A DNA stretch of 64,000 bases from Gekko japonicus (Eukaryota), in contig NW_015176019.1 in NCBI RefSeq assembly GCF_001447785.1, positions 1-64,000 of the forward strand. The letters are read 5' to 3'. Below the pieces are notes generated by a model, which did not search any database, was not told the DNA's origin, and saw only the letters and a program-made list of their open reading frames with translations. Shown here one piece after another: positions 1 to 64,000 of the stretch. The number at the start of each line of letters is the position of its first letter. The stretch's first letter is position 1. The translations under genes were made by a program, and so were the position numbers.

Positions 1-1046
1 CAAATGACAGTAGTTAACCCTGGGCATTATTTTCTGTTTCGCCAGTAATACTTTTACAATCACAAAATTATTATTTTGCAACTGTTGTAATACATTGAGC
101 TGATGATATGACTGGGTTTTTGATAACTTAATTTTTTTCCCCCATCCCTGTGTTCCTAATTAGCCTTTTATTCATGCCAAAAGGCAAGACAGGGTGGCTT
201 TTCTTAAGATAGGCAGTTTGAGGGAAAGCACATTTCAGCTCTCCTTGGGCTTGGGCAGTCTGTCTGCTACAATGACATCCCACACTTTTGCTGCATTGTA
301 AAGTATTTCTGGCAGCAAGCTGAAAATAAGGTGTGAGATTTTCATTTCATGTGTGACAATTAAAGTAACACTGGAAGCTGCCCATCTGCTCGGTGACTGA
401 TACCAACTATTGAAAAGGTGCAAATAGACTTCAGAGACTCAGCAAAATAATAGTATTCTTTTAACTGGTGGAAAATATTTTTGAACCTGTTTCATCTAAT
501 GTTGTTTTTACGCCCATTAGTTATGAAGATATTTTAAAAAGTATTAATAGTGTGAATTATTCCCTTGAGAGTTTCCTCATAGTATTAGCAATTGGGATGA
601 TCAGCTCAGTCAAAAACTCTGCACCGCTTCATTTTGCACATAGCATGCTTTGTCACTGCAGTGTCTTTATCAAGCATGTATGTGCATTTCTCATTAATTT
701 AAGGGGAATTTACAGAAACAGAAAATGAATCAGGTGACAGTCCAGGGGTCTTTATTCTTTTTAATGAGTGGTTATGATTTGAAGGCTCTTGATATAGAGC
801 TGTGTGCCTGCTTAGATCTGCCCATCAATATCTGGTGATTGTGCTGTCTTTTCAGGAAGTACATTTTGGCATTTACTAGGCCTGAGCTTTCTGAAGAGGT
901 GTTCCTCAAACAGTTTGCCTGAAGCAGTGCAGTAGGGCCCTTCTGTGTTCTATGCATACTGCCTGTTTTTAAATTCTGCTGTTCACTGCCCTGAGACTTT
1001 GAGATAGACTGGATTACATATTAATTAATTAATTGGATGTTACACA

Positions 1047-1735
1047 TAGGGGTGTGGGAAGAAATCCAGTATTTTTTGGGTTCAGGTATATTGAACCCAA
1101 AAAGTATTGGCATTTCCCAATACTCCCAAACCCCAATAACAGTATGATGTATGGATTTAGTAAATATTCAGGAAATCTGGGGTATCTGGGGCTCGGGGAG
1201 GCTGTTTTTGAGAAATATAGGCACCAGATTTGCAGCATACCTGCTAGTGCCTCTTCTCAAAAAACCCCCAAAACCCAAGTTTAAAAACAATTGGACCAGG
1301 GGGTCCAATTCTGTGGGCCCCAGAAGAAGGTGCCCCCATCCTCCATTTTTTCCAATGGAGGGGGGAAAGGTATTTGAAAGGAACTCGGTAACCGGAGCTG
1401 AACTCTGGAGGAATTTAAAGAGCTCGTGGCACCTTTACATGCCTTCTCCAAGCTACGAGTTAACCTGGAAAGTATTTAAAGGGACTGCAGGCCCTTTAAA
1501 TGCCTTGTGGTTAAACTTGCCACGGAGTCATGTCGCTTGGAAAAGGCATTTAAAGGGAGCACAGTCCCTTTAAACACCCTTTAAGTTTGGCTATCTGATG
1601 GTCCAAAAATCCCAAATATTTTCAGGATTTTCAGTGCTTGGCCATTTTGGATAGCCAAAATTGAGCCCCATTTGGTAACCGGCTTTAAAAATACCGAAAA
1701 ATACCAATAAGGTATTTTGGGGTAAATACCAATAA
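1047..1735. mobile_element. Non-autonomous DNA transposon (TAGGG-ended, hAT-like), right end not recognisable
   Basis: Starts TAGGGGTGTG, like the TSD-flanked element at 31284. Contains repeated TTTAAAGGG...CCCTTTAAA hairpins, as in the element at 40037-43261. Confidence 0.55.
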
Positions 1736-1858
1736 GTTAGTTATAACAGTGGAACTGAGGGTTGATTCTGGTGTGTTTTTTCAAATGCACATTTGAATCA
1801 TTAATTGTTCTGAAGCCATAGGCTTAGTCGAAGAGATTGTAACACTTATTTATTTAAA

Positions 1859-2425
1859 TACTAGGAAAAAGGCCCATTGTGGGAGTGAAGACAACAAATG
1901 CTAGGCTGGCCGTTCGGGCATGGGTCGCTTGTCCTCAGCCCTCCCCCACCAGTGCCACCGGATGGAGGCTCCGCCGGGCCAAGCCACCCAGGCTCGTCCC
2001 ACCCCTGCGGAATGAGCGCAAGTTCGACCACCTGGCCGTGTGCCCCCATCTCTGTCCTCTCCCACCCTGGCTCATCAAAGGCACCCAGGCTGCCCCCCCA
2101 CGTGGTCGAGGCCCTGGTGGACCAAGCCGCCCAGCTTCGCCCATCCTCGCCCCCGCCTCAATGGGCCAAGGCTCGCAGTCCAGCCCCCCTGCTTACTGGA
2201 GGGCGCAGGGCAGGAGAACCAACCTCCTCTTCCTTCGTGGCCACTGTAGACCCCGACTGGCTGGCTGGCTGGACCGCAGTGGTGGTGCAAGGCCACTCTG
2301 ATCGCCCCACCCCGGTGCCCTCCCACTGCTGCCACTGCCTCTGTGGCCCGAGGCAAAGGCGCCCCTGCCTTACCAGGCGCCCTGTCCCTCCCGTGATGTT
2401 AGCCGAATTGCTTTATTTACAGCAA
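1859..2425 (-). mobile_element. Possible non-autonomous Helitron-like element with GC-rich interior
   Basis: Minus strand ends ...ACAATGGGCCTTTTTCCTAG|T, a decayed subterminal hairpin followed by CTAG before a T. The 5' end is unclear. Confidence 0.35.
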
Positions 2426-3418
2426 TTGGCAGTTTATAAATGGGTCCTTGCCAACTATACCAAGGTCCTGTTCCCACCAAGGGTTACCAGAGAAGGATAA
2501 CAAGGCTGTTGTAGTTAAAATATAAGTCTTTTACTTAAGAAAATAAATCCCATACAAACAATACTGATGCACTCACACATTCAATCAAGTTCCCTAGAAA
2601 TACAGTATTAAAATAAGCACAGTTGCATTAGCAGGTGAGGGTGATGATGGGCAATACTTATCTGTCTTGCAAAGTAGTTGTTCCAATGAAGAATGGATGG
2701 GAAGAAATAGAAACTAAAGTGATCCACACTACCAGAATTTAGCCCGACTGTGTGGGGGTCTCTTGGCTGCAGATACTTTAGAAACATCAAAAAGTTCTGA
2801 CTTAACAATACTATAAAGTATAGATAGAAGTAATTATCCACAGAGCTACAGCAGCACACTCAAAATAAGTATGAAATATTCTGTAATTTTTTGACTTGCT
2901 GGGCAGGTGTGTGCACACATTCTGAACCAGGAAACATTCACAGAATGTCACACACAGTCAATTATTCTTTGTTTGGAGGCTCTTAATAGAAAGCGAAAAT
3001 GTTAACATTCCAGTTGGCAGGAGTTATAGTATGCATAGTTGCAAAAAATACGTTGGAGTCATGTACTAGTATATGGCTTAAAGTCCAGAAACCAAAAAAG
3101 AAATTAATGAACCTATCATTTTAAAAATAGCTTGCATTTGCAGGTGTAAGACTTCTTGCCATCCTATTTAACAATGGACCAATATGAACATAACTGTCTA
3201 TAGTAACACAAGATAACAAGAGCTACCAAGCTCTCCTGCTCCCCATGCCTATTCAGCAGAAAATCCAAAGAACAGGAGCAGCAGGCTCAACTACTAAAAT
3301 TAGTAAACACTAATTGTGACTTTGATTAAATGTTCACCTTTTGGTAATTACCTTTTGGTAATGGTCTGGTGTGAATACAGTTAGTTCTTCAATTCTTTCT
3401 GCTTTTTAGGATCAATAT

Positions 3419-3906
3419 GAATTACTTTCGGGGACACAACACCGCCTGGTGATTCCAGGCCCCCGGGAGGCAAAGCTTGCTGGGACCAGGGCCAGATCCT
3501 TCTCAGTGGCGGCCCCCACCTGGTGGAACGAGCTCCTAGACGGAGCTCTTCTGCCAGGCTTTTATATAGGAGCCGCCACCTCTGCCACCTCTATTATTAC
3601 CATCATTGGAACAATGGGGTTGGGAGTGGTCCCCGGAAGAACTGCCATAATTCTGCATGGCACTGATGCTGCTGGCCTGGCTTGGACCATCGACAGGACA
3701 ATTTCACCCTAATGAAATGATCGATACCATTTTCAGAGACCATCTTGTTGTATGGAGCACTTTATTTGTCTTTGTTGTTACTTAATAGCTTTTAATGTTT
3801 TATATTGTTTTTATGTATGGGCTTGTGCCCCCGTTTAAGCCGCCCTGAGCCCGTTCGCGGGGATGGCGGGGGAAAAATGCAATAAATAAATAAAATAAAA
3901 ATAAAT
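3419..3906 (+). mobile_element. L2 LINE 3' fragment
   Basis: Peptide TRARSFSVAAPTWWNEL matches the L2 ORF2 C-terminus. The 3' end is AAGCCGCCCTGAGCC...GGCGGG followed by an (AATA)n tail. Confidence 0.75.
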
Positions 3907-4867
3907 TAGCTGTGGTCCAGTCTCTAGCATTTTCTCCATCTTCCTCTGTCTTCTGACTGTTGTAAAATGTCTGTGTAGGACTGCACATTGGTGTCCGCCT
4001 GAGAGATCCATTTCTACTGAAACAACAAAAATCTGGGGGGGGGGAGAGCTCTTTAGCTTAGGGAGGTCTGGAAACCTCTAGACGATTTCATTTGCTGCTT
4101 TGATGTTTCAGTTTTTCCTAGCATGACTTCATATTGTGCTGCTGTGTTTNNNNNNNNNNNNNNNNNNNNNNCCTTGTAGTCCTTTTATGATATTTGATTG
4201 CTTCTGTTAGAGCTTGTAAAGATTTACCTTGAGTATATATTCTTTCTTTAGAAGGGTGATCAGTAATCATATATCTGCTGGGATATTTGGTTAATACAGC
4301 AGTTTTGCCTAGTCACAGAAGCATGATACTGAGTGCAGTAAATAAATCTCACAAGAAGTATATTACAAAAAATTCTTACCCTTAGGTAGTTCAGTGAGAG
4401 TCTATGTGTTGTTCTTATGCAGTGCATCTAAGTCTTCTTGTTCTGCTTTCCTTCACATGCTTTCTTCTGGTTCAGGCATGTGCTGTAATTCAGCCCATGA
4501 TATTGGTTCATGTGGTAGCAATGTTTTTGCGAGGATGTTATTTTCTCAGCTGGGACTCCCTTGTTGGCCCACAATGAGCATCTGAGGTCCTTCTCAGTGC
4601 CTGTGGGGAAGGCCTGAGTCAATTAGAATGCATCTGACCATGTCCATTATAGATTCCATGTTTCCTTAGGAATGCCTGCACCGATCTAGACATGTACTCA
4701 CCACCACAGTCAGACGTGATGGCTTGGGGTTTCCTGTTGATTATGTGGCATTATACCCTGCCAAGTCCCCTCCCCTCCCTAAACCCCACTCTGCCAGACT
4801 CCACCCTCAAATCTCCAGGTATTTCTGAACCTAGAGTTGACGATCCATTATAATTTGAGATCCCTTA

Positions 4868-5238
4868 TGTAGTGTATTCAGATGCTGCCCTGAATACACG
4901 AGGATGAACGTAGAATCATCCCATAGAGAAGCTATGCTAAGCTTCAGACGTCGGCAAGGATTCGCGCTGAAAGTATTGTGTCCAATCACATTTGAACTGT
5001 CTGTGGTGGGAACGCTTGTGATTGGGCTATTATGCGAACAACCTGATAGGTTGATAATTGTATAATAGGTGTGGCTACATTAGCCCGGAATGTTTAAATA
5101 CCGAACAGCAACAATGGGCTGGCTGGTTCGGGCTATCAGAGAAGTTGTACCGTGTCAGAGAAGTTGATCGTCGAGCTGAACAAACCTGAGTTTTGCTGAA
5201 ATCACTCTCTGGCTATTTTGTTGAGCACGGACTTAACA
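4868..5238 (+). mobile_element. Ty3/Gypsy LTR (assembled as a solo LTR)
   Basis: TG...CA ends with flanks CCTTA/ACTTA (5-bp TSD, 1 mismatch). The first 51 bp are identical to the sequence following the polypurine tract at 8399. The LTR is absent from the duplicated flank at 8730. Confidence 0.9.
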
Positions 5239-5800
5239 ACTTATAATTTGTGTGTCCATCAGGTATAAAGCCTAAGCCTACAGCTTCCATTAGAAAAGGA
5301 ATGACGAAGCAATGGGGGGGGGATTGCTTTCTTATGCTATGCTTCCCCATAGAGAATTAAGAAACAGGCCTACTTCACTCACGCATATCTAGTATATGCA
5401 TACTTTCCTGATTATGCACAGTGACATCCCTTGTATGTTACAAATATTGGTATTCTGGATTAGGAGCATAGAAGGTATGTAATTCTTCTTCTTGGCAGCA
5501 GCAGCAAGAGTAAAATACTTAGGGCACAAATTTGCCCAAAGTATATAATTTAAGTTGCTACTGAGTTTCACATGAGCGATGAGCAAGCTTTCTGAGTAGG
5601 GTTGCCAGAAAGGTTGTTATGAGGGCCGGATTTGACCTAAATGAGACCTTGTTGGGCCGGGCCATGTGTGTCATAAAATGTAATGCCAGGTAGCGAAGAT
5701 ATAAACTTTTTAAAGGACACAAACACAAAGGTGTTTTTTTTACTTAAAATAAAAACATGCTTAAAACATTAGCACTCTTGCAAAATTTTGTTTATTTAAC

Positions 5801-8372
5801 TTCCTTGTTGGTTGCTGAGGAGAACAGAGTAAATTTGTTGGGGCTTGATTGGTTCAAACCACTTGGTATTGCTATTTCTGGTATCAATAATGTGGTAAAA
5901 AATAAATGGGCTGTACTGTACAGTGAATTCCCGGATGTGTTTGGGGGTGGTCTGGGAAAATATACTGGGCCCCCGGTGGCGTTTGAGCTTGATCCTGCGG
6001 TGAGGCCAGTCCGCCTCAAATATAGGAAGGTTCCTATCCCCCTGAGACCCAGGATCGAAGCGGAGTTGGACAAGCTCATAGAGCAGGGTGTGTTAGAGCC
6101 TGTCCCATACAGTAAATGGGAAACACCCATAGTGACCCCTGTTAAGCCGGACGGATCGGTGCGTATNNNNNNNNNNNNNNNNNNNNNTTAGCCATGTCTT
6201 GGCATCGTTAGGGGGCGGGAAGGTTTTTGCAAAGTTTGACCTTGCCCAGGCATACCAGCAGCTCCCGGTGACCAAGGAAGCTGCTGAAGCCCAGACAATT
6301 NNNNNNNNNNNNNNNNNNNNNNNNNNNNNNNNNNNNNNNNNNNNNNNNNNNNNNNNNNNNNNNNNNNNNNNNNNNNNNNNNNNNNNNNNNNNNNNNNNNN
6401 NNNNNNNNNNNNNNNNNNNNNNNNNNNNNNNNNNNNNNNNNNNNNNNNNNNNNNNNNNNNNNNNNNNNNNNNNNNNNNNNNNNNNNNAGCGCTTTAGCAA
6501 AGCCGGCTTGAAAGTCAAGCAGTCAAAATGTCTGATCGGTGTTAAGAGTGTGGAGTTCCTGGGGTTCAGAGTCGACCAAAATGGAGTACACCCCACCGAT
6601 GACAAGGTAAAAGCGATCCAGAATGCCCCAAGNNNNNNNNNNNNNNNNNNNNNNNNNNNNNNNNNNNNNNNNNNNNNNNNNNNNNNNNNNNNNNNNNNNN
6701 NNNNNNNNNNNNNNNNNNNNNNNNNNNNNNNNNNNNNNNNNNNNNNNNNNNNNNNNNNNNNNNNNNNNNNNNNNNNNNNNNNNNNNNNNNNNNNNNNNNN
6801 NNNNNNNNNNNNNNNNNNNNNNNNNNNNNNNNNNNNNNNNNNNNNNNNNNNNNNNNNNNNNNNNNNNNNNNNNNNNNNNNNNNNNNNNNNNNNNNNNNNN
6901 NNNNNNNNNNNNNNNNNNNNNNNNNNNNNNNNNNNNNNNNNNNNNNNNNNNNNNNNNNNNNNNNNNNNNNNNNNNNNNNNNNNNNNNNNNNNNNNNNNNN
7001 NNNNNNNNNNNNNNNNNNNNNNNNNNNNNNNNNNNNNNNNNNNNNNNNNNNNNNNNNNNNNNNNNNNNNNNNNNNNNNNNNNNNNNNNNNNNNNNNNNNN
7101 NNNNNNNNNNNNNNNNNNNNGAATTTCGTGCATTCAAAGCGCGCCAAAATGAGTTGTCAGTTTTAAAGGGCTGTTTACTGTGGGGGAACCGGGTAGTGGT
7201 GCCTCACATCCTACGAAAAAAAGTGCTGAAATCACTACATGAGGGCCACCCGGGAATGGTCCACATGAAGGCACTAGCCCGAGGTTATGTGTGGTGGCCT
7301 GGGCTCGATGCCGAAATNNNNNNNNNNNNNNNNNNNCCTTGGTCGAGGCTCCACCTCGATTTTGCGGGGCCAGTTCAGGGGCAAATGTTCCTGGTAATTG
7401 TTGATGCGTATACAAAATGGTTAGAGGTTGCGCACATGCACTCGACTACTTCCGGGTCCGTCATCAATGTGCTGAGGCGCCTATTCGCAACCCATGGTAT
7501 ACCGGATGTATTGGTGAGTGATAACGGAACTCAATTCACCTCTGAAGAGTTCGGGAAGTTTTTGTCTGATAACGNNNNNNNNNNNNNNNNNNNNNNNNNN
7601 NNNNNNNNNNNNNNNNNNNNNNNNNNNNNNNNNNNNNNNNNNNNNNNNNNNNNNNNNNNNNNNNNNNNNNNNNNNNNNNNNNNNNNNNNNNNNNNNNNNN
7701 NNNNNNNNNNNNNNNNNNNNNNNNNNNNNNNNNNNNNNNNNNNNNNNNNNNNNNNNNNNNNNNNNNNNNNNNNNNAGCATGTCACCCCTTGTTCGGCAAC
7801 AGGCCGTAGTCTGCCCGAAATGCTGATGGGCCGGAGGCTCGCAACACTATTAGATAGGTTGCACCCAGACCTCAATGACCTAAAACCACAACCGCAGAGC
7901 GAACAACCAAAGGTCCGAACGTATGTAAATGGTGAAAATGTATATGCGAAAAACTATGCAAGTGGTCACTCGTGGCTACCAGCCACTATTGTTGATGTTA
8001 TAGGGTCACGAATGTATGTGGTACGGCTTGCTGATGGTCGCAAGTGGCGTAGGCACATAGACCAGTTGAGGCAACGGTGGGCGACTGACCGACCCAACGC
8101 GCTGCCAGCTGCGTCCACAGACCCCCGAGGACCTTCCAATACCTCTCCAGGAGGCGAGTACTGACGGGCCTGAGGGCATCAGTGCTGTTCCAGAGGCAGG
8201 GCAGACCCCTACTCTCGAACCTATAGTAACGGATGGAAGTGTTCCTGACTCTGCGGTCCCAGAGTCCTATGGAGTGCCACTGACGGAAAGGTGCCCTGAG
8301 CCTGATCCACCTCGTAGGTCACAGAGAACGAGACGTGCACCCACCTACCTAAGTGATTACGATTGTTCATGA
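5801..8372 (+). mobile_element. Ty3/Gypsy pol (protease end, RT, integrase), broken by assembly gaps
   Basis: Motifs LLGLDWF, KWETPIVTPVKPDGSVR, FAKFDLAQAYQQL, VEFLGFRVD, LHEGHPG...WWPGLD, PWSRLHLDFAGP, LVSDNGTQFTS, WRRHIDQL. The C-terminal PRRSQRTRRAPTYLSDY* ends at 8372 in a different frame, implying one frameshift near 8100-8160. The RT catalytic core and RNase H fall inside N runs. Confidence 0.95.
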
Positions 8373-8384
8373 GTGTTTTTGCTT

Positions 8385-8449
8385 AGGGGGGAGGGATTTG
8401 TAGTGTATTCAGATGCTGCCCTGAATACACGAGGATGAACGTAGAATCA
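8385..8449 (+). mobile_element. Polypurine tract and start of the Gypsy 3' LTR
   Basis: AGGGGGGAGGGA at 8385-8396, then TGTAGTGTATTCAG... at 8399-8449, identical to 4868-4918. Confidence 0.9.
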
Positions 8450-8630
8450 GAGCGGGCTGGCCCTTAGGGGTGCCGAACTGCACCCAGCCCTGTACTCTGG
8501 GAGTTTCTTGATTATATGTGTTTTTCATTCTTCCTAAAATGCATTTATTTTTGAAAAATGGTGGGTGCACGGGGGGGGCACCAGAAGGGATCCTCGCCTA
8601 GGATGCAAAATAAGCTGGGGCCGGCCCTGC
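8450..8630. mobile_element. hAT-like MITE, right-end fragment
   Basis: Ends GGGGCCGGCCCTG, the reverse complement of a CAGGGCCGGC terminus. Confidence 0.55.
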
Positions 8631-9287
8631 CCCTCCCCTCCCTAAACCCCACTCTGCCAGACTCCACCCTCAAATCTCCAGGTATTTCTGAACCTAGAGT
8701 TGACAATCCATTATAATTTGAGATCCCTTATCATTTGTGTGTCCATCAGGTATAAAGCCTAAGTGTACAGCTTCCATTAGAAAAGGAATGACGAAGCAAT
8801 GGGGGGGGGATTGCTTTCTTATTCTATGCTTCCCCATAGAGAATTAAGAAACAGGCCTACTTCACTCATGCATATCTAGTATATGCATACTTTCCTGATT
8901 ATGCACAGTGACATCCCTTGTATGTTACAAATATTGGTATTCTGGATTAGGAGCATAGAAGGTATGTAATTCTTCTTCTTGGCAGCAGCAGCAAGAGTAA
9001 AATACTTAGGGCACAAATTTGCCCAAAGTATATAATTTAAGTTGCTACTGAGTTTCACATGAGCGATGAGCAAGCTTTCTGAGTAGGGTTGCCAGAAAGG
9101 TTGTTATGAGGGCCGGATTTGACCTAAATGAGACCTTGTTGGGCCGGGCCATGTGTGTCATAAAATGTAATGCCAGGTAGCGAAGATATAAACTTTTTAA
9201 AGGACACAAACACAAAGGTGTTTTTTTTACTTAAAATAAAAACATGCTTAAAACATTAGCACTCTTGCAAAATTTTGTTTATTTAAC
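8631..9287 (+). repeat. Near-identical duplicate of ~4767-4867 plus 5244-5800, without the LTR
   Basis: Direct alignment; ORFs 5389-5586 and 8876-9073 are identical. A few substitutions lie near the LTR site. Confidence 0.95.
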
Positions 9288-9513
9288 AGTGTCTGAAAAC
9301 TGACACTTGCTCTGAATTATTGCATCAAAATGTTGGTGCTGTTGCAATCTTGAGTATGCTCTTCAGGTGTGTATCTGTAAGCTGCAAACCTACGATGATG
9401 AAGCAGCAGCAGAACTGGAAGAAGAAGCAGAAGACAGCCAGTTCCATTGCGGACCCGATAGAAGCCCTCCGGGGACCTGATCTGGCCCGTAGGCCACATG
9501 TTTGACACCCCTG
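9100..9513. mobile_element. hAT (Charlie-like) MITE fragment
   Basis: GAGGGCCGGATTTGAC...GGGCCGGGCC subterminal motifs; ends TTTGACACCCCTG. Confidence 0.65.
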
Positions 9514-9700
9514 GCCTAGAGATCTCCCACTATTTCAACTGATCTCTGGATAACACAGATCAGTTAACCTAGAGAAAATGGCTTCTTTGGAGGGTGGACT
9601 CTACGGCATTGCATCCTACTAAGGTCCCTCCCGAAACTCTGCCCTCCCCAGCCTCCTCCCCCAAAATCTCCAGGTATTCCCTCACCTACAGCTGGCAACT
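9514..9700 (+). mobile_element. Abundant GTTGCCA/TGGCAAC-ended MITE family copy (others at ~4720-4850, 17277-17444, 18910-19527, 20286-20495, 22100-22223, 55098-55293)
   Basis: The shared core GAGAAAATGGCTGCTTTGGAGGGTGGACTCTATGGCATT...CCCCAAAATCTCCAGG recurs at these positions. Confidence 0.8.
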
Positions 9701-10718
9701 TTATTTCTAAGGCTTAGTTCAGAATAGGCCTGCCTAAAATAAGCTAAATTGGGTTTAGTTTTGGTCAGGCACAAATGATTTTGTGCTATGTTAGGAGCCT
9801 TTTCAAGGTCTATATCTCATTGATTAAGTTTGTACCTTAGTTAGGCATTATATAATAAATATGCTAATCAAATCCTGAACCCCAAATGTTCCTTTTTATT
9901 GTATTTATTATAATTTATCAAAACTAAACAAATAATGGCAGTTAGTTATATTCAAAGATCTTCAGATATGTCTGTTATTGACTCCAGGCTGACTTTTAGT
10001 TCACAGAGGAAAAGTGAGTGCAAAAAGTAAGATGTATAACTGACAGGAATGTTATCAATTTACCCACAGATCATGCCTGTACAGAGAATTATGCAGATAG
10101 GTCTGTCATTCCAAAGCATTGGTTATGTCAATTACTTTGCTGCTCACTAACTTGGGGAGGGGTTGGATTCCACATAAGTGATGGCTCCTGATATGTGCTG
10201 TTCCATTCCCCAGCTAGGAGACAAAGGGGAAAACATTATTCTAGCATACTGCAAATTGGGCAGAATCAAATTTAATGATATACATGCGCACCAATCTATC
10301 CACGCTGCTGCTGGAGTAAAGAGAAAGGCAAACATTTTGCTTGTACCCTTGTGACCAAAGTCACTGGTGTTGATTGGAAGAAGGGGAATAATTGGTATTC
10401 TTGTCCCATTCCTCAATACCAGTCATCGTATGTGTACCAATAATATGTGTGCACTGCAGTCAGCAATACACAGTGAGGCTGTAGCATCCCAGCATGATCA
10501 ATTGTATTAAAGGATATTGAGAAGTTCAAAGGATTAGTGTGCCCTGTCGGTCTGTAGACATAGAGCATGCATTAGGGCTACCCGCTCAATCTCCATCACA
10601 AATCTAGGCACAAAGCCAGACTGAGATGTTCATGGAACGAAGAAATGCCCTGCCATCCTATGGTAATCATCTTGCTCAAAAAAGGCAGATCGGATACTAG
10701 TCTAAAACTGGCCAGGTC

Positions 10719-10721
<3 letters not shown>

Positions 10722-10806
<85 letters not shown>
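10722..10806. repeat. Compound (TG)n(AG)n microsatellite
   Basis: Directly visible. Confidence 0.98.
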
Positions 10807-10808
<2 letters not shown>

Positions 10809-11203
10809 AATATTAAAAATTATTTTGATATAACTTTAAATACTTTGACATTTTATTTTTTCCTGTTTTAGGCAAATTTAATACATTTCCGTGGACCCTA
10901 AAAGTTCATTTTTTTCTTCTGATTTTAAAAGAAATTAAAACATTTTGGGGGGGTCCCTAAAAGTATTGTGGGCCTCAGGCACTGTGCCTACTATGCCTAA
11001 TGGATATGTCAGCCCTGGCAGTCCTATGAATTTATGTGCTTATCCAGCAATTCTAAACAGAAGCCGCACTGCCACTTTTAACACTGGCAATAGTTTACTT
11101 ACTCCAAGGAGGCATTAGCAAACCTGTTCCTGAAATTTACCAGACAAACAAAGAAGAAGGGGAAAACAAACTCAATCCGAAATTTATTGAAAATGCTACA
11201 GGG

Positions 11204-11750
11204 ATCAAGCTACAACAAATACAATAATATCAAAACAAATATTTATTGTATGGTGTACATAATAGTAAAATTAAAAACATAGGGCCTGAATATCAGGTTG
11301 CATTAAGAGTCAGAACAAGCTTTACATAAGCTGTAATAATGTCCCATACAAAGTTGATGAACATGTCGAATGACCAACACAAGATCATATGCATTTTGGC
11401 CTCAAGGGCCTTCCTCAGTGTTCAATAATACATACTTTAAAATAACAATCCAGAAAATAATATATATCAATCCTGACGAGGTGTTGCTATCTCATATATT
11501 GTGTGATGTGATGTAAGCTTATAAAACACACCATGGATCCCTTCACATGGTAACTGATTTCAATTGCTGGTTGAGGACACACAAATCCAGAAATATTGGA
11601 AGCTCTTTACCAGATTATAACATCAATGAAGATTTACCTGTGAGAGCAATTTTTAATTTCACTATTGTAATTTACTACTATTTACTATTGTGTACACCAT
11701 GTAATAAATATTTCTATATATTTATTTATATATTTTATTTGCTGTAGCTT
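11204..11750 (-). mobile_element. Penelope-like element fragment with inverted terminal segments and a decayed hammerhead motif
   Basis: 11206-11272 is an imperfect inverted repeat of 11681-11750. The minus strand carries CTGAGGA-A-GGCC-cttga-GGCC-aAAA at 11384-11423. Confidence 0.65.
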
Positions 11751-13387
11751 TACCCTTCTTGTAATTTACCAGCCCTTGATGGCTTGGATTAAAAATAAAA
11801 ACTGACCATGATGGGCAATACTCCAATTTTAGCCTTTAACCATACTTAGCAATGTGATGGGCAGAAAGGCAAGTAATAAAATATCTGAACTATTTTTGCT
11901 CGTTCTTCAGCAAAAAGCAGGATCCAAGAGATGGGATCTAGAGAGAATTCTGATTCACATTCTCTGCATTTTCATATATTAATAGATAGGCGCTTGGAAA
12001 GAGGAAATTAATAGCAGGGCAAGGTAAGGTTCATTGTAATCAAGAGAAGCATCCAGCTCCCTAAGTCTTTCATCTTCCCATCCTTCTGCATGATGAGCAC
12101 TCAGATAAAGAATTTGTCACACACACACACACACAATTATTCTATCTCTTCCAAATAGAAGACTGATTTCAATTGCTGGTTGAGGACACACAAATCCAGA
12201 AATATTGGAAGCTCTTTACCAGATTATAACATCAATGAAGATTTATCTGTGAGAGCAATTTTTAATTTTACTATTGTAATTTACTCTGATTTTCTATTCA
12301 GAGGCAATCAGTGAGGGAGAAAGAGCAAAGAACAATAATAAGATGCCCTATCTGACCTTCAAGAAAATTATTGTTTCACTGATTTTTCTCCCCATTCCCT
12401 CTCACTTCCTTAGAGAGGAACACATTGAAGCTTTCCATTTTAAAACAGGTGCCTAACTGGGAACTGTCTGCTGTAGACATATAATTGATTGCGGACAGCA
12501 GTGCCCTTAATCCCAGAGCGCCTTTTGTTGCTTTTGTCACCTTTTTATATGAATGAATAGGAAAATAAGTGTTACCACCCATTCACCAATATAAAAAATA
12601 TTTGGGAAATGCTGCTTGTTGGCTAACAGCATGTGCCAGTAGAGATTGGTTTGGAAAACATTTGCCGTTTATTCCGCCTCCATGCCGCCACCCCCCCACA
12701 CACACGTTTTCCCCTGCACCAGTAATAAACCACAAAAGTAAACCTGTGAAGGCTACAGCTGTATTAGCAATGATATTTTACAATAATGACTGGCTTTTTT
12801 CCTGCTCGCAAATTTTAGTTTTTAAATGAAATGATTTGTATTAATTTAGATTAAAAATGCCTTCCTGGGAATATTCAGCTTCCTATCTGAATCAAGCCTT
12901 GCTTAACACAGATGGGTTTTTTTTAAATATCATCTGAGAGGGAATAGATCAGTTTTACTGAAGATGGGGAATTCCAAGGATTTCGAAACACAAACAGAAC
13001 AGATTTTCATATTCTAGAAAAGCTGCTCTAATTGTCTGCCTTGCTTGTCATTATGAATGAGTGCAGAATTCAGGAGCAAAAACCACATGCACACACACAC
13101 ACACACACACACACGAGTTTTTTCGGAATAATCAACAATAGGAGGTTCCAGGGGAATGTTGGAGGAGGAGGCGGAGGAGGAGGAGGAGCCAGTTGACATT
13201 GTAACCTCTCCCCCCCCCAGCCCATGTCCAGGTGCCAATGAAAATGCTGGTGTCAACAAGGCATTTCACATTACCTTTCTAAATTGGATGCTATTGGTTA
13301 TTGGCCTGTCATCTTTTAAGCAATACAGGAATGGGGGTTTCACACAGTAATTTTCTTCTCATTAATGAGCCATCCTTGAAGTGTTAT

Positions 13388-13835
13388 GGCCATTTCAAAC
13401 TGTGCTGCTTTTTCCCTGCCCATGATATTCCTCTGAGGTTTTTTTAAAAAAATGTTCTGTTAGGAGTGCTGAAACAGGATAGCAAATCAGCGCAATAGCT
13501 ATCCCATTGAGATGACTGAACTCCATGGAGATAGATTGTGATACATGCAATTGTGACTGCTGTCACCTGGAAACAAGGAGCTCATTGGACGGCGGCCTTA
13601 AGCGGGAGCTTTGGGCTTCAGTGATTGGTGTGACTGATGTTTCCAGGTGACAACAGTCGTGATTGCATGTATCTCAGTGTGTCTTAGTGGAGTCCAGGCA
13701 TCTCAGTGATGCTGGCTATGACACCGGTTTTTTGGTCCTGTTTCAGCACCATAGTGCTCCCAATAGAACATTTTAAAACAACCTCTGAGGAAGATCGCAT
13801 GTGCAGCAAAAAAGGGTGGGGGGAAGCAGCAAAGC
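13388..13835. mobile_element. Long imperfect palindromic MITE
   Basis: Paired arms: GTGCTGAAACAGGA / TCCTGTTTCAGCAC; GATACATGCAAT..GACTGCTGTCACCTGGAAACA / TGTTTCCAGGTGACAACAGTC..ATTGCATGTATC. Confidence 0.8.
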
Positions 13836-15310
13836 AGGAAGCACTAGTGGGCATTTCATACAGCGTACCATAGTGATTCAGAAAAACAAGGAGTTGAAAA
13901 TGGGAAGACAGTCGTTTTTGTCAACAATGTCTCAGACACGCTTCACCAACAGGAGAAAACCCGGATTGTATGAAATGGTAAATAAATTCCACTAGCAGCC
14001 AAAATGGGTCTGTCCGAAATGACGGGGTGGGGGGGGAGTTAGTAACCAGTTACTGATACGGAATACACAGGCAGTCTGAAAAGTCTCAATATAAATGCTT
14101 CAATTGATTTCATTAAAAAACAAAGCCACCTTTCTGCCCTACAGGGCTCCTCTTTGGCATACTACAGTCCTCCCAACAGTGGAGGATGGCGTGTTTCCTT
14201 TGTTTGGTCCCTTAATCTGTTCTGTGATTAGATGGGGCAAAGTGATGTCAGGGAGGCATGCCAGTGCTGACATGCTTTGATTGGCTGTTTCCATGTACTG
14301 CCTACATGAGGACAGTGTAAGCATGCTGCTCTGTGAATGATAGGTAGGAAGGGTGTCACTATGCATACCAATGTATTTCCTATGCACACAGATATTTGAA
14401 GTTTGGTCTTTTTTGTCATTTCTCTTACGTGCTTGAGAAGCTTATGATACAAAGGAGTTACACCAGTGCCATCGGGGCAGACTGGACAAGGGCCACACAC
14501 CACCCTGGCCTGGCCCTTTTAAGGAAGGAGAGGGGGGGAGGCAGTCAGCCTGTCCCTGCCCCTGCCGCAGTCCCACCCTCCCAAAGAGGAGGCAAGAATA
14601 GAGGCAGCCTGCCTACCCAACTGGCCAGTTGCTGCCTCCTTCAGCCCCACAGGGCTTGGGTGGACAGAACACCACCTCCCTCACCTTGTGCTGGGCTTGA
14701 GTGATCCAGGGATGGCTCCCTCATGTCAGGTGCTGCCTCCCTTGCTTCAGGCAGGCCAGGTGCTGCCTCCCTTGCTCCATACAGTTCTTGAGTGGGCTGG
14801 GTGCCACCTCCCATGCTTCCTGTGAGCTGGGCCCTGCCTCCTTTGACTTACGCTGGGTGGGTGCCACCACCCTTACCTCACCCATAGCTCAGGTGGTGGC
14901 TCTTTTCATCCATGCAGGGCTCACATGGGTCTTGGGCAGTAGCTCCCTTGCCTCATACAGGACTGAGCAGGCCAGGCAGTGACTCTCTCACCTCCTGTGG
15001 GCAGGGTGCAGGCCTTCTGCCACTGGACTGGCCCAACCCAGGTGTTGGGGTAAGGCCATTGGGCCACCAGGTGACATCCAGCTGCCTATCATGCCCAAGC
15101 CCCTGGGTGCCATGCTGGCATTGTGTTGCATCAGCATCTAGGGTTTCTGAATAAGTTGCCAGTTATCTTTTTTACCACCAGAGTAAAGTGTGGTAAATTG
15201 CTGGTTGTTTCACTGTTGCAAGAAACAAATAATCAAACATTATTTCTAACACATCGATTGAAAACAGAGCACCCAGTTAGAATGTTTACAGCAAGGACTC
15301 AGAAAGATAG

Positions 15311-15674
15311 TGTGGTGTGTTCGAAAAGGCTTGCGTGAATGGCCACATGACTCTCCATGTTAAGCTTCGAGCTAACTTACTATTGGTCCTCCGAGCTAAC
15401 TTACTATTGGTCACTCCACAACAGCGACCAATCAGAACTGTGCCAATTCCCTGCGAGGGAAGAACTCTCATTGGACGTTATCCGCACAACCTCATTGGTT
15501 GTTTATTGTAAATAGGCGTGGCTACATTAGCCCCGGAATGTTTAAAAGGAGCCTAGCTCCCAATGTTAAACTGTTCTGGTTATGACTTATTTCAAGCACT
15601 TGTTCATACCTGCAATAAAGCTGATCACTATTGCTGAAATCACTCTCCGACTCTTTGTTAGCGGCGATCTAACA
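15311..15674 (+). mobile_element. Solo Gypsy-type LTR related to the LTR at 4868
   Basis: TGT...ACA ends with a perfect 5-bp TSD GATAG (15306-15310 and 15675-15679). Shares GTGGCTACATTAGCCC(C)GGAATGTTTAAA and TTGCTGAAATCACTCTC with 4868-5238. AATAAA at 15614. Confidence 0.92.
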
Positions 15675-17091
15675 GATAGGTTTTGTGCAAACTCACACAT
15701 CCAACTCTTCTCCCATCTTGAAACCCAGTTATCAAGGAGAGAAGTAGGATGTGTGAAAGGAAGAGGAATCCATTAATTATTTGTGTCAGCTTGACAGAAA
15801 ATGTTATATATATCTGTGAATTGTTCCACAATTCCTTTTTTTTTTACACAGTGACCTGTATCCAACCGTGCAGCTTCTCCAGCGGAATGGCATTTGTGGA
15901 GGAGGGGGTGGTGATTTCTGCTGATTATGCCTTCCCCATTCAGACTGCTGACTTTTGGCCCTTTACTGCTTCCCAGGGTCAGCTGACTCCCAGGAACAAT
16001 CGGGAGAGTTCCATGGGCTGCAGCAGAAGGGGAAGAAGGAAAGTCACCAATCTGTGAAGTCCTCTGATGGTTGGTGTTGCAACCTGCCAGTGCTCTCTGA
16101 GCTCTACATCCTTCCATCTATCTTACTTCTGTTCTTTAGGGGGTCAACAGTGCCATGCTAAGCATGTACTCACAATCCTATGCGAGTCTATTAAATGGGG
16201 CTTTTGCCTAGGCAAGTGGACCCAGAAGGATAAGCTCTTGAGAATCTTTTCTATGTTTGCTGGCTTTCACAGGCTTTCAACAGGACTGGCCATTCCAGTG
16301 CATGGTGTCCAATTCCATTACAAATTATATGAACTATTTATGGATTGTCACTTAAACCGAATGACATTATGATTCATTTTTCTTAGAATGATCCCTTCCA
16401 TGACTATAATGGGTGAAATTTTTAGATCTAGATCTGGTAGAGACTTACGTTTACATTTTAAGTGCATAAGACAAAATAGAATGATATATTAGAATCAGAG
16501 TAAGCTAAATGGTTAGCATTTATTCACTCATAACTAATAAGTGCAAAACCAATCTATGGTCCATAATTAGTTCTTTCTGTCAGCCATTGCATTGGTTAAA
16601 TAAATAGGCATAGCAGAATTTTTAAGGCACAGACAGTTTATGTTTCTATCCTTGTAAAGCACCATAACTATTTTATTGCATTATTAAAATTACTTGTTTC
16701 CAACATATTACTTAATGACTGAGCTGCACAAAAAACACTACATTGTATACCTAGCAAGGATGGGAGGACTGGACTATGTCTAATGGAAGGCAAACTACTG
16801 CTTTGGAATAACACATAAACTACACTGGACTTTCGTGAAACTTTCTGTTTGAAACTTCTTCTGGCCATTTTGTGACAGGGTTATAGTTGCCTTAATCTGA
16901 AGTGGAAGCTCACTTCTGATCTTAGTGGAGGGAAAAATTGTGTCTCAGAGGACTGTGGGAAAAGATATAAAGTTCTATTTTGTCACACAGCTAAATGTAT
17001 CTCAGCCTTACTGAAATCAATGGGATTTAAGTTCACAGTTAGTTAAATCCCAGTTTAAGTGAAATTCATACAACTTGTCCCCCTAGGGAGA

Positions 17092-17270
17092 GAAGCCATA
17101 ACTCAGAGGTAGGTAGAACATCCGCCCCAGGTTCAGTACCCAGCATCTACAGTTAAAAGGATGTGGAAGAAGTGATGTGAAACACCTTGACCACAGACCC
17201 TAGAGAACCTCTGACAGTCAGAGCAGGAAATACTGATTGCTGATACTGATTGTCTGACTCAGTATAAAGC
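17092..17270 (+). mobile_element. Degenerate tRNA-derived SINE, same family as 27682
   Basis: CAGCATCTACAGTTAAAAGGAT...AATACTGA...TCAGTATAA aligns with 27682-27882. Confidence 0.7.
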
Positions 17271-17507
17271 AAAGTATTGCCAACCTCTGAGTGGGACCTG
17301 GAGATCTCCTGAAATTACAGTTCATCTCCAGACTACAGAGAGCAGTTCCCCTGGAGAGGATGACTTCTTTGGACGGTAGGGCTTGAAGGCATTATACCCT
17401 GCTGAAGACCTCCAGGAATTTCCTAACCTGTAGTTGGCAACCCTAAAAAGCAGCTTTATGTATCCATGTTTATAATGTAAAATAATTAAGGTTTCTGTTT
17501 TGCCGTG

Positions 17508-17789
17508 TAATAAAGTCTGCATGGTCAAAGCAATGGTATTCCCAGTAGTCATGTATGGCCACCAATTGAGAAGGGAGCACTCTCTGGAGAAGACCCTGAT
17601 GCTGGGAAAGATTGAAGGTCAAAGAAGACAGGGACGGCAAAGGATGAGATGGATAGACAGTGTCATAGGTGCAACGAACATGAAATGGAGCCAACTTCAG
17701 AGGACGGCAGAAGACAGGAAGGCCTGGCGTGATCTGGTCCATGGGGTCGCAAAGAGTCGGACTCGACTGTGCAACTGAACAACAACAAA
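17508..17789 (+). mobile_element. RTE-BovB LINE 3' fragment with internal deletion
   Basis: VKAMVFPVVMYG|HQLRREHSLEKTLMLGKIEG...AWRDLVHGVAKSRTRL, then a TGAACAACAACAA tail. Confidence 0.92.
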
Positions 17790-19074
17790 ATGTTTTGATT
17801 GTGGTTGTGGAGCCAGACGTTGGTATCCTAGAATTGTAATTCTTTATGTATTTCCAGATGTTTAGGTGCACTGTTGATTGGGGGGAGGTCCTTTTGTCTC
17901 ATTTTTTGATCACTAGGTTTTCTAGAGGGTCTGTTCTTTTGCGGGGCAGCTCTTCCAGAAATGCCACAGTTTTCACAGCATGTGGAATCCATGGGCATAA
18001 TCACAGCAACTGTAAAGGGGAGGGAACTGTCTCTTGTGGACCCATTGAGGGGCGCAGGTGAGGGAATAAAACACACCATATAGATTTGGAGAAATAAAGC
18101 GGCCACAACTTGTATTGATTATGCCGCAGGAGCATTGGCACAGCATAGGGATGGATCCTGCATCAGGCAACCTGCCTGCCATCCAATGAACCCCACAGCC
18201 CCAGCCTATCTGCTGGGATGCTACCAGGAACTGGCAAACCTCAGGGAGCCGTGTGGGTGCTGGCCACTGCATGCTTCCCTTGCCACCTGGTGTTGAGAGC
18301 CCCGCTGACAGCTCCCGAGCTGGGCATGCTGCTGAATAGGCTCTTCCCAAGATTCCTTAAGGGAGTCGAACCGTGGGATGCAGGTATGCGGGCACCGCCT
18401 CCCTAACCAAAAGGATCCGTCCTATGCCCCAACTGCCCAAAGCTGTGACAGTAATGAAAACCACAAATCACTGTTCCGTAACAACCATATCGCACAGGAG
18501 GGGTGGGTAGGAAAGCTGCAGAGATCCAAGGCAGAGGATTGGGTGGCATTATGTTAAATAGAGGAGGGTGAGGCAGGTAAGGCCCCCAGGTTTGCCCACC
18601 TCCAGACCAACCCCGGTGTGATCTGTGCATGCAGAAGGGGGCGGGCAGCATTCAGCTGTCCACACTAGAGCCCGACCCCCAGCCTAGCCATGCAGTCTGC
18701 AGGACACCAGCTGCATGGCTGCCCTCGTTGCACCCTGGAGCCCCAGAACCCACAATAACGGAGTGGGGGGGGTAAGCCTTGCTGAAATTTTGTGGGGAAA
18801 GGCAACGTGTATGCAAAAGGGTGCAGAAGCCCTTCCTGCCTCAGCCAAAGGATAATTTTATTCTGCAACTCAACTTTGTTCTTGTTTCCAACAACAGGAG
18901 TGTTTCTAGAGTTGCCAAACTCCAGGGATTTCAGCTGCTCTCCAGGCAACAGAGATCATTTCCTCTGGAGAAAAGGGCTGCTCTAGAAGGTAGACTCCAT
19001 GGCATTATACATCACTGAAGTCCTTCCCCTCCCCAATCCCTGCCCTTACCAGACTCCACCCCCAAAATCTCCAG

Positions 19075-19329
19075 GAGAGCCAGTTTGGTGTAATGGTTAC
19101 GTGTGCAGACTCTAATCTGGGAGAACCGGGTTTGATTCCCCACTCCTCCGCTTGCACCTGCTGATGTGACCTTGGGTCAGTCACAAGCTCTGGCACAGCT
19201 GTCCTTGAAAAAGAGCAGTTTGTGTCAGAGTTCTCTCAGCCCCACCCACCTCACAGGGTGTCTGTTGTGGGGAGGGGAAGGGAAAGGAGTTTGTAAGCCG
19301 CTCTGAGACACCTTTGGGTAGTGAAGGGC
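19075..19329 (+). mobile_element. Squam3-like tRNA-derived SINE inserted in a MITE
   Basis: Head GAGAGCCAGTTTGGTGTAATGGTTA...GGTTTGATTCCCC (A/B boxes); body CTCACAGGGTGTCTGTTGTGGGG. The host MITE resumes at 19512 (CTGGCAACCCTA). Confidence 0.85.
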
Positions 19330-20592
19330 NNNNNNNNNNNNNNNNNNNNNNNNNNNNNNNNNNNNNNNNNNNNNNNNNNNNNNNNNNNNNNNNNNNNNNN
19401 NNNNNNNNNNNNNNNNNNNNNNNNNNNNNNNNNNNNNNNNNNNNNNNNNNNNNNNNNNNNNNNNNNNNNNNNNNNNNNNNNNNNNNNNNNNNNNNNNNNN
19501 NNNNNNNNNNNACAGCTGGCAACCCTACGAGCGAAACATTAAGAAAATAATTTTAATAAAAAAGAGTGGAAGCATGAAACATGAATCGAACACCTATCAT
19601 TATTCTAACTGACATTTCTTTTACTCCTGTTGAGCCTCCTGTTCTTCTGTGTAGCCATATAAATAGTGGAGGCTTCTGTTTAGCTGCAGGAACTGAGGTT
19701 AAAGCAGGTTCAGTTTAAAATTGCAGCTTAAATGAATGATGTCTGGTTTATAAATGGTTTGCTGATGTTTATGCATTAGAAATACATATGAAGAATCAAT
19801 GTTTTGTCACACTGAGTCACAGAAACACAAAACATTCTGTAAACTGAATATAAGAACCTTTTTTATTTGTATTCAATTCATACTTTTTAAAGACCTTTGT
19901 GATAAAGATGTCCAGCAATGGTAGCATTATAAAGATCACCAGTTCAGAAATATTTGCAAAACAGCAAGATGCTGGGGAAAACAATATTGCCAGTGTAAGC
20001 ACCGGATAAACTACCCATGTGGGTAAATTAGTTATGCAGATAGCTAGACATCAATGTAATTCTAATGGTAGATAAAAAGAAAGTATAGAGTATAGAAAGC
20101 CGTATACAAAATTAATGAGTGTACTTTATTGGCAAAAAGAATGCTAACACTGAGATACGGAAAGGGTCATTCAGTAACTCTGGGGGGGGGGGGGACATAG
20201 AAAAATAACCTTGCCACATATTCAAATGTGAGTATGGTTGTGGGAGTGGAATTGTTATGGATAGACTGGCCGACATAAAAGACTATGCTGCCAACTCTGT
20301 ATTCAGAAAGTCCTGGACAGTTGGGGGTGGAGCTTGGGGTGGGCAGAGTTTGAGGAGAGGAGGAACCTCAGCAGAGTGTAAAGGCATAGAGTCCACCCTC
20401 CGAAGCGGCCATTTTCTCCAGGTGAACCACTATCTGTAGATTGGAGATGAGTTGTAATTCTGAAAGATCTCCAGGCCCCACCTGGAGGTTTGAAACACTA
20501 GTATCTGTGTACCAAATAATTATTGGACAGATTGTTTTATAAATTGCCTGCTTCTTCTTGCTAGAGCTGAAATGCCTAATGCTATTTACAAG

Positions 20593-20841
20593 TAGGATTG
20601 CTAGGTTCCCCCTGGCCACCAGCAGGGCATGGGGAGGGGGAGGGTCACCAGATCCAGGTTGGGAAACTCCTGGAGATTTGGGGATGAAGCCTGGGGAGGG
20701 CAGGGACCTTAGTGGGGTAAAGTGCCGCAGAGTCCGTCCTCCAAAGCAGCCATGTTCTCCAAGGGAACTGATTTCAGTGGTCTGGAGATGAACTGTAATT
20801 CCAGGGGTCCCCCAGGTCCCATCTGGAGGCTGGCATCCCTA
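20593..20841 (-). mobile_element. hAT-type MITE of the abundant family
   Basis: TIRs TAGGATTGC / GGCATCCCTA; 8-bp flanks TTTACAAG / TTTACATC. Confidence 0.8.
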
Positions 20842-23329
20842 TTTACATCAATTGAATGCGAAAGTTCCCATTCATACTGATGTTATTTTGAATGTGCACC
20901 CTGATCCACCAAGAGGCATGTGTGTTAGGAAAAATAGGGTCTTAGTGCTCTTTGGAGCTGTCCTACCTTGAAGGGATGGCCTGCAGTGAGTAGTCCCACC
21001 AGTTAGCCCTGCAACCCAGGAGAATTCACTAAAAGATCAAATTACACAGCAGCTTCTGTCGCAGTGAGGGCAGAATCATGCACTATTGGAAAGATTCGCA
21101 CTGTTCCTCAAAGTGCAGTAAACAGAGAGAGAAGTTCATAGTTGAAGCATAGTTTACTGAGCAACTACAGGATAAACAAAGCACTGTAGCAAACCTATCA
21201 TCTCCCCAAGAGGCAAAAGACCAACTCCTTTCCCAAAGGTTAAGTCCCTTCCAGCCCCTGTGGGAAAAAAATCAGCGACAGAGAAACAAGAGACATGGGG
21301 GGGGGGGGGGCGCGGAGGGGGGGGGGATCAGGTATACCTGTCTTGTTAGCACACTACAATGCCTGGGTTTCTTGAGGCCAGCCAGCGGCAGCTCCCCTTG
21401 CAATAGGCAGAAGGTCAACCCTATGCTGCTCTAGGGGTCTTTTTTAAGGGGTTGTCCAAGCTAAGTGTTCCCCACATCCTGGTCGTGCTGCATATCTGCA
21501 TGCTCACTGCATGTTCGCTGCATGTTGCAGGTGTTTGTGGAGGACAGAACAGGACTGACCCTTCTGGGATCTTATCTGGACTTTTGGCATTGCATGTTCT
21601 TCTGGGGCAGGCCTCTGGAGGGTCTTGCTCTACTGTAACAAGCAAGTGACCTTCAGGTTCAATAAGCAAGTCTCCTGGCTATCTCTTGCTGATACAGTAA
21701 GATACGCTTCTTTCCAGAGAGACAGGCTGTGCTTTTAGGAAAGGCAGAAAAGGCCTGAATGATTCAAACATGGCTGTGCTTCAGACAATGGAAAGGGCCC
21801 AGTTGAGGCCTAGAAAGTGGCTGTCATATTCAGGGTTATGCCTGGCATTGTTGCTCTACTTGGGGTTTCCAGGATACACAAATGCAAAGAAAACAAGTGG
21901 AGCAAGATACAGGAGCAAGGTCTACAAACCAGTCCAGAATCAGAGATCTGAAGGTCCAGTCCAGGGGTGAGGGTGAGGAGGGTCAATGGTCCAGTTCCAA
22001 GGCTTGGGAACGGGTGCCGGATACAGGGGTCTGGGTCCCAGGCTTCAGGAGCAAGCACAGATTACCAGAGAAAAGGTACCAGGCAGCAGGGTCAGGGTAG
22101 AGCTCTGTTTGCTAAGCAGGTCAGCACACAGAGGTCCTTGAGGTCCTTCCCTTCCCTAAGCCCCACCTTTCCCAGGCTCCACCCACAAACCTCCAGGAAT
22201 TTCCCAACTTGGAGTTGGCAACTCTTAGTCAAGTGCACAGATCATTCTGTTTGCCCCCTCTTGCTTGAAATGCTGCCTGTCCAAACAGATTGGCAGCCAT
22301 TAAACTCAATAAAACAGACTTGTACTAACACCAGAAAGTTTATTTTAAAAGATCATGCTTATAAATCTCTGGCAGACTGTTTCATTCATTCTTGATGTCA
22401 ATGGTTGGCTGCAGAGCTACACAATGATGACAATTCTTGGGGGGGGGACTACAACTCTCATTGGACTACATGAGACTGTACATGTGTGAAGGGCTCTCAG
22501 TTGCTCTGTACTATACCATTTAAATTCACAGAAAGTAGCCCGCTGAACAAGATTGGGCTATTCACAAATTGCCAAATTGCCCAATGAAAAGTCAGCTCCC
22601 TGCTTATGATGAGAAAGCAGACATAGGCTGAAACAGTGGGTACTCAAACATCCATAATTGGAACATTATATTCTGCTGAAAATTAAGACCTGCCATTTCA
22701 AGTTTTGAAGACCATTTTATTGTATATGTTCATTTAAATATATAATATGAATTATTATGCTAATTTCCTTAGTTTAATCTTCTTGCCTAACTCTAATTTG
22801 TTGTTAGTAGTTCTTTTTTTAATGTTTCTGCATGCCCAAAGATTTATTCTCTAGCTGTAAATGTAAGCGAGAAGTGAGAATTGCTTTGTTTAAAACCCAC
22901 AGAAGCCAGCAGAAGAATCCTAATTAATCTCTAGAGACACAGAATGGCTCTTCATTGGTTATGTCTGAATGCTTTTGAAATACATATTAGTTGGGAGGTT
23001 AAAAAACAAGCATATTCTCATCTTTGTAGAAACAGTTTGATCCTCCAGCACTGAATACTACAGTGAATCTATGAGTCTTCAAAGAAAAATGCTTTTTAAA
23101 ATAAGTAGAAAGATGCCTTCCATATGTCTCCATTTCACAATTCAGAATTAATTGGTTTCCCTGTTTAGTAGGAAGCTGCTAATATTTCAAGTTTTGAGAT
23201 ATGATACATACATCGCTTACTGTTATGAATAATGTTAGAATATTGGCAATGTACAAGTGCTAGGCAACTGAATCCTAAAATCTCAGAGGTTGGTACATCA
23301 CTCAAACTGATACAGCTGTCCTGGCATAG

Positions 23330-23560
23330 AAGAATTTATACCCCACTCTTCACTACCTGAAAGAAACTTGGAGTAGCTTACAATCGCCTTCCCTTCCTCC
23401 CCCCACAACAGACACCCTGTGAGGTAGGTGGGGCTGAGAGAGCTCTGAGAGAACTGTGACTGACCCAAGGTCACGCAGCTGACTTCATGTGGAGGAGTGG
23501 AGAATCAAACTCAGTTCTCCAGATTAGAGTCCACCGCTCTTAACCACTACTCCAGCCTGG
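23330..23560 (-). mobile_element. Squam3-like SINE
   Basis: Reverse complement of 28168-28450 (CCCCACAACAGACACCCTGTGAGGTAGG...TTAACCACTAC). Confidence 0.85.
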
Positions 23561-24232
23561 CATAGCTAATTGCTGTCCTCAGTGCAGTTATTGAGCCAGT
23601 ACTTACTGGTCCCTTGTAGGGAATTACATTGTATTGTGTCTGCAGTTTATGCTTCAGCTGCTCCCTGGGGCTCAAGGTGAAACTAGAGGTTATGGCCTAA
23701 AATGAAAGATTCAAAAATGTTGTGAGGGCCCTATCCTGATCGGGCCTACAGTGCGGTGGGATGAGGTGGGGGGTTAGCCGGTTTGACACTTGAAATGATG
23801 AGGGGAGGGAAAGAAGTGCACTTTGTCCCAGCATGCTGTGGGCCCAATCAGGACAGGGCCCTTGTGACTTTCTTAGATCTTTCATTTTAGTCTTTTCTTG
23901 GCAGCATCCCCATGTCAGACATAAGGGTTTTGGCACATCTACTTTGGCCCTCAAATTCAGCAAAACAAAAGGTATGAGTGTTTGACCAGCAGCAGTTGTA
24001 GGGACTGGTGGTCATTCAGAAAAGCAGTTGTATTCTTGTTTCTCCTGCTTTTATATGGGTTAACATGACATCATATCAACGTTCTGCCAGCAGGTGAGGG
24101 ATGTCTGCATTGTGCATACTTACTCTGTGCCCCCTGTGTGAGACACACTACCAGCAGCTGTTGAGGGAGGAAATGTTCCGGAGTCAAGACACAGGAGGTA
24201 TATATTGTGTGGGAGGCAGCTGTATTAACAGT

Positions 24233-24763
24233 GGCCCCGTTCACACGGAGCAGAAGCCACGCTAAATAGACGGAAGAGAGGCGGAGTTACCTGGCACGAT
24301 CACACGGCAACATCTGGGGAGCGTAGAGCTCCCGTGGTTGAACTGTGGCGAACCGCCGATAAAACGGAGCAAAAAACTAGTACCTCGGAGGTACTAGTTT
24401 CCGGAAACTGCGGGGCAAGGGCGGGCGTCTGATCGCGTTTCCGGTGGCATCCGGCGCCCGTCCATGTCCCCTTGCGAAGAAGATTTTTTTTTTCCCCAAG
24501 TCTCCGTGGTTGCGCATAAGCACTCAACGGAGCATGCGCATTCGTAGTGTACACAAAAAAAGAAACCCAGTTCGCCGCGCCGCGCGCTTCTTCGTTGCGC
24601 GCAGGCATGTGTTGTGATCGACGCCTCTCCGTAACCACGGAAGCTCCACGGTACCTCCACAGAACCTCCACAGGAGGTATGATCACTTTACTGCGTGTTA
24701 GTTTGCCCCGGGGCAAACAGCCACACTTCTCCCCCGCAGTTTCCTGCGCGTGTGACCGGGGCC
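24233..24763. mobile_element. PIF/Harbinger-type non-autonomous element, CpG-rich
   Basis: TIRs GGCCCCGTTCACACG / CGTGTGACCGGGGCC; 3-bp TSD AGT. Confidence 0.85.
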
Positions 24764-24969
24764 AGTATGAAGTAACAACATCTGTTCTCACCCTTGGTTG
24801 TGCAAAGGGCCCTTTCTCTAGAAGGCTGTTCACCAAAACTGGCCCATATGTGAGCTCAAAACCAGTACAGTGTAAGGACAGAGAGATGTAGCTATATTCT
24901 CCAGTACCTGAGATAGCCTGGCTGGAGGTTTTATTGTATTTAGAAGTGTTGTGATGGGCTACAGATTTA

Positions 24970-25178
24970 GGGTTGGATCCTATTACTGACGTCCACTAAA
25001 TTAACTCCCATGACTCCCTTCTACCAAGTCTTCTTCTAACAGAGAAATCCTTCAACAAATACAGGCTGTTCTTTATCAGAGGAAGACTATCTCCACCAGA
25101 AAAAGTAATTTTATGTTGGAGAAAATCTTTCTCTGTTCAAGGAAGGTTTAGTGGAAGAAATTCATAGGATCCAACTCC
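24970..25178. mobile_element. Old palindromic MITE
   Basis: Inverted ends GGTTGGATCCTA ... TAGGATCCAACT. Confidence 0.55.
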
Positions 25179-25938
25179 CAAAGGAGTAATGGGATCCAAT
25201 CCTCTATTGGTATCCTAAGCTGCACCACTGCTATGTAGCACAGCAAAACACGGGGGTGGGGACATTGAATTCTGTGAGAGTGTTTATACTTACACCTGCA
25301 TTTTTGCTGGCATAACATTACACCAGTGCTGGGGATGGGTTTACAAGAATTTAACTAAGCCCCAATTCTCCCCAGGCATAGGCCTGGCTCTGCTAGTTTC
25401 TGGCCCCTGCGCTGGTGCAACTGTGCCAGCCCCAGATTTACACAGGCATGACACCACTTATCCCAGTGTGATTCTTGGTTGTTATTGTAAGCCGTTTGCT
25501 GCCTTTAGAACTGTGCACTCATAGCTACTGTCTCATTTATTCTTTATCCTCACAACAGATCTGTACATTGTTGAGGGTGGAGAAACAGACTGCAAAACCT
25601 GGGAGTTTGAAACTGGGTTTCATCACATCATCACATGTTCCAGATTCTACTCCTGTTTCCACACTGCGCTACAGATTAATAACTAGTCCTTGATATTACC
25701 AACATGTTAATAGAATAATGGATTAACTGAACAATGCCGTTGATAGGATTAGTTCAAATGAGCTTGTTGACACATCAAGACTCACTTAGGAAGTGTGACA
25801 AGTTGGCAGCAAAGTGTGGTGGTTAATTCCTTGAAAACGTTGAGGTCATAAGAGTTCATTAACTGTAAAGCAGAATGAGAAAAATAAGAGGTGGTTTATG
25901 TAAAGGGCTGCCAATCAGCCATTGTTTTAAAAGTGTGT

Positions 25939-26051
25939 TGGCACTTTTTACACTGAGAAAGCTGGTAAATTTTAGAGCCGATCTGACAATGGTGGCACTT
26001 TTTACACTGAGAAAGCTGGTAAATTTTAGAGCAGATCTGACAATGGTGGCA
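25939..26051 (+). repeat. 54-bp tandem duplication
   Basis: TGGCACTTTTTACACTGAGAAAGCTGGTAAATTTTAGAGC(C/A)GATCTGACAATGG occurs twice with one mismatch. Confidence 0.95.
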
Positions 26052-26514
26052 GGATGTTTGTTTGTTTTTCATCCCAACCCACCAAATTCCACTTCTTTGA
26101 TCTAAACTGCCAGGTTCGGCAGCATTATCACAACACTAGACATCAAAAGTCTGTATTATATATAATGTTTAAGTCTACATATATAATACTAAATTTAGTC
26201 TATAATAGCTAAACTCAAGGTAACACAGAGTGTGATCATGTACAGGGTCTAGGCTTGAATGGCATCCTATATTCACACACTGTCAAAGCACTTAATGAAT
26301 GGCAATATCAGGAAGTCAGGGAGTCTGAGACTTTGAAATAGGACGTGCTTCTGACAGGCATACATTTAGTCATCCGAATTTGCACCTGCAAATACGAAGG
26401 TCAATACAGAAGGTCAGTACATGAAAGTGGTATTCTGTGCCATATCTCTGAGAGTGCTTTCAGAATTCACCATCCCCCCCTTACACACATACCAGGGCTG
26501 ACATCTATAGTATA

Positions 26515-26749
26515 AAAAGGTAAAGGTAAAGGTTCCCTTGCTCGAAAGCCAGTCGAATCCGACTCTAGGGTTGCGGTGCTCATCTCCGTTTCAAAGCCAA
26601 ATAGCCAGCGCTGTCCAAAGACGTTTCCGTGGTCATGTGGCCGGCATGACTAAACACCAAGGCACACGGAACTCTGTTACCTTCCCACCAAAGTGGTACC
26701 TATTTATCTACTTGCAATTTCTTGCTTTCGAACTGCTAGGTTGGCAGTA
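26515..26749 (-). mobile_element. 5'-truncated Sauria (Squam1) SINE
   Basis: Minus strand reads CTGCCAACCTAGCAGTTCGAAAGC..GCAAGTAGATAAATAGGTACC, with an (ACCTTT)n tail. TSD TATAGTATA at 26506 and 26750. Confidence 0.9.
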
Positions 26750-27681
26750 TATAGTATATAGCAGCACTAAGTACATATTTGCTTCTTCACTGCTAGCGGT
26801 AGTGTTTGAAAGGCAGGTGAAGCAATGTACAGAACGATTGGGGAAAGGATTTACAATAAGCAGCAAATATAATTTAAAACATTACGGAAATTGGTGGAGC
26901 ATTCACAGTTATAATACTGTGTAGTCACTCCCAAAAAGAACAAAAAATCAAAGAAAGGGCTGTTTAATCAATTGAAGGTGTGGATAACTTTCCAAACAAA
27001 TAAAAGCTAGATCTGTTGAGGCTGTTTGGCTTAGGAAAATGATTACTGAGAACACATATGGCAGAGGCTGATGAAACAAAGAATGACATAAAAATGATTG
27101 GTCACCATAATTCCTTCTCTAAATATCAGAATCCAGAGTCATCCACTCATAAATAGGAAGTATAACTGGATGAAAAAGAAATGTTGTTTCACACAAAATT
27201 GATGATTAATAAATCAGCATGGGGGGGGGTCTTTCCATCTGAAGCTGTGTGCCAGTCACCCAGGGCTATCTTCCCTGTGGCCCCTGACTCCCCTTGAAGC
27301 CCTGTGTGCTTCTGTAGCTCACTTATTTGGAAAGCTGGGGAATGCTGACACCCTCACAGGCTCACAACCAAGAAAACAAAACTGGGGCCAATATAGATCC
27401 AATAATACACTCTAAAACATGAGTAGTTCTGGGCGACTTTGATTGGCACAGCTCCCCTCCCTCCCTCCCTATTAACTAAGCCAGATGAGGTTTCTCCTCT
27501 CTCCACCTCCTTCTCCATCAGCCTGCTGTGTTAGGGGATCTTGGGAGGGGAAGGCGAGGTGAGCTCAACTCCGAAGAAAGTCACTATTCTTCTTTGCAAA
27601 TGGCATTTTAACTTGTTTGCATGGCTGGAATTCTCCCACACACACACACACCGCTCTTAGGCTTGTCACCCTGTTTGTGTC

Positions 27682-27882
27682 TGTGTGGTTCAGTGGTAGA
27701 GCATCTGCTTGGCATGCAGAAGGTCCCAGGTTCAGGAGCTAGCATCTCCAGTTAAAAGGATCAGGTAGCAGGTGATGGGAAAGACCTCGACCTGAGAAGC
27801 TGGGCAGCCACTGCCAGTCTGAGTAGACAATACTGACTTTGATGGACCAAGGGCCTAATTCAGTATCAGACAGTTTCATGTG
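27682..27882 (+). mobile_element. tRNA(Ala)-derived SINE with CR1-like 3' tail
   Basis: Head GGTTCAGTGGTAGAGCATCTGCTTGGCATGCAGAAGGTCCCAGGTTC; tail AATACTGACTTTGATGGACCAAGGG..ATTCAGTAT. Confidence 0.8.
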
Positions 27883-28167
27883 AGGTAGGGGGATTCTTGA
27901 CAAGCACAATTGACATTGAAATCACCCTGCTTTGCTATTTACTTTGAGACCTGATTAGTAGGGGTCGTCTGGTTACACACATGCAGGTTAAAAAGGAGGG
28001 AAAGANNNNNNNNNNNNNNNNNNNNGGGAATTAAAAGGAAATTATTTTGTCTTATTCTGAAAAGTGGGGGGGGGGGTTAGATTAGATGTCTTTATGTCTA
28101 TCAGGGATTTTATTTTCTTTCAAAAAGACCCTGATTAGGAATTACAACACTTGGATTGGATTCCAAT

Positions 28168-28450
28168 GAGCCAGTTTGGTGTAGTGGTTAAGTGCGTGGA
28201 CTCTAATCTGGGAGAACTGGGTTTGATTCCCCACTCCTCCACTTGCACCTGGCTGGATGACCTTGGGCAAGCCATAGTTCTGGCACAGCTGTTCTTGAAA
28301 AAGAGCAGTTTCTGTCAAGAGCTCTCTCAGCCTCACCTACCTCACAGGGTGTCTGTTGTGGGGAGGGGAAGGGAAAGGAGTTCGTAAGCCGCTCTGAGAC
28401 ACCTTTGGGTAGTGAAGGGGGGGTATAAATCCAATCTCTTCTTCTTCTCT
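28168..28450 (+). mobile_element. Squam3-like SINE, near full length
   Basis: tRNA-like A/B boxes, a body nearly identical to 19075, and a (CTT)n tail. Confidence 0.88.
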
Positions 28451-28669
28451 TCATTGTTTAAAGACTGGAAGTAGATGGCTAAATATTTTAAAATACATTT
28501 AGGGTTCCATATGTTCCAGTTCAACAGGTCTCCCTCTCTCCCCTCCCACCTCGCTGGCTGCCTGTCTTCACACTAACCCCACCCCCTTTGCTTTTTTAAC
28601 TGTTTCATCATAACTAACACCATGTGGATTTTGCCCAGTCAGAAATCAACTCTTGGAAAGATCTTTACT

Positions 28670-28812
28670 AGTGGAAAAGAGCAAGAGTCCAGTAGCACCT
28701 TAATGACTCTGTGGCAGGTCATGAGCTTTCACGAGTCACTCCTCACTTCTTCAGATACAGCTAGAATGTGAGCCCATCTGTCCTATGTATGGGAGAGTGG
28801 AGTGATTTCAGA
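28670..28812 (-). mobile_element. Penelope-like LTR fragment with minimal hammerhead motif
   Basis: Plus strand GAGTCCAGTAGCACCTTAA; minus strand GTAT-CTGAAGA-AGTGAG..CTCGT-GAAA-GC-TC. Confidence 0.75.
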
Positions 28813-30625
28813 TTCACATCTGCTCCAGCCCCTCAGACAGAGGAATCTAAAACCACCTTTGTTAAGTTTATGTCTCCGGTACCTGGTGTTACACTTTATG
28901 ACACGCATGGCCTGGCCTGACAAAGTGACTTTTGTGTCAGATCCAGCCCTCATAACAATTAAGTTTGACAGAGAATAGGATTACAGGCAGTTAAAACAGC
29001 CTGGTTTATTTATCTATTATTTATCTACTTCATTTATACCCCATTTTTCTCCTCAGTGGAGACCCAAAGAGGTACACCCAAAGAGGCACACCCAAAGAGG
29101 CTGTCAAATGAAATGCAGCTTCCATGTACAGAGAAAGTATACATCTGAGGCTACTGCCTGAAGATTAGCAAGGACTGTCACTATGCCTTATTTGTGAACT
29201 TTTGTATCATTTGTGTGATACAAATACCTCCGTGTTACAAGATGGTAGATTTTTGTTATCTATTTCTTTTGAAATGTTTCTACTACACCTTTCTCCTGCC
29301 AAGAAAGACCCAAGGCAGTTTGCAGTGCAAGTCACACCTAACAAACAGCACAATACCATAAAACCAATAATAAAAATCACTCACATATATGATCTGTCAG
29401 GCCTCTGAGAGGGAAAGGGGGGAAGCAGGCTAAGAAGCTGGTGTGTGGCTGTCATATGAAGGGAAATCCTCTTTCCCATGGACAAAGCAGAGATAAAAAG
29501 CAGAGCTAAAGAGACCATTGTTCTCACCCAGCAGTCTCGTTTCTTTTATATTACAAAATTCTCCCTTTTGGTTTCCACTTTAATCATATCATTTGAAATT
29601 TGTCATTTTGCTTCTTTTTTTTTCTTTCATTCTGATGTTTGTTTGTTTTTACTTCTACTCCATTATCATAGAAATATGTGTATGCAGAGGTTTTATTATA
29701 GCTTTAATTATGGTTTCTATAGCTAGTCTATAGAAAAGCTTCTTGATGCAAAAATCATAATATTGGCACTTAGTTAGCTGGGAACCATGAAAAATTACAG
29801 GATAGAGGAAAACTGGGTTCAGAGAAATCATTTGTTTCCCTTTTAAGACTCCGGCTCGTCAGTTGTGGCCTGCACTGACCACCTGTATGGTGGTCTCTAC
29901 TTCTGGAGATGGGGGGGGGGGACTAATTGTTGGGCAGGAATGTTCACCATTCTGATCATTTGTATTTTTTATACAAGATTGGGTGAATGCTGGCTTCTAC
30001 TTCAGGAAACTTTCTTATAGGTTTGGCACCTCTACCTTGTCCTCCTTTAATGCCCATCTTCTGAGACCAATTCCCTTAAGCGATGAGGGCAGACTCCATT
30101 CCCATAATAAAGCACAGGCATATGGAAACATGAAAACNNNNNNNNNNNNNNNNNNNNNNNNNNNNNNNNNNNNNNNNNNNNNNNNNNNNNNNNNNNNNNN
30201 NNNNNNNNNNNNNNNNNNNNNNNNNNNNNNNNNNNNNNNNNNNNNNNNNNNNNNNNNNNNNNNNNNNNNNNNNNNNNNNNNNNNNNNNNNNNNNNNNNNN
30301 NNNNNNNNNNNNNNNNNNNNNNNNNNNNNNNNNNNNNNNNNNNNNNNNNNNNNNNNNNNNNNNNNNNNNNNNNNGTATATCTGCCAACATCACAGAGCAC
30401 AGCACAAGAATACATTTCTCAAGCGTCATACATTATTCATAAAGTTTTAACATACATCTAAACTTGAAATATTTGTGAGCCTCCTTGTGAGCACCTTTGT
30501 AGTATGTTTTCTTTTTTTTCCCCCAAAGGAAGAGAATTTTGCATATAATACAACTTCATTTACGTGGCGGTTTCAGAGAAGAAGCCATTTTATAGGAATG
30601 CAGAGGCCCTGTGAACAGCTGGACT

Positions 30626-30832
30626 GAGGGATGAACAACTAGTTGCTGCTAAGAAGCTGATCACACTAAAAATGAACCAGTTTGGTGTAGTGGCTACAGT
30701 AATAATAATAACTGATAATAATTATCGTCGAGGGATGAACAACTAGTTGCTGCTAAGTAACTGATCACACTAAAAATGAACCAGTTTAGTGTAGTGGCTA
30801 CGGTAATAATAATAACTGATAATAATTATCGT
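30626..30832 (+). repeat. 104-bp-period tandem duplication
   Basis: 30626-30728 versus 30730-30832, with four substitutions. Confidence 0.95.
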
Positions 30833-30836
30833 GTGG

Positions 30837-31029
30837 CAGGGGTGTCCAAACTGCAGCTCAAGAGCCACATGTGGCCCTTTCACACATTCTTATCTAATGT
30901 TAATAAAAAGCAAATGTGCATATTTTTCAATAAAAATGTGTGTGTGATATTTGTTCATGACTTTCAGCTCTCAAATATCTGACGTTCATTCTATATGGCT
31001 GTTACGTTAAGCAAGTTTGGCCACCCCCA
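30837..31029. mobile_element. hAT MITE
   Basis: TIRs CAGGGGTGTCCAAACT / AGTTTGGCCACCCCCA; 8-bp flanks TCGTGTGG / TCATATGG. Confidence 0.8.
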
Positions 31030-31132
31030 TCATATGGCATTGTGTGTAGAATAGCCAGGAGATCCTAGGGTTGTCTGGAAACCACATGTTTGTGTTGTGC
31101 TAGTTAGTGATGAGCCAGACTTGTTTTTAGGG

Positions 31133-31265
31133 CCTGAGAGAGCTCTGAAAGAACTGTGACTGGCCCCAGATCACCCAACTGGCTTCATGTGGAGGAGTTG
31201 GGACTTGAACTTGGTTCTCAAGATTAGAGTCTGCTGCTCTTAACCACTACACCAAACTGTCTCTC
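31133..31265 (-). mobile_element. Squam3-like SINE 5' half
   Basis: AGATTAGAGTCTGCTGCTCTTAACCACTACACCAAACTG is the reverse of the SINE head. Confidence 0.8.
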
Positions 31266-31283
31266 AGTGGTTACAGTACTGAA

Positions 31284-32168
31284 TAGGGGTGGGCACAAAC
31301 TGGACAAATTGAAGTTCATTGGAGTTTCATGTTTCGGGGTTTTCATAAACCACGAACCTCCAACAAACTCCTCCATTGCACAAACCGGTTCGTGGTTCAT
31401 GGTTTGTGGTTCAGGGGCTGGCCTGACTGAGTTCCAGGTTGGGCCTCCCCACCTCCAGAGCCCACCTCTAGGTTGGGCCGCCCGACTCAACTGGGATCTA
31501 AGAGCAAGCTCTAAAGGCTTCTATAGGCCTTCAGAGCCCACCTCGAGGTGGAGTGGGCTCTGAAGGCCTATAAAAGCCTTTGGAGCTCACTCTCAGAGTT
31601 CAGTCAGGCTAGCCTGACCTGGCGGTGGGCTCTGAATATGGGGAGACAGAGCTCTCTCAGGTTAAGCCAGAGGGCCGGTGGTGGGTTTTGACGGCATTTA
31701 AATGCCTTCAGAGCTCACTTCCAGTTGGGCTCCGAAGGTATTTAAATGCCTTTGGAGCCCGCATGAACCCTCCATGAACCTCACAAAACTCCATGGAGGT
31801 TTATGGGCAGATTGTGGGAGGCATGTTCTCCTGAACCCCTGGTTCGGGAACCATAGGGCTGCCAAGTGGGGACGGGGAAAGCCCCGCTTTGGAGGCCAAA
31901 TTTCCGCCGCGGCAGAATCGGGCCCCGGGGGGAACCCCGCCCCCCGAAGCTGCGTCACCAGAAGTGACGCACGATGTAGGGCACATTGGGGGCATGGCCC
32001 AGATCGTCGGGGGGAAAACCATATGGCCGCATGTCCGTGGCCAGCTCCCAGAGCGACCAGACACTCCCCCGCCGGTGAGTAAATAAGACTTGGCAACCCT
32101 AGGGAACCATGAACTGGCCTAGTTTGTGCTCGAACCGGGATTCGTTTGTGGGTTTATGCCCATCCCTA
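31284..32168. mobile_element. hAT non-autonomous element (outer)
   Basis: TIRs TAGGGGTGGGCACAAAC / GTTTATGCCCATCCCTA; perfect 8-bp TSD GTACTGAA. Confidence 0.92.
31854..32101. mobile_element. hAT MITE nested in 31284-32168, CpG-rich
   Basis: TIRs TAGGGCTGCCAAGT / ACTTGGCAACCCTA; perfect 8-bp TSD GGGAACCA. Confidence 0.92.
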
Positions 32169-32345
32169 GTACTGAAGTAAGACCCGGGAAAGCTGTGTTT
32201 TGTCCCCAGTTATTGAATGCCTTGGACGAGTCATCCTCTCTCATTCTAATATCTAACTGACAGGGTTATTGTGAGGCCAAAAATGGAGGAAGGAGAACTA
32301 TGTATGCTGCCCTGTCCTCCTTGGAAGAAGGGTGGGATAAAAATG
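32169..32345 (+). mobile_element. Old tRNA-derived SINE (MIR/Squam3-like) interrupted by the hAT element
   Basis: Body CAGGGTTATTGTGAGG..AAAATGGAGGAAGGAGAAC..GGGTGGGATAAAAAT; head remnant AGTGGTTACAGTACTGAA at 31266-31283. Confidence 0.65.
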
Positions 32346-34039
32346 CACTGGCATTTCTTTGCCACCTCTCCTAATGGTCATCGACAGGCATAATACCCAC
32401 ATTTATTTATTTAAATGGCACTTCCTGGTGTTCTACCTCTTTGGCAAAGAAACAGAAGGCTTGGAAGAAAACATTTCACTTTAGAGCAGGAAGTCTCTTT
32501 GTACTTTTTGTACTTCTCAGCCCAAAAGTTAGAGATTATTGGTCAGAGTGAAGGATGGGATGAGTGAGTGGCATTGGATGGGTGGGACAGAGTTTAAAGT
32601 GGGAGAGATTAAAGTAGAAGGGTAATGTGAATCAGAAACACTGTATCCGTACACAAAGTGTTTCCTGTAAGCCGGTATACAATCTGTACTCAACCAGAAG
32701 GTGACATGGACGCCACTGTTGGATGTAAGGTGGAAAAAAAAGTTTAGCTCACAGTTCTGCTTGTGGGCATGCACCTTTCCTGCTACTTGTTGTATCAACC
32801 ATGGCCATCGTAAGGAGCTCATCAAAACCAGCAAAATTTTGAAGTGTAATCTGAATACTGGTACATGCAACACATTTATTAAAATTAAAGAATGAAAGTA
32901 CTTGAGGCTACACTTCAAACAACTATGAAGGACTTTTTGCATTCTCCATCAGTCTCAGTCAGAACTCAGCCATATGGTGCACAGGGAGAGATGTCTACCT
33001 AGTGTTCCCAAATGCAAGTCTTCTGTTTCCCCCAACAGCTACAGTCAGCCTTAGCTGTGTGTAGGTCAACTAGAAGGCAATGCTATAATTTAATAAGAAG
33101 TTTATAAAAGCTCAGCTTTGCTATATAAGGCATTTTATATTCTGTGTTGAAGCAAGCTCAGTCGTTAACATTATTATGGGTCGGCCCCAAGATTCAGAGA
33201 AACTGGTGGCATCCATTTGGCTGAAAATGCTGGTTTCATTATGTCTACAAGCTGGTTTACTTCAAACATGGCAAGCATTTCAATAAAATCAGAAAGCAAA
33301 GACTTTCTGCTTATGTGTATTATATGTATGTGGCTTTCAAGGGAAGGAGAGCCTCTGTCCCAATTATATGCATAGCAACATATAAGAAAGTATTCAACAT
33401 ATTCTGCCTTTGATTTTAAACTGCCTTAAAAATATATATAATCAGCAATATATTTCTCACACTATAGCTATAATATGCAGTTGTTAAAAACAGGTGTTTT
33501 ATAGTGTTCAACCTTTTTGTGTTTTTTTTAAAAGCCAATCCATTTATGAGTATTGCTGTCAGATGCACAATGAAGGTAATCAAGCACTTTTCTATAGCCT
33601 CATTTGAAGTCATCAAGAGTGACAAATAGGTATCCAAGAGTAGGATTTAAAAAACAGAGAGGATTGTACCATTTTTGTTAACCTATATTAGAAGAGCAAA
33701 AGGAATAAATAAATACTGCTGTGATTCATAGACCAAAGTTATTGAACATTTTTATTAATTTGTTTATTAAACTATTTATACCCTGCGTCTCTTTCTACCC
33801 TGATTCAAGGCAGCCTACAAGTTGCAACAGTAATAGGAATGTAGCTGGCACCTGAGAGTAGTTATGTTGGAACAGTTTAAACTGAGCTGGTGTCTACTGA
33901 CTCAATATTAATGCTGTGGCACCTTAAAGACTAGCGTATGCATTGTGATGTAGGCCCGAGCCCACTTTGTCAAATACATGTAATGAAATGGGTTCTAGTG
34001 TTCAGAATGTTATGTGGCAATAAACATACTAGTCTTTAA

Positions 34040-34216
34040 GGCTCTTTTTGTAGCAGGAACTCCTTTACATATTAGGCGACACACCCCTAATGTAGCCAAT
34101 CCTCCAAGAGCTTTCAGAGCTCTTCTTACAGGGGCTACTGTAAGCTCTTGGAGGATTGGCTACATTAGGGGTGTGTCACCTAATATGCAAAGGAGTTCCT
34201 GCTACAAAAAGAGCCC
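34040..34216. mobile_element. Palindromic MITE inside a Penelope-like remnant (~33910-34240)
   Basis: Near-perfect ~72-bp arms GGCTCTTTTTGTAGCAGGAACTCCTTT... / ...AAAGGAGTTCCTGCTACAAAAAGAGCC. Confidence 0.9.
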
Positions 34217-35074
34217 AGTAAAACACAAGACTTGCTGCGGGCTGTGACAGACTGCCACAGCTCTGAAATAACAAGGAAGATATTTTATCAATATCAGGAA
34301 TTCTGCTGAAAGATATATGTTACTTTCTAGACATTAAAAATCCTTCTAGGTGTTACCATCCAAGGTGACAATTCCATGCCCAAAATATTGAACTGTATTT
34401 AAATTCCATGCCCAGTACATTGAACTGTATTTAGCAAGGCAGACTCAGCTATCAGGAAGCCTGTGTGACTGGCAAGCTGTTCAAGAGTGTTGAAGAAGGA
34501 GGCTGGCCCTGGCTCCTGCTTTGCTACCCTGTGTCCATCCAGCTTAATTAAACCCCAGGAAGCCAGGGCCTCTTTTATTTTGCAGAGAGCCAGTATAGAC
34601 AGTACTGGGCTAGATGGACAAGTGGTTTGATTTAGTATAAGACAGCTTTGTGGGTTTATACACCTTGTGGGACTGAGATGCCTGGAAGGAGAACTGGGAG
34701 TGTTACTCCCTCTGTTTGGGGGAGGGGCTTTGAAGACTGGAGAGGAGAAAGAGAATGCCATATGGCTGAGAGTGGAAGGCTGTTGGGGAGGCAAATGCTC
34801 TGGTTTTGGGTCACACGAAGGAATTTGTATACAGCTCTGAGGATTTGAAACTAAACCCCCCCCCCCCCCCCCGTCACAAAACCCTTCATGTGCATAAATG
34901 CAAGTAGAAATGGCCTTGTAAATGGAAAGCGCAATATTTACAGCTTTCTACTAACGCACTATGTAAACATAATTTAATAATCCATTAACCTTTAAAGTTT
35001 GTGAAGAACAAATTCTGTTTTGTATGTTTTTGTTTATGAGCTTTTTTTTTTTTGCTGGAACTTAGCAACCGTTT

Positions 35075-35093
35075 ACTGCCATCTAGTGGAGAG
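35075..35093 (-). promoter_or_regulatory. Candidate CTCF binding site
   Basis: Minus strand CCACTAGATGGCAGT matches the core consensus CCASYAGRKGGCRS and lies in non-repeat sequence. Motif match only. Confidence 0.55.
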
Positions 35094-35444
35094 ACATAAA
35101 TTCTCTAGTCTCTTGAAGTAAGCTGTTGTGCACCTGCTAGTTATAGTAGCCTTTTGAGCACTCTGGTCCTATTCTCTATAATTAGCTAAATGAAATGTTC
35201 ATTGCTGAGGTTATATGCTAGCCAAACCTGTCAACCCTTATCCACAGAGCTGCAAAATGTGAAACGGCTTACAAGGATTTGCATATAAATTGCTGTTGTT
35301 TTTGCCCTTATAGCTTGAATATGCTCGTAAGGTTGCAACTACTGTACAACACAAACTCTGTTTCCTAATTAAGTTTGAGCTGGTAAGAGAATGTTTCACT
35401 GCTGTTTCAGAATCTGTCCCTGCTCTTCATAGTTTCAGAGTGTA

Positions 35445-35595
35445 GTTGTGTTGCACTGCAGTAGAAGAGCTAGATTCAAGTCCAGCGGCACCTTGGAGAG
35501 CAACAAAATCTGGGGCATAAGCTTTTGAGACTCAAAGCTTCCTTCATCAAATACAAGAAGGACTGGAGATCTGAGTCCTTATATCCCATTAGAAG
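35445..35595 (-). mobile_element. Penelope-like LTR fragment with decayed hammerhead
   Basis: CTGCAGTAGAAGAGCTAGATTCAAGTCCAGCGGCACCTT...GGAGATCTGAGTCCTTATATCCCA; homologous to 44925-45310. Confidence 0.7.
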
Positions 35596-36139
35596 GTACT
35601 TACTGTCCATAGGTACCTTCTGACTCAGCCTTGATCTCTAAGCCCTCCTTTTCCTCACACACAGGGGAACATGCTTTCCTTCCACTCCATTTATATTTAG
35701 CAAGAACTTGTACAAAGATCCTCCTGATCAGTGTTCTGGTACTCACTTGTGATAAGTCAGAAGAAGAAACAGAATGTTTGTTGTTCACTGGCAGGCATCC
35801 TATTGGCTTCTCTGGCCCTGGCTTGACTTCATTTGAACAACAGTCAGATTCTGGCATGTTTGTGGCTCCCTAGACATTGTCTAGATATCTCTGCCTGACT
35901 ATCCCATTTGTCTGTGCCTGCTGCTATCCCGGTCTGCCAGATTCCTTGTCTGCCTACCTATTTTTCTGTCTGCAGCTTCCCTGAATCCTGCTGCCAGTTC
36001 CCCTCAATCACTCCTCCCCTGGCATGCAATTGATTCTGTCTCCGCATTGACTGCCTATGCTGCCTTGGCACAAAACTGCTTTCTAGCCTCTCTGTAAGCC
36101 CTCCTGTTCAATTCTTCAGCCTGACCTTAGTCCAGTTAG

Positions 36140-36320
36140 ACTTGCCACCTGCCTGGAGGGGGAAAAATGCCCTGTCACTTTAATAGAGACTCAATGAGAT
36201 GCAATTTACCAGGTGACATTATTTACCTCCAAGCCATGAAAAGCTACAACTGCCCATTTCCATAAATTATGCCTCTATTAAAGGAAGAAGACATTTTTTC
36301 CTCCAGGCAGTTGGCAACCC
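36140..36320. mobile_element. Second GTTGCCA/TGGCAAC MITE family (others at ~44340-44523, 54020-54177, 55355-55718, 56875-57030)
   Basis: Shared arms CTGCCTGGAG..AAAAATG.CCTGTCCCTTTAATAGAG / CTCTATTAAAGGGACAG..CAGGCAGTTGGCAACC. Confidence 0.75.
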
Positions 36321-38020
36321 GAGTTTGAATACTACTGGAATCCACAGATTCTGCTCTCAGAACTGGCCCAGCATTGGCAATCTATCGGAGCAGGCCTAAG
36401 CTGCTCTACACAAAAGTAAGACCCATTTCATTCAAGGAGTCTTACTCTCAGGATTGCAGTCTATATGGCAAATCCATACAAGGAGCCCTGTAGAGAGGTT
36501 TCTTCCCTACTCTCTCACAGTAATCATGCATCATCTGGAAGCACTGTAAAGAGTCCCTATTTGAGTTGGTTTTCAGGGGCCATTACACTGGAACAATGAC
36601 AAAAGGTTGTGATTAGTTGTCTGTTTTGTTTTGTTTTGTTTTGTTAATGTTGGGAGAACTACTGCAGCCTGCCCCGAATCATGGGAACAACTATGATTCA
36701 CAGCATTTTCACCAAAGAGGATGAGCTATGCAGTGGTTTCTGCCAATGTGGCCAAAATAGCAGGGTAAGAGAGGCAAGTGAAACAGTCTCATCTATGAGC
36801 TACTTGTCAGTTTGCAAATCATTATACTTGATTAGTACCTGTTCTCAGGATATACAGGTGGACTAATATGGCTAAAAAAAACCCCACAAGCTACTTCTCA
36901 AATGAATCATTCAGAGTATTGCCCTTTGCCACCTGAAGTCAAAATTCTTGTTAATCCAAAAGTGTTCAAATAGTGTCAGTGTTCAAACAGAAGAATAAAA
37001 TTAAGTGAAGTACTGATTAGACCTCAGAGGCTACGCTGTAGCACTGACAGGTCCCTGTGCTGATTCAATTACTTGGGTCAATTTATGGTGTCAGCAGAAT
37101 CCCCCAAATTGTGGTTTTTGTACTGCTACAGTTATCCTTAAATCATGCAAACTGGTGTAGCACTAGCTCTGAATATCAGACAATAATTCCTCTTGACTCC
37201 AAATATTCTCGCTGAACACATTCATTTATGCATAAGGGGCCAGTGTTTGTGTCTGTACTGTACCATTTACATTATGTGATAAGAAGAGAAAGTCCTTTTT
37301 TATACAGGAGTCACCTACTCAGCTCAAGAAGTGAATCAGCTGAATTTGCATTCAGAAACACAGCAAATTCAGAATAATATATTCCTCTGCCTGATTTTAC
37401 TTTGCAGGCTACAAGTCATGCAAAATGTGATCATTTTTAAGATTTAGTGAGGAATGATGAAAAAAAATCTGTCAGCTAACCTCTGCCTAATGGAATGAAC
37501 TACCTATCCAGTTTTACCTGAAAGTATCATCCTCAATATATCTAACTCTCAATGTGGCCAAATTTGTGGACACTTAAATCTGGAGACTGTAGCCATGAAC
37601 AGACAAGACAGATCTTTCCACAAACCTGAAGAATTCCCAGGTTTGCAGAAAAATCTGAAATCTTTTTTAAATCCAAAAACAATAGAAAGTATGCCAGTAC
37701 CTTTAAGAAATGGATGTCTTCTGAAATAACAACAATTTTACCAGCCTTCAAAGCTTGGTTTCTGTCAGGAAAAGGTTAGGGGGAAGGCCCTTTCCATGGC
37801 TATTTTAACCGTCCAGTTCACCCCTGCTCCTCTCCCTCTTGAGCAAGTTGGCCAGGCACATTAGAGGCCATCACACAACTGATTTGAGTAATTTGCTACA
37901 AGACTTTTGCATCTTGGCCAGGTTTTTCCAGGGAGTGGCTGCCAGGGTGAGGGAAGGATGGAAAGCTGGGAGCAAGTGTGGTGTTGTAGGTAGATTAGGG
38001 TCTGGGAGACCCAGGTTCAA

Positions 38021-39078
38021 ATCCCCACTCTACCATGGAAGCTTGTTGGGTCAGTCACTCTCTCTCAGCCTAATCTACCCCACAGGGCTGTTGTGAGGTT
38101 AAAAGGGAAGAGAGGAGAATGATGTAAGCTGCTTTGGGTCCCTATTGACAAGAAATATAGGGTATTAAATAAATAATAAAGTTGAAGTCGGGGGGGGTGG
38201 TTGGCTTGTGAGTGGGAAGGAGAGGTGGAAGCAGGGAAAGGGGAGAGGATGTGGGAACTGCCAGGAGGAGAGAAACAGGAAATAGTGTGGGGAAGGGGAC
38301 ACAAGAGAAAATGAAGTGACTTCCACAAGCCCTCTTGGGTTCCCTGCTTGTTTCATCTTTAAATATAATAGATCCACCATATTCTCCTTTGGCTCATTCT
38401 ATTTCACTTTCAAAATGTATGGTTGAAACAATATAACTATGAAAGGCACAGCACTGCAGGTGTGTGTGTATACATACATTCCTCCTTTGCAGGAACAGGC
38501 CCTAATTTTATAAAGATGCTCTATATTTCCACCTTAGCTTTCAGAAATTATCCCCACTCTACCATGGAAGCTTGTTGGGTCAGTCACTCTCTCTCAGCCT
38601 AATCTACCCCACAGGGCTGTTGTGAGGTTAAAAGGGAAGAGAGGAGAATGATGTAAGCTGCTTTGGGTCCCTATTGACAAGAAATATAGGGTATTAAATA
38701 AATAATAAAGTTGAAGTCGGGGGGGGTGGTTGGCTTGTGAGTGGGAAGGAGAGGTGGAAGCAGGGAAAGGGGAGAGGATGTGGGAACTGCCAGGAGGAGA
38801 GAAACAGGAAATAGTGTGGGGAAGGGGACACAAGAGAAAATGAAGTGACTTCCACAAGCCCTCTTGGGTTCCCTGCTTGTTTCATCTTTAAATATAATAG
38901 ATCCACCATATTCTCCTTTGGCTCATTCTATTTCACTTTCAAAATGTATGGTTGAAACAATATAACTATGAAAGGCACAGCACTGCAGGTGTGTGTGTAT
39001 ACATACATTCCTCCTTTGCAGGAACAGGCCCTAATTTTATAAAGATGCTCTATATTTCCACCTTAGCTTTCAGAAATT
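38021..39078 (+). repeat. 529-bp tandem duplication
   Basis: 38021-38549 matches 38550-39078; the paired ORFs are identical and offset by 529. Starts inside an old SINE (~37970-38175). Confidence 0.97.
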
Positions 39079-39536
39079 CTTTAGTAGGATTCTGTTCCAA
39101 GGAGAAGTAATGGAGATGTTGATGATATTAGTATGAATTGCCTTGACCTGGGTCATCCCAAAATCTCTTGCTAGTATTTTGATATGTTGTTTTACAGTCA
39201 TAATTTATTATAATAGTCACTTACCAATAAAAGTATGAGATATGAGTGTTCCTATACTACAGAGCTTGATCAAACTTTGCATTAAATTATGCCATAGAGT
39301 TGGGACTCAGGTTTGCTGGAGCCTACTTCTCTGGACTGTTTCCTTGTACAGGAAATATAATAATTCTTCCTTTGAAATTGTCTGTAAGTCAGCATATAGG
39401 GGGCGTAATGATTAGAATGTTGGACTAGGACCAGGGAGATTTGGGTTCATATAGATTTTTTTTCCATTCTGAGAGAAGTCTGTGGACCATGTTTTATGTA
39501 TTAGATTTCTTTTAGTCGCTGCTCACCCAAAGGGTC

Positions 39537-39610
39537 ATAGAATCATAGAATGTTAGAGTTGGAAGGGACCTTGCAGGTCATCTACTCCAACCCCCTGCAC
39601 TCTGCAGGAG
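39537..39610 (-). mobile_element. CR1 extreme 3' fragment
   Basis: CATAGAATCATAGAAT..AGAGTTGGAAGGGACC is the reverse of the (ATTCTATG)n CR1 tail. Confidence 0.85.
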
Positions 39611-40340
39611 TATAGCTGAAAGATAGCCCTACATACCTCACAGTGACTTACATTAAAAACATAAATAAGTTTAAAACAACATAAAAACAGATGACAAATA
39701 TAAAATATTAACATTGAAATGTTCAGCTATTAAAATATGTGGCTAGCACCATACCATTAACAAAAGGAAACCAAACATGTGGATTACACTCCAAAGGCTA
39801 ATCCAAACAATGCAGCCTTGCATGCCCTGTGGAAACTATACAAGTCTGGCAGGGCACAGGTGTCATCCGAGAGTGCATTCCACAGGGTAGGGACTGCAAC
39901 TGAGAAGAACCTTCCCCTGGTGACTGCTCCTGTTACAACCCCCCACACTCCCTTCAGTTTTTAAGTTGTCTATCAGTTTTAGGACCTCCTCTTTCATCAC
40001 CTCAATCTGACTCAGGTCTTTCCACACCCCTCCCAAAAGTATGGGCACAAAGCAAACTTTGTCATAAATGTTGCCCTGTTCATGGTTCACGAACAGAAGT
40101 TAGTGATGGGTTTACCATCAAATGCTTCCACGAACTTTTAAAGCAGTTCATGGTGATTCATGGATGGAGCAGAAAGCAGGAGTTTAAAGGGACTCTGAGT
40201 CCCTTTAAACCCCTACTTTCTGTTCCCTGCAAAAGTGGCAAGAACAGCTGAGTAACGGGGAGGTGCTCCCCGCAGCTCAGCTGTTTTGGGCTGTCTTCTG
40301 CAGTCCCTTTAAATTTTAAAGGGACCGCACAAGACAGCCC

Positions 40341-43032
40341 ATAAGAACATAAGAGACACCAATGTTGGATCAGGCCAAAGGCCCATCCAGTCCAACACTC
40401 TGTATCACACAGTGGCCAGAAATACCATTCTGTATCACACAGTGGCCAGAAATACCCATTTTTCCAAGCTAAAGAGCCCCAAGCGCGTTAACCTTTCCTC
40501 ATAGGGAAAGTGTTCCAACCCTTTTATCATTTGAGTTGCCCTTTTCTGCACTTTTTCCAAAGCTATAATATCCTTTTTAAGGTGTGGTGACCAGAACTGC
40601 ACACAGTATTCCAAATGAGGTCACACCATTGATTTATATAGGGGCATTATGATATTGGCTGATCTGTTTTCAATACCCTTCCTAATAATCCCCAGCATAG
40701 CATTGGCCTTCTTTATTGCAGTCACACACTGTCTCAACATTTTCAGTGAGTTATCCACTACAACTCCAAGATCTCTCTCTTGATCAGTCTCTGCCAGTTC
40801 AGACCCCATCAATGTGTATTTATATTTAGGATTTTTAGCTCCAATGTGCATCACCTTGCACTTGGCCACATTGAACCCCATTTGCCATGTTGACGCCCAC
40901 TCGCCCATCCTTGACAGATCCCCTTGGAGTGCCTCACAATCCTCACTGGTTTTCACCACCCTGAACAACTTTGTATCATCCGCAAATTTAGCCACTTCAC
41001 TGCTTACTCCCATCTCCAAATCATTAATGAACAAGTTAAAAAGCAGTGGACCAAGTACTGATCCCTGCGGTACCCCACTGCTTACCACCCTCCACTGAGA
41101 AAATTGCCCACCTACACTCACTCTCTGTTTTCTATGAACTAGCCAGTTTTTGATCCATAAAAGAACTTGTCCTTCTATCCCATGATTTTTGAGCTTACTT
41201 AGGAGCCTTTGATGAGGAACTTTATCAAAAGCTTTCTGGAAGTCAAGGTAAATAATATCTATTGGATCCCCCTTGTCCACATGTTTGTTCACCCCCTCAA
41301 AGAACACTAACAGGTTAGTGAGACAAGATCTTCCCTTACAGAAACCGTGCTGAGTCTGCCTCAATAGGTTTTGTTCATCTATGTGCCTACTAATTCTTTC
41401 CTTAATAATGGTTTCCACCAATTTACCCGGTATCGACGTCAGACTGACTGGCCTGTAATTTCCCGGATCTCCTCTGGAACCCTTTTTAAAGATGGGAGTG
41501 ACATTAGCTACCTTCCAATCCTCAGGAATGGAGGCAGATTTTAAGGAAAGATTACATATCTTTGTCAGGAGATCTACAAGTTCACATTTGAGTTCTTTCA
41601 GAACTCTCGGATGTATGCCATCTGGGCCTGGTGATTTTTCAGTTTTTAAGTTGTCTATCAGTTTTAGGACCTCCTCTCTCATCACCTCAATCTGACTCAG
41701 GTCTTCCAACACCCCTCCTGAAATCAGTGGTTCTGGAGTGGGCAAGCACTTCTCATCTTCCACAGTGAAGACGGAGGCAAAAAATGCATTTAGCTTCTCA
41801 GCCATTTCCCTATCATCCTTCAATACTCCTTTTACCCCTTGGTCGTCCAAGGGCCCCACTGCCTCCCTGGCTGGTTTCCTGTTTCTAATGTATTTGAAGA
41901 AAGTTTTATTGTTGGTTTTTACGTTTTTTGCTATATGCTCCTCATATTCCCTTTTTGCCTGCCTGACCTCAGACTTGCATTTTATTTGCCATAGCCTGTG
42001 TTCCGTTTTATCAGCCTCACTGTGACTAGCTTTCCACTGCTTAAAGGAATTCTTTTTACTTTTTACAGCCTCCATTACTCTGTTTGTTAACCATGCAGGC
42101 TTTTTCCTATACCTGTTTGTGCCTTTCCTAACCTGCGGAATATATATTTTTTGAGCTTCTAGGATCGTAGTTTTAAATAGATCCCAAGCTTCCCCAATTG
42201 TTTTGACCCTTTCTACTTTTCCTTTCAGTTTCCTCCCCACGTGTCCCCTCATATCAGAGAAATTACCCCTTTTAAAGTTAAAAATGGTTGTGTGAGTCTT
42301 TTTGGCCAATTCTCTATTTGTACAAATGATGAACTCAACAACATTATGATCACTGTTTCCAAGCGGTGCAATCACTTTTACATCTCTCACCAGGTCTTGA
42401 GTGTTACTTAGGACCAAATCAAGGATCGCCTCTCCCCTGGTAGGTTCCGTGACCATCTGCTCCATAGCACAGTCATTTAGAGTGTCTAGAAACTCAATCT
42501 CTTTTTCCCGACTAGAACACATATTGACCCAATCAATGTGTGGGTAGTTAAAATCACCTATTATTACACAGTGTTTTTGTCTAGTTGCTATCTTTAAGGC
42601 ATTCATCATTTTATAATCCTCCTCTATCTTTTGATCTGGTGGGCGATAACAAACTCCCAGTGTTAAGTTTCCTTTTGGCCCCCCTATTTCAACCCATAGA
42701 ACTTCCAGAAGCGAATCCAATTCACTTAGCCTCTCAATCTTTCTAGACTTTATACCCTCTCTGACATACAGAGCTACCCCACCTCCAACCCTTCCCCCCC
42801 TATCCTTCCGATATAATATATAACCGGGAATCACTGTGTCCCACTGATTTTCCTCATCCCACCAAGTTCTTCTCTCAAGCAGCCAGGACTCTGCAACAAC
42901 TCTAATCGCTTTCACACACTCCCAAACACAGTCCTCCCACACAATATCCTCAGCTGAAAGCAAGTAAAAAAACACTCACCCCTCTAGCAGCTCTGTCTCC
43001 TGCTCCTGCTCAGAGCTCAGCTGGGTCTGCTC
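40341..43032 (-). mobile_element. CR1 LINE with internal deletions
   Basis: 3' tail CATAAGAACATAAG on the plus strand; ORF2 below. Both ends are defined by the interrupted host hairpin. Confidence 0.92.
40621..42867 (-). pseudogene. CR1 ORF2 (APE endonuclease + reverse transcriptase), ~750 codons open, N-terminally truncated, premature stop
   Basis: Motifs TWWD..GY.LYRKDR, CYRPP, GDFNYP, LGNSDH, SPGPDGIHP, NYRPVSLTS, YLDFQKAFDKVPH, GVPQGSVLGP, FADDTKL. The stop at KSMV* is followed in frame by [12 protein letters not shown], consistent with CGA>TGA. Confidence 0.95.
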
Positions 43033-44924
43033 AAAACAGCTGAGCAGCGGGGAACAAGCTGCTCCCTGTCACTCAGCTTTTGGGGGGCTTTCTGCAAAGC
43101 CATTTAAAGGGACTGTGGTCCCTTACAATGGGGTTTGTGGGGCCACGAACCAGTTTGGTTCACGAACAAACCTCCTGGTTCAGTTCAGTTCATGGTTCGG
43201 TTTGTGGTTCAACTACAAACCACAAACTGAACCATGTTTTCCTGGTTCATGCACATCCCTAGTTCCAGACCCTTAAACGCTTTAAAGGTTAACACCAGCA
43301 TCTTGAATGGGATTTAGAGACTAATTGGTTGCTAGTACAGCTGCTGCAAAATTGGAGTAATATGAGTTGACCATGATGTTCTGGTCAGCAACCTGGCAGC
43401 TGCATTCTGGACCACCTGCAGGCGCCAAAGACTTTTGAAGGGTAGCCCTATGTAGAATGAATTACAGTAGTCCAATCTGGAGGTGACTGTTGCATGGATC
43501 AATGTGGCAAGGTCCAACTAAGGTAAATAAAGAACCAGCCGGCAGGCCTGGCTTATGGGGGAAAACGCTGACTGTGCTATCATGGACACTTGTTTATCCA
43601 ATGATAGCACAGAATCCAGCCACACCCTGAGGCTCTTTACAGAGTCTGGAGCTGTCAGCTGTATACCATCAAGTCTCTGGAATGACCCCCGCCCCTCAAC
43701 TAACATTAGTCTTTCTGAGCCACATGACCTCCGTCTTGGATGGTTTCAGTTTGAGCCAACACCCTTAACCACTGGACTACAACATCCAAGCACTGGGATA
43801 GTGCCAGGAGCCCTGCTGCCGGCTACTTATCCAGCAGGAGGAAGAGCTGAGTGTCATCAGCAAATTGATGGCACCCATCTCCAAACCTTCAGACAATCTC
43901 AGGAAGAGGATGTATATAAATGTTTAATAATTCAGATCTTGTCAGGTAGGCCTCTCCCCCCCATAGCAACCCTCTGAGAGCATCCCTGGAGGAATAAGGA
44001 GAACCAGCTATGGATGGTGCCCCTCAACCCCAAAGAGGCAAAGTGGTCAATCAGGACCTAATGTCCACTGTATCAGAGACCACAGATAGATCCAAAAGGA
44101 TCAACAGCACCAGCATGCCTTTATCCAGCTGTAAATGGAGATTGTCAACCTAAGTGAACAGAGCTGTCTCAGCCCCAGAGCCGGGCCTGAAGCCCAATTG
44201 AAAAAGGTCCAGGAAAACCTGAACAAGACGAAGCTCGACCAGGTTGCTGACCTCTGTAAACAATTAGTAGCTTGCCAAGTGTGTACAGAAAACTGTGCTT
44301 CATATTTAACAGCTTTCAGGTAAATGACAGGAATGGGGGCAGGGCTGCTCATGGCCCTGGTGAAAAAATGTCCTCCTGTCCCTTTAATAGAGGTTGAATG
44401 TGTGGAAATGGTTGGCTGAAGTTTTTCATGGCATGGAGGTAAACAGCAGCACATAACAAACAATATCCCATGAAAGCCGTATTAAAAGGAGAGGACATTT
44501 TTATCCAGGCCAGTTGGCAGCCTCATGAATGCGACAGTTAACCGGCTTTATGTTCCAGGCCTCCTGGGGTGGGAATTGCTCCCAAATGCACAAGTAGATT
44601 ACCCTTCTTTAGCATGGCTTGTTGCAAAATGTCAAATTGGGCCAAGGAGCACTGAGACAAAGAGAGTACCTCATTCTTTTGGTACACATGGCTACCTCCA
44701 CTGCTGTACGGAGAGCAAGATATGTGTGGGGTGAAGGTATTGGCTAAGGAAGGGTCTCTGTCACATGCCATAGTGGTGCCATGTCGTGAGCATAAGGGCA
44801 CGGGATTGAGAGAGTGAAGGGCATGGATGAATAATTTACCCAACCCTCTGCTTTTAATTTCCCTTCTGATGTTTATTTATATGCTGGAATATGACCAAGA
44901 GATGGGCGGCAGGGTTTCAGGTGG

Positions 44925-45515
44925 GAAGCCATGTTCGTCTGCAGTAGAAGAGAAGAGGAGATTGGATTTATACCCCGCCCTTCACTTGGAGTCCCAGAGA
45001 GGTTTACAATCTCCTTCCCTTCCTGTCCCCACAACAGACACCCTGTGAGTAGGTGGGGCTGAGAGAGTTCTTTGAGAAGTGCTCTTGAGAGAACAGCTCT
45101 GAGAGAACTGTGGCTTGCCTGAGGTCACCCAACAGATGCATGTGGAGACCTGAGGGATCAAACCCGATTCTCCCAGATTAGAGTCCACGCACTTAACCAC
45201 TACACCATACTGGGAAGTACAGCAGCACCTTAAAGATTTCCAGGTTATAAGCTTTTGAGAATCAAATCATAAGTAGGAATGGAGATCCCTGAGTCCTTAT
45301 ATCCCAGTCAGAAGTTGGGAAGGGGGTGCTGCAAAGAAAGAATGCAAAGGTGCAATGCAAAATGTAATCAACTAGATTAGAGCAAGGTACAAATGCTTAG
45401 GGCAGAAAATTAGCATCTGTAATGAGAGAAGAATCCTATTGTCCATATTCAGCCCTTTGGGATTTCCATTGTTTTGAATTTGTGAATGAACTCAGGTTCA
45501 GCAATCTCACATTGT
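44925..45515 (-). mobile_element. Penelope-like element 3' fragment interrupted by a SINE
   Basis: Minus strand QCEIAEPEFIHKFKTME..G(L)N.D resembles the C-terminus of the Penelope GIY-YIG ORF. The LTR part is homologous to 35445. Confidence 0.7.
44950..45213 (-). mobile_element. Squam3-like SINE
   Basis: Reverse complement of 28168-28450. Confidence 0.88.
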
Positions 45516-48500
45516 GTGTGTGACTGATAATATGAAACAATGAGATTATTCTTGTCTGGAATGTAAACAATAAAGCATTCCTCTCTGATAATACCATATC
45601 TGCCCTACATGTTGTATTTTATGAGGAACAATTGGCTTTTTCTCTGACCTCAATTTCTTGTCCCCAAAACCAACTAGAGTCAAAAGCATTGGCTGACATG
45701 TATTAAAATTGGGCATACAATAATGCTTGTACATTTTTGGACGCATCAAGTAGGTGTTTTTATATCAACAAGGTTTAACTGAAAAATAATCATGGAGTCT
45801 CTAAGATAAGGAAGGAGGAAAACTAGCTACCAAAAATATTGGAACGATCAGGAATACTGGCTCAGGGATAGGCCAGGGTATTTTGCTATCAAAATTAGTT
45901 CAGTTTTATTATTTAAGAACAGCATCCAACATATTTTCTAAATTGTGGGCTGCTTCATTTGTGCTCCTAAGAATATCATCATGAAAACTGTTGCTTGGGC
46001 TGCTCATGGAACTGGGCTTGTGTTGACCCTTAGTGAGGCTAACAGTTGAATGTTCTTCCACACATCCACAATTGATTCATAGCAAAATGTTCCCTACTCT
46101 TAGATGAGATGATATAGGAGTCTGAGCTGTCCTAGAATGAGAAAGGTCCCCTGAATAAGGTCCTCCTTCATGAGAAATCGTTTATTTCTCAGATGAGGCA
46201 AGGACTCTCTGAAGACGTCGTCCAGCCCTAAATATCTTTTTTTTAATGGAGCCATCTCTAAGTTTGGTAATGATCTTGCTCATCATGTGTATGACTTGGC
46301 TTTATTTTGACAGGTCAGTCATATTAAATCAGTCCCTTTTGCTTTGACTTTGCAGTATAAACATCTCCCAATAGTGCTTGATGGCTATGTTAATTTGATC
46401 ACAGCAAGTTTCTCCCATGGTGGACTGAGAAAACAGTTTTAAATATCAGACAGCACATTAAAAGAGACAGAGAGAGAGATGTGGACTTACTTATTTTATT
46501 TTTAAAAGGTTCCATTCCAAAGTCAAAGGCACCTGTTTATGCTCCCTGACAGAGAGCATCTCTTGACTATAAACTGCTTTCACTTCTATGATCAAGGGCA
46601 CAGCTAGACATAGCAGTTATGATAATTAGTGACAGTACGCACTTAATGACTTTGAAAGGAGCAAACTGAGTCGGATAGGGTGTTGCTTGCACTAAAAGGA
46701 AAACACCTTATCACATTAGAGAATCCATTCTTAACAGCACTTCTCAGGAATTGAGTCAAACCCGGGAACCTTGGTTGAAGCCTTGGAGTGCTTTCTGTGG
46801 TCTTTCAGGATTGTAGATCCATGCACCCACAGATCCAATTTTTCTTTTGCCTTGGTGACTCTACTTGGAAAACACCAGGAAACCTTTCTAAATGTGCTTC
46901 CTTGAGTCTACAATGGAAGGATTACCGAACTGCATAACTTTCTGTGCTTGGTACCACATGACAGACATTTTCAAAGGACAAGCACATCCCACAGTCATAG
47001 AGCTGCAGAATTGTAAACCATGGATCCAAGATTTTTCTCACTTTCCATGTGTGATAGATGGGTTAGAAGGCATACCATTAATTTTAAATGTTGCAAAACA
47101 CCAACATAAATTTTATGAAATTCCATCCTCTTAGGGAAATGACCAAATGCAATGTGAAATTGAGAAGAGAATTCTACTATCATATAAGGGCAAAACAATC
47201 TGTCACACAGCTCATAGTAATGTAAATTGACCTTCATTTGCACTGAAAGCACCTTTCCCCTAGTATTACAACTATTAAACATTCCTATTTGTATAAGCAA
47301 CTGTATCCAAGGGATTTAGTTCAAAGTACCACTGAGCTGGGTATGGTCAAAAACATTGATGTGGTGTGCAAACTGTTCAATTCTCTTTTTGTGAGCGAAT
47401 CGATTAAAAAAAAGTAGAACAGAAATGGTACATAAAGATGATGTATTTCTCACCTTCTGCTAGTTTTCTACAAAAGGCAGCAATTGAACTTCAAACTATT
47501 CTCTAAATTACTTTACCTCTTTCATGGTGAGCATTAAAAAGATTTTTGATGAATGGGTTATTGTGCTTTTGAGCAAAGATCCTCTTGCCTCATCAGAGAA
47601 AGATGGGGTTGAAAGGGAAATCAGGAGATTTTGGTGATCTATTTTCAGTTTTTCTTTAACCCTTAAATAGTTTTTTCAGATCTCCAGTAAAGACAGCTGT
47701 TTGACTTGTATGCATTATGTTGTAGCAACACAAGGTTTCCTTAGACCTTCATGTTCACCTAAATTTCTCTAATGCTAAGCATAGTGGAAACATCACACAT
47801 TGCAAACAAAGAATAGATATTTTTATCCCTTACAATAAAAGTTTGTTCCTGTTAAAGCAGATATGTTTACTTTTTCTAAACATAATTACAAACGCTTTGC
47901 AGAAAGCCAATATTCTGTTCACTTAAAGAACAGAAGACAAGGTATAATACAAGAACTATTATTCTATTTGCTAGAGTGATGGGGGTACAAATTATTGGAG
48001 ATTGGACTCACAAGCTGAAAGGAAATATTTTAAACTCTTTGGCCTCCATTCACCCAGTTTGAAACAATAAATAAAGCTCTCAAGACATCCTGACTGTAAT
48101 TGGCAAGGCCAGAGGGTTCACAATTCCATGCAAACAGACAATGTTGTCTGTGTTTTACAAAATGTGAGGACAAATAAGAGATATTCAGTTGCTTGGCTGC
48201 CAATTTCAAAGGGGGGGAAATAAGAAAGATGATTTCTTGATAAGCTGCTGCATTTCAGTGTTTTTGCAAAAGTTGCTGAAACCTCCTTTTATAAATATCT
48301 GGTTGTTCGTTGAGAACAATTAAGAGATTTACAGCGTGAGTACCCTTTAGCTGTTTCAGAGCAAGCAGAGACTTGTGCCGCATATAGCACAACCCTTTTC
48401 TGATCAAGTGTGGCAAAAATCTATGGCTATAGCATACCTGCCTTGAAACAACTACTAAAGCCTCTTGTGACAGTTTTACAACAGCACAACATCACGCCAC

Positions 48501-48793
48501 TGATAAGACATGCAATCTTTCCAGTAGGCCTTTTGATACTGTATAGGATGCCACAATTTGATGCTATGCAGATGCCACTTAATACTGTTCCTCTCCAATA
48601 ATGCCTAGCTGCTTCCTTCTCCTAGCACTGTACTCGAAGCCTGTTACCAGTCCTATGATCCACCGCACATATGCAATACACTATAAAACTATGTAAGGTA
48701 AACAAATAGCCATGTTGGTCTCTAAGGTGCTACTGGACTCAAATCTAACCAAAATTAGGATGCTCAAATATCCACCAGGTCAGATCATGAGAT

Positions 48794-49369
48794 GGGAGCG
48801 GTGGCACAGGGGATTTATCCTCTGGTTATAAAGTAACATCTGAGCTGAACAGAACGGCTGTCAGTTCTAGCCCCGTGCTGGTGTGAGCTACCAGCCTTGT
48901 CCCCAGCTCGCCGTCCACCCAGCGGTTCGAAAGCTTCAGCAAGTAGATAAAATGGGTACCACTCCTTAGAGAGGGTGGGCACACTAAACCCCCCGGCGGG
49001 GGAGGTGTTAGCCGGCGAACGGAATGTCCAGCTCGTAAGATCAGAAGCCTAGAAAGATTTCTTCGGCATCAAGATGCCTGTAATGGGCTGTTCCGGCCAG
49101 GCGGTGGCAGTGCGGCGTTGTGACTCGAAACAGTCCTGGAGAAAGCTGACGTCATCAAGCCAAGCCGAGGGAAAAATGCCGCCTGGAACATGTCTAGTCT
49201 ACAGCTGAAACAAAATCCCCGTCAGCTGCAAACGTGTGCAATTTAAAAGATTTATATGTGTTGTCCTCCCTTACCCCTATGAATCATTGTTAGTCCCTTG
49301 TGAAATGTGTAACTGTAAATCGCTCAGAGCCAGCAGCTCTGCAGGATTGAGCGATTAATAAATTGAAAG

Positions 49370-49399
<30 letters not shown>
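48794..49399 (+). mobile_element. Composite SINE-like retroposon: Sauria-like head, unassigned structured middle, L2-like tail with (ATT)n
   Basis: CCCAGCGGTTCGAAAGC..GCAAGTAGATAAAATGGGTACCAC matches the Sauria segment at 26694-26740. Tail TGTAAATCGCTCAGAGCC...GAGCGATTAATAAA then (ATT)10. Confidence 0.7.
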
Positions 49400-49401
<2 letters not shown>

Positions 49402-49470
49402 CCAGTCACAAGCTGATTTTTTTGATAATAGATTCAGCTGTTTGTCAGCCTGTTTGTGGCTGTTCACACT

Positions 49471-49752
49471 GGCTGATTTCCACTAGAGCTGCCTCGATGT
49501 TGCGCCACCGTTTGCCACGATACTATTGGTCAATTTCACACCCGAAGCCGCGGGGCTGTATTTGACCCGTGGCTTCGCCCGATTTCCTCCGCAGTTTCGT
49601 GATCCTCAAAAAACAGGATCACAAAACTGCGGGGGGAATCGGGCGAAGCCACGAGTCAAAATGCAGCCCCGCAGCTTCGGGTGTAAATTTGACCAATAGT
49701 ATCAGGGCAAACAGCAGCGCAACATCGAGGCAGCTCTAGTGCGAAATCAGCC
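49471..49752. mobile_element. Fully palindromic MITE (Harbinger-like termini)
   Basis: ~137-bp arms from GGCTGATTTC.CACTAGAGCTGCCTCGATGTTGCGC to GCGCAACATCGAGGCAGCTCTAGTGCGAAATCAGCC around a short A-rich loop. Flanks ACT/TCT. Confidence 0.9.
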
Positions 49753-50212
49753 TCTGTCACTGTATTTTTTTACTAATAGTGCAATATACTGAATCAGCTT
49801 CTCTTGCAGCCATTGCTGCCATTTTCCTTGCCATGCCACTGGTGCATTTTGATGACTTTTTAAAAAAATCAGCAGTTGCTTTTGCAACAGTTCTAATGAT
49901 CTGTTGCTAAAATCTCAGAATTTCCAGCTTTTATTTTTTAAGAAAGTCTGTAATCCTCAAGGAAACTGGCTAGAGACTTGTTTTTAAATGAGGCTAGGAA
50001 TTCAGAGGTTGTAGTCATACAGCACATTAGAATGATAGTGCACATTTTCACAACAGTTATAATGATTATTTTTTAAGTCCACTGGTGGCGCTGCCAAAGG
50101 GAGATGCAGGGGAAATGGTGTTCAGCTGCTTTGGATGTAGCCATAGACAATTAAATCAGTCATAAATAAATGCTGTAGGTTTTTTTTAATATACCATTAG
50201 ATGTTAATCTAA

Positions 50213-52169
50213 GGCCCCGGTCACACGGGGGAAATTGACGCAGCCAGAGTGTGGCTTTTTATTTTTTAAAAAATATATTTTTATTGAGTTTTGCCATTAT
50301 ACATCCGAATTTTACATATATACATAGTAGGTAACAACAATTACACCCACAATTTCTAGACATCATTTTCTTTCCCAGCAACACAGAAAAATCTTACAAG
50401 TAAAGAGAAAAACGAGAAAAATTATTCTCTTATGTTTATTTAAACTCCTATCCTATCTGGATTAGAGAATATTTCAATTATCTTTAACCTTTTTTTCCCC
50501 CAACTCTTATTAGTATTGTATGGCCTTATTCTAGCTTCTCAAGCCATTTACCTTCTTTATTCAGCTCCCAGCCTCCCTCTTACATCCTGTTGACTTAGTT
50601 TTTTTATTTTTTATTTTATTGTATATAAATAAATGCATAGAAACACCATAGCAAGAAGCACCTAATTTTCCCTTTTCCTACTTCCCATATATCCTTCTTT
50701 ACACAATACACATCTATTTCTTAATATACAAACAGACCTTCAAACAATCTCTTCACAGTCTTTCCTTTTACATCACCCTCCTTTATTTTTTTAGTTTTCT
50801 TTTAAACATTCCTACAGTGGCTTGTCCATCTTTTAGTATATGACTGTAAGTTCTTTGGACTAGTAACTCTCTCTTACAGGTCCAGCTCGAGGCCTTACAT
50901 TCCTTCAGTTCTCTTTAAATTATTACTGCATTCATTATCATATTAATACCCCAATTAATTGGTTTACAACCTACTTATTCAAAATACATCCAATTTCAAT
51001 AACTATTACTTATCATATATACCATTTAATTTACCCCTTGCAAATTTATAATTTAATCGTCACACTCATTCTTCCAAATATACAAATTTAATCTTTCCAT
51101 CTTCCATTTCTACTTCCTCCTAATTAATTATCTATCACCTCACATTCCAAATATTTTACTAGTTAGTCCCAATTCTCATTTATGTCTCAATTAATTAATT
51201 TCCCCCTACCAATCAACCCTTTCATTCATACTTCTACCAAGTTCATTATTTGCCCCAAACATTCACATCTCATTATATAAATTTCTACTCCCCTTTAATA
51301 AATTGACCTTTTGGTGTTCACTCTCTTTCTTATGCTCATATTATCCAGCATATGCATAACTTTAACCCTATAACGTCATTACAAATGAAAATATAGATTT
51401 ACAGTATTTTTCAAGAACTTTTTTCCAAACACACCCACATTCCCCGTCTTAAACACTCATTCTTCCAATCAAACCCTATAAATTACTGGGAAAACAAATA
51501 ATAATACTAGTAAGTAACTCTATCTAACTACCACCACTACCAAAGAAAATTCATTTTTAAAATAATTTTTGGGGGGTCTTTTTCCAAGTAATCCTACATC
51601 TAGCAAACACCAAACTTTATGCTTTTGTACAATTTATTTTTCTCTTTCCTCCTCCGTCTTCTGTTCTTCTGTCTCAAACCTTCTACTTGTCTACAATCTT
51701 TACACAACCTTTGGATTCCTAAACTTTCCTTTCTATATCTCCATCTTTCCTCTTTCCAGACTTTATGACCTTTTTAGAGCCGCACCGAAAGAGACACGCA
51801 GCGGCGGGATCAGACAGATCCCCTGATCTGCCGCGCAGTTGCTCCCCGGCATGCTCAGATGCCAGGGGGGAAGCCACGGAAGGGAGAGCAAGGCAGCCGG
51901 CTGCGCATGTGTACACATGTGCAATTCGGCCACGAGCCTCGAATGCTCCTGAAGACGGGCGCGCTGGCGATCCCACAGCCGCGCTTGCTGTGGCGTTTCA
52001 GTTTGGTACTACTATTTCCTGGGGGGGGGTTATGCACGTTTTCAGCCTGAAGGGACGGATCGGGGATGGGTGTGCGCCGCTTCCCAGATGTTGTAGTGTG
52101 ATCGTGCCCGTTTGCTGCGCCCCCGATCCATCCCTCTTGCGGGCCAAAACCTCCCGTGTGACCAGGGCC
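50213..52169. mobile_element. PIF/Harbinger-type MITE interrupted by a ~1.5-kb insert
   Basis: TIRs GGCCCCGGTCACACG / CGTGTGACCAGGGCC; TSD TAA. Homologous to the uninterrupted copy at 59699. Confidence 0.9.
50258..51770 (-). mobile_element. AT-rich retroposed insert, probably an L1-type 3' region
   Basis: Purine-rich minus strand, AATAAA plus A-tail at ~50258-50290, inserted at a T run of the host MITE. No recognisable ORF. Confidence 0.55.
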
Positions 52170-55100
52170 TAAGTAGCCCTTAAGTGATTGGTAGCTGCAG
52201 TAAATAGGGCTGCAGGGAACTATATGAAACCTTCCGATACAGAGGTGGTAAACTCCCTTTATCAGATACTTAGACAGAGTATACTTGCTTCCATGCTGAT
52301 GCACTGAACAGTTTCAAGTAAACAGGGATGTAAAACCCATCATGAAAACTGCAGTAACATGTAGTGAAAGAGCTCACTAAATGTTGCATGCAAAGTTCAA
52401 AATTCCTCATGAAGAGCATGAAAACAGAGTTTTGTTGTATAACATTGTTCTCATTAAATGTCTACATAGAAAGAGTATCTAATTGTAAGCCTCTGGTCTG
52501 AAGTTTGTTTTCCTTCAGTTTTCTTCCACAATACACCCACAGAGGCTGGACTTGGCATGTCTTTTCTTTCTTTCTTTTTTATTTTTGGGAGTGGCAGAGT
52601 AAAATGACACATGGTAACCTGAGCTGCAAAAAAATTCAAGTGGTAATATTACTAGGAGACATGTAGCTTCTTTCTTCCTTTTTTCTTCCTTATTACATGT
52701 TTTGCAAGCATTCATTCAAGTGAGACATACTTAACATTTGAATCACAAAATAAAATGCCACTACCCAGATCGTTCTAAACGCATTTGCCACTGAGCTCCT
52801 TTGTGTTAGGAAGGGCTCAGCAGACTCAGTTCATAATTCTCTTCTGGCAGAAAAAAAATGTACCCTTTCTAACAAGGAAAAGATAAATTGCATTCTCTCT
52901 TCATTATGGATCATTTCGCAAGCAAGGCTCTGTTTGGGAGGGAAGTGGTGAGTAAAACGGATGTTAAATAAAGCAATGTCCCCCCCCCCCCCCCCAGTTT
53001 AACTTACAAGTTTTAGAAATCTCAAATGAGAGTAGTTATGGTGTTTAGGCTTCAGGGAATTTCCAAGCATTAAAAGCCATATCTGTATTCCAGTGTTTGA
53101 AATTCTATTGGGCATAAAATGCTGTTACTGGTTTGAACAGTTGCTAATGTTTTAGTTGGTTTTAAGACCCTAACAGGTTTTAAAGAATGGAATATAAGCA
53201 ATGAAGAGAGTGATTTCTCATGTGTTCTTGGAGTGACTGAAGTCCAAAAACAAAATGTGTGTGTGTTGAAACTGCATTTTAGTTTAGCAGCCTGAATGAG
53301 ATTGTTGGTTATAAAGGAAAGCAATGACATTCTTTTTCTTAAATTTTCTCTTCTCTTTGAAATAAAAACTTGCTTCTTTGGCAATTGGAGTCTTACATTA
53401 AAACTAATAAAATGAAAATTCTGACCCAAGCCAAATGTAAGAAGAAGAGTTTGTTACTGCCTGATTTTTCTATCTTAGAAAGTGGAAGGGGGAGGGTGGG
53501 GGTAAATTCATAAAATGCAATAGGCAGTATGTTATTCCAATAATCTGTGATTAGGAGTCTCTTTCCTACTGAAGCTGAATTAAATATTTTGCCAAGTAAC
53601 AAGCAGGCTATTGAAACAACCCTAAGCAGCTCAACTCTGAAGTAAGCGTGATGTGATATTATTCAATGGGGCTTGCTCCCAGGAAGGTGTTCTCAAGCTT
53701 TCGACCTATGAAGTTACCTGCTGTGATACCGAAGTTTTAAAAATATGACTGATTAGCAGATGCAGAGACTTACATGATAGAGACCTAAATAAATTTAAGG
53801 AGAAGGCCGAAACAAACTGCTACTATTGTTTAGGGGAAATTAATTTATTTCTAATAATTTAGAAGCAAAAACATTTTGAAACAATTTGTAGTTGTGTATT
53901 TACCAGACATTTCACTCAATTAAAGAAATATTTGCTGATAAATCATTTAAATTTGCATGTGGATAAACCTAAGTTTTCTGTAGAAAAAATAATTTCTAAT
54001 TTGTTGGTTTTATGGAAAAGAAAATTTGTCCTGTTCCTATAACAGGGGCTTAATGAGTGGAAATAGGTGGCTGAGGCCTTTCATGGCATGGGGGTTAGTA
54101 ACATCATCTGGTAAATAACATCCCGTTAAGCCTCTATTAAAGGGACAGAACATTTTTTTCTCCGGGCAGTTGGCAGCTGAACAATGCAAGGGGAGAAAAT
54201 TGGTAAAGGTGAAGGTATAGGAATATGAAAGGCTATTGGAACAAAGTGGAACTGCTGGTGGAATTTAAAGATAAAGGCTATTTATATAGATTTAGTCTAG
54301 AATTCTACGCCACCTTCATCTAGCACTAGTTTATATACAGCTTTCAAGTCACCAATCCCAGCTTTCTAACAGACAGGGAATTACAGCTGTATGAAGTTTT
54401 CCTTCTCCTTTTCTCGAGACAGTTGGCAATCCTACTTGTATCTCCCGTTCTTTCTTCCTTGCTTGCCTTTTTTTAGAGGTTGGATTTTCTGAGTCCAATG
54501 GAAGCTGATCCGTGCTTCACCATGTCGTATGACTGCACATAGTGACAAATGTTCCATTCCATTTTAAGGCGCAATTTAAAACTCCAAGCAATGTTCTTCT
54601 CCTTTTTTCTGCCTCACAAAAAATGCCATAAGACAACATTTTATACATTAAGGTTATGATACTGTATGTACTTTCTTCAGAGTAAAGCCGCTGACCTCAA
54701 CAATCATTATCTCTGATTAACACTGCATATGCTATGCTGCATACACGTGCCATAAATTGAAAGCTCAGTGGGCGTTAGCTCTGCATTTAGGAATTTAGGA
54801 GATATTTATCATGTGAAAGCAGGTGCCAGACACTGCATGTCAAATGGAATGAGGTAGCAGCTATCTATCTCTCTGACCAAAGAATCCACCATCCTGATTA
54901 ATTTGTGCCCTTCGTTTCTGTTTTCTGTCCCACTGAACCAGTGAGATCCTGTCTTTAACCTTGTACCCTATTTAAGGAAGGACCTTTGCTCCTCTTCCTA
55001 TATAAAACTCTGTGCCAGCTTGGATCCTGACAATAGTCTTTCTTGGTATTGCTGTCCATTTGCCAAATTCACATTGCCATGGCAAGGTATTCTATAGTTT

Positions 55101-55440
55101 CCAACTTCCAGGTGGCACCTCAAGATCTCCAGATGTAATAATTGATCTCCAGACAACCCTGGAGAAAATGGCTGCTTTGAAGGGTGGACTCTATGGCATT
55201 ATACCCTGCAGAGGTCCCTCATCCCCCAAACCCCGCCCTCCCTAGGCTCCACCCCCAAAATCTCCAGATGTTTCCCAACCCAGAGGCAACCCTAAGTATT
55301 ATGCCTTTAACGGCATGGTGGTATGATTAGACTAGGATCTGGGAGACTCATAATTAGGGCTGCCAACTGCCTGATGAAACGAAGTGTAGAAATGGGCAGC
55401 TAAAGCCTTTCATGGACTGAGGTAAATAACATCCTCTGAA

Positions 55441-55640
55441 TGATGATGATGATGTGCCGTCAAGTCGCAACCAACTTATGGTGACCCCCCACAGGGTTTT
55501 CAAGGCAAGAGATGGGTGGAGATGATTTGCCATTTTGTTCTTCTGCATAGCAACCCATCTTCCTTGGTGGTCCACCATCCAAATAGTTACCCTGCCCAAT
55601 GCTGCTTAGCTTCCAAGCTCACTAGTCTGAGCTATTCAGA
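55441..55640 (-). mobile_element. 5S rRNA-derived SINE with RTE-type 3' part, nested in a MITE
   Basis: Minus strand TTGGAAGCTAAGCAG...TTGGATGG, then GGCAAATCATCTCC..CTTGCCTTGAAAACCC..GGGGTCACCATAAGTTGGTTGCGACTTGACGGCAC and (ATC)n. Confidence 0.75.
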
Positions 55641-56062
55641 ATCCTCAACAGTTAAATCACATCTCACTAAGTGTCTAGTAAAGGGACAGGGCATTTTTTT
55701 AGGCAGTTTGCAACCCTAATACTTTAAAAAATGTGTTTTCAGTATTGTGGCGCTGAATCCTGTGAATCCTTTCCAATGTCTTTGCTTAATAGAATACAAC
55801 CTTTTTCCAGTGGATTTTTTTTTCTAATGGAGGATTTTCCCTTGATGATAGGATCCAACTAAGTAGCATGCAACCCTTGGTGATTTATTGATATATTTTG
55901 CAGAGTAGACTTCTGTCGCCTTCCTTGAGAACAGGATAGGAAAGGACTTACTTTGTAACGAGTTAAAAATTAATTACTTTGCAAGCAAGCAAGCAAATAC
56001 AAAAGGGAGAGGGCAGACTGCAGTTGAAGAAGGGAGAAGGTTTTGCGGTGCAACCGAGCAGT

Positions 56063-56252
56063 GAGGGAGGGTAGGCGGCATGTCATAGCCCAACCTTGTC
56101 AGATCTTGGAAGCTAGATAGGATCAGTACTTAAATGGGAAACCACCAAGGAAGGCTCTGCAGAGGAAAATAATGTCAAACTACCTCTGTTGTCTCTTGCT
56201 CTGAAAGCCCTTTGGTGAGACACCATAAGCCAGTTGCAACTTGATGGCACAT
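56063..56252 (+). mobile_element. 5S rRNA-derived SINE, same family as 55441
   Basis: GCCCAACCTTGTCAGATCTTGGAAGCTA..AGTACTTAAATGGGAAACCACC resembles the 5S internal control region. Tail CCATAAGCCAGTTGCAACTTGATGGCAC. Confidence 0.75.
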
Positions 56253-59200
56253 ACATATGTAACCAAGTAGGGCAGGACACAAATTTCCCACAAGGGTTTA
56301 TGAATGCAACAGATCGCCTTAAGGCATTGACAGGAAGGGTGTGCCAGAATTACATACTTTATTTAACAGTGGCTAAGTCATATCTGAAATTTTATTCTTG
56401 ATAAAGTTTTGTGTTTTGAGAGCTTCTTTTTAAAATTAACATAAAGACAGTGAATTTTTCCCCCCATGCAGCTTGAGATAAACAGCCCACTGGCACTCTA
56501 GGAGTCACGCTTGAAGTTGTCTGCAACTTCATATTTTCCTAATTACAATTGATGTGATTTAGTCATAAATACAGAGCACTAGGGATGATTAACTGGATTC
56601 TCCTGTTCCAAAAAGATGCGGCAGAACTTGTCAACACACCTAACACTAGCATTCCATCACCAGCTAATGCCACTGTGATCTGATGCAGGATATCATATAT
56701 GGCTCCTTGGTGATAAGAGACACCCAGTATTCCCAGATCAAAGGAAAGAGAAAAATTGTTTAGTAAAACATATTTCGAGAGTTGTTGTGGTATTTAGCTA
56801 GAACCCAGAGCTATGTTCATTTGCTTTATTTATTTGTTAATCTGAGCAACTGTCCTCCTGTTTTGGTGCATTAAAGCTGCCAGCTGCCTGGAGAAAATAA
56901 TGTCCTATTCCTTAAATAGAGATTTAATGTATGGAAAGGGTATCTGAAGCTTTTTCTGGCATGGAAGCAAGTCACCTAGTTGATGACATCCCATTAAGTC
57001 TGTATTAAAGGGACAGGACTTTTTTTCCCCCTAAAGGATCAGTTCTCAACCCTATGGGGCACAGGAGCAGAAACCCATTACATCTTGAAAACATATCTCA
57101 GAAGGTTGCTCCCCACATACAGTTTCCTGTCCCTGGGAAATGAGCAGTGGTGCTGGGGCAATTCTGTCCAAATAGCACCCTCCTTTCCCCTACAAATTAG
57201 TCTTCAACTCCCACTCAAACCAGCAATCAAGCACAGAAGGAGAAAATACATAGAAATGTGAAAACTACCAATGCTTCACCTTTTTTTGGACTACAGCTCC
57301 TATATTAGGTCTGTCTTTGTCTAGCCTTTACAGGCGGTTAGTTTTCCCCTCTTCTTCCTACAAAGGTATACAATAATTGACTCACGAGGCAATGATCTCT
57401 TAGGGCTCATTGCCTGTTCATTCCAGCTAAGTGTGTGAGAAGGACGTTGTTTGGCTGTAGTTCAAAAGAAAGAGAAGGCACCCCCCACTTGAGTTTGATC
57501 TGAGTACTAGTCCGTGTTTCAACCTGGCAGAATTTTGTTCCCTTCCCTATATCAGTTGCCTCATCTAAGACAGAAGGATATCAATCGGTTTGTTTTTGTT
57601 TGTCTGTTTGAAAATGGTATTTTGAATGAGGGACTAGGTTCCATGTCTTCTTACTCCTTGCAGATTAGGTTGTGAACTGTGGAGGAGGAAGGGCATCCCT
57701 TTGATAGAGGTTTAAGGAGATGTCAGCCATTCCATGAAATGCTCCAGTTGTGTATTTCCATACATTAAGTCTGTTAAAGGGATGAGACAGGCAGGTGGCA
57801 GCTGCACAGATAACATGCCTGGTTCTGACTTCTCAAAGGTGGTCAGCAACACATTATGACTTCACAGTTTGCTTTGGATTTTCTTTTTTGATGGATCAGT
57901 GAATTTTTTAAATGTGAAGGAACATTAGCCAAACATAACACACTCTTATCTCTTCTGCAAATCTGGAAGATATTACCTATAATCCCAAAGAAATCAGGAT
58001 TGATTGCAGTTCCTCAGAGGTGGTTATTACTTAGCATTTCCAGGACAGAGATGTGGTAATGCAAGTAGGTTATTGTAGTACTATACCCTAGCTCAAAGTA
58101 AACCACCTTTGTTCATTTGGTTGAAATAACTGGGGAAAGAAACGGGTTTAAAAATAAAGTTACATGAAGCCAGCTTCCCTGGCATCAGTAGTAACTTTGA
58201 CACACTTTTTGTTTTGCCAGTTGTGCCATTAAAACTTGACATTTATTCTATGTGGTTTAACATATGATCTGTCATGATTTTCACCTGGAAGCCACAGATG
58301 TGTACAGAATAGTTGATGTCATGGCACTCTGCAAATATTTAAAGGCTTACTTTCCTTAGTAAATTCCCATTCCCTTTTGTGGGAAACAGAAGAAGAACCG
58401 CAGCCAAGGTAATTTAAAAAGTCACTAACTACTACATCTTGATGTCAGCAATGCATTCCCACAATGTTCATAATACCTTTCCCAGATACTTTCCAATCTG
58501 TTGATTAATTTTGTTCCCCCTGTATCTATGCACACAGCAGCATGTTTTAGTTTCTTCTTTAGCAACCAGATATCTGCATCGTCCTGTATCATTAAGGTCA
58601 TGTGGAAAGCCACATTAATGTGCCCAAATGGTGAGCAAGTGCTTTTTAAATTTTTTGTTTTGGTTTGAAACATTTCATTAGTATTTGTTTCTGCTTTGTT
58701 TGCCATTTTCCATTGGTTTCAACATGAACCACATTTATCTCTGTAATTTTGGATGACATTTTCCAGGATTTGTACCTCTTGCCTAAGGGATCCTTCTTGC
58801 CAAAAATTCAGACAGATAGAGAGAAAGGGTCCCCATGTCCTGAGCAATTAGAGGCAAAACACATTTCCAGCTGCGATATCTTCTTTTACAACCAACTGTG
58901 AAGACATTTGGAGGGATTCTCCCCTTTCTCCAAGGAATCTTGACGGCCAAATTTCAGAGCTGTTCCATTTTATAGGCAACTAAAATTCTTGTGTGGCAGA
59001 GGGAGGCTCTGGGGCAAACATATTGTTTGCACCCCCAGGAGGGCAGACAATAGTGGAACCCGCTGGGTACAGTTGACATTTTATAACCTCAAGAGAACAG
59101 ACTGTTACATTTGACAGCCTCTTGCCTTGGCTTCTGCAGCCGATACAAGAACAGCTTTCTGTCTCTTATTCATGTGAATGCTGTAGAGGGATCAAGTGTT

Positions 59201-59698
59201 GTGAATACTTGATGAAAACCTTTTTCATAAGAGCATGTAGTTCTGAATCCCCCTTTCTTCCCTTCCCTATGAATCTGAGTTTAGCTTGAACTCTCTTAAC
59301 TAGACAACCAGCCACCAAGGAAGCAAAAAGGAATTAATTATGTTTATATTCATTTGTTTTTGTTTAAAAATTATTATTATTTTCTCATTTGGTTTCTTAG
59401 TTTTGTGAACACCCCCTAGTTCCCATAACTGGGTAAGTGTAAGTTCATGTTCTATAGAAAATTAGAAGGGGCTCAAGTCCTGGGACGTGGCCATTCTTCA
59501 GCCTAGTTAGGGATGCAATGGCTGCAGTGAATCTCTTTGTACAAATATAGAGTGACTTCATTGTTATAGAGATGACGAAATTAATAATATTTTTTGCCAG
59601 CATGACTTTTTTTTCTGATGAGCTGCTCAGCATAACACTATCAGACTAGCTATCTAAAATACATATGGTAAATTCAGATTAGATAAATAGTGAACACC

Positions 59699-60141
59699 GG
59701 TCCCTGCCACACGGAGGGGAAAGGGACGGGCTGAAGTGCGGCTTTTGAAAGCCGCACCAAAAGAAACACGCCGTGGCGGGATCACATTGATCCCCTGAGC
59801 CGCGGCGCATTCCCTCCCCGGCACGATCAGATGCCGGGGGAAGCGACGGAGGGGAACGGGAGACTGCCGAACTGCGCATGTCTGAGCATGTGCAGTTCAG
59901 GCAGGAGCCGGGGATGCGCCGGCAGAAAGACGGGCTGGCGATCCCACGGCCGGCCTTGATGTGGCCGTCCTGGAAGAACCACCTCTGTAGGTGGTTCATT
60001 TTAGATGCGTCTTTTCGGGGGAAGGGCCGGATCAGGGATGGGTCCGCAATGCTGCCCAGATGCTGCAGTGGGATTGCGCCCGTTTGCTGCGGCCCCGATC
60101 CGTCCCTCTCCCGGCTCAGAACCATTTGTGTGACTGGGGCC
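59699..60141. mobile_element. PIF/Harbinger-type MITE, intact
   Basis: TIRs GGTCCCTGCCACACG / TGTGTGACTGGGGCC; 3-bp TSD ACC. Confidence 0.85.
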
Positions 60142-61325
60142 ACCTTTAACTTTTTAAGTCACACATTTTGTGTGGGATCTTTGCTATAAGTGGTCTAAAT
60201 TGTTTCCTTGAAAAGCACTGATACACCCACACACACACACAAAACCACACTGCTTTTGTATCACTTGTCGCAGAGTAAGGCTTTGTATTGTCTTCTGATG
60301 CCATAAAAGAAGCTACACTTGGCTAATACACTTTACAGTCTTTGTTTCCATGGGCTCATGCAGCTTTATAAAACTGCCAGGTTGCACTGGGGATGTAATC
60401 ACTGTCTGAATATACTGAAACAGAAGTGGTGTCAAAATGGTCCCACTGGTTTCTCATCTAACAGCCTTTGTAGGATCTGTTTGCTGCATTATGTAGCAGA
60501 AGATCATGCTTCCAGTGTGCCCACAGCAGTGGTACAGTGATGCAGTTCAAGAAAACACGCAATAAAATCTGAGGTAGGGGTTGTTTTTGTTTTTTGTTTG
60601 TTTTGGAGTTGTTGTTTGTTTGTTTTTTTGCTAACAGTGCACGATTGGAAGATACAGGAACAAATTCAGGGTTTCAGCCCTCTCTCCCTTTAATTAGCTT
60701 CAGTGGTACAGGCAGGAGGGGCAGAGGCAGACTTGGAAATTACAGGCACCCATTCAGTATATGCCTTGCAGAGCCTTAATTTTCCACCCAGAGTTCTTTT
60801 GGCGCTTTTTTCCAGAAATGTCAAAAGAATTCTAAGGTGGTAAATTAAGGACAGTTTTAAGGGGGGAAACTATGAGGGGAAAACAGAGCCTTGTTCTTTC
60901 TCATTTTGTCTATTTTTCACTCTGAAGATAGATACTGTTAAGTTAAATGCTTCAGATAAGAATCTCTTCAGGCTGCCGTCGGAATGTTTGCCTTAGTTGA
61001 AATAGGTTTTTCAAGGATATGTGCATATAGAGAGAAAATTAGTAAATTTTCATATTATACTTTTGTTGCATATTCATTTGTTTTAAAATGTTTGTAGCCA
61101 TAATCAGGAATGCTGTAATACCTATGGGCCTTGGAACTCTGTAATGCATTGGGCTCCTTTCCTGCACAGTGGGAAACCATTGGCATACACACACAAACAT
61201 CCATTCTGCTAGATTGTGGAGGGAGGGGAATGAAGATTTCTGGCAAACCCGTAATACCAGAGGGTGTGTGGAAGAATGAGTAGTCATGTTGATTAGAGCA
61301 GTAGGTCCAAAGCCAGTATTTCAGG

Positions 61326-61346
61326 TAGGGTTGCTAGCCAAGGGCG

Positions 61347-61411
<65 letters not shown>

Positions 61412-61701
61412 GGGAGCTTTTGGGGGTGGGGCTTGGCATCGCCCAGTGTTATGATCTCACTTCTGGTCATGTAGCATGTTGTCATGACACTCTAGCAATC
61501 CTCAGAGTCTCTATTTTTAAAAAAACCATAGGTTACATGACATTAGGTTACATTGTGGCATTGTTTCCGGGTGATGTCAGCATGTCACATACAGCTTCAA
61601 GGGTGGGGGGATTTCCTCCTGCCGCCTAGCTGGCTGGTGGCGGGCAGGAGCCTGCAAAATTAAGCAATCCCCCCACCACCACCTGGGGAATGGGAACCCT
61701 A
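61326..61701. mobile_element. hAT-like MITE containing a (CT)n(CA)n microsatellite at 61347-61408
   Basis: Termini TAGGGTTGC ... GGAACCCTA. Confidence 0.6.
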
Positions 61702-64000
61702 ATTAAGGTTAATTGGATTAACTTCAAAGTAAACTGTAGGTTTGTGTTATAAATTTAATTTGTGCGCTTTCTGTGTTGCGCTTGGTAAGGTTATTCCTCT
61801 TCTGCTCTCAGTCAAACTATGCACTAGCTTGCAGAAAAGTTACTGACTAGTTAAAAATGGTTAAATTCCTAAAGTCCACAGTATTCTTTTATAGGAACAT
61901 ATGTCTTTGTGCAGTATTATTTAGGGAGACATTTATTTACAAAATCTTTTTAAGCAAAGACCTCTAGCTTTTCTGCCTCTCTAGGAAAAGTATAAACACA
62001 TACACACATACAAAATGCCTTGGCCTGTAGAGCTCCATTAACATTACATAATGATCAACTCCCAATCACATTGGTTCTGAAGTACAATTCAGATTTTAAA
62101 GGTATGTCTGAAATCAAGACCATATAAGTATAAGTAACTTGGCTCTTTTAAAAGTCTGTTTAATCAGTGATGCTTTTACATGTGGTATAAGTGCTCATGT
62201 CAATGCCTTCTCAGACGTGTGTGTGTGTGTTTTTTAACTGATGGAAAAATCACAGAGCTCTGCTTTTCTCTCAAGCTACCATCCGTGGATATGTGGGATG
62301 GGGTTTGTGGTTTGTTTGTTTTTAAATTGTGTGTTCTTTATCTACTGGAGATTCTGCTGAAGCATAGGAAGACTGCTTCCTGCTGTTCTCTGTCTTTAAA
62401 GCAGACCTCCTTAGACAGAGGAAGAAATGAGAACACATGACTCTACAAAATGGTTGACTTAAAACTAGTACCAACAAGGAAGTGGGAACATATCATGATT
62501 GACAGAACAACTAGAAAGAACATAATAATGCAGCTGGCAGAGGGATCCACAGGGAACTGATACATGTGGGACACTAACCACAATGAAAGGTGGATATGTA
62601 AAGTGACTTTTCTTTTGGATATTCAAATCCATTTCTTTTTAACTGGCAAAATTAGACTACAAGCTATGTAGTTCCCCAAAGAAAAGACAATATGTTGATA
62701 TGTTTATACTCTGCAATAATAATATTTGCTTATGTGAGAATATACTTGGGGTTTCCTTGGTGTACCATATGGTGTATTACTATTCTCAGTCCAAACAGTA
62801 ACAGCTGCTGCAGTTATGTGAGATGAGTTTTCCCAAATTTGAGATGTTCAAGTCTAGCAGATGATGGTGCTGTGTATATGCATTTATTCCAAACAGAATA
62901 ATTGTCAGCTGCCATTCTATCTAACATTATCTACTTTTGAACACGTTTTAGTATAGTGTACTTTTTATACTGGATAAATACATAGAGATTTCTTAGGAAA
63001 ACAAAGGACTGACTGAATATTTATGAAGAAAGAACATGGAGTGCTTCTCGCAACTAAAGTAAACATTTTCAGTAACATGGGAATGGACTGCCTAATCCTG
63101 TGTACATTTGTTTATACATTTTCAGCAGGACTCATTTACCAGTATTTCCTTTTGACTTTCCCTGAAAGCCCCCATAGCCTCTCCCCCTCTCTTGCTTTGT
63201 TCTCTCCTTTCCACCCAGGAGCCAGCCTACCTTTATCTGCCCCCCCTCGTGTTTAGCTTTCCCCCTGGCAGCCTCTCTAGAGGGAAAATTGGCCCAAGTT
63301 GTGTGGTGGCTGTTTGAACCAGGCCAGGCCCATCTATGTGTACAGTGAGTTTTCAGTGGTCCTCTGCAAGTCCTGTCCCCTGCAAGTCCTCCTCCATGAT
63401 GGAACATGGCAGGAGAGGATTAACAGGACCTTTCCAGTGCTGTTTTGGTCTCCAAGTGCCCCCCCTCCCACAGCTTAGCTTTGCTGAAACTAAGGCTTAG
63501 AGAAGGCTCTGCAATATTGTTGTGGTTGCCTGGCAACTCCAAAATGGCCTCTGACATCACAGTGGACTTTTTTTTAGAGCTACTGACATTATTTCTATTA
63601 TTTGGAGAGGTTTAATTGTCTGCTTTTTAAAAGAAAGATTTCAGATTTTTCTGCAAACTTTCAGGTTTGTAAAGAATTCCCCCTACCTGTCCCTAGCTCC
63701 ATTTTGTGGACCTATTGAAGCATACTCTGTGGCCCAGTTCATAATTAGATATATGACAGGATAGCAGCTTTTCATCTTAGAAATGCACAAGAGGCGGGAT
63801 CCATGATACTCGCAGGGGGGGGAGTATTCCCCACAGCTCCCAGCCTGCAGAAGCGGCAGCAGGTGAGCCCATCCTTCTCCCTCCACCCTCCCTCCCTCCA
63901 CCCCCAGTGGAGGCGGTGAGGCCAACCCGCCCACCTTTCTCCTTCCCCCCTCCTTCCCCTTACTTACTTACTTACCATAGGTAAGCCTTCTTCCCCGCTC

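What the first reader, a model, noticed from the sequence alone, without database searches (positions are those of the whole stretch)
48794..49399. Possibly undescribed composite SINE: Sauria-like head with an L2-like rather than BovB-type tail
Seen: the first ~170 bp follow the Sauria SINE head and share GTTCGAAAGC..GCAAGTAGATAAA..GGTACCAC with the copy at 26515. A CpG-rich ~270-bp middle follows, unlike that copy. The end is an AATCGCTC...GAGCGATT stem, AATAAA and (ATT)10, similar in layout to the L2 end at 3836-3906. Sauria SINEs are known to use a BovB-derived tail. Inference: a tail swap that placed this head under a different LINE partner. CpG retention suggests a young element.
Basis: partly seen in the sequence, partly recalled or inferred. 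Interest (0 to 1): 0.7.

Follow-up and report, generated by a model that had tools for sequence, protein, structure and literature searches.

The report
Long L2-tailed Sauria-related lizard SINE
This is one copy of a repeated jumping element in a lizard genome that shares its front end with the known Sauria SINE but ends in the tail of a different LINE family (L2) and lacks Sauria's insertion scars, so it is likely copied by L2 enzymes; we did not find this family in the papers we could search, but tail exchange between such elements is a known process.

Summary
Real and repeated: 48794-49399 is a full-length copy of a ~575-nt SINE family (40 of 40 scored hits 91-100% identical, sharp 5' end, 875 or more copies, many 5'-truncated). 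Its first ~185 nt are homologous to the resident Sauria SINE; the rest is not. Its last 50 nt match the 3' stem-loop of a resident L2 (39 of 50 identical). Target-site duplications of 8 nt or more occur in 2 of 83 copies against 11 of 19 Sauria copies, so another enzyme, likely L2, inserts it. It is not a recent swap from resident Sauria: the head is deeply diverged, a second, very diverse L2-tailed lineage (3,076 or more copies) shares it, and the direction of exchange is unresolved. The shared core is predicted to fold as a double pseudoknot, and 5' truncations cluster at one point in it in all three lineages. Repbase, Dfam and SINEBase could not be searched; AnolisSINE2 (L2-mobilised) may already have this layout. 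The scan noted similar elements and a pseudoknot before, elsewhere in this genome. Verdict: likely a new family of a known kind.

The parts
48794..49399 (+). Full-length SINE copy (~575 nt plus simple-repeat tail), no target-site duplication
   Evidence: (22 of 30 copies start at the same base, 28 within 10 nt)
48794..48876 (+). tRNA-like head; weakly similar to the Sauria head, clearly similar to the sister lineage's head
   Evidence: ARAGORN and Rfam find no tRNA; folds at z = -2.8
48802..48812 (+). A-box-like motif (one deviation from the recalled pol III consensus)
   Evidence: sequence; consensus recalled
48864..48872 (+). B-box-like motif GTTCTAGCC (one deviation; some subfamilies have the canonical GTTCGA form)
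   Evidence: sequence, copies; consensus recalled
48877..48960 (+). Sauria-related core; predicted double pseudoknot (48877-82 with 48890-95; 48885-89 with 48905-09; 48911-14 with 48922-25; 48917-21 with 48953-57) plus a small variable hairpin
   Evidence: 5' truncation cluster just before 48911
48961..49313 (+). Body of unknown origin: CpG-rich to ~49230, no TTTT run in the family consensus, no long ORF, no match to Sauria, L2 3' UTR or (beyond marginal) sister bodies
49314..49363 (+). L2-derived 3' stem-loop (likely recognised by the L2 reverse transcriptase)
   Evidence: 39 of 50 nt identical to the 3' end of a resident L2 family, score 61 vs 20.6 +/- 3.5; fold
49370..49399 (+). (ATT)10 tail; other copies have ATT, GAT or CAT repeats
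26515..26748 (-). Comparison element: 5'-truncated Sauria SINE copy with ACCTTT tail and a 9-nt target-site duplication
3410..3906 (+). Comparison element: 3' end of an L2 (ORF2 C-terminus, 3' UTR, stem-loop); not the closest L2 to the SINE's tail

Best explanation
The element is one full-length copy of a ~575-nt non-coding SINE family that carries a Sauria-related head and core, an unrelated CpG-rich body and an L2-type 3' stem-loop, and it is likely transcribed by RNA polymerase III and likely copied by the reverse transcriptase of a resident L2 LINE. Shown: family structure, homologies, 5'-truncated copies with intact 3' ends, near absence of long target-site duplications. Inferred: transcription from the A/B boxes; binding of the 3' stem-loop by L2 ORF2 protein; target-primed reverse transcription from the simple-repeat tail. 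The shared core is predicted to fold as two stacked pseudoknots; the cluster of 5' ends there most likely marks the reverse transcriptase stalling at the 3' edge of the first knot. Sauria (Bov-B tail) and the two L2-tailed lineages descend from one head-plus-core ancestor and differ by at least one old exchange of everything downstream; which tail came first is not resolved.
For: Repeat family with fixed ends; 875 exact core-pattern matches, reversed control 0. 18 of 30 tail-found loci are 5'-truncated (two duplicate pairs among them) and all 30 belong to the family. 47 of 50 core-found copies carry the same tail; one ends in an N gap, two are interrupted. Head homology: 82 to Sauria, 137 to the sister lineage, sister to Sauria 144, shuffles ~21 +/- 3. 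Tail: resident L2 family, 22 of 25 loci with an L2-type protein match upstream, score 61 vs 20.6 +/- 3.5; the stem is kept by a two-sided change; probes came from L2 loci, one with RVT_1 at E 3e-25. TSD of 8 nt or more: 0 of 43 and 2 of 40 (the two samples share a few copies) against 11 of 19 Sauria copies (control 0.2). Published: Sauria TSDs start with T and tails are (ACCTTT)n (PMC13295347 results); L2-type Squam3 has very few TSDs (PMC7983390). No TTTT in the consensus. Core pairing: 93.9% of cells paired, 9 of 23 pairs with two-sided changes. 5' ends 0-5 nt before the second knot: Sauria 7 of 70, sister 9 of 70, focal 3 of 50, against 4, 3 and 1 in the next 44 nt (p = 8e-5, 8e-7, 0.006).
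Against: The LINE match is only ~50 nt and 78% identical; the sister tail scores about as well against the same L2 (59), and those L2 copies are 74-89% identical to the query, apart from one near-duplicate, so the exact partner of the young subfamily is not identified. L2-clade assignment of the proteins rests on recalled motifs, not a tree. The B box of this subfamily deviates from consensus. The pseudoknot was drawn by eye from the same sequences; the number of pairs with two-sided changes did not beat the shuffles (86 of 500 reached it), few independent events underlie it, and helix 2 has no two-sided change in our alignment. The MFE fold of the core region is not better than shuffles (z = 0.04, no pseudoknots allowed). 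Truncation points were estimated by alignment and can be off by 1-3 nt; truncations inside the search pattern were invisible. Short TSDs (6 nt or more) are above control in the sister lineage (11 of 47 vs 3.8).
Confidence: 0.85

Rival explanations
1. Recent tail swap: a resident Bov-B-type Sauria SINE picked up a new body and an L2 tail.
For: Head and core are homologous to Sauria; Sauria is far more abundant (44,941 exact core matches); tail exchange is documented (PMC5786205, parts 1-3 of 5 read).
Against: Branch lengths 0.33 plus 0.65 changes per site between this family and resident Sauria; a second L2-tailed lineage is separate from both; three clades with 98-100% support, unrooted. An old swap in this direction stays possible.
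Confidence: 0.1
2. Bipartite non-autonomous LINE: the 5' and 3' ends of one L2 whose 5' UTR starts with this head.
For: The CpG-rich body resembles a LINE 5' UTR (impression); bipartite LINE derivatives exist (PMC5786205).
Against: None of 50 focal and none of 70 sister core-bearing copies was seen to run on into a shared LINE body; copies without the tail share no downstream sequence (0.7-1.5 kb examined, probes covered RT and C-terminus only). PMC5786205 reports such forms only for RTE, Ingi, Vingi and R2. No similarity to the L2 3' UTR upstream of the last ~60 nt.
Confidence: 0.05
3. Same mechanism, but the layout is already catalogued: this is a lineage-specific relative of AnolisSINE2 or an entry in Repbase or Dfam (this bears on novelty, not on how it works).
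For: AnolisSINE2 is described as mobilised by L2 (PMC4476161 passage; PMC3747384 table). Recalled, from no call: AnolisSINE2 has a Sauria-like core, and the RepeatMasker/Dfam class list has 'tRNA-Sauria-L2'.
Against: No held paper has that class name in its main text; the named squamate families Squam1-3 are 190-350 nt (PMC10702118) against ~575 here.
Confidence: 0.5
4. The core is an RNA processing element (self-cleaving, or a block to 5'-3' exonucleases), and the truncation cluster marks a real RNA 5' end rather than reverse-transcriptase stalling.
For: The same few-nucleotide site is used under two different LINE machineries; five of seven Sauria cases end 3 nt before the second knot; the invariant single-stranded positions are many.
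Against: No Rfam ribozyme match at E up to 10 or 5; the site is also the 3' edge of the first knot, where stalling is expected; most copies are full-length.
Confidence: 0.2
5. Chance juxtaposition of unrelated repeats at one locus.
For: None; the window holds no second copy.
Against: 40 of 40 scored genome hits cover nearly the whole element.
Confidence: 0

Closest known systems
Sauria SINE / Squam1 (PMC13295347: abstract, results section, supplement passages)
   Same: Homologous tRNA-like head and ~90-nt core; same predicted double pseudoknot; same 5' truncation cluster.
   Different: No Bov-B-related 3' part, no (ACCTTT)n tail, almost no long TSDs, ~575 vs ~340 nt, L2-type stem-loop, head about 1 change per site apart.
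AnolisSINE2 / Anolis SINE 2 (passages in PMC4476161 and PMC3747384; the original paper, Piskurek 2009, was not held)
   Same: Squamate pol III-type SINE paired with an L2 LINE; recalled to carry a Sauria-like core.
   Different: Sequence could not be compared; body and extent of relationship unknown.
Squam3 (PMC7983390: parts 1-2 of 4 read)
   Same: tRNA head, central domain, L2-like 3' end, few TSDs.
   Different: 218-271 nt, derived from Ther1/MIR with a CORE fragment; the core profile built here hit nothing outside the three Sauria-core lineages in 1.0 Mb of held DNA.
SINE superfamilies with a conserved central domain and exchanged tails (CORE, V, Deu, Ceph, Meta; PMC4824008 abstract and passages, PMC5786205 parts 1-3)
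   Same: A shared central domain survives under different LINE partners.
   Different: The domain here is the Sauria core; no link to a named domain was shown; the long, fast-changing body is unusual.
Resident L2 LINE family (loci L384, L393-L417)
   Same: 3' stem-loop, 39 of 50 nt identical, same AATCGC/GCGATT stem base.
   Different: Autonomous, T-rich 3' UTR with no further similarity, (TAAA)n-type tail, older copies.

Membership tests
SINE | Short, interspersed, many copies with common ends | tested here: met
SINE | Non-autonomous, no coding frame | tested here: met
   longest ATG frame in the consensus 41 codons
SINE | Signs of reverse transcription (5' truncation, intact 3' end, simple-repeat tail) | tested here: met
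SINE | Head from a pol III RNA with A and B boxes | tested here: inconclusive
   both boxes present with one deviation each, no TTTT; no tRNA call
SINE | Transcription by RNA polymerase III | not testable with these tools
   RNA reads cannot be told from read-through
Sauria SINE / Squam1 | Sauria head and core | tested here: met
   score 82 vs 21.7 +/- 3.1; core motif also seen in a lacertid sequence in the PMC13295347 supplement
Sauria SINE / Squam1 | 3' part shared with Bov-B and (ACCTTT)n tail | tested here: not met
Sauria SINE / Squam1 | TSDs with the Tn-TA signature | tested here: not met
   0 of 43 and 2 of 40 vs 11 of 19
L2-mobilised SINE | 3' end shared with a resident L2, stem-loop kept | tested here: met
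L2-mobilised SINE | No or short TSDs | tested here: met
L2-mobilised SINE | Mobilisation by L2 protein in an assay | not testable with these tools
   needs a cell assay
AnolisSINE2 | Sequence similarity along head, body and tail | not testable with these tools
   no consensus available in held papers
Squam3 | Length 218-271 nt with MIR-type CORE fragment | tested here: not met
   ~575 nt; PMC7983390 table
Squam2 | Length within 190-350 nt | tested here: not met
CORE-SINE | Central CORE domain | tested here: inconclusive
   no cross-hit of the core profile, but no MIR-type CORE motif was present in the held DNA to compare
Bipartite non-autonomous LINE | 5' part matches the 5' end of an autonomous LINE | tested here: inconclusive
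   0 of 120 core-bearing copies seen to continue into a LINE body; rare full-length LINEs could be missed

The most novel reading that the evidence does not exclude
The Sauria core is a previously unrecognised SINE central domain that works as a double-pseudoknot RNA device: it sets a defined 5' end (by cleavage or by blocking an exonuclease) under both Bov-B and L2 machineries, and it anchors an undescribed radiation of long L2-mobilised SINEs in which dozens to hundreds of source lineages keep head, core and tail while a 250-450-nt CpG-rich body drifts freely.
Probability: 0.25. Interest if true: 0.75.

Novelty: new member of a known kind. Interest (0 to 1): 0.42.

Why it matters
It gives a natural comparison inside one genome: the same SINE head and core under two LINE partners, with different insertion scars. 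The function of SINE central domains is an open question (PMC4824008 abstract); a domain with a predicted fold, compensatory changes across three lineages and a truncation cluster makes that question testable with a ~100-nt RNA. The families (about 4,000 copies or more) would also be missed or mislabelled as Sauria fragments in repeat annotation and may serve as phylogenetic markers. The general process, tail exchange, is known, which limits the surprise.

Tried and rejected
Rfam and ARAGORN: no tRNA, ribozyme or other family in the element or in four related loci. The window's L2 at 3836-3906 as partner: not significant. Tail DNA search for the partner returned only SINE copies (30 of 30); a stem pattern returned only SINE-type loci; an ORF2-to-stem pattern (7 matches) was fetched but not analysed; the L138-type L2 family matched less well (43 vs 20.3 +/- 3.2) than the family found. 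Coding role of the body: not supported. Body homology to sister bodies: marginal (mean 28 vs 25). A long-range helix closing the body was noticed by eye but my motif count was not clean; untested. Expression: no RNA holder listed; raw RNA reads of three runs lie on both strands about equally with mixed 5' flanks, which cannot be told from read-through. Empty insertion site: no joint seen in four DNA runs, but contigs break at flanking repeats, so no verdict. Rooting of the tree: no outgroup. CORE homology: inconclusive. One locus (L002 flank) was first mislabelled as focal and relabelled Sauria before alignment; five loci failed the core pattern and were left out of A1. Literature: nine searches found no description of this family or of a pseudoknot in the Sauria core; most were judged from listings only. 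Not held: Piskurek 2009 and two reviews; SINEBase supplements unavailable; seven of ten supplements of PMC10702118 unreadable. These may hold Squam2 or AnolisSINE2 consensus sequences that bear on novelty.

Full report
Observation. The described parts are all in the sequence. The element runs from 48794 to a (ATT)10 tail ending at 49399. The middle (48966-49230) has CpG observed/expected 0.79 against 0.27 for the window. The Sauria-type copy at 26515-26748 is on the minus strand and 5'-truncated. The host is a squamate, judged from its SINE content.

It is a repeat family. A search of G000 gave 4,936 candidates; all 40 scored cover nearly the whole element at 91-100% identity. Of 30 loci fetched, 22 start at the same base and 28 within 10 nt; tails are ATT, GAT or CAT repeats. 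A tail-only search gave 30 of 30 family members, 18 of them 5'-truncated, with two duplicate pairs. A degenerate core pattern has 875 exact matches, reversed control 0, a lower bound. Of 50 copies found by the core, 47 end in the same tail, one ends in an N gap and two are interrupted. The family is of mixed age: nearest-neighbour identity 91%, all pairs 81% (medians); this copy is 0.8% from the consensus of its 30 best hits at non-CpG sites, a set biased towards it.

The head and core are related to Sauria. The family of the 26515 copy has a 338-nt consensus, an ACCTTT tail and TSDs that mostly begin with TA, as PMC13295347 describes for Sauria SINEs (results section); its core motif is also in a lacertid sequence in that paper's supplement. 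The first ~185 nt of our element align with it at score 82 (shuffles 21.7 +/- 3.1); the rest does not (24 vs 21.2).

The tail is L2-derived. A pattern asking for the SINE's stem behind a T-rich 3' UTR found L2 copies with the same AATCGC/GCGATT stem base. Of 25 loci of that family, 22 have an L2-type protein match upstream; its 3' end matches the SINE's last 50 nt at 39 positions (score 61 vs 20.6 +/- 3.5, max 43 of 1000), with the stem kept by a C-G to U-A change; nothing upstream of the last ~60 nt matches, and the Sauria tail does not match. The probes came from L2 loci, one with a Pfam RVT_1 domain; the clade label L2 rests on recalled motifs. Against a precise partner: the sister lineage's tail scores 59 on the same L2, and these L2 copies are 74-89% identical to the query apart from one near-duplicate.

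Insertion scars differ from Sauria's. TSDs of 8 nt or more: 0 of 43 focal copies and 11 of 19 Sauria copies (mismatched-pair controls 0.4 and 0.2); in a second sample, which shares a few copies with the first, 2 of 40 focal and 0 of 47 sister copies (controls 0.1, 0.5). Few or short TSDs are reported for L2-type elements (PMC7983390; PMC4476161 passage). This is independent evidence for a partner other than Bov-B.

A sister lineage. The stem pattern (2,260 matches, control 0) gave 15 focal and 15 other loci among the first 30. The others are 560-700-nt elements with a head closer to Sauria (144), canonical-looking A and B boxes, a purine- and CpG-rich variable body and an L2-type end. Their core pattern has 3,076 matches. 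49 complete copies fall into 47 clusters at 85% identity and 42 at 80%, yet keep CpG at 0.78, which suggests many source lineages (inference). A tree of head plus core from 49 copies (14 focal, 27 sister, 8 Sauria, subsampled) gives three clades at 98-100% support; focal and Sauria are 0.33 + 0.65 changes per site apart. Without a root the direction of exchange is open; a recent swap from resident Sauria is unlikely.

The core. On a MAFFT alignment of 45 copies I drew two H-type pseudoknots and a small hairpin. 93.9% of cells pair (shuffles 88.8 +/- 0.4), 9 of 23 pairs show two-sided changes, slid controls pair 25-43%. Limits: the structure was drawn from these sequences, the changes are few independent events, the count of such pairs was reached by 86 of 500 shuffles, and helix 2 hardly varies. 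The lacertid sequence seen shows, by eye, a two-sided change in helix 2. Among copies found by a pattern that starts at the second knot, 5' ends within 0-5 nt upstream number 7 of 70 (Sauria), 9 of 70 (sister) and 3 of 50 (focal), against 4, 3 and 1 in the next 44 nt (binomial p 8e-5, 8e-7, 0.006). The site is the 3' edge of the first knot, so stalling of reverse transcriptase is the simplest reading; RNA processing is not excluded. Rfam has no match.

Mechanism. Most likely pol III transcribes the element from its internal boxes (inferred; no TTTT in the consensus), L2 ORF2 protein binds the 3' stem-loop and copies the RNA into a nick by target-primed reverse transcription (inferred from established LINE/SINE biology and from the tail and TSD results), and some events stop early, often at the core. 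The body has no long frame and no identified source. No core-bearing copy of 120 was seen to continue into a LINE body, which argues against a bipartite LINE.

Comparison and novelty. Tail exchange under a conserved central domain is known (PMC5786205 parts 1-3 of 5; PMC4824008 abstract and passages). Named squamate families are 190-350 nt (PMC10702118 background, part 1 of 3 of results, Squam2 section). AnolisSINE2 is an L2-paired lizard SINE (passages); I recall, from no call, that it has a Sauria-like core and that a 'tRNA-Sauria-L2' class exists in RepeatMasker/Dfam. If so the layout is catalogued and only this family is new. Nine literature searches found no description of it; Repbase, Dfam and SINEBase were out of reach. 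A sequence look-up in the scan's notes found nothing; word and place look-ups found two notes on long Sauria-headed, L2-tailed elements and one on a double pseudoknot in this genome, read after my own results; they are not independent support. Verdict: real, likely an uncatalogued family of a known kind; interest 0.42.

Noticed in passing
L111-L140, L233-L262, L303-L342: Sister lineage of 560-700-nt L2-tailed SINEs with the same head and core; nearly every copy sampled is its own subfamily at 85% identity while CpG stays high.
   Followed up: partly
window 26515-26748 (-); L173-L202, L263-L302: Resident Sauria SINE is very abundant (44,941 exact core matches) and 10% of sampled copies begin 2-5 nt before the second predicted pseudoknot, as the window copy does.
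   Followed up: yes
window 49466-49757: High-copy fold-back element (83-nt and 46-nt inverted arms), probably a MITE, 65 nt downstream of the SINE; gives only sub-threshold microRNA hits in Rfam.
   Followed up: no
window 48713-48749: 37-nt piece of another high-copy repeat just upstream; reads show opposite-strand joints there, as for a palindromic element.
   Followed up: no
window ~48985-49000 (element positions 191-205): A second possible cluster of 5' truncations in tail-found copies (starts at 191, 196, 201, 202, 205).
   Followed up: no
window 48980-48985 and the family's matching motif near 49245: Possible long-range helix closing the variable body (GCACAC/GTGTGC here, GGCACCC/GGGTGCC in the sister lineage).
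   Followed up: partly
window 49146-49153: A perfect TGACGTCA palindrome in the body; GC-box- and CRE-like words are also frequent in sister bodies (names recalled).
   Followed up: no
runs X16 vs X1, X2 on window 48794-49370: A second organism, with flanks about 95% identical, holds the family, with much lower contig depth over the body; depth is not a copy number, but it hints at a lineage-specific expansion of this subfamily.
   Followed up: no
L017, L014, L125/L126: Some copies have a tandem duplication of the first 10-20 nt of the head at the 5' junction.
   Followed up: no
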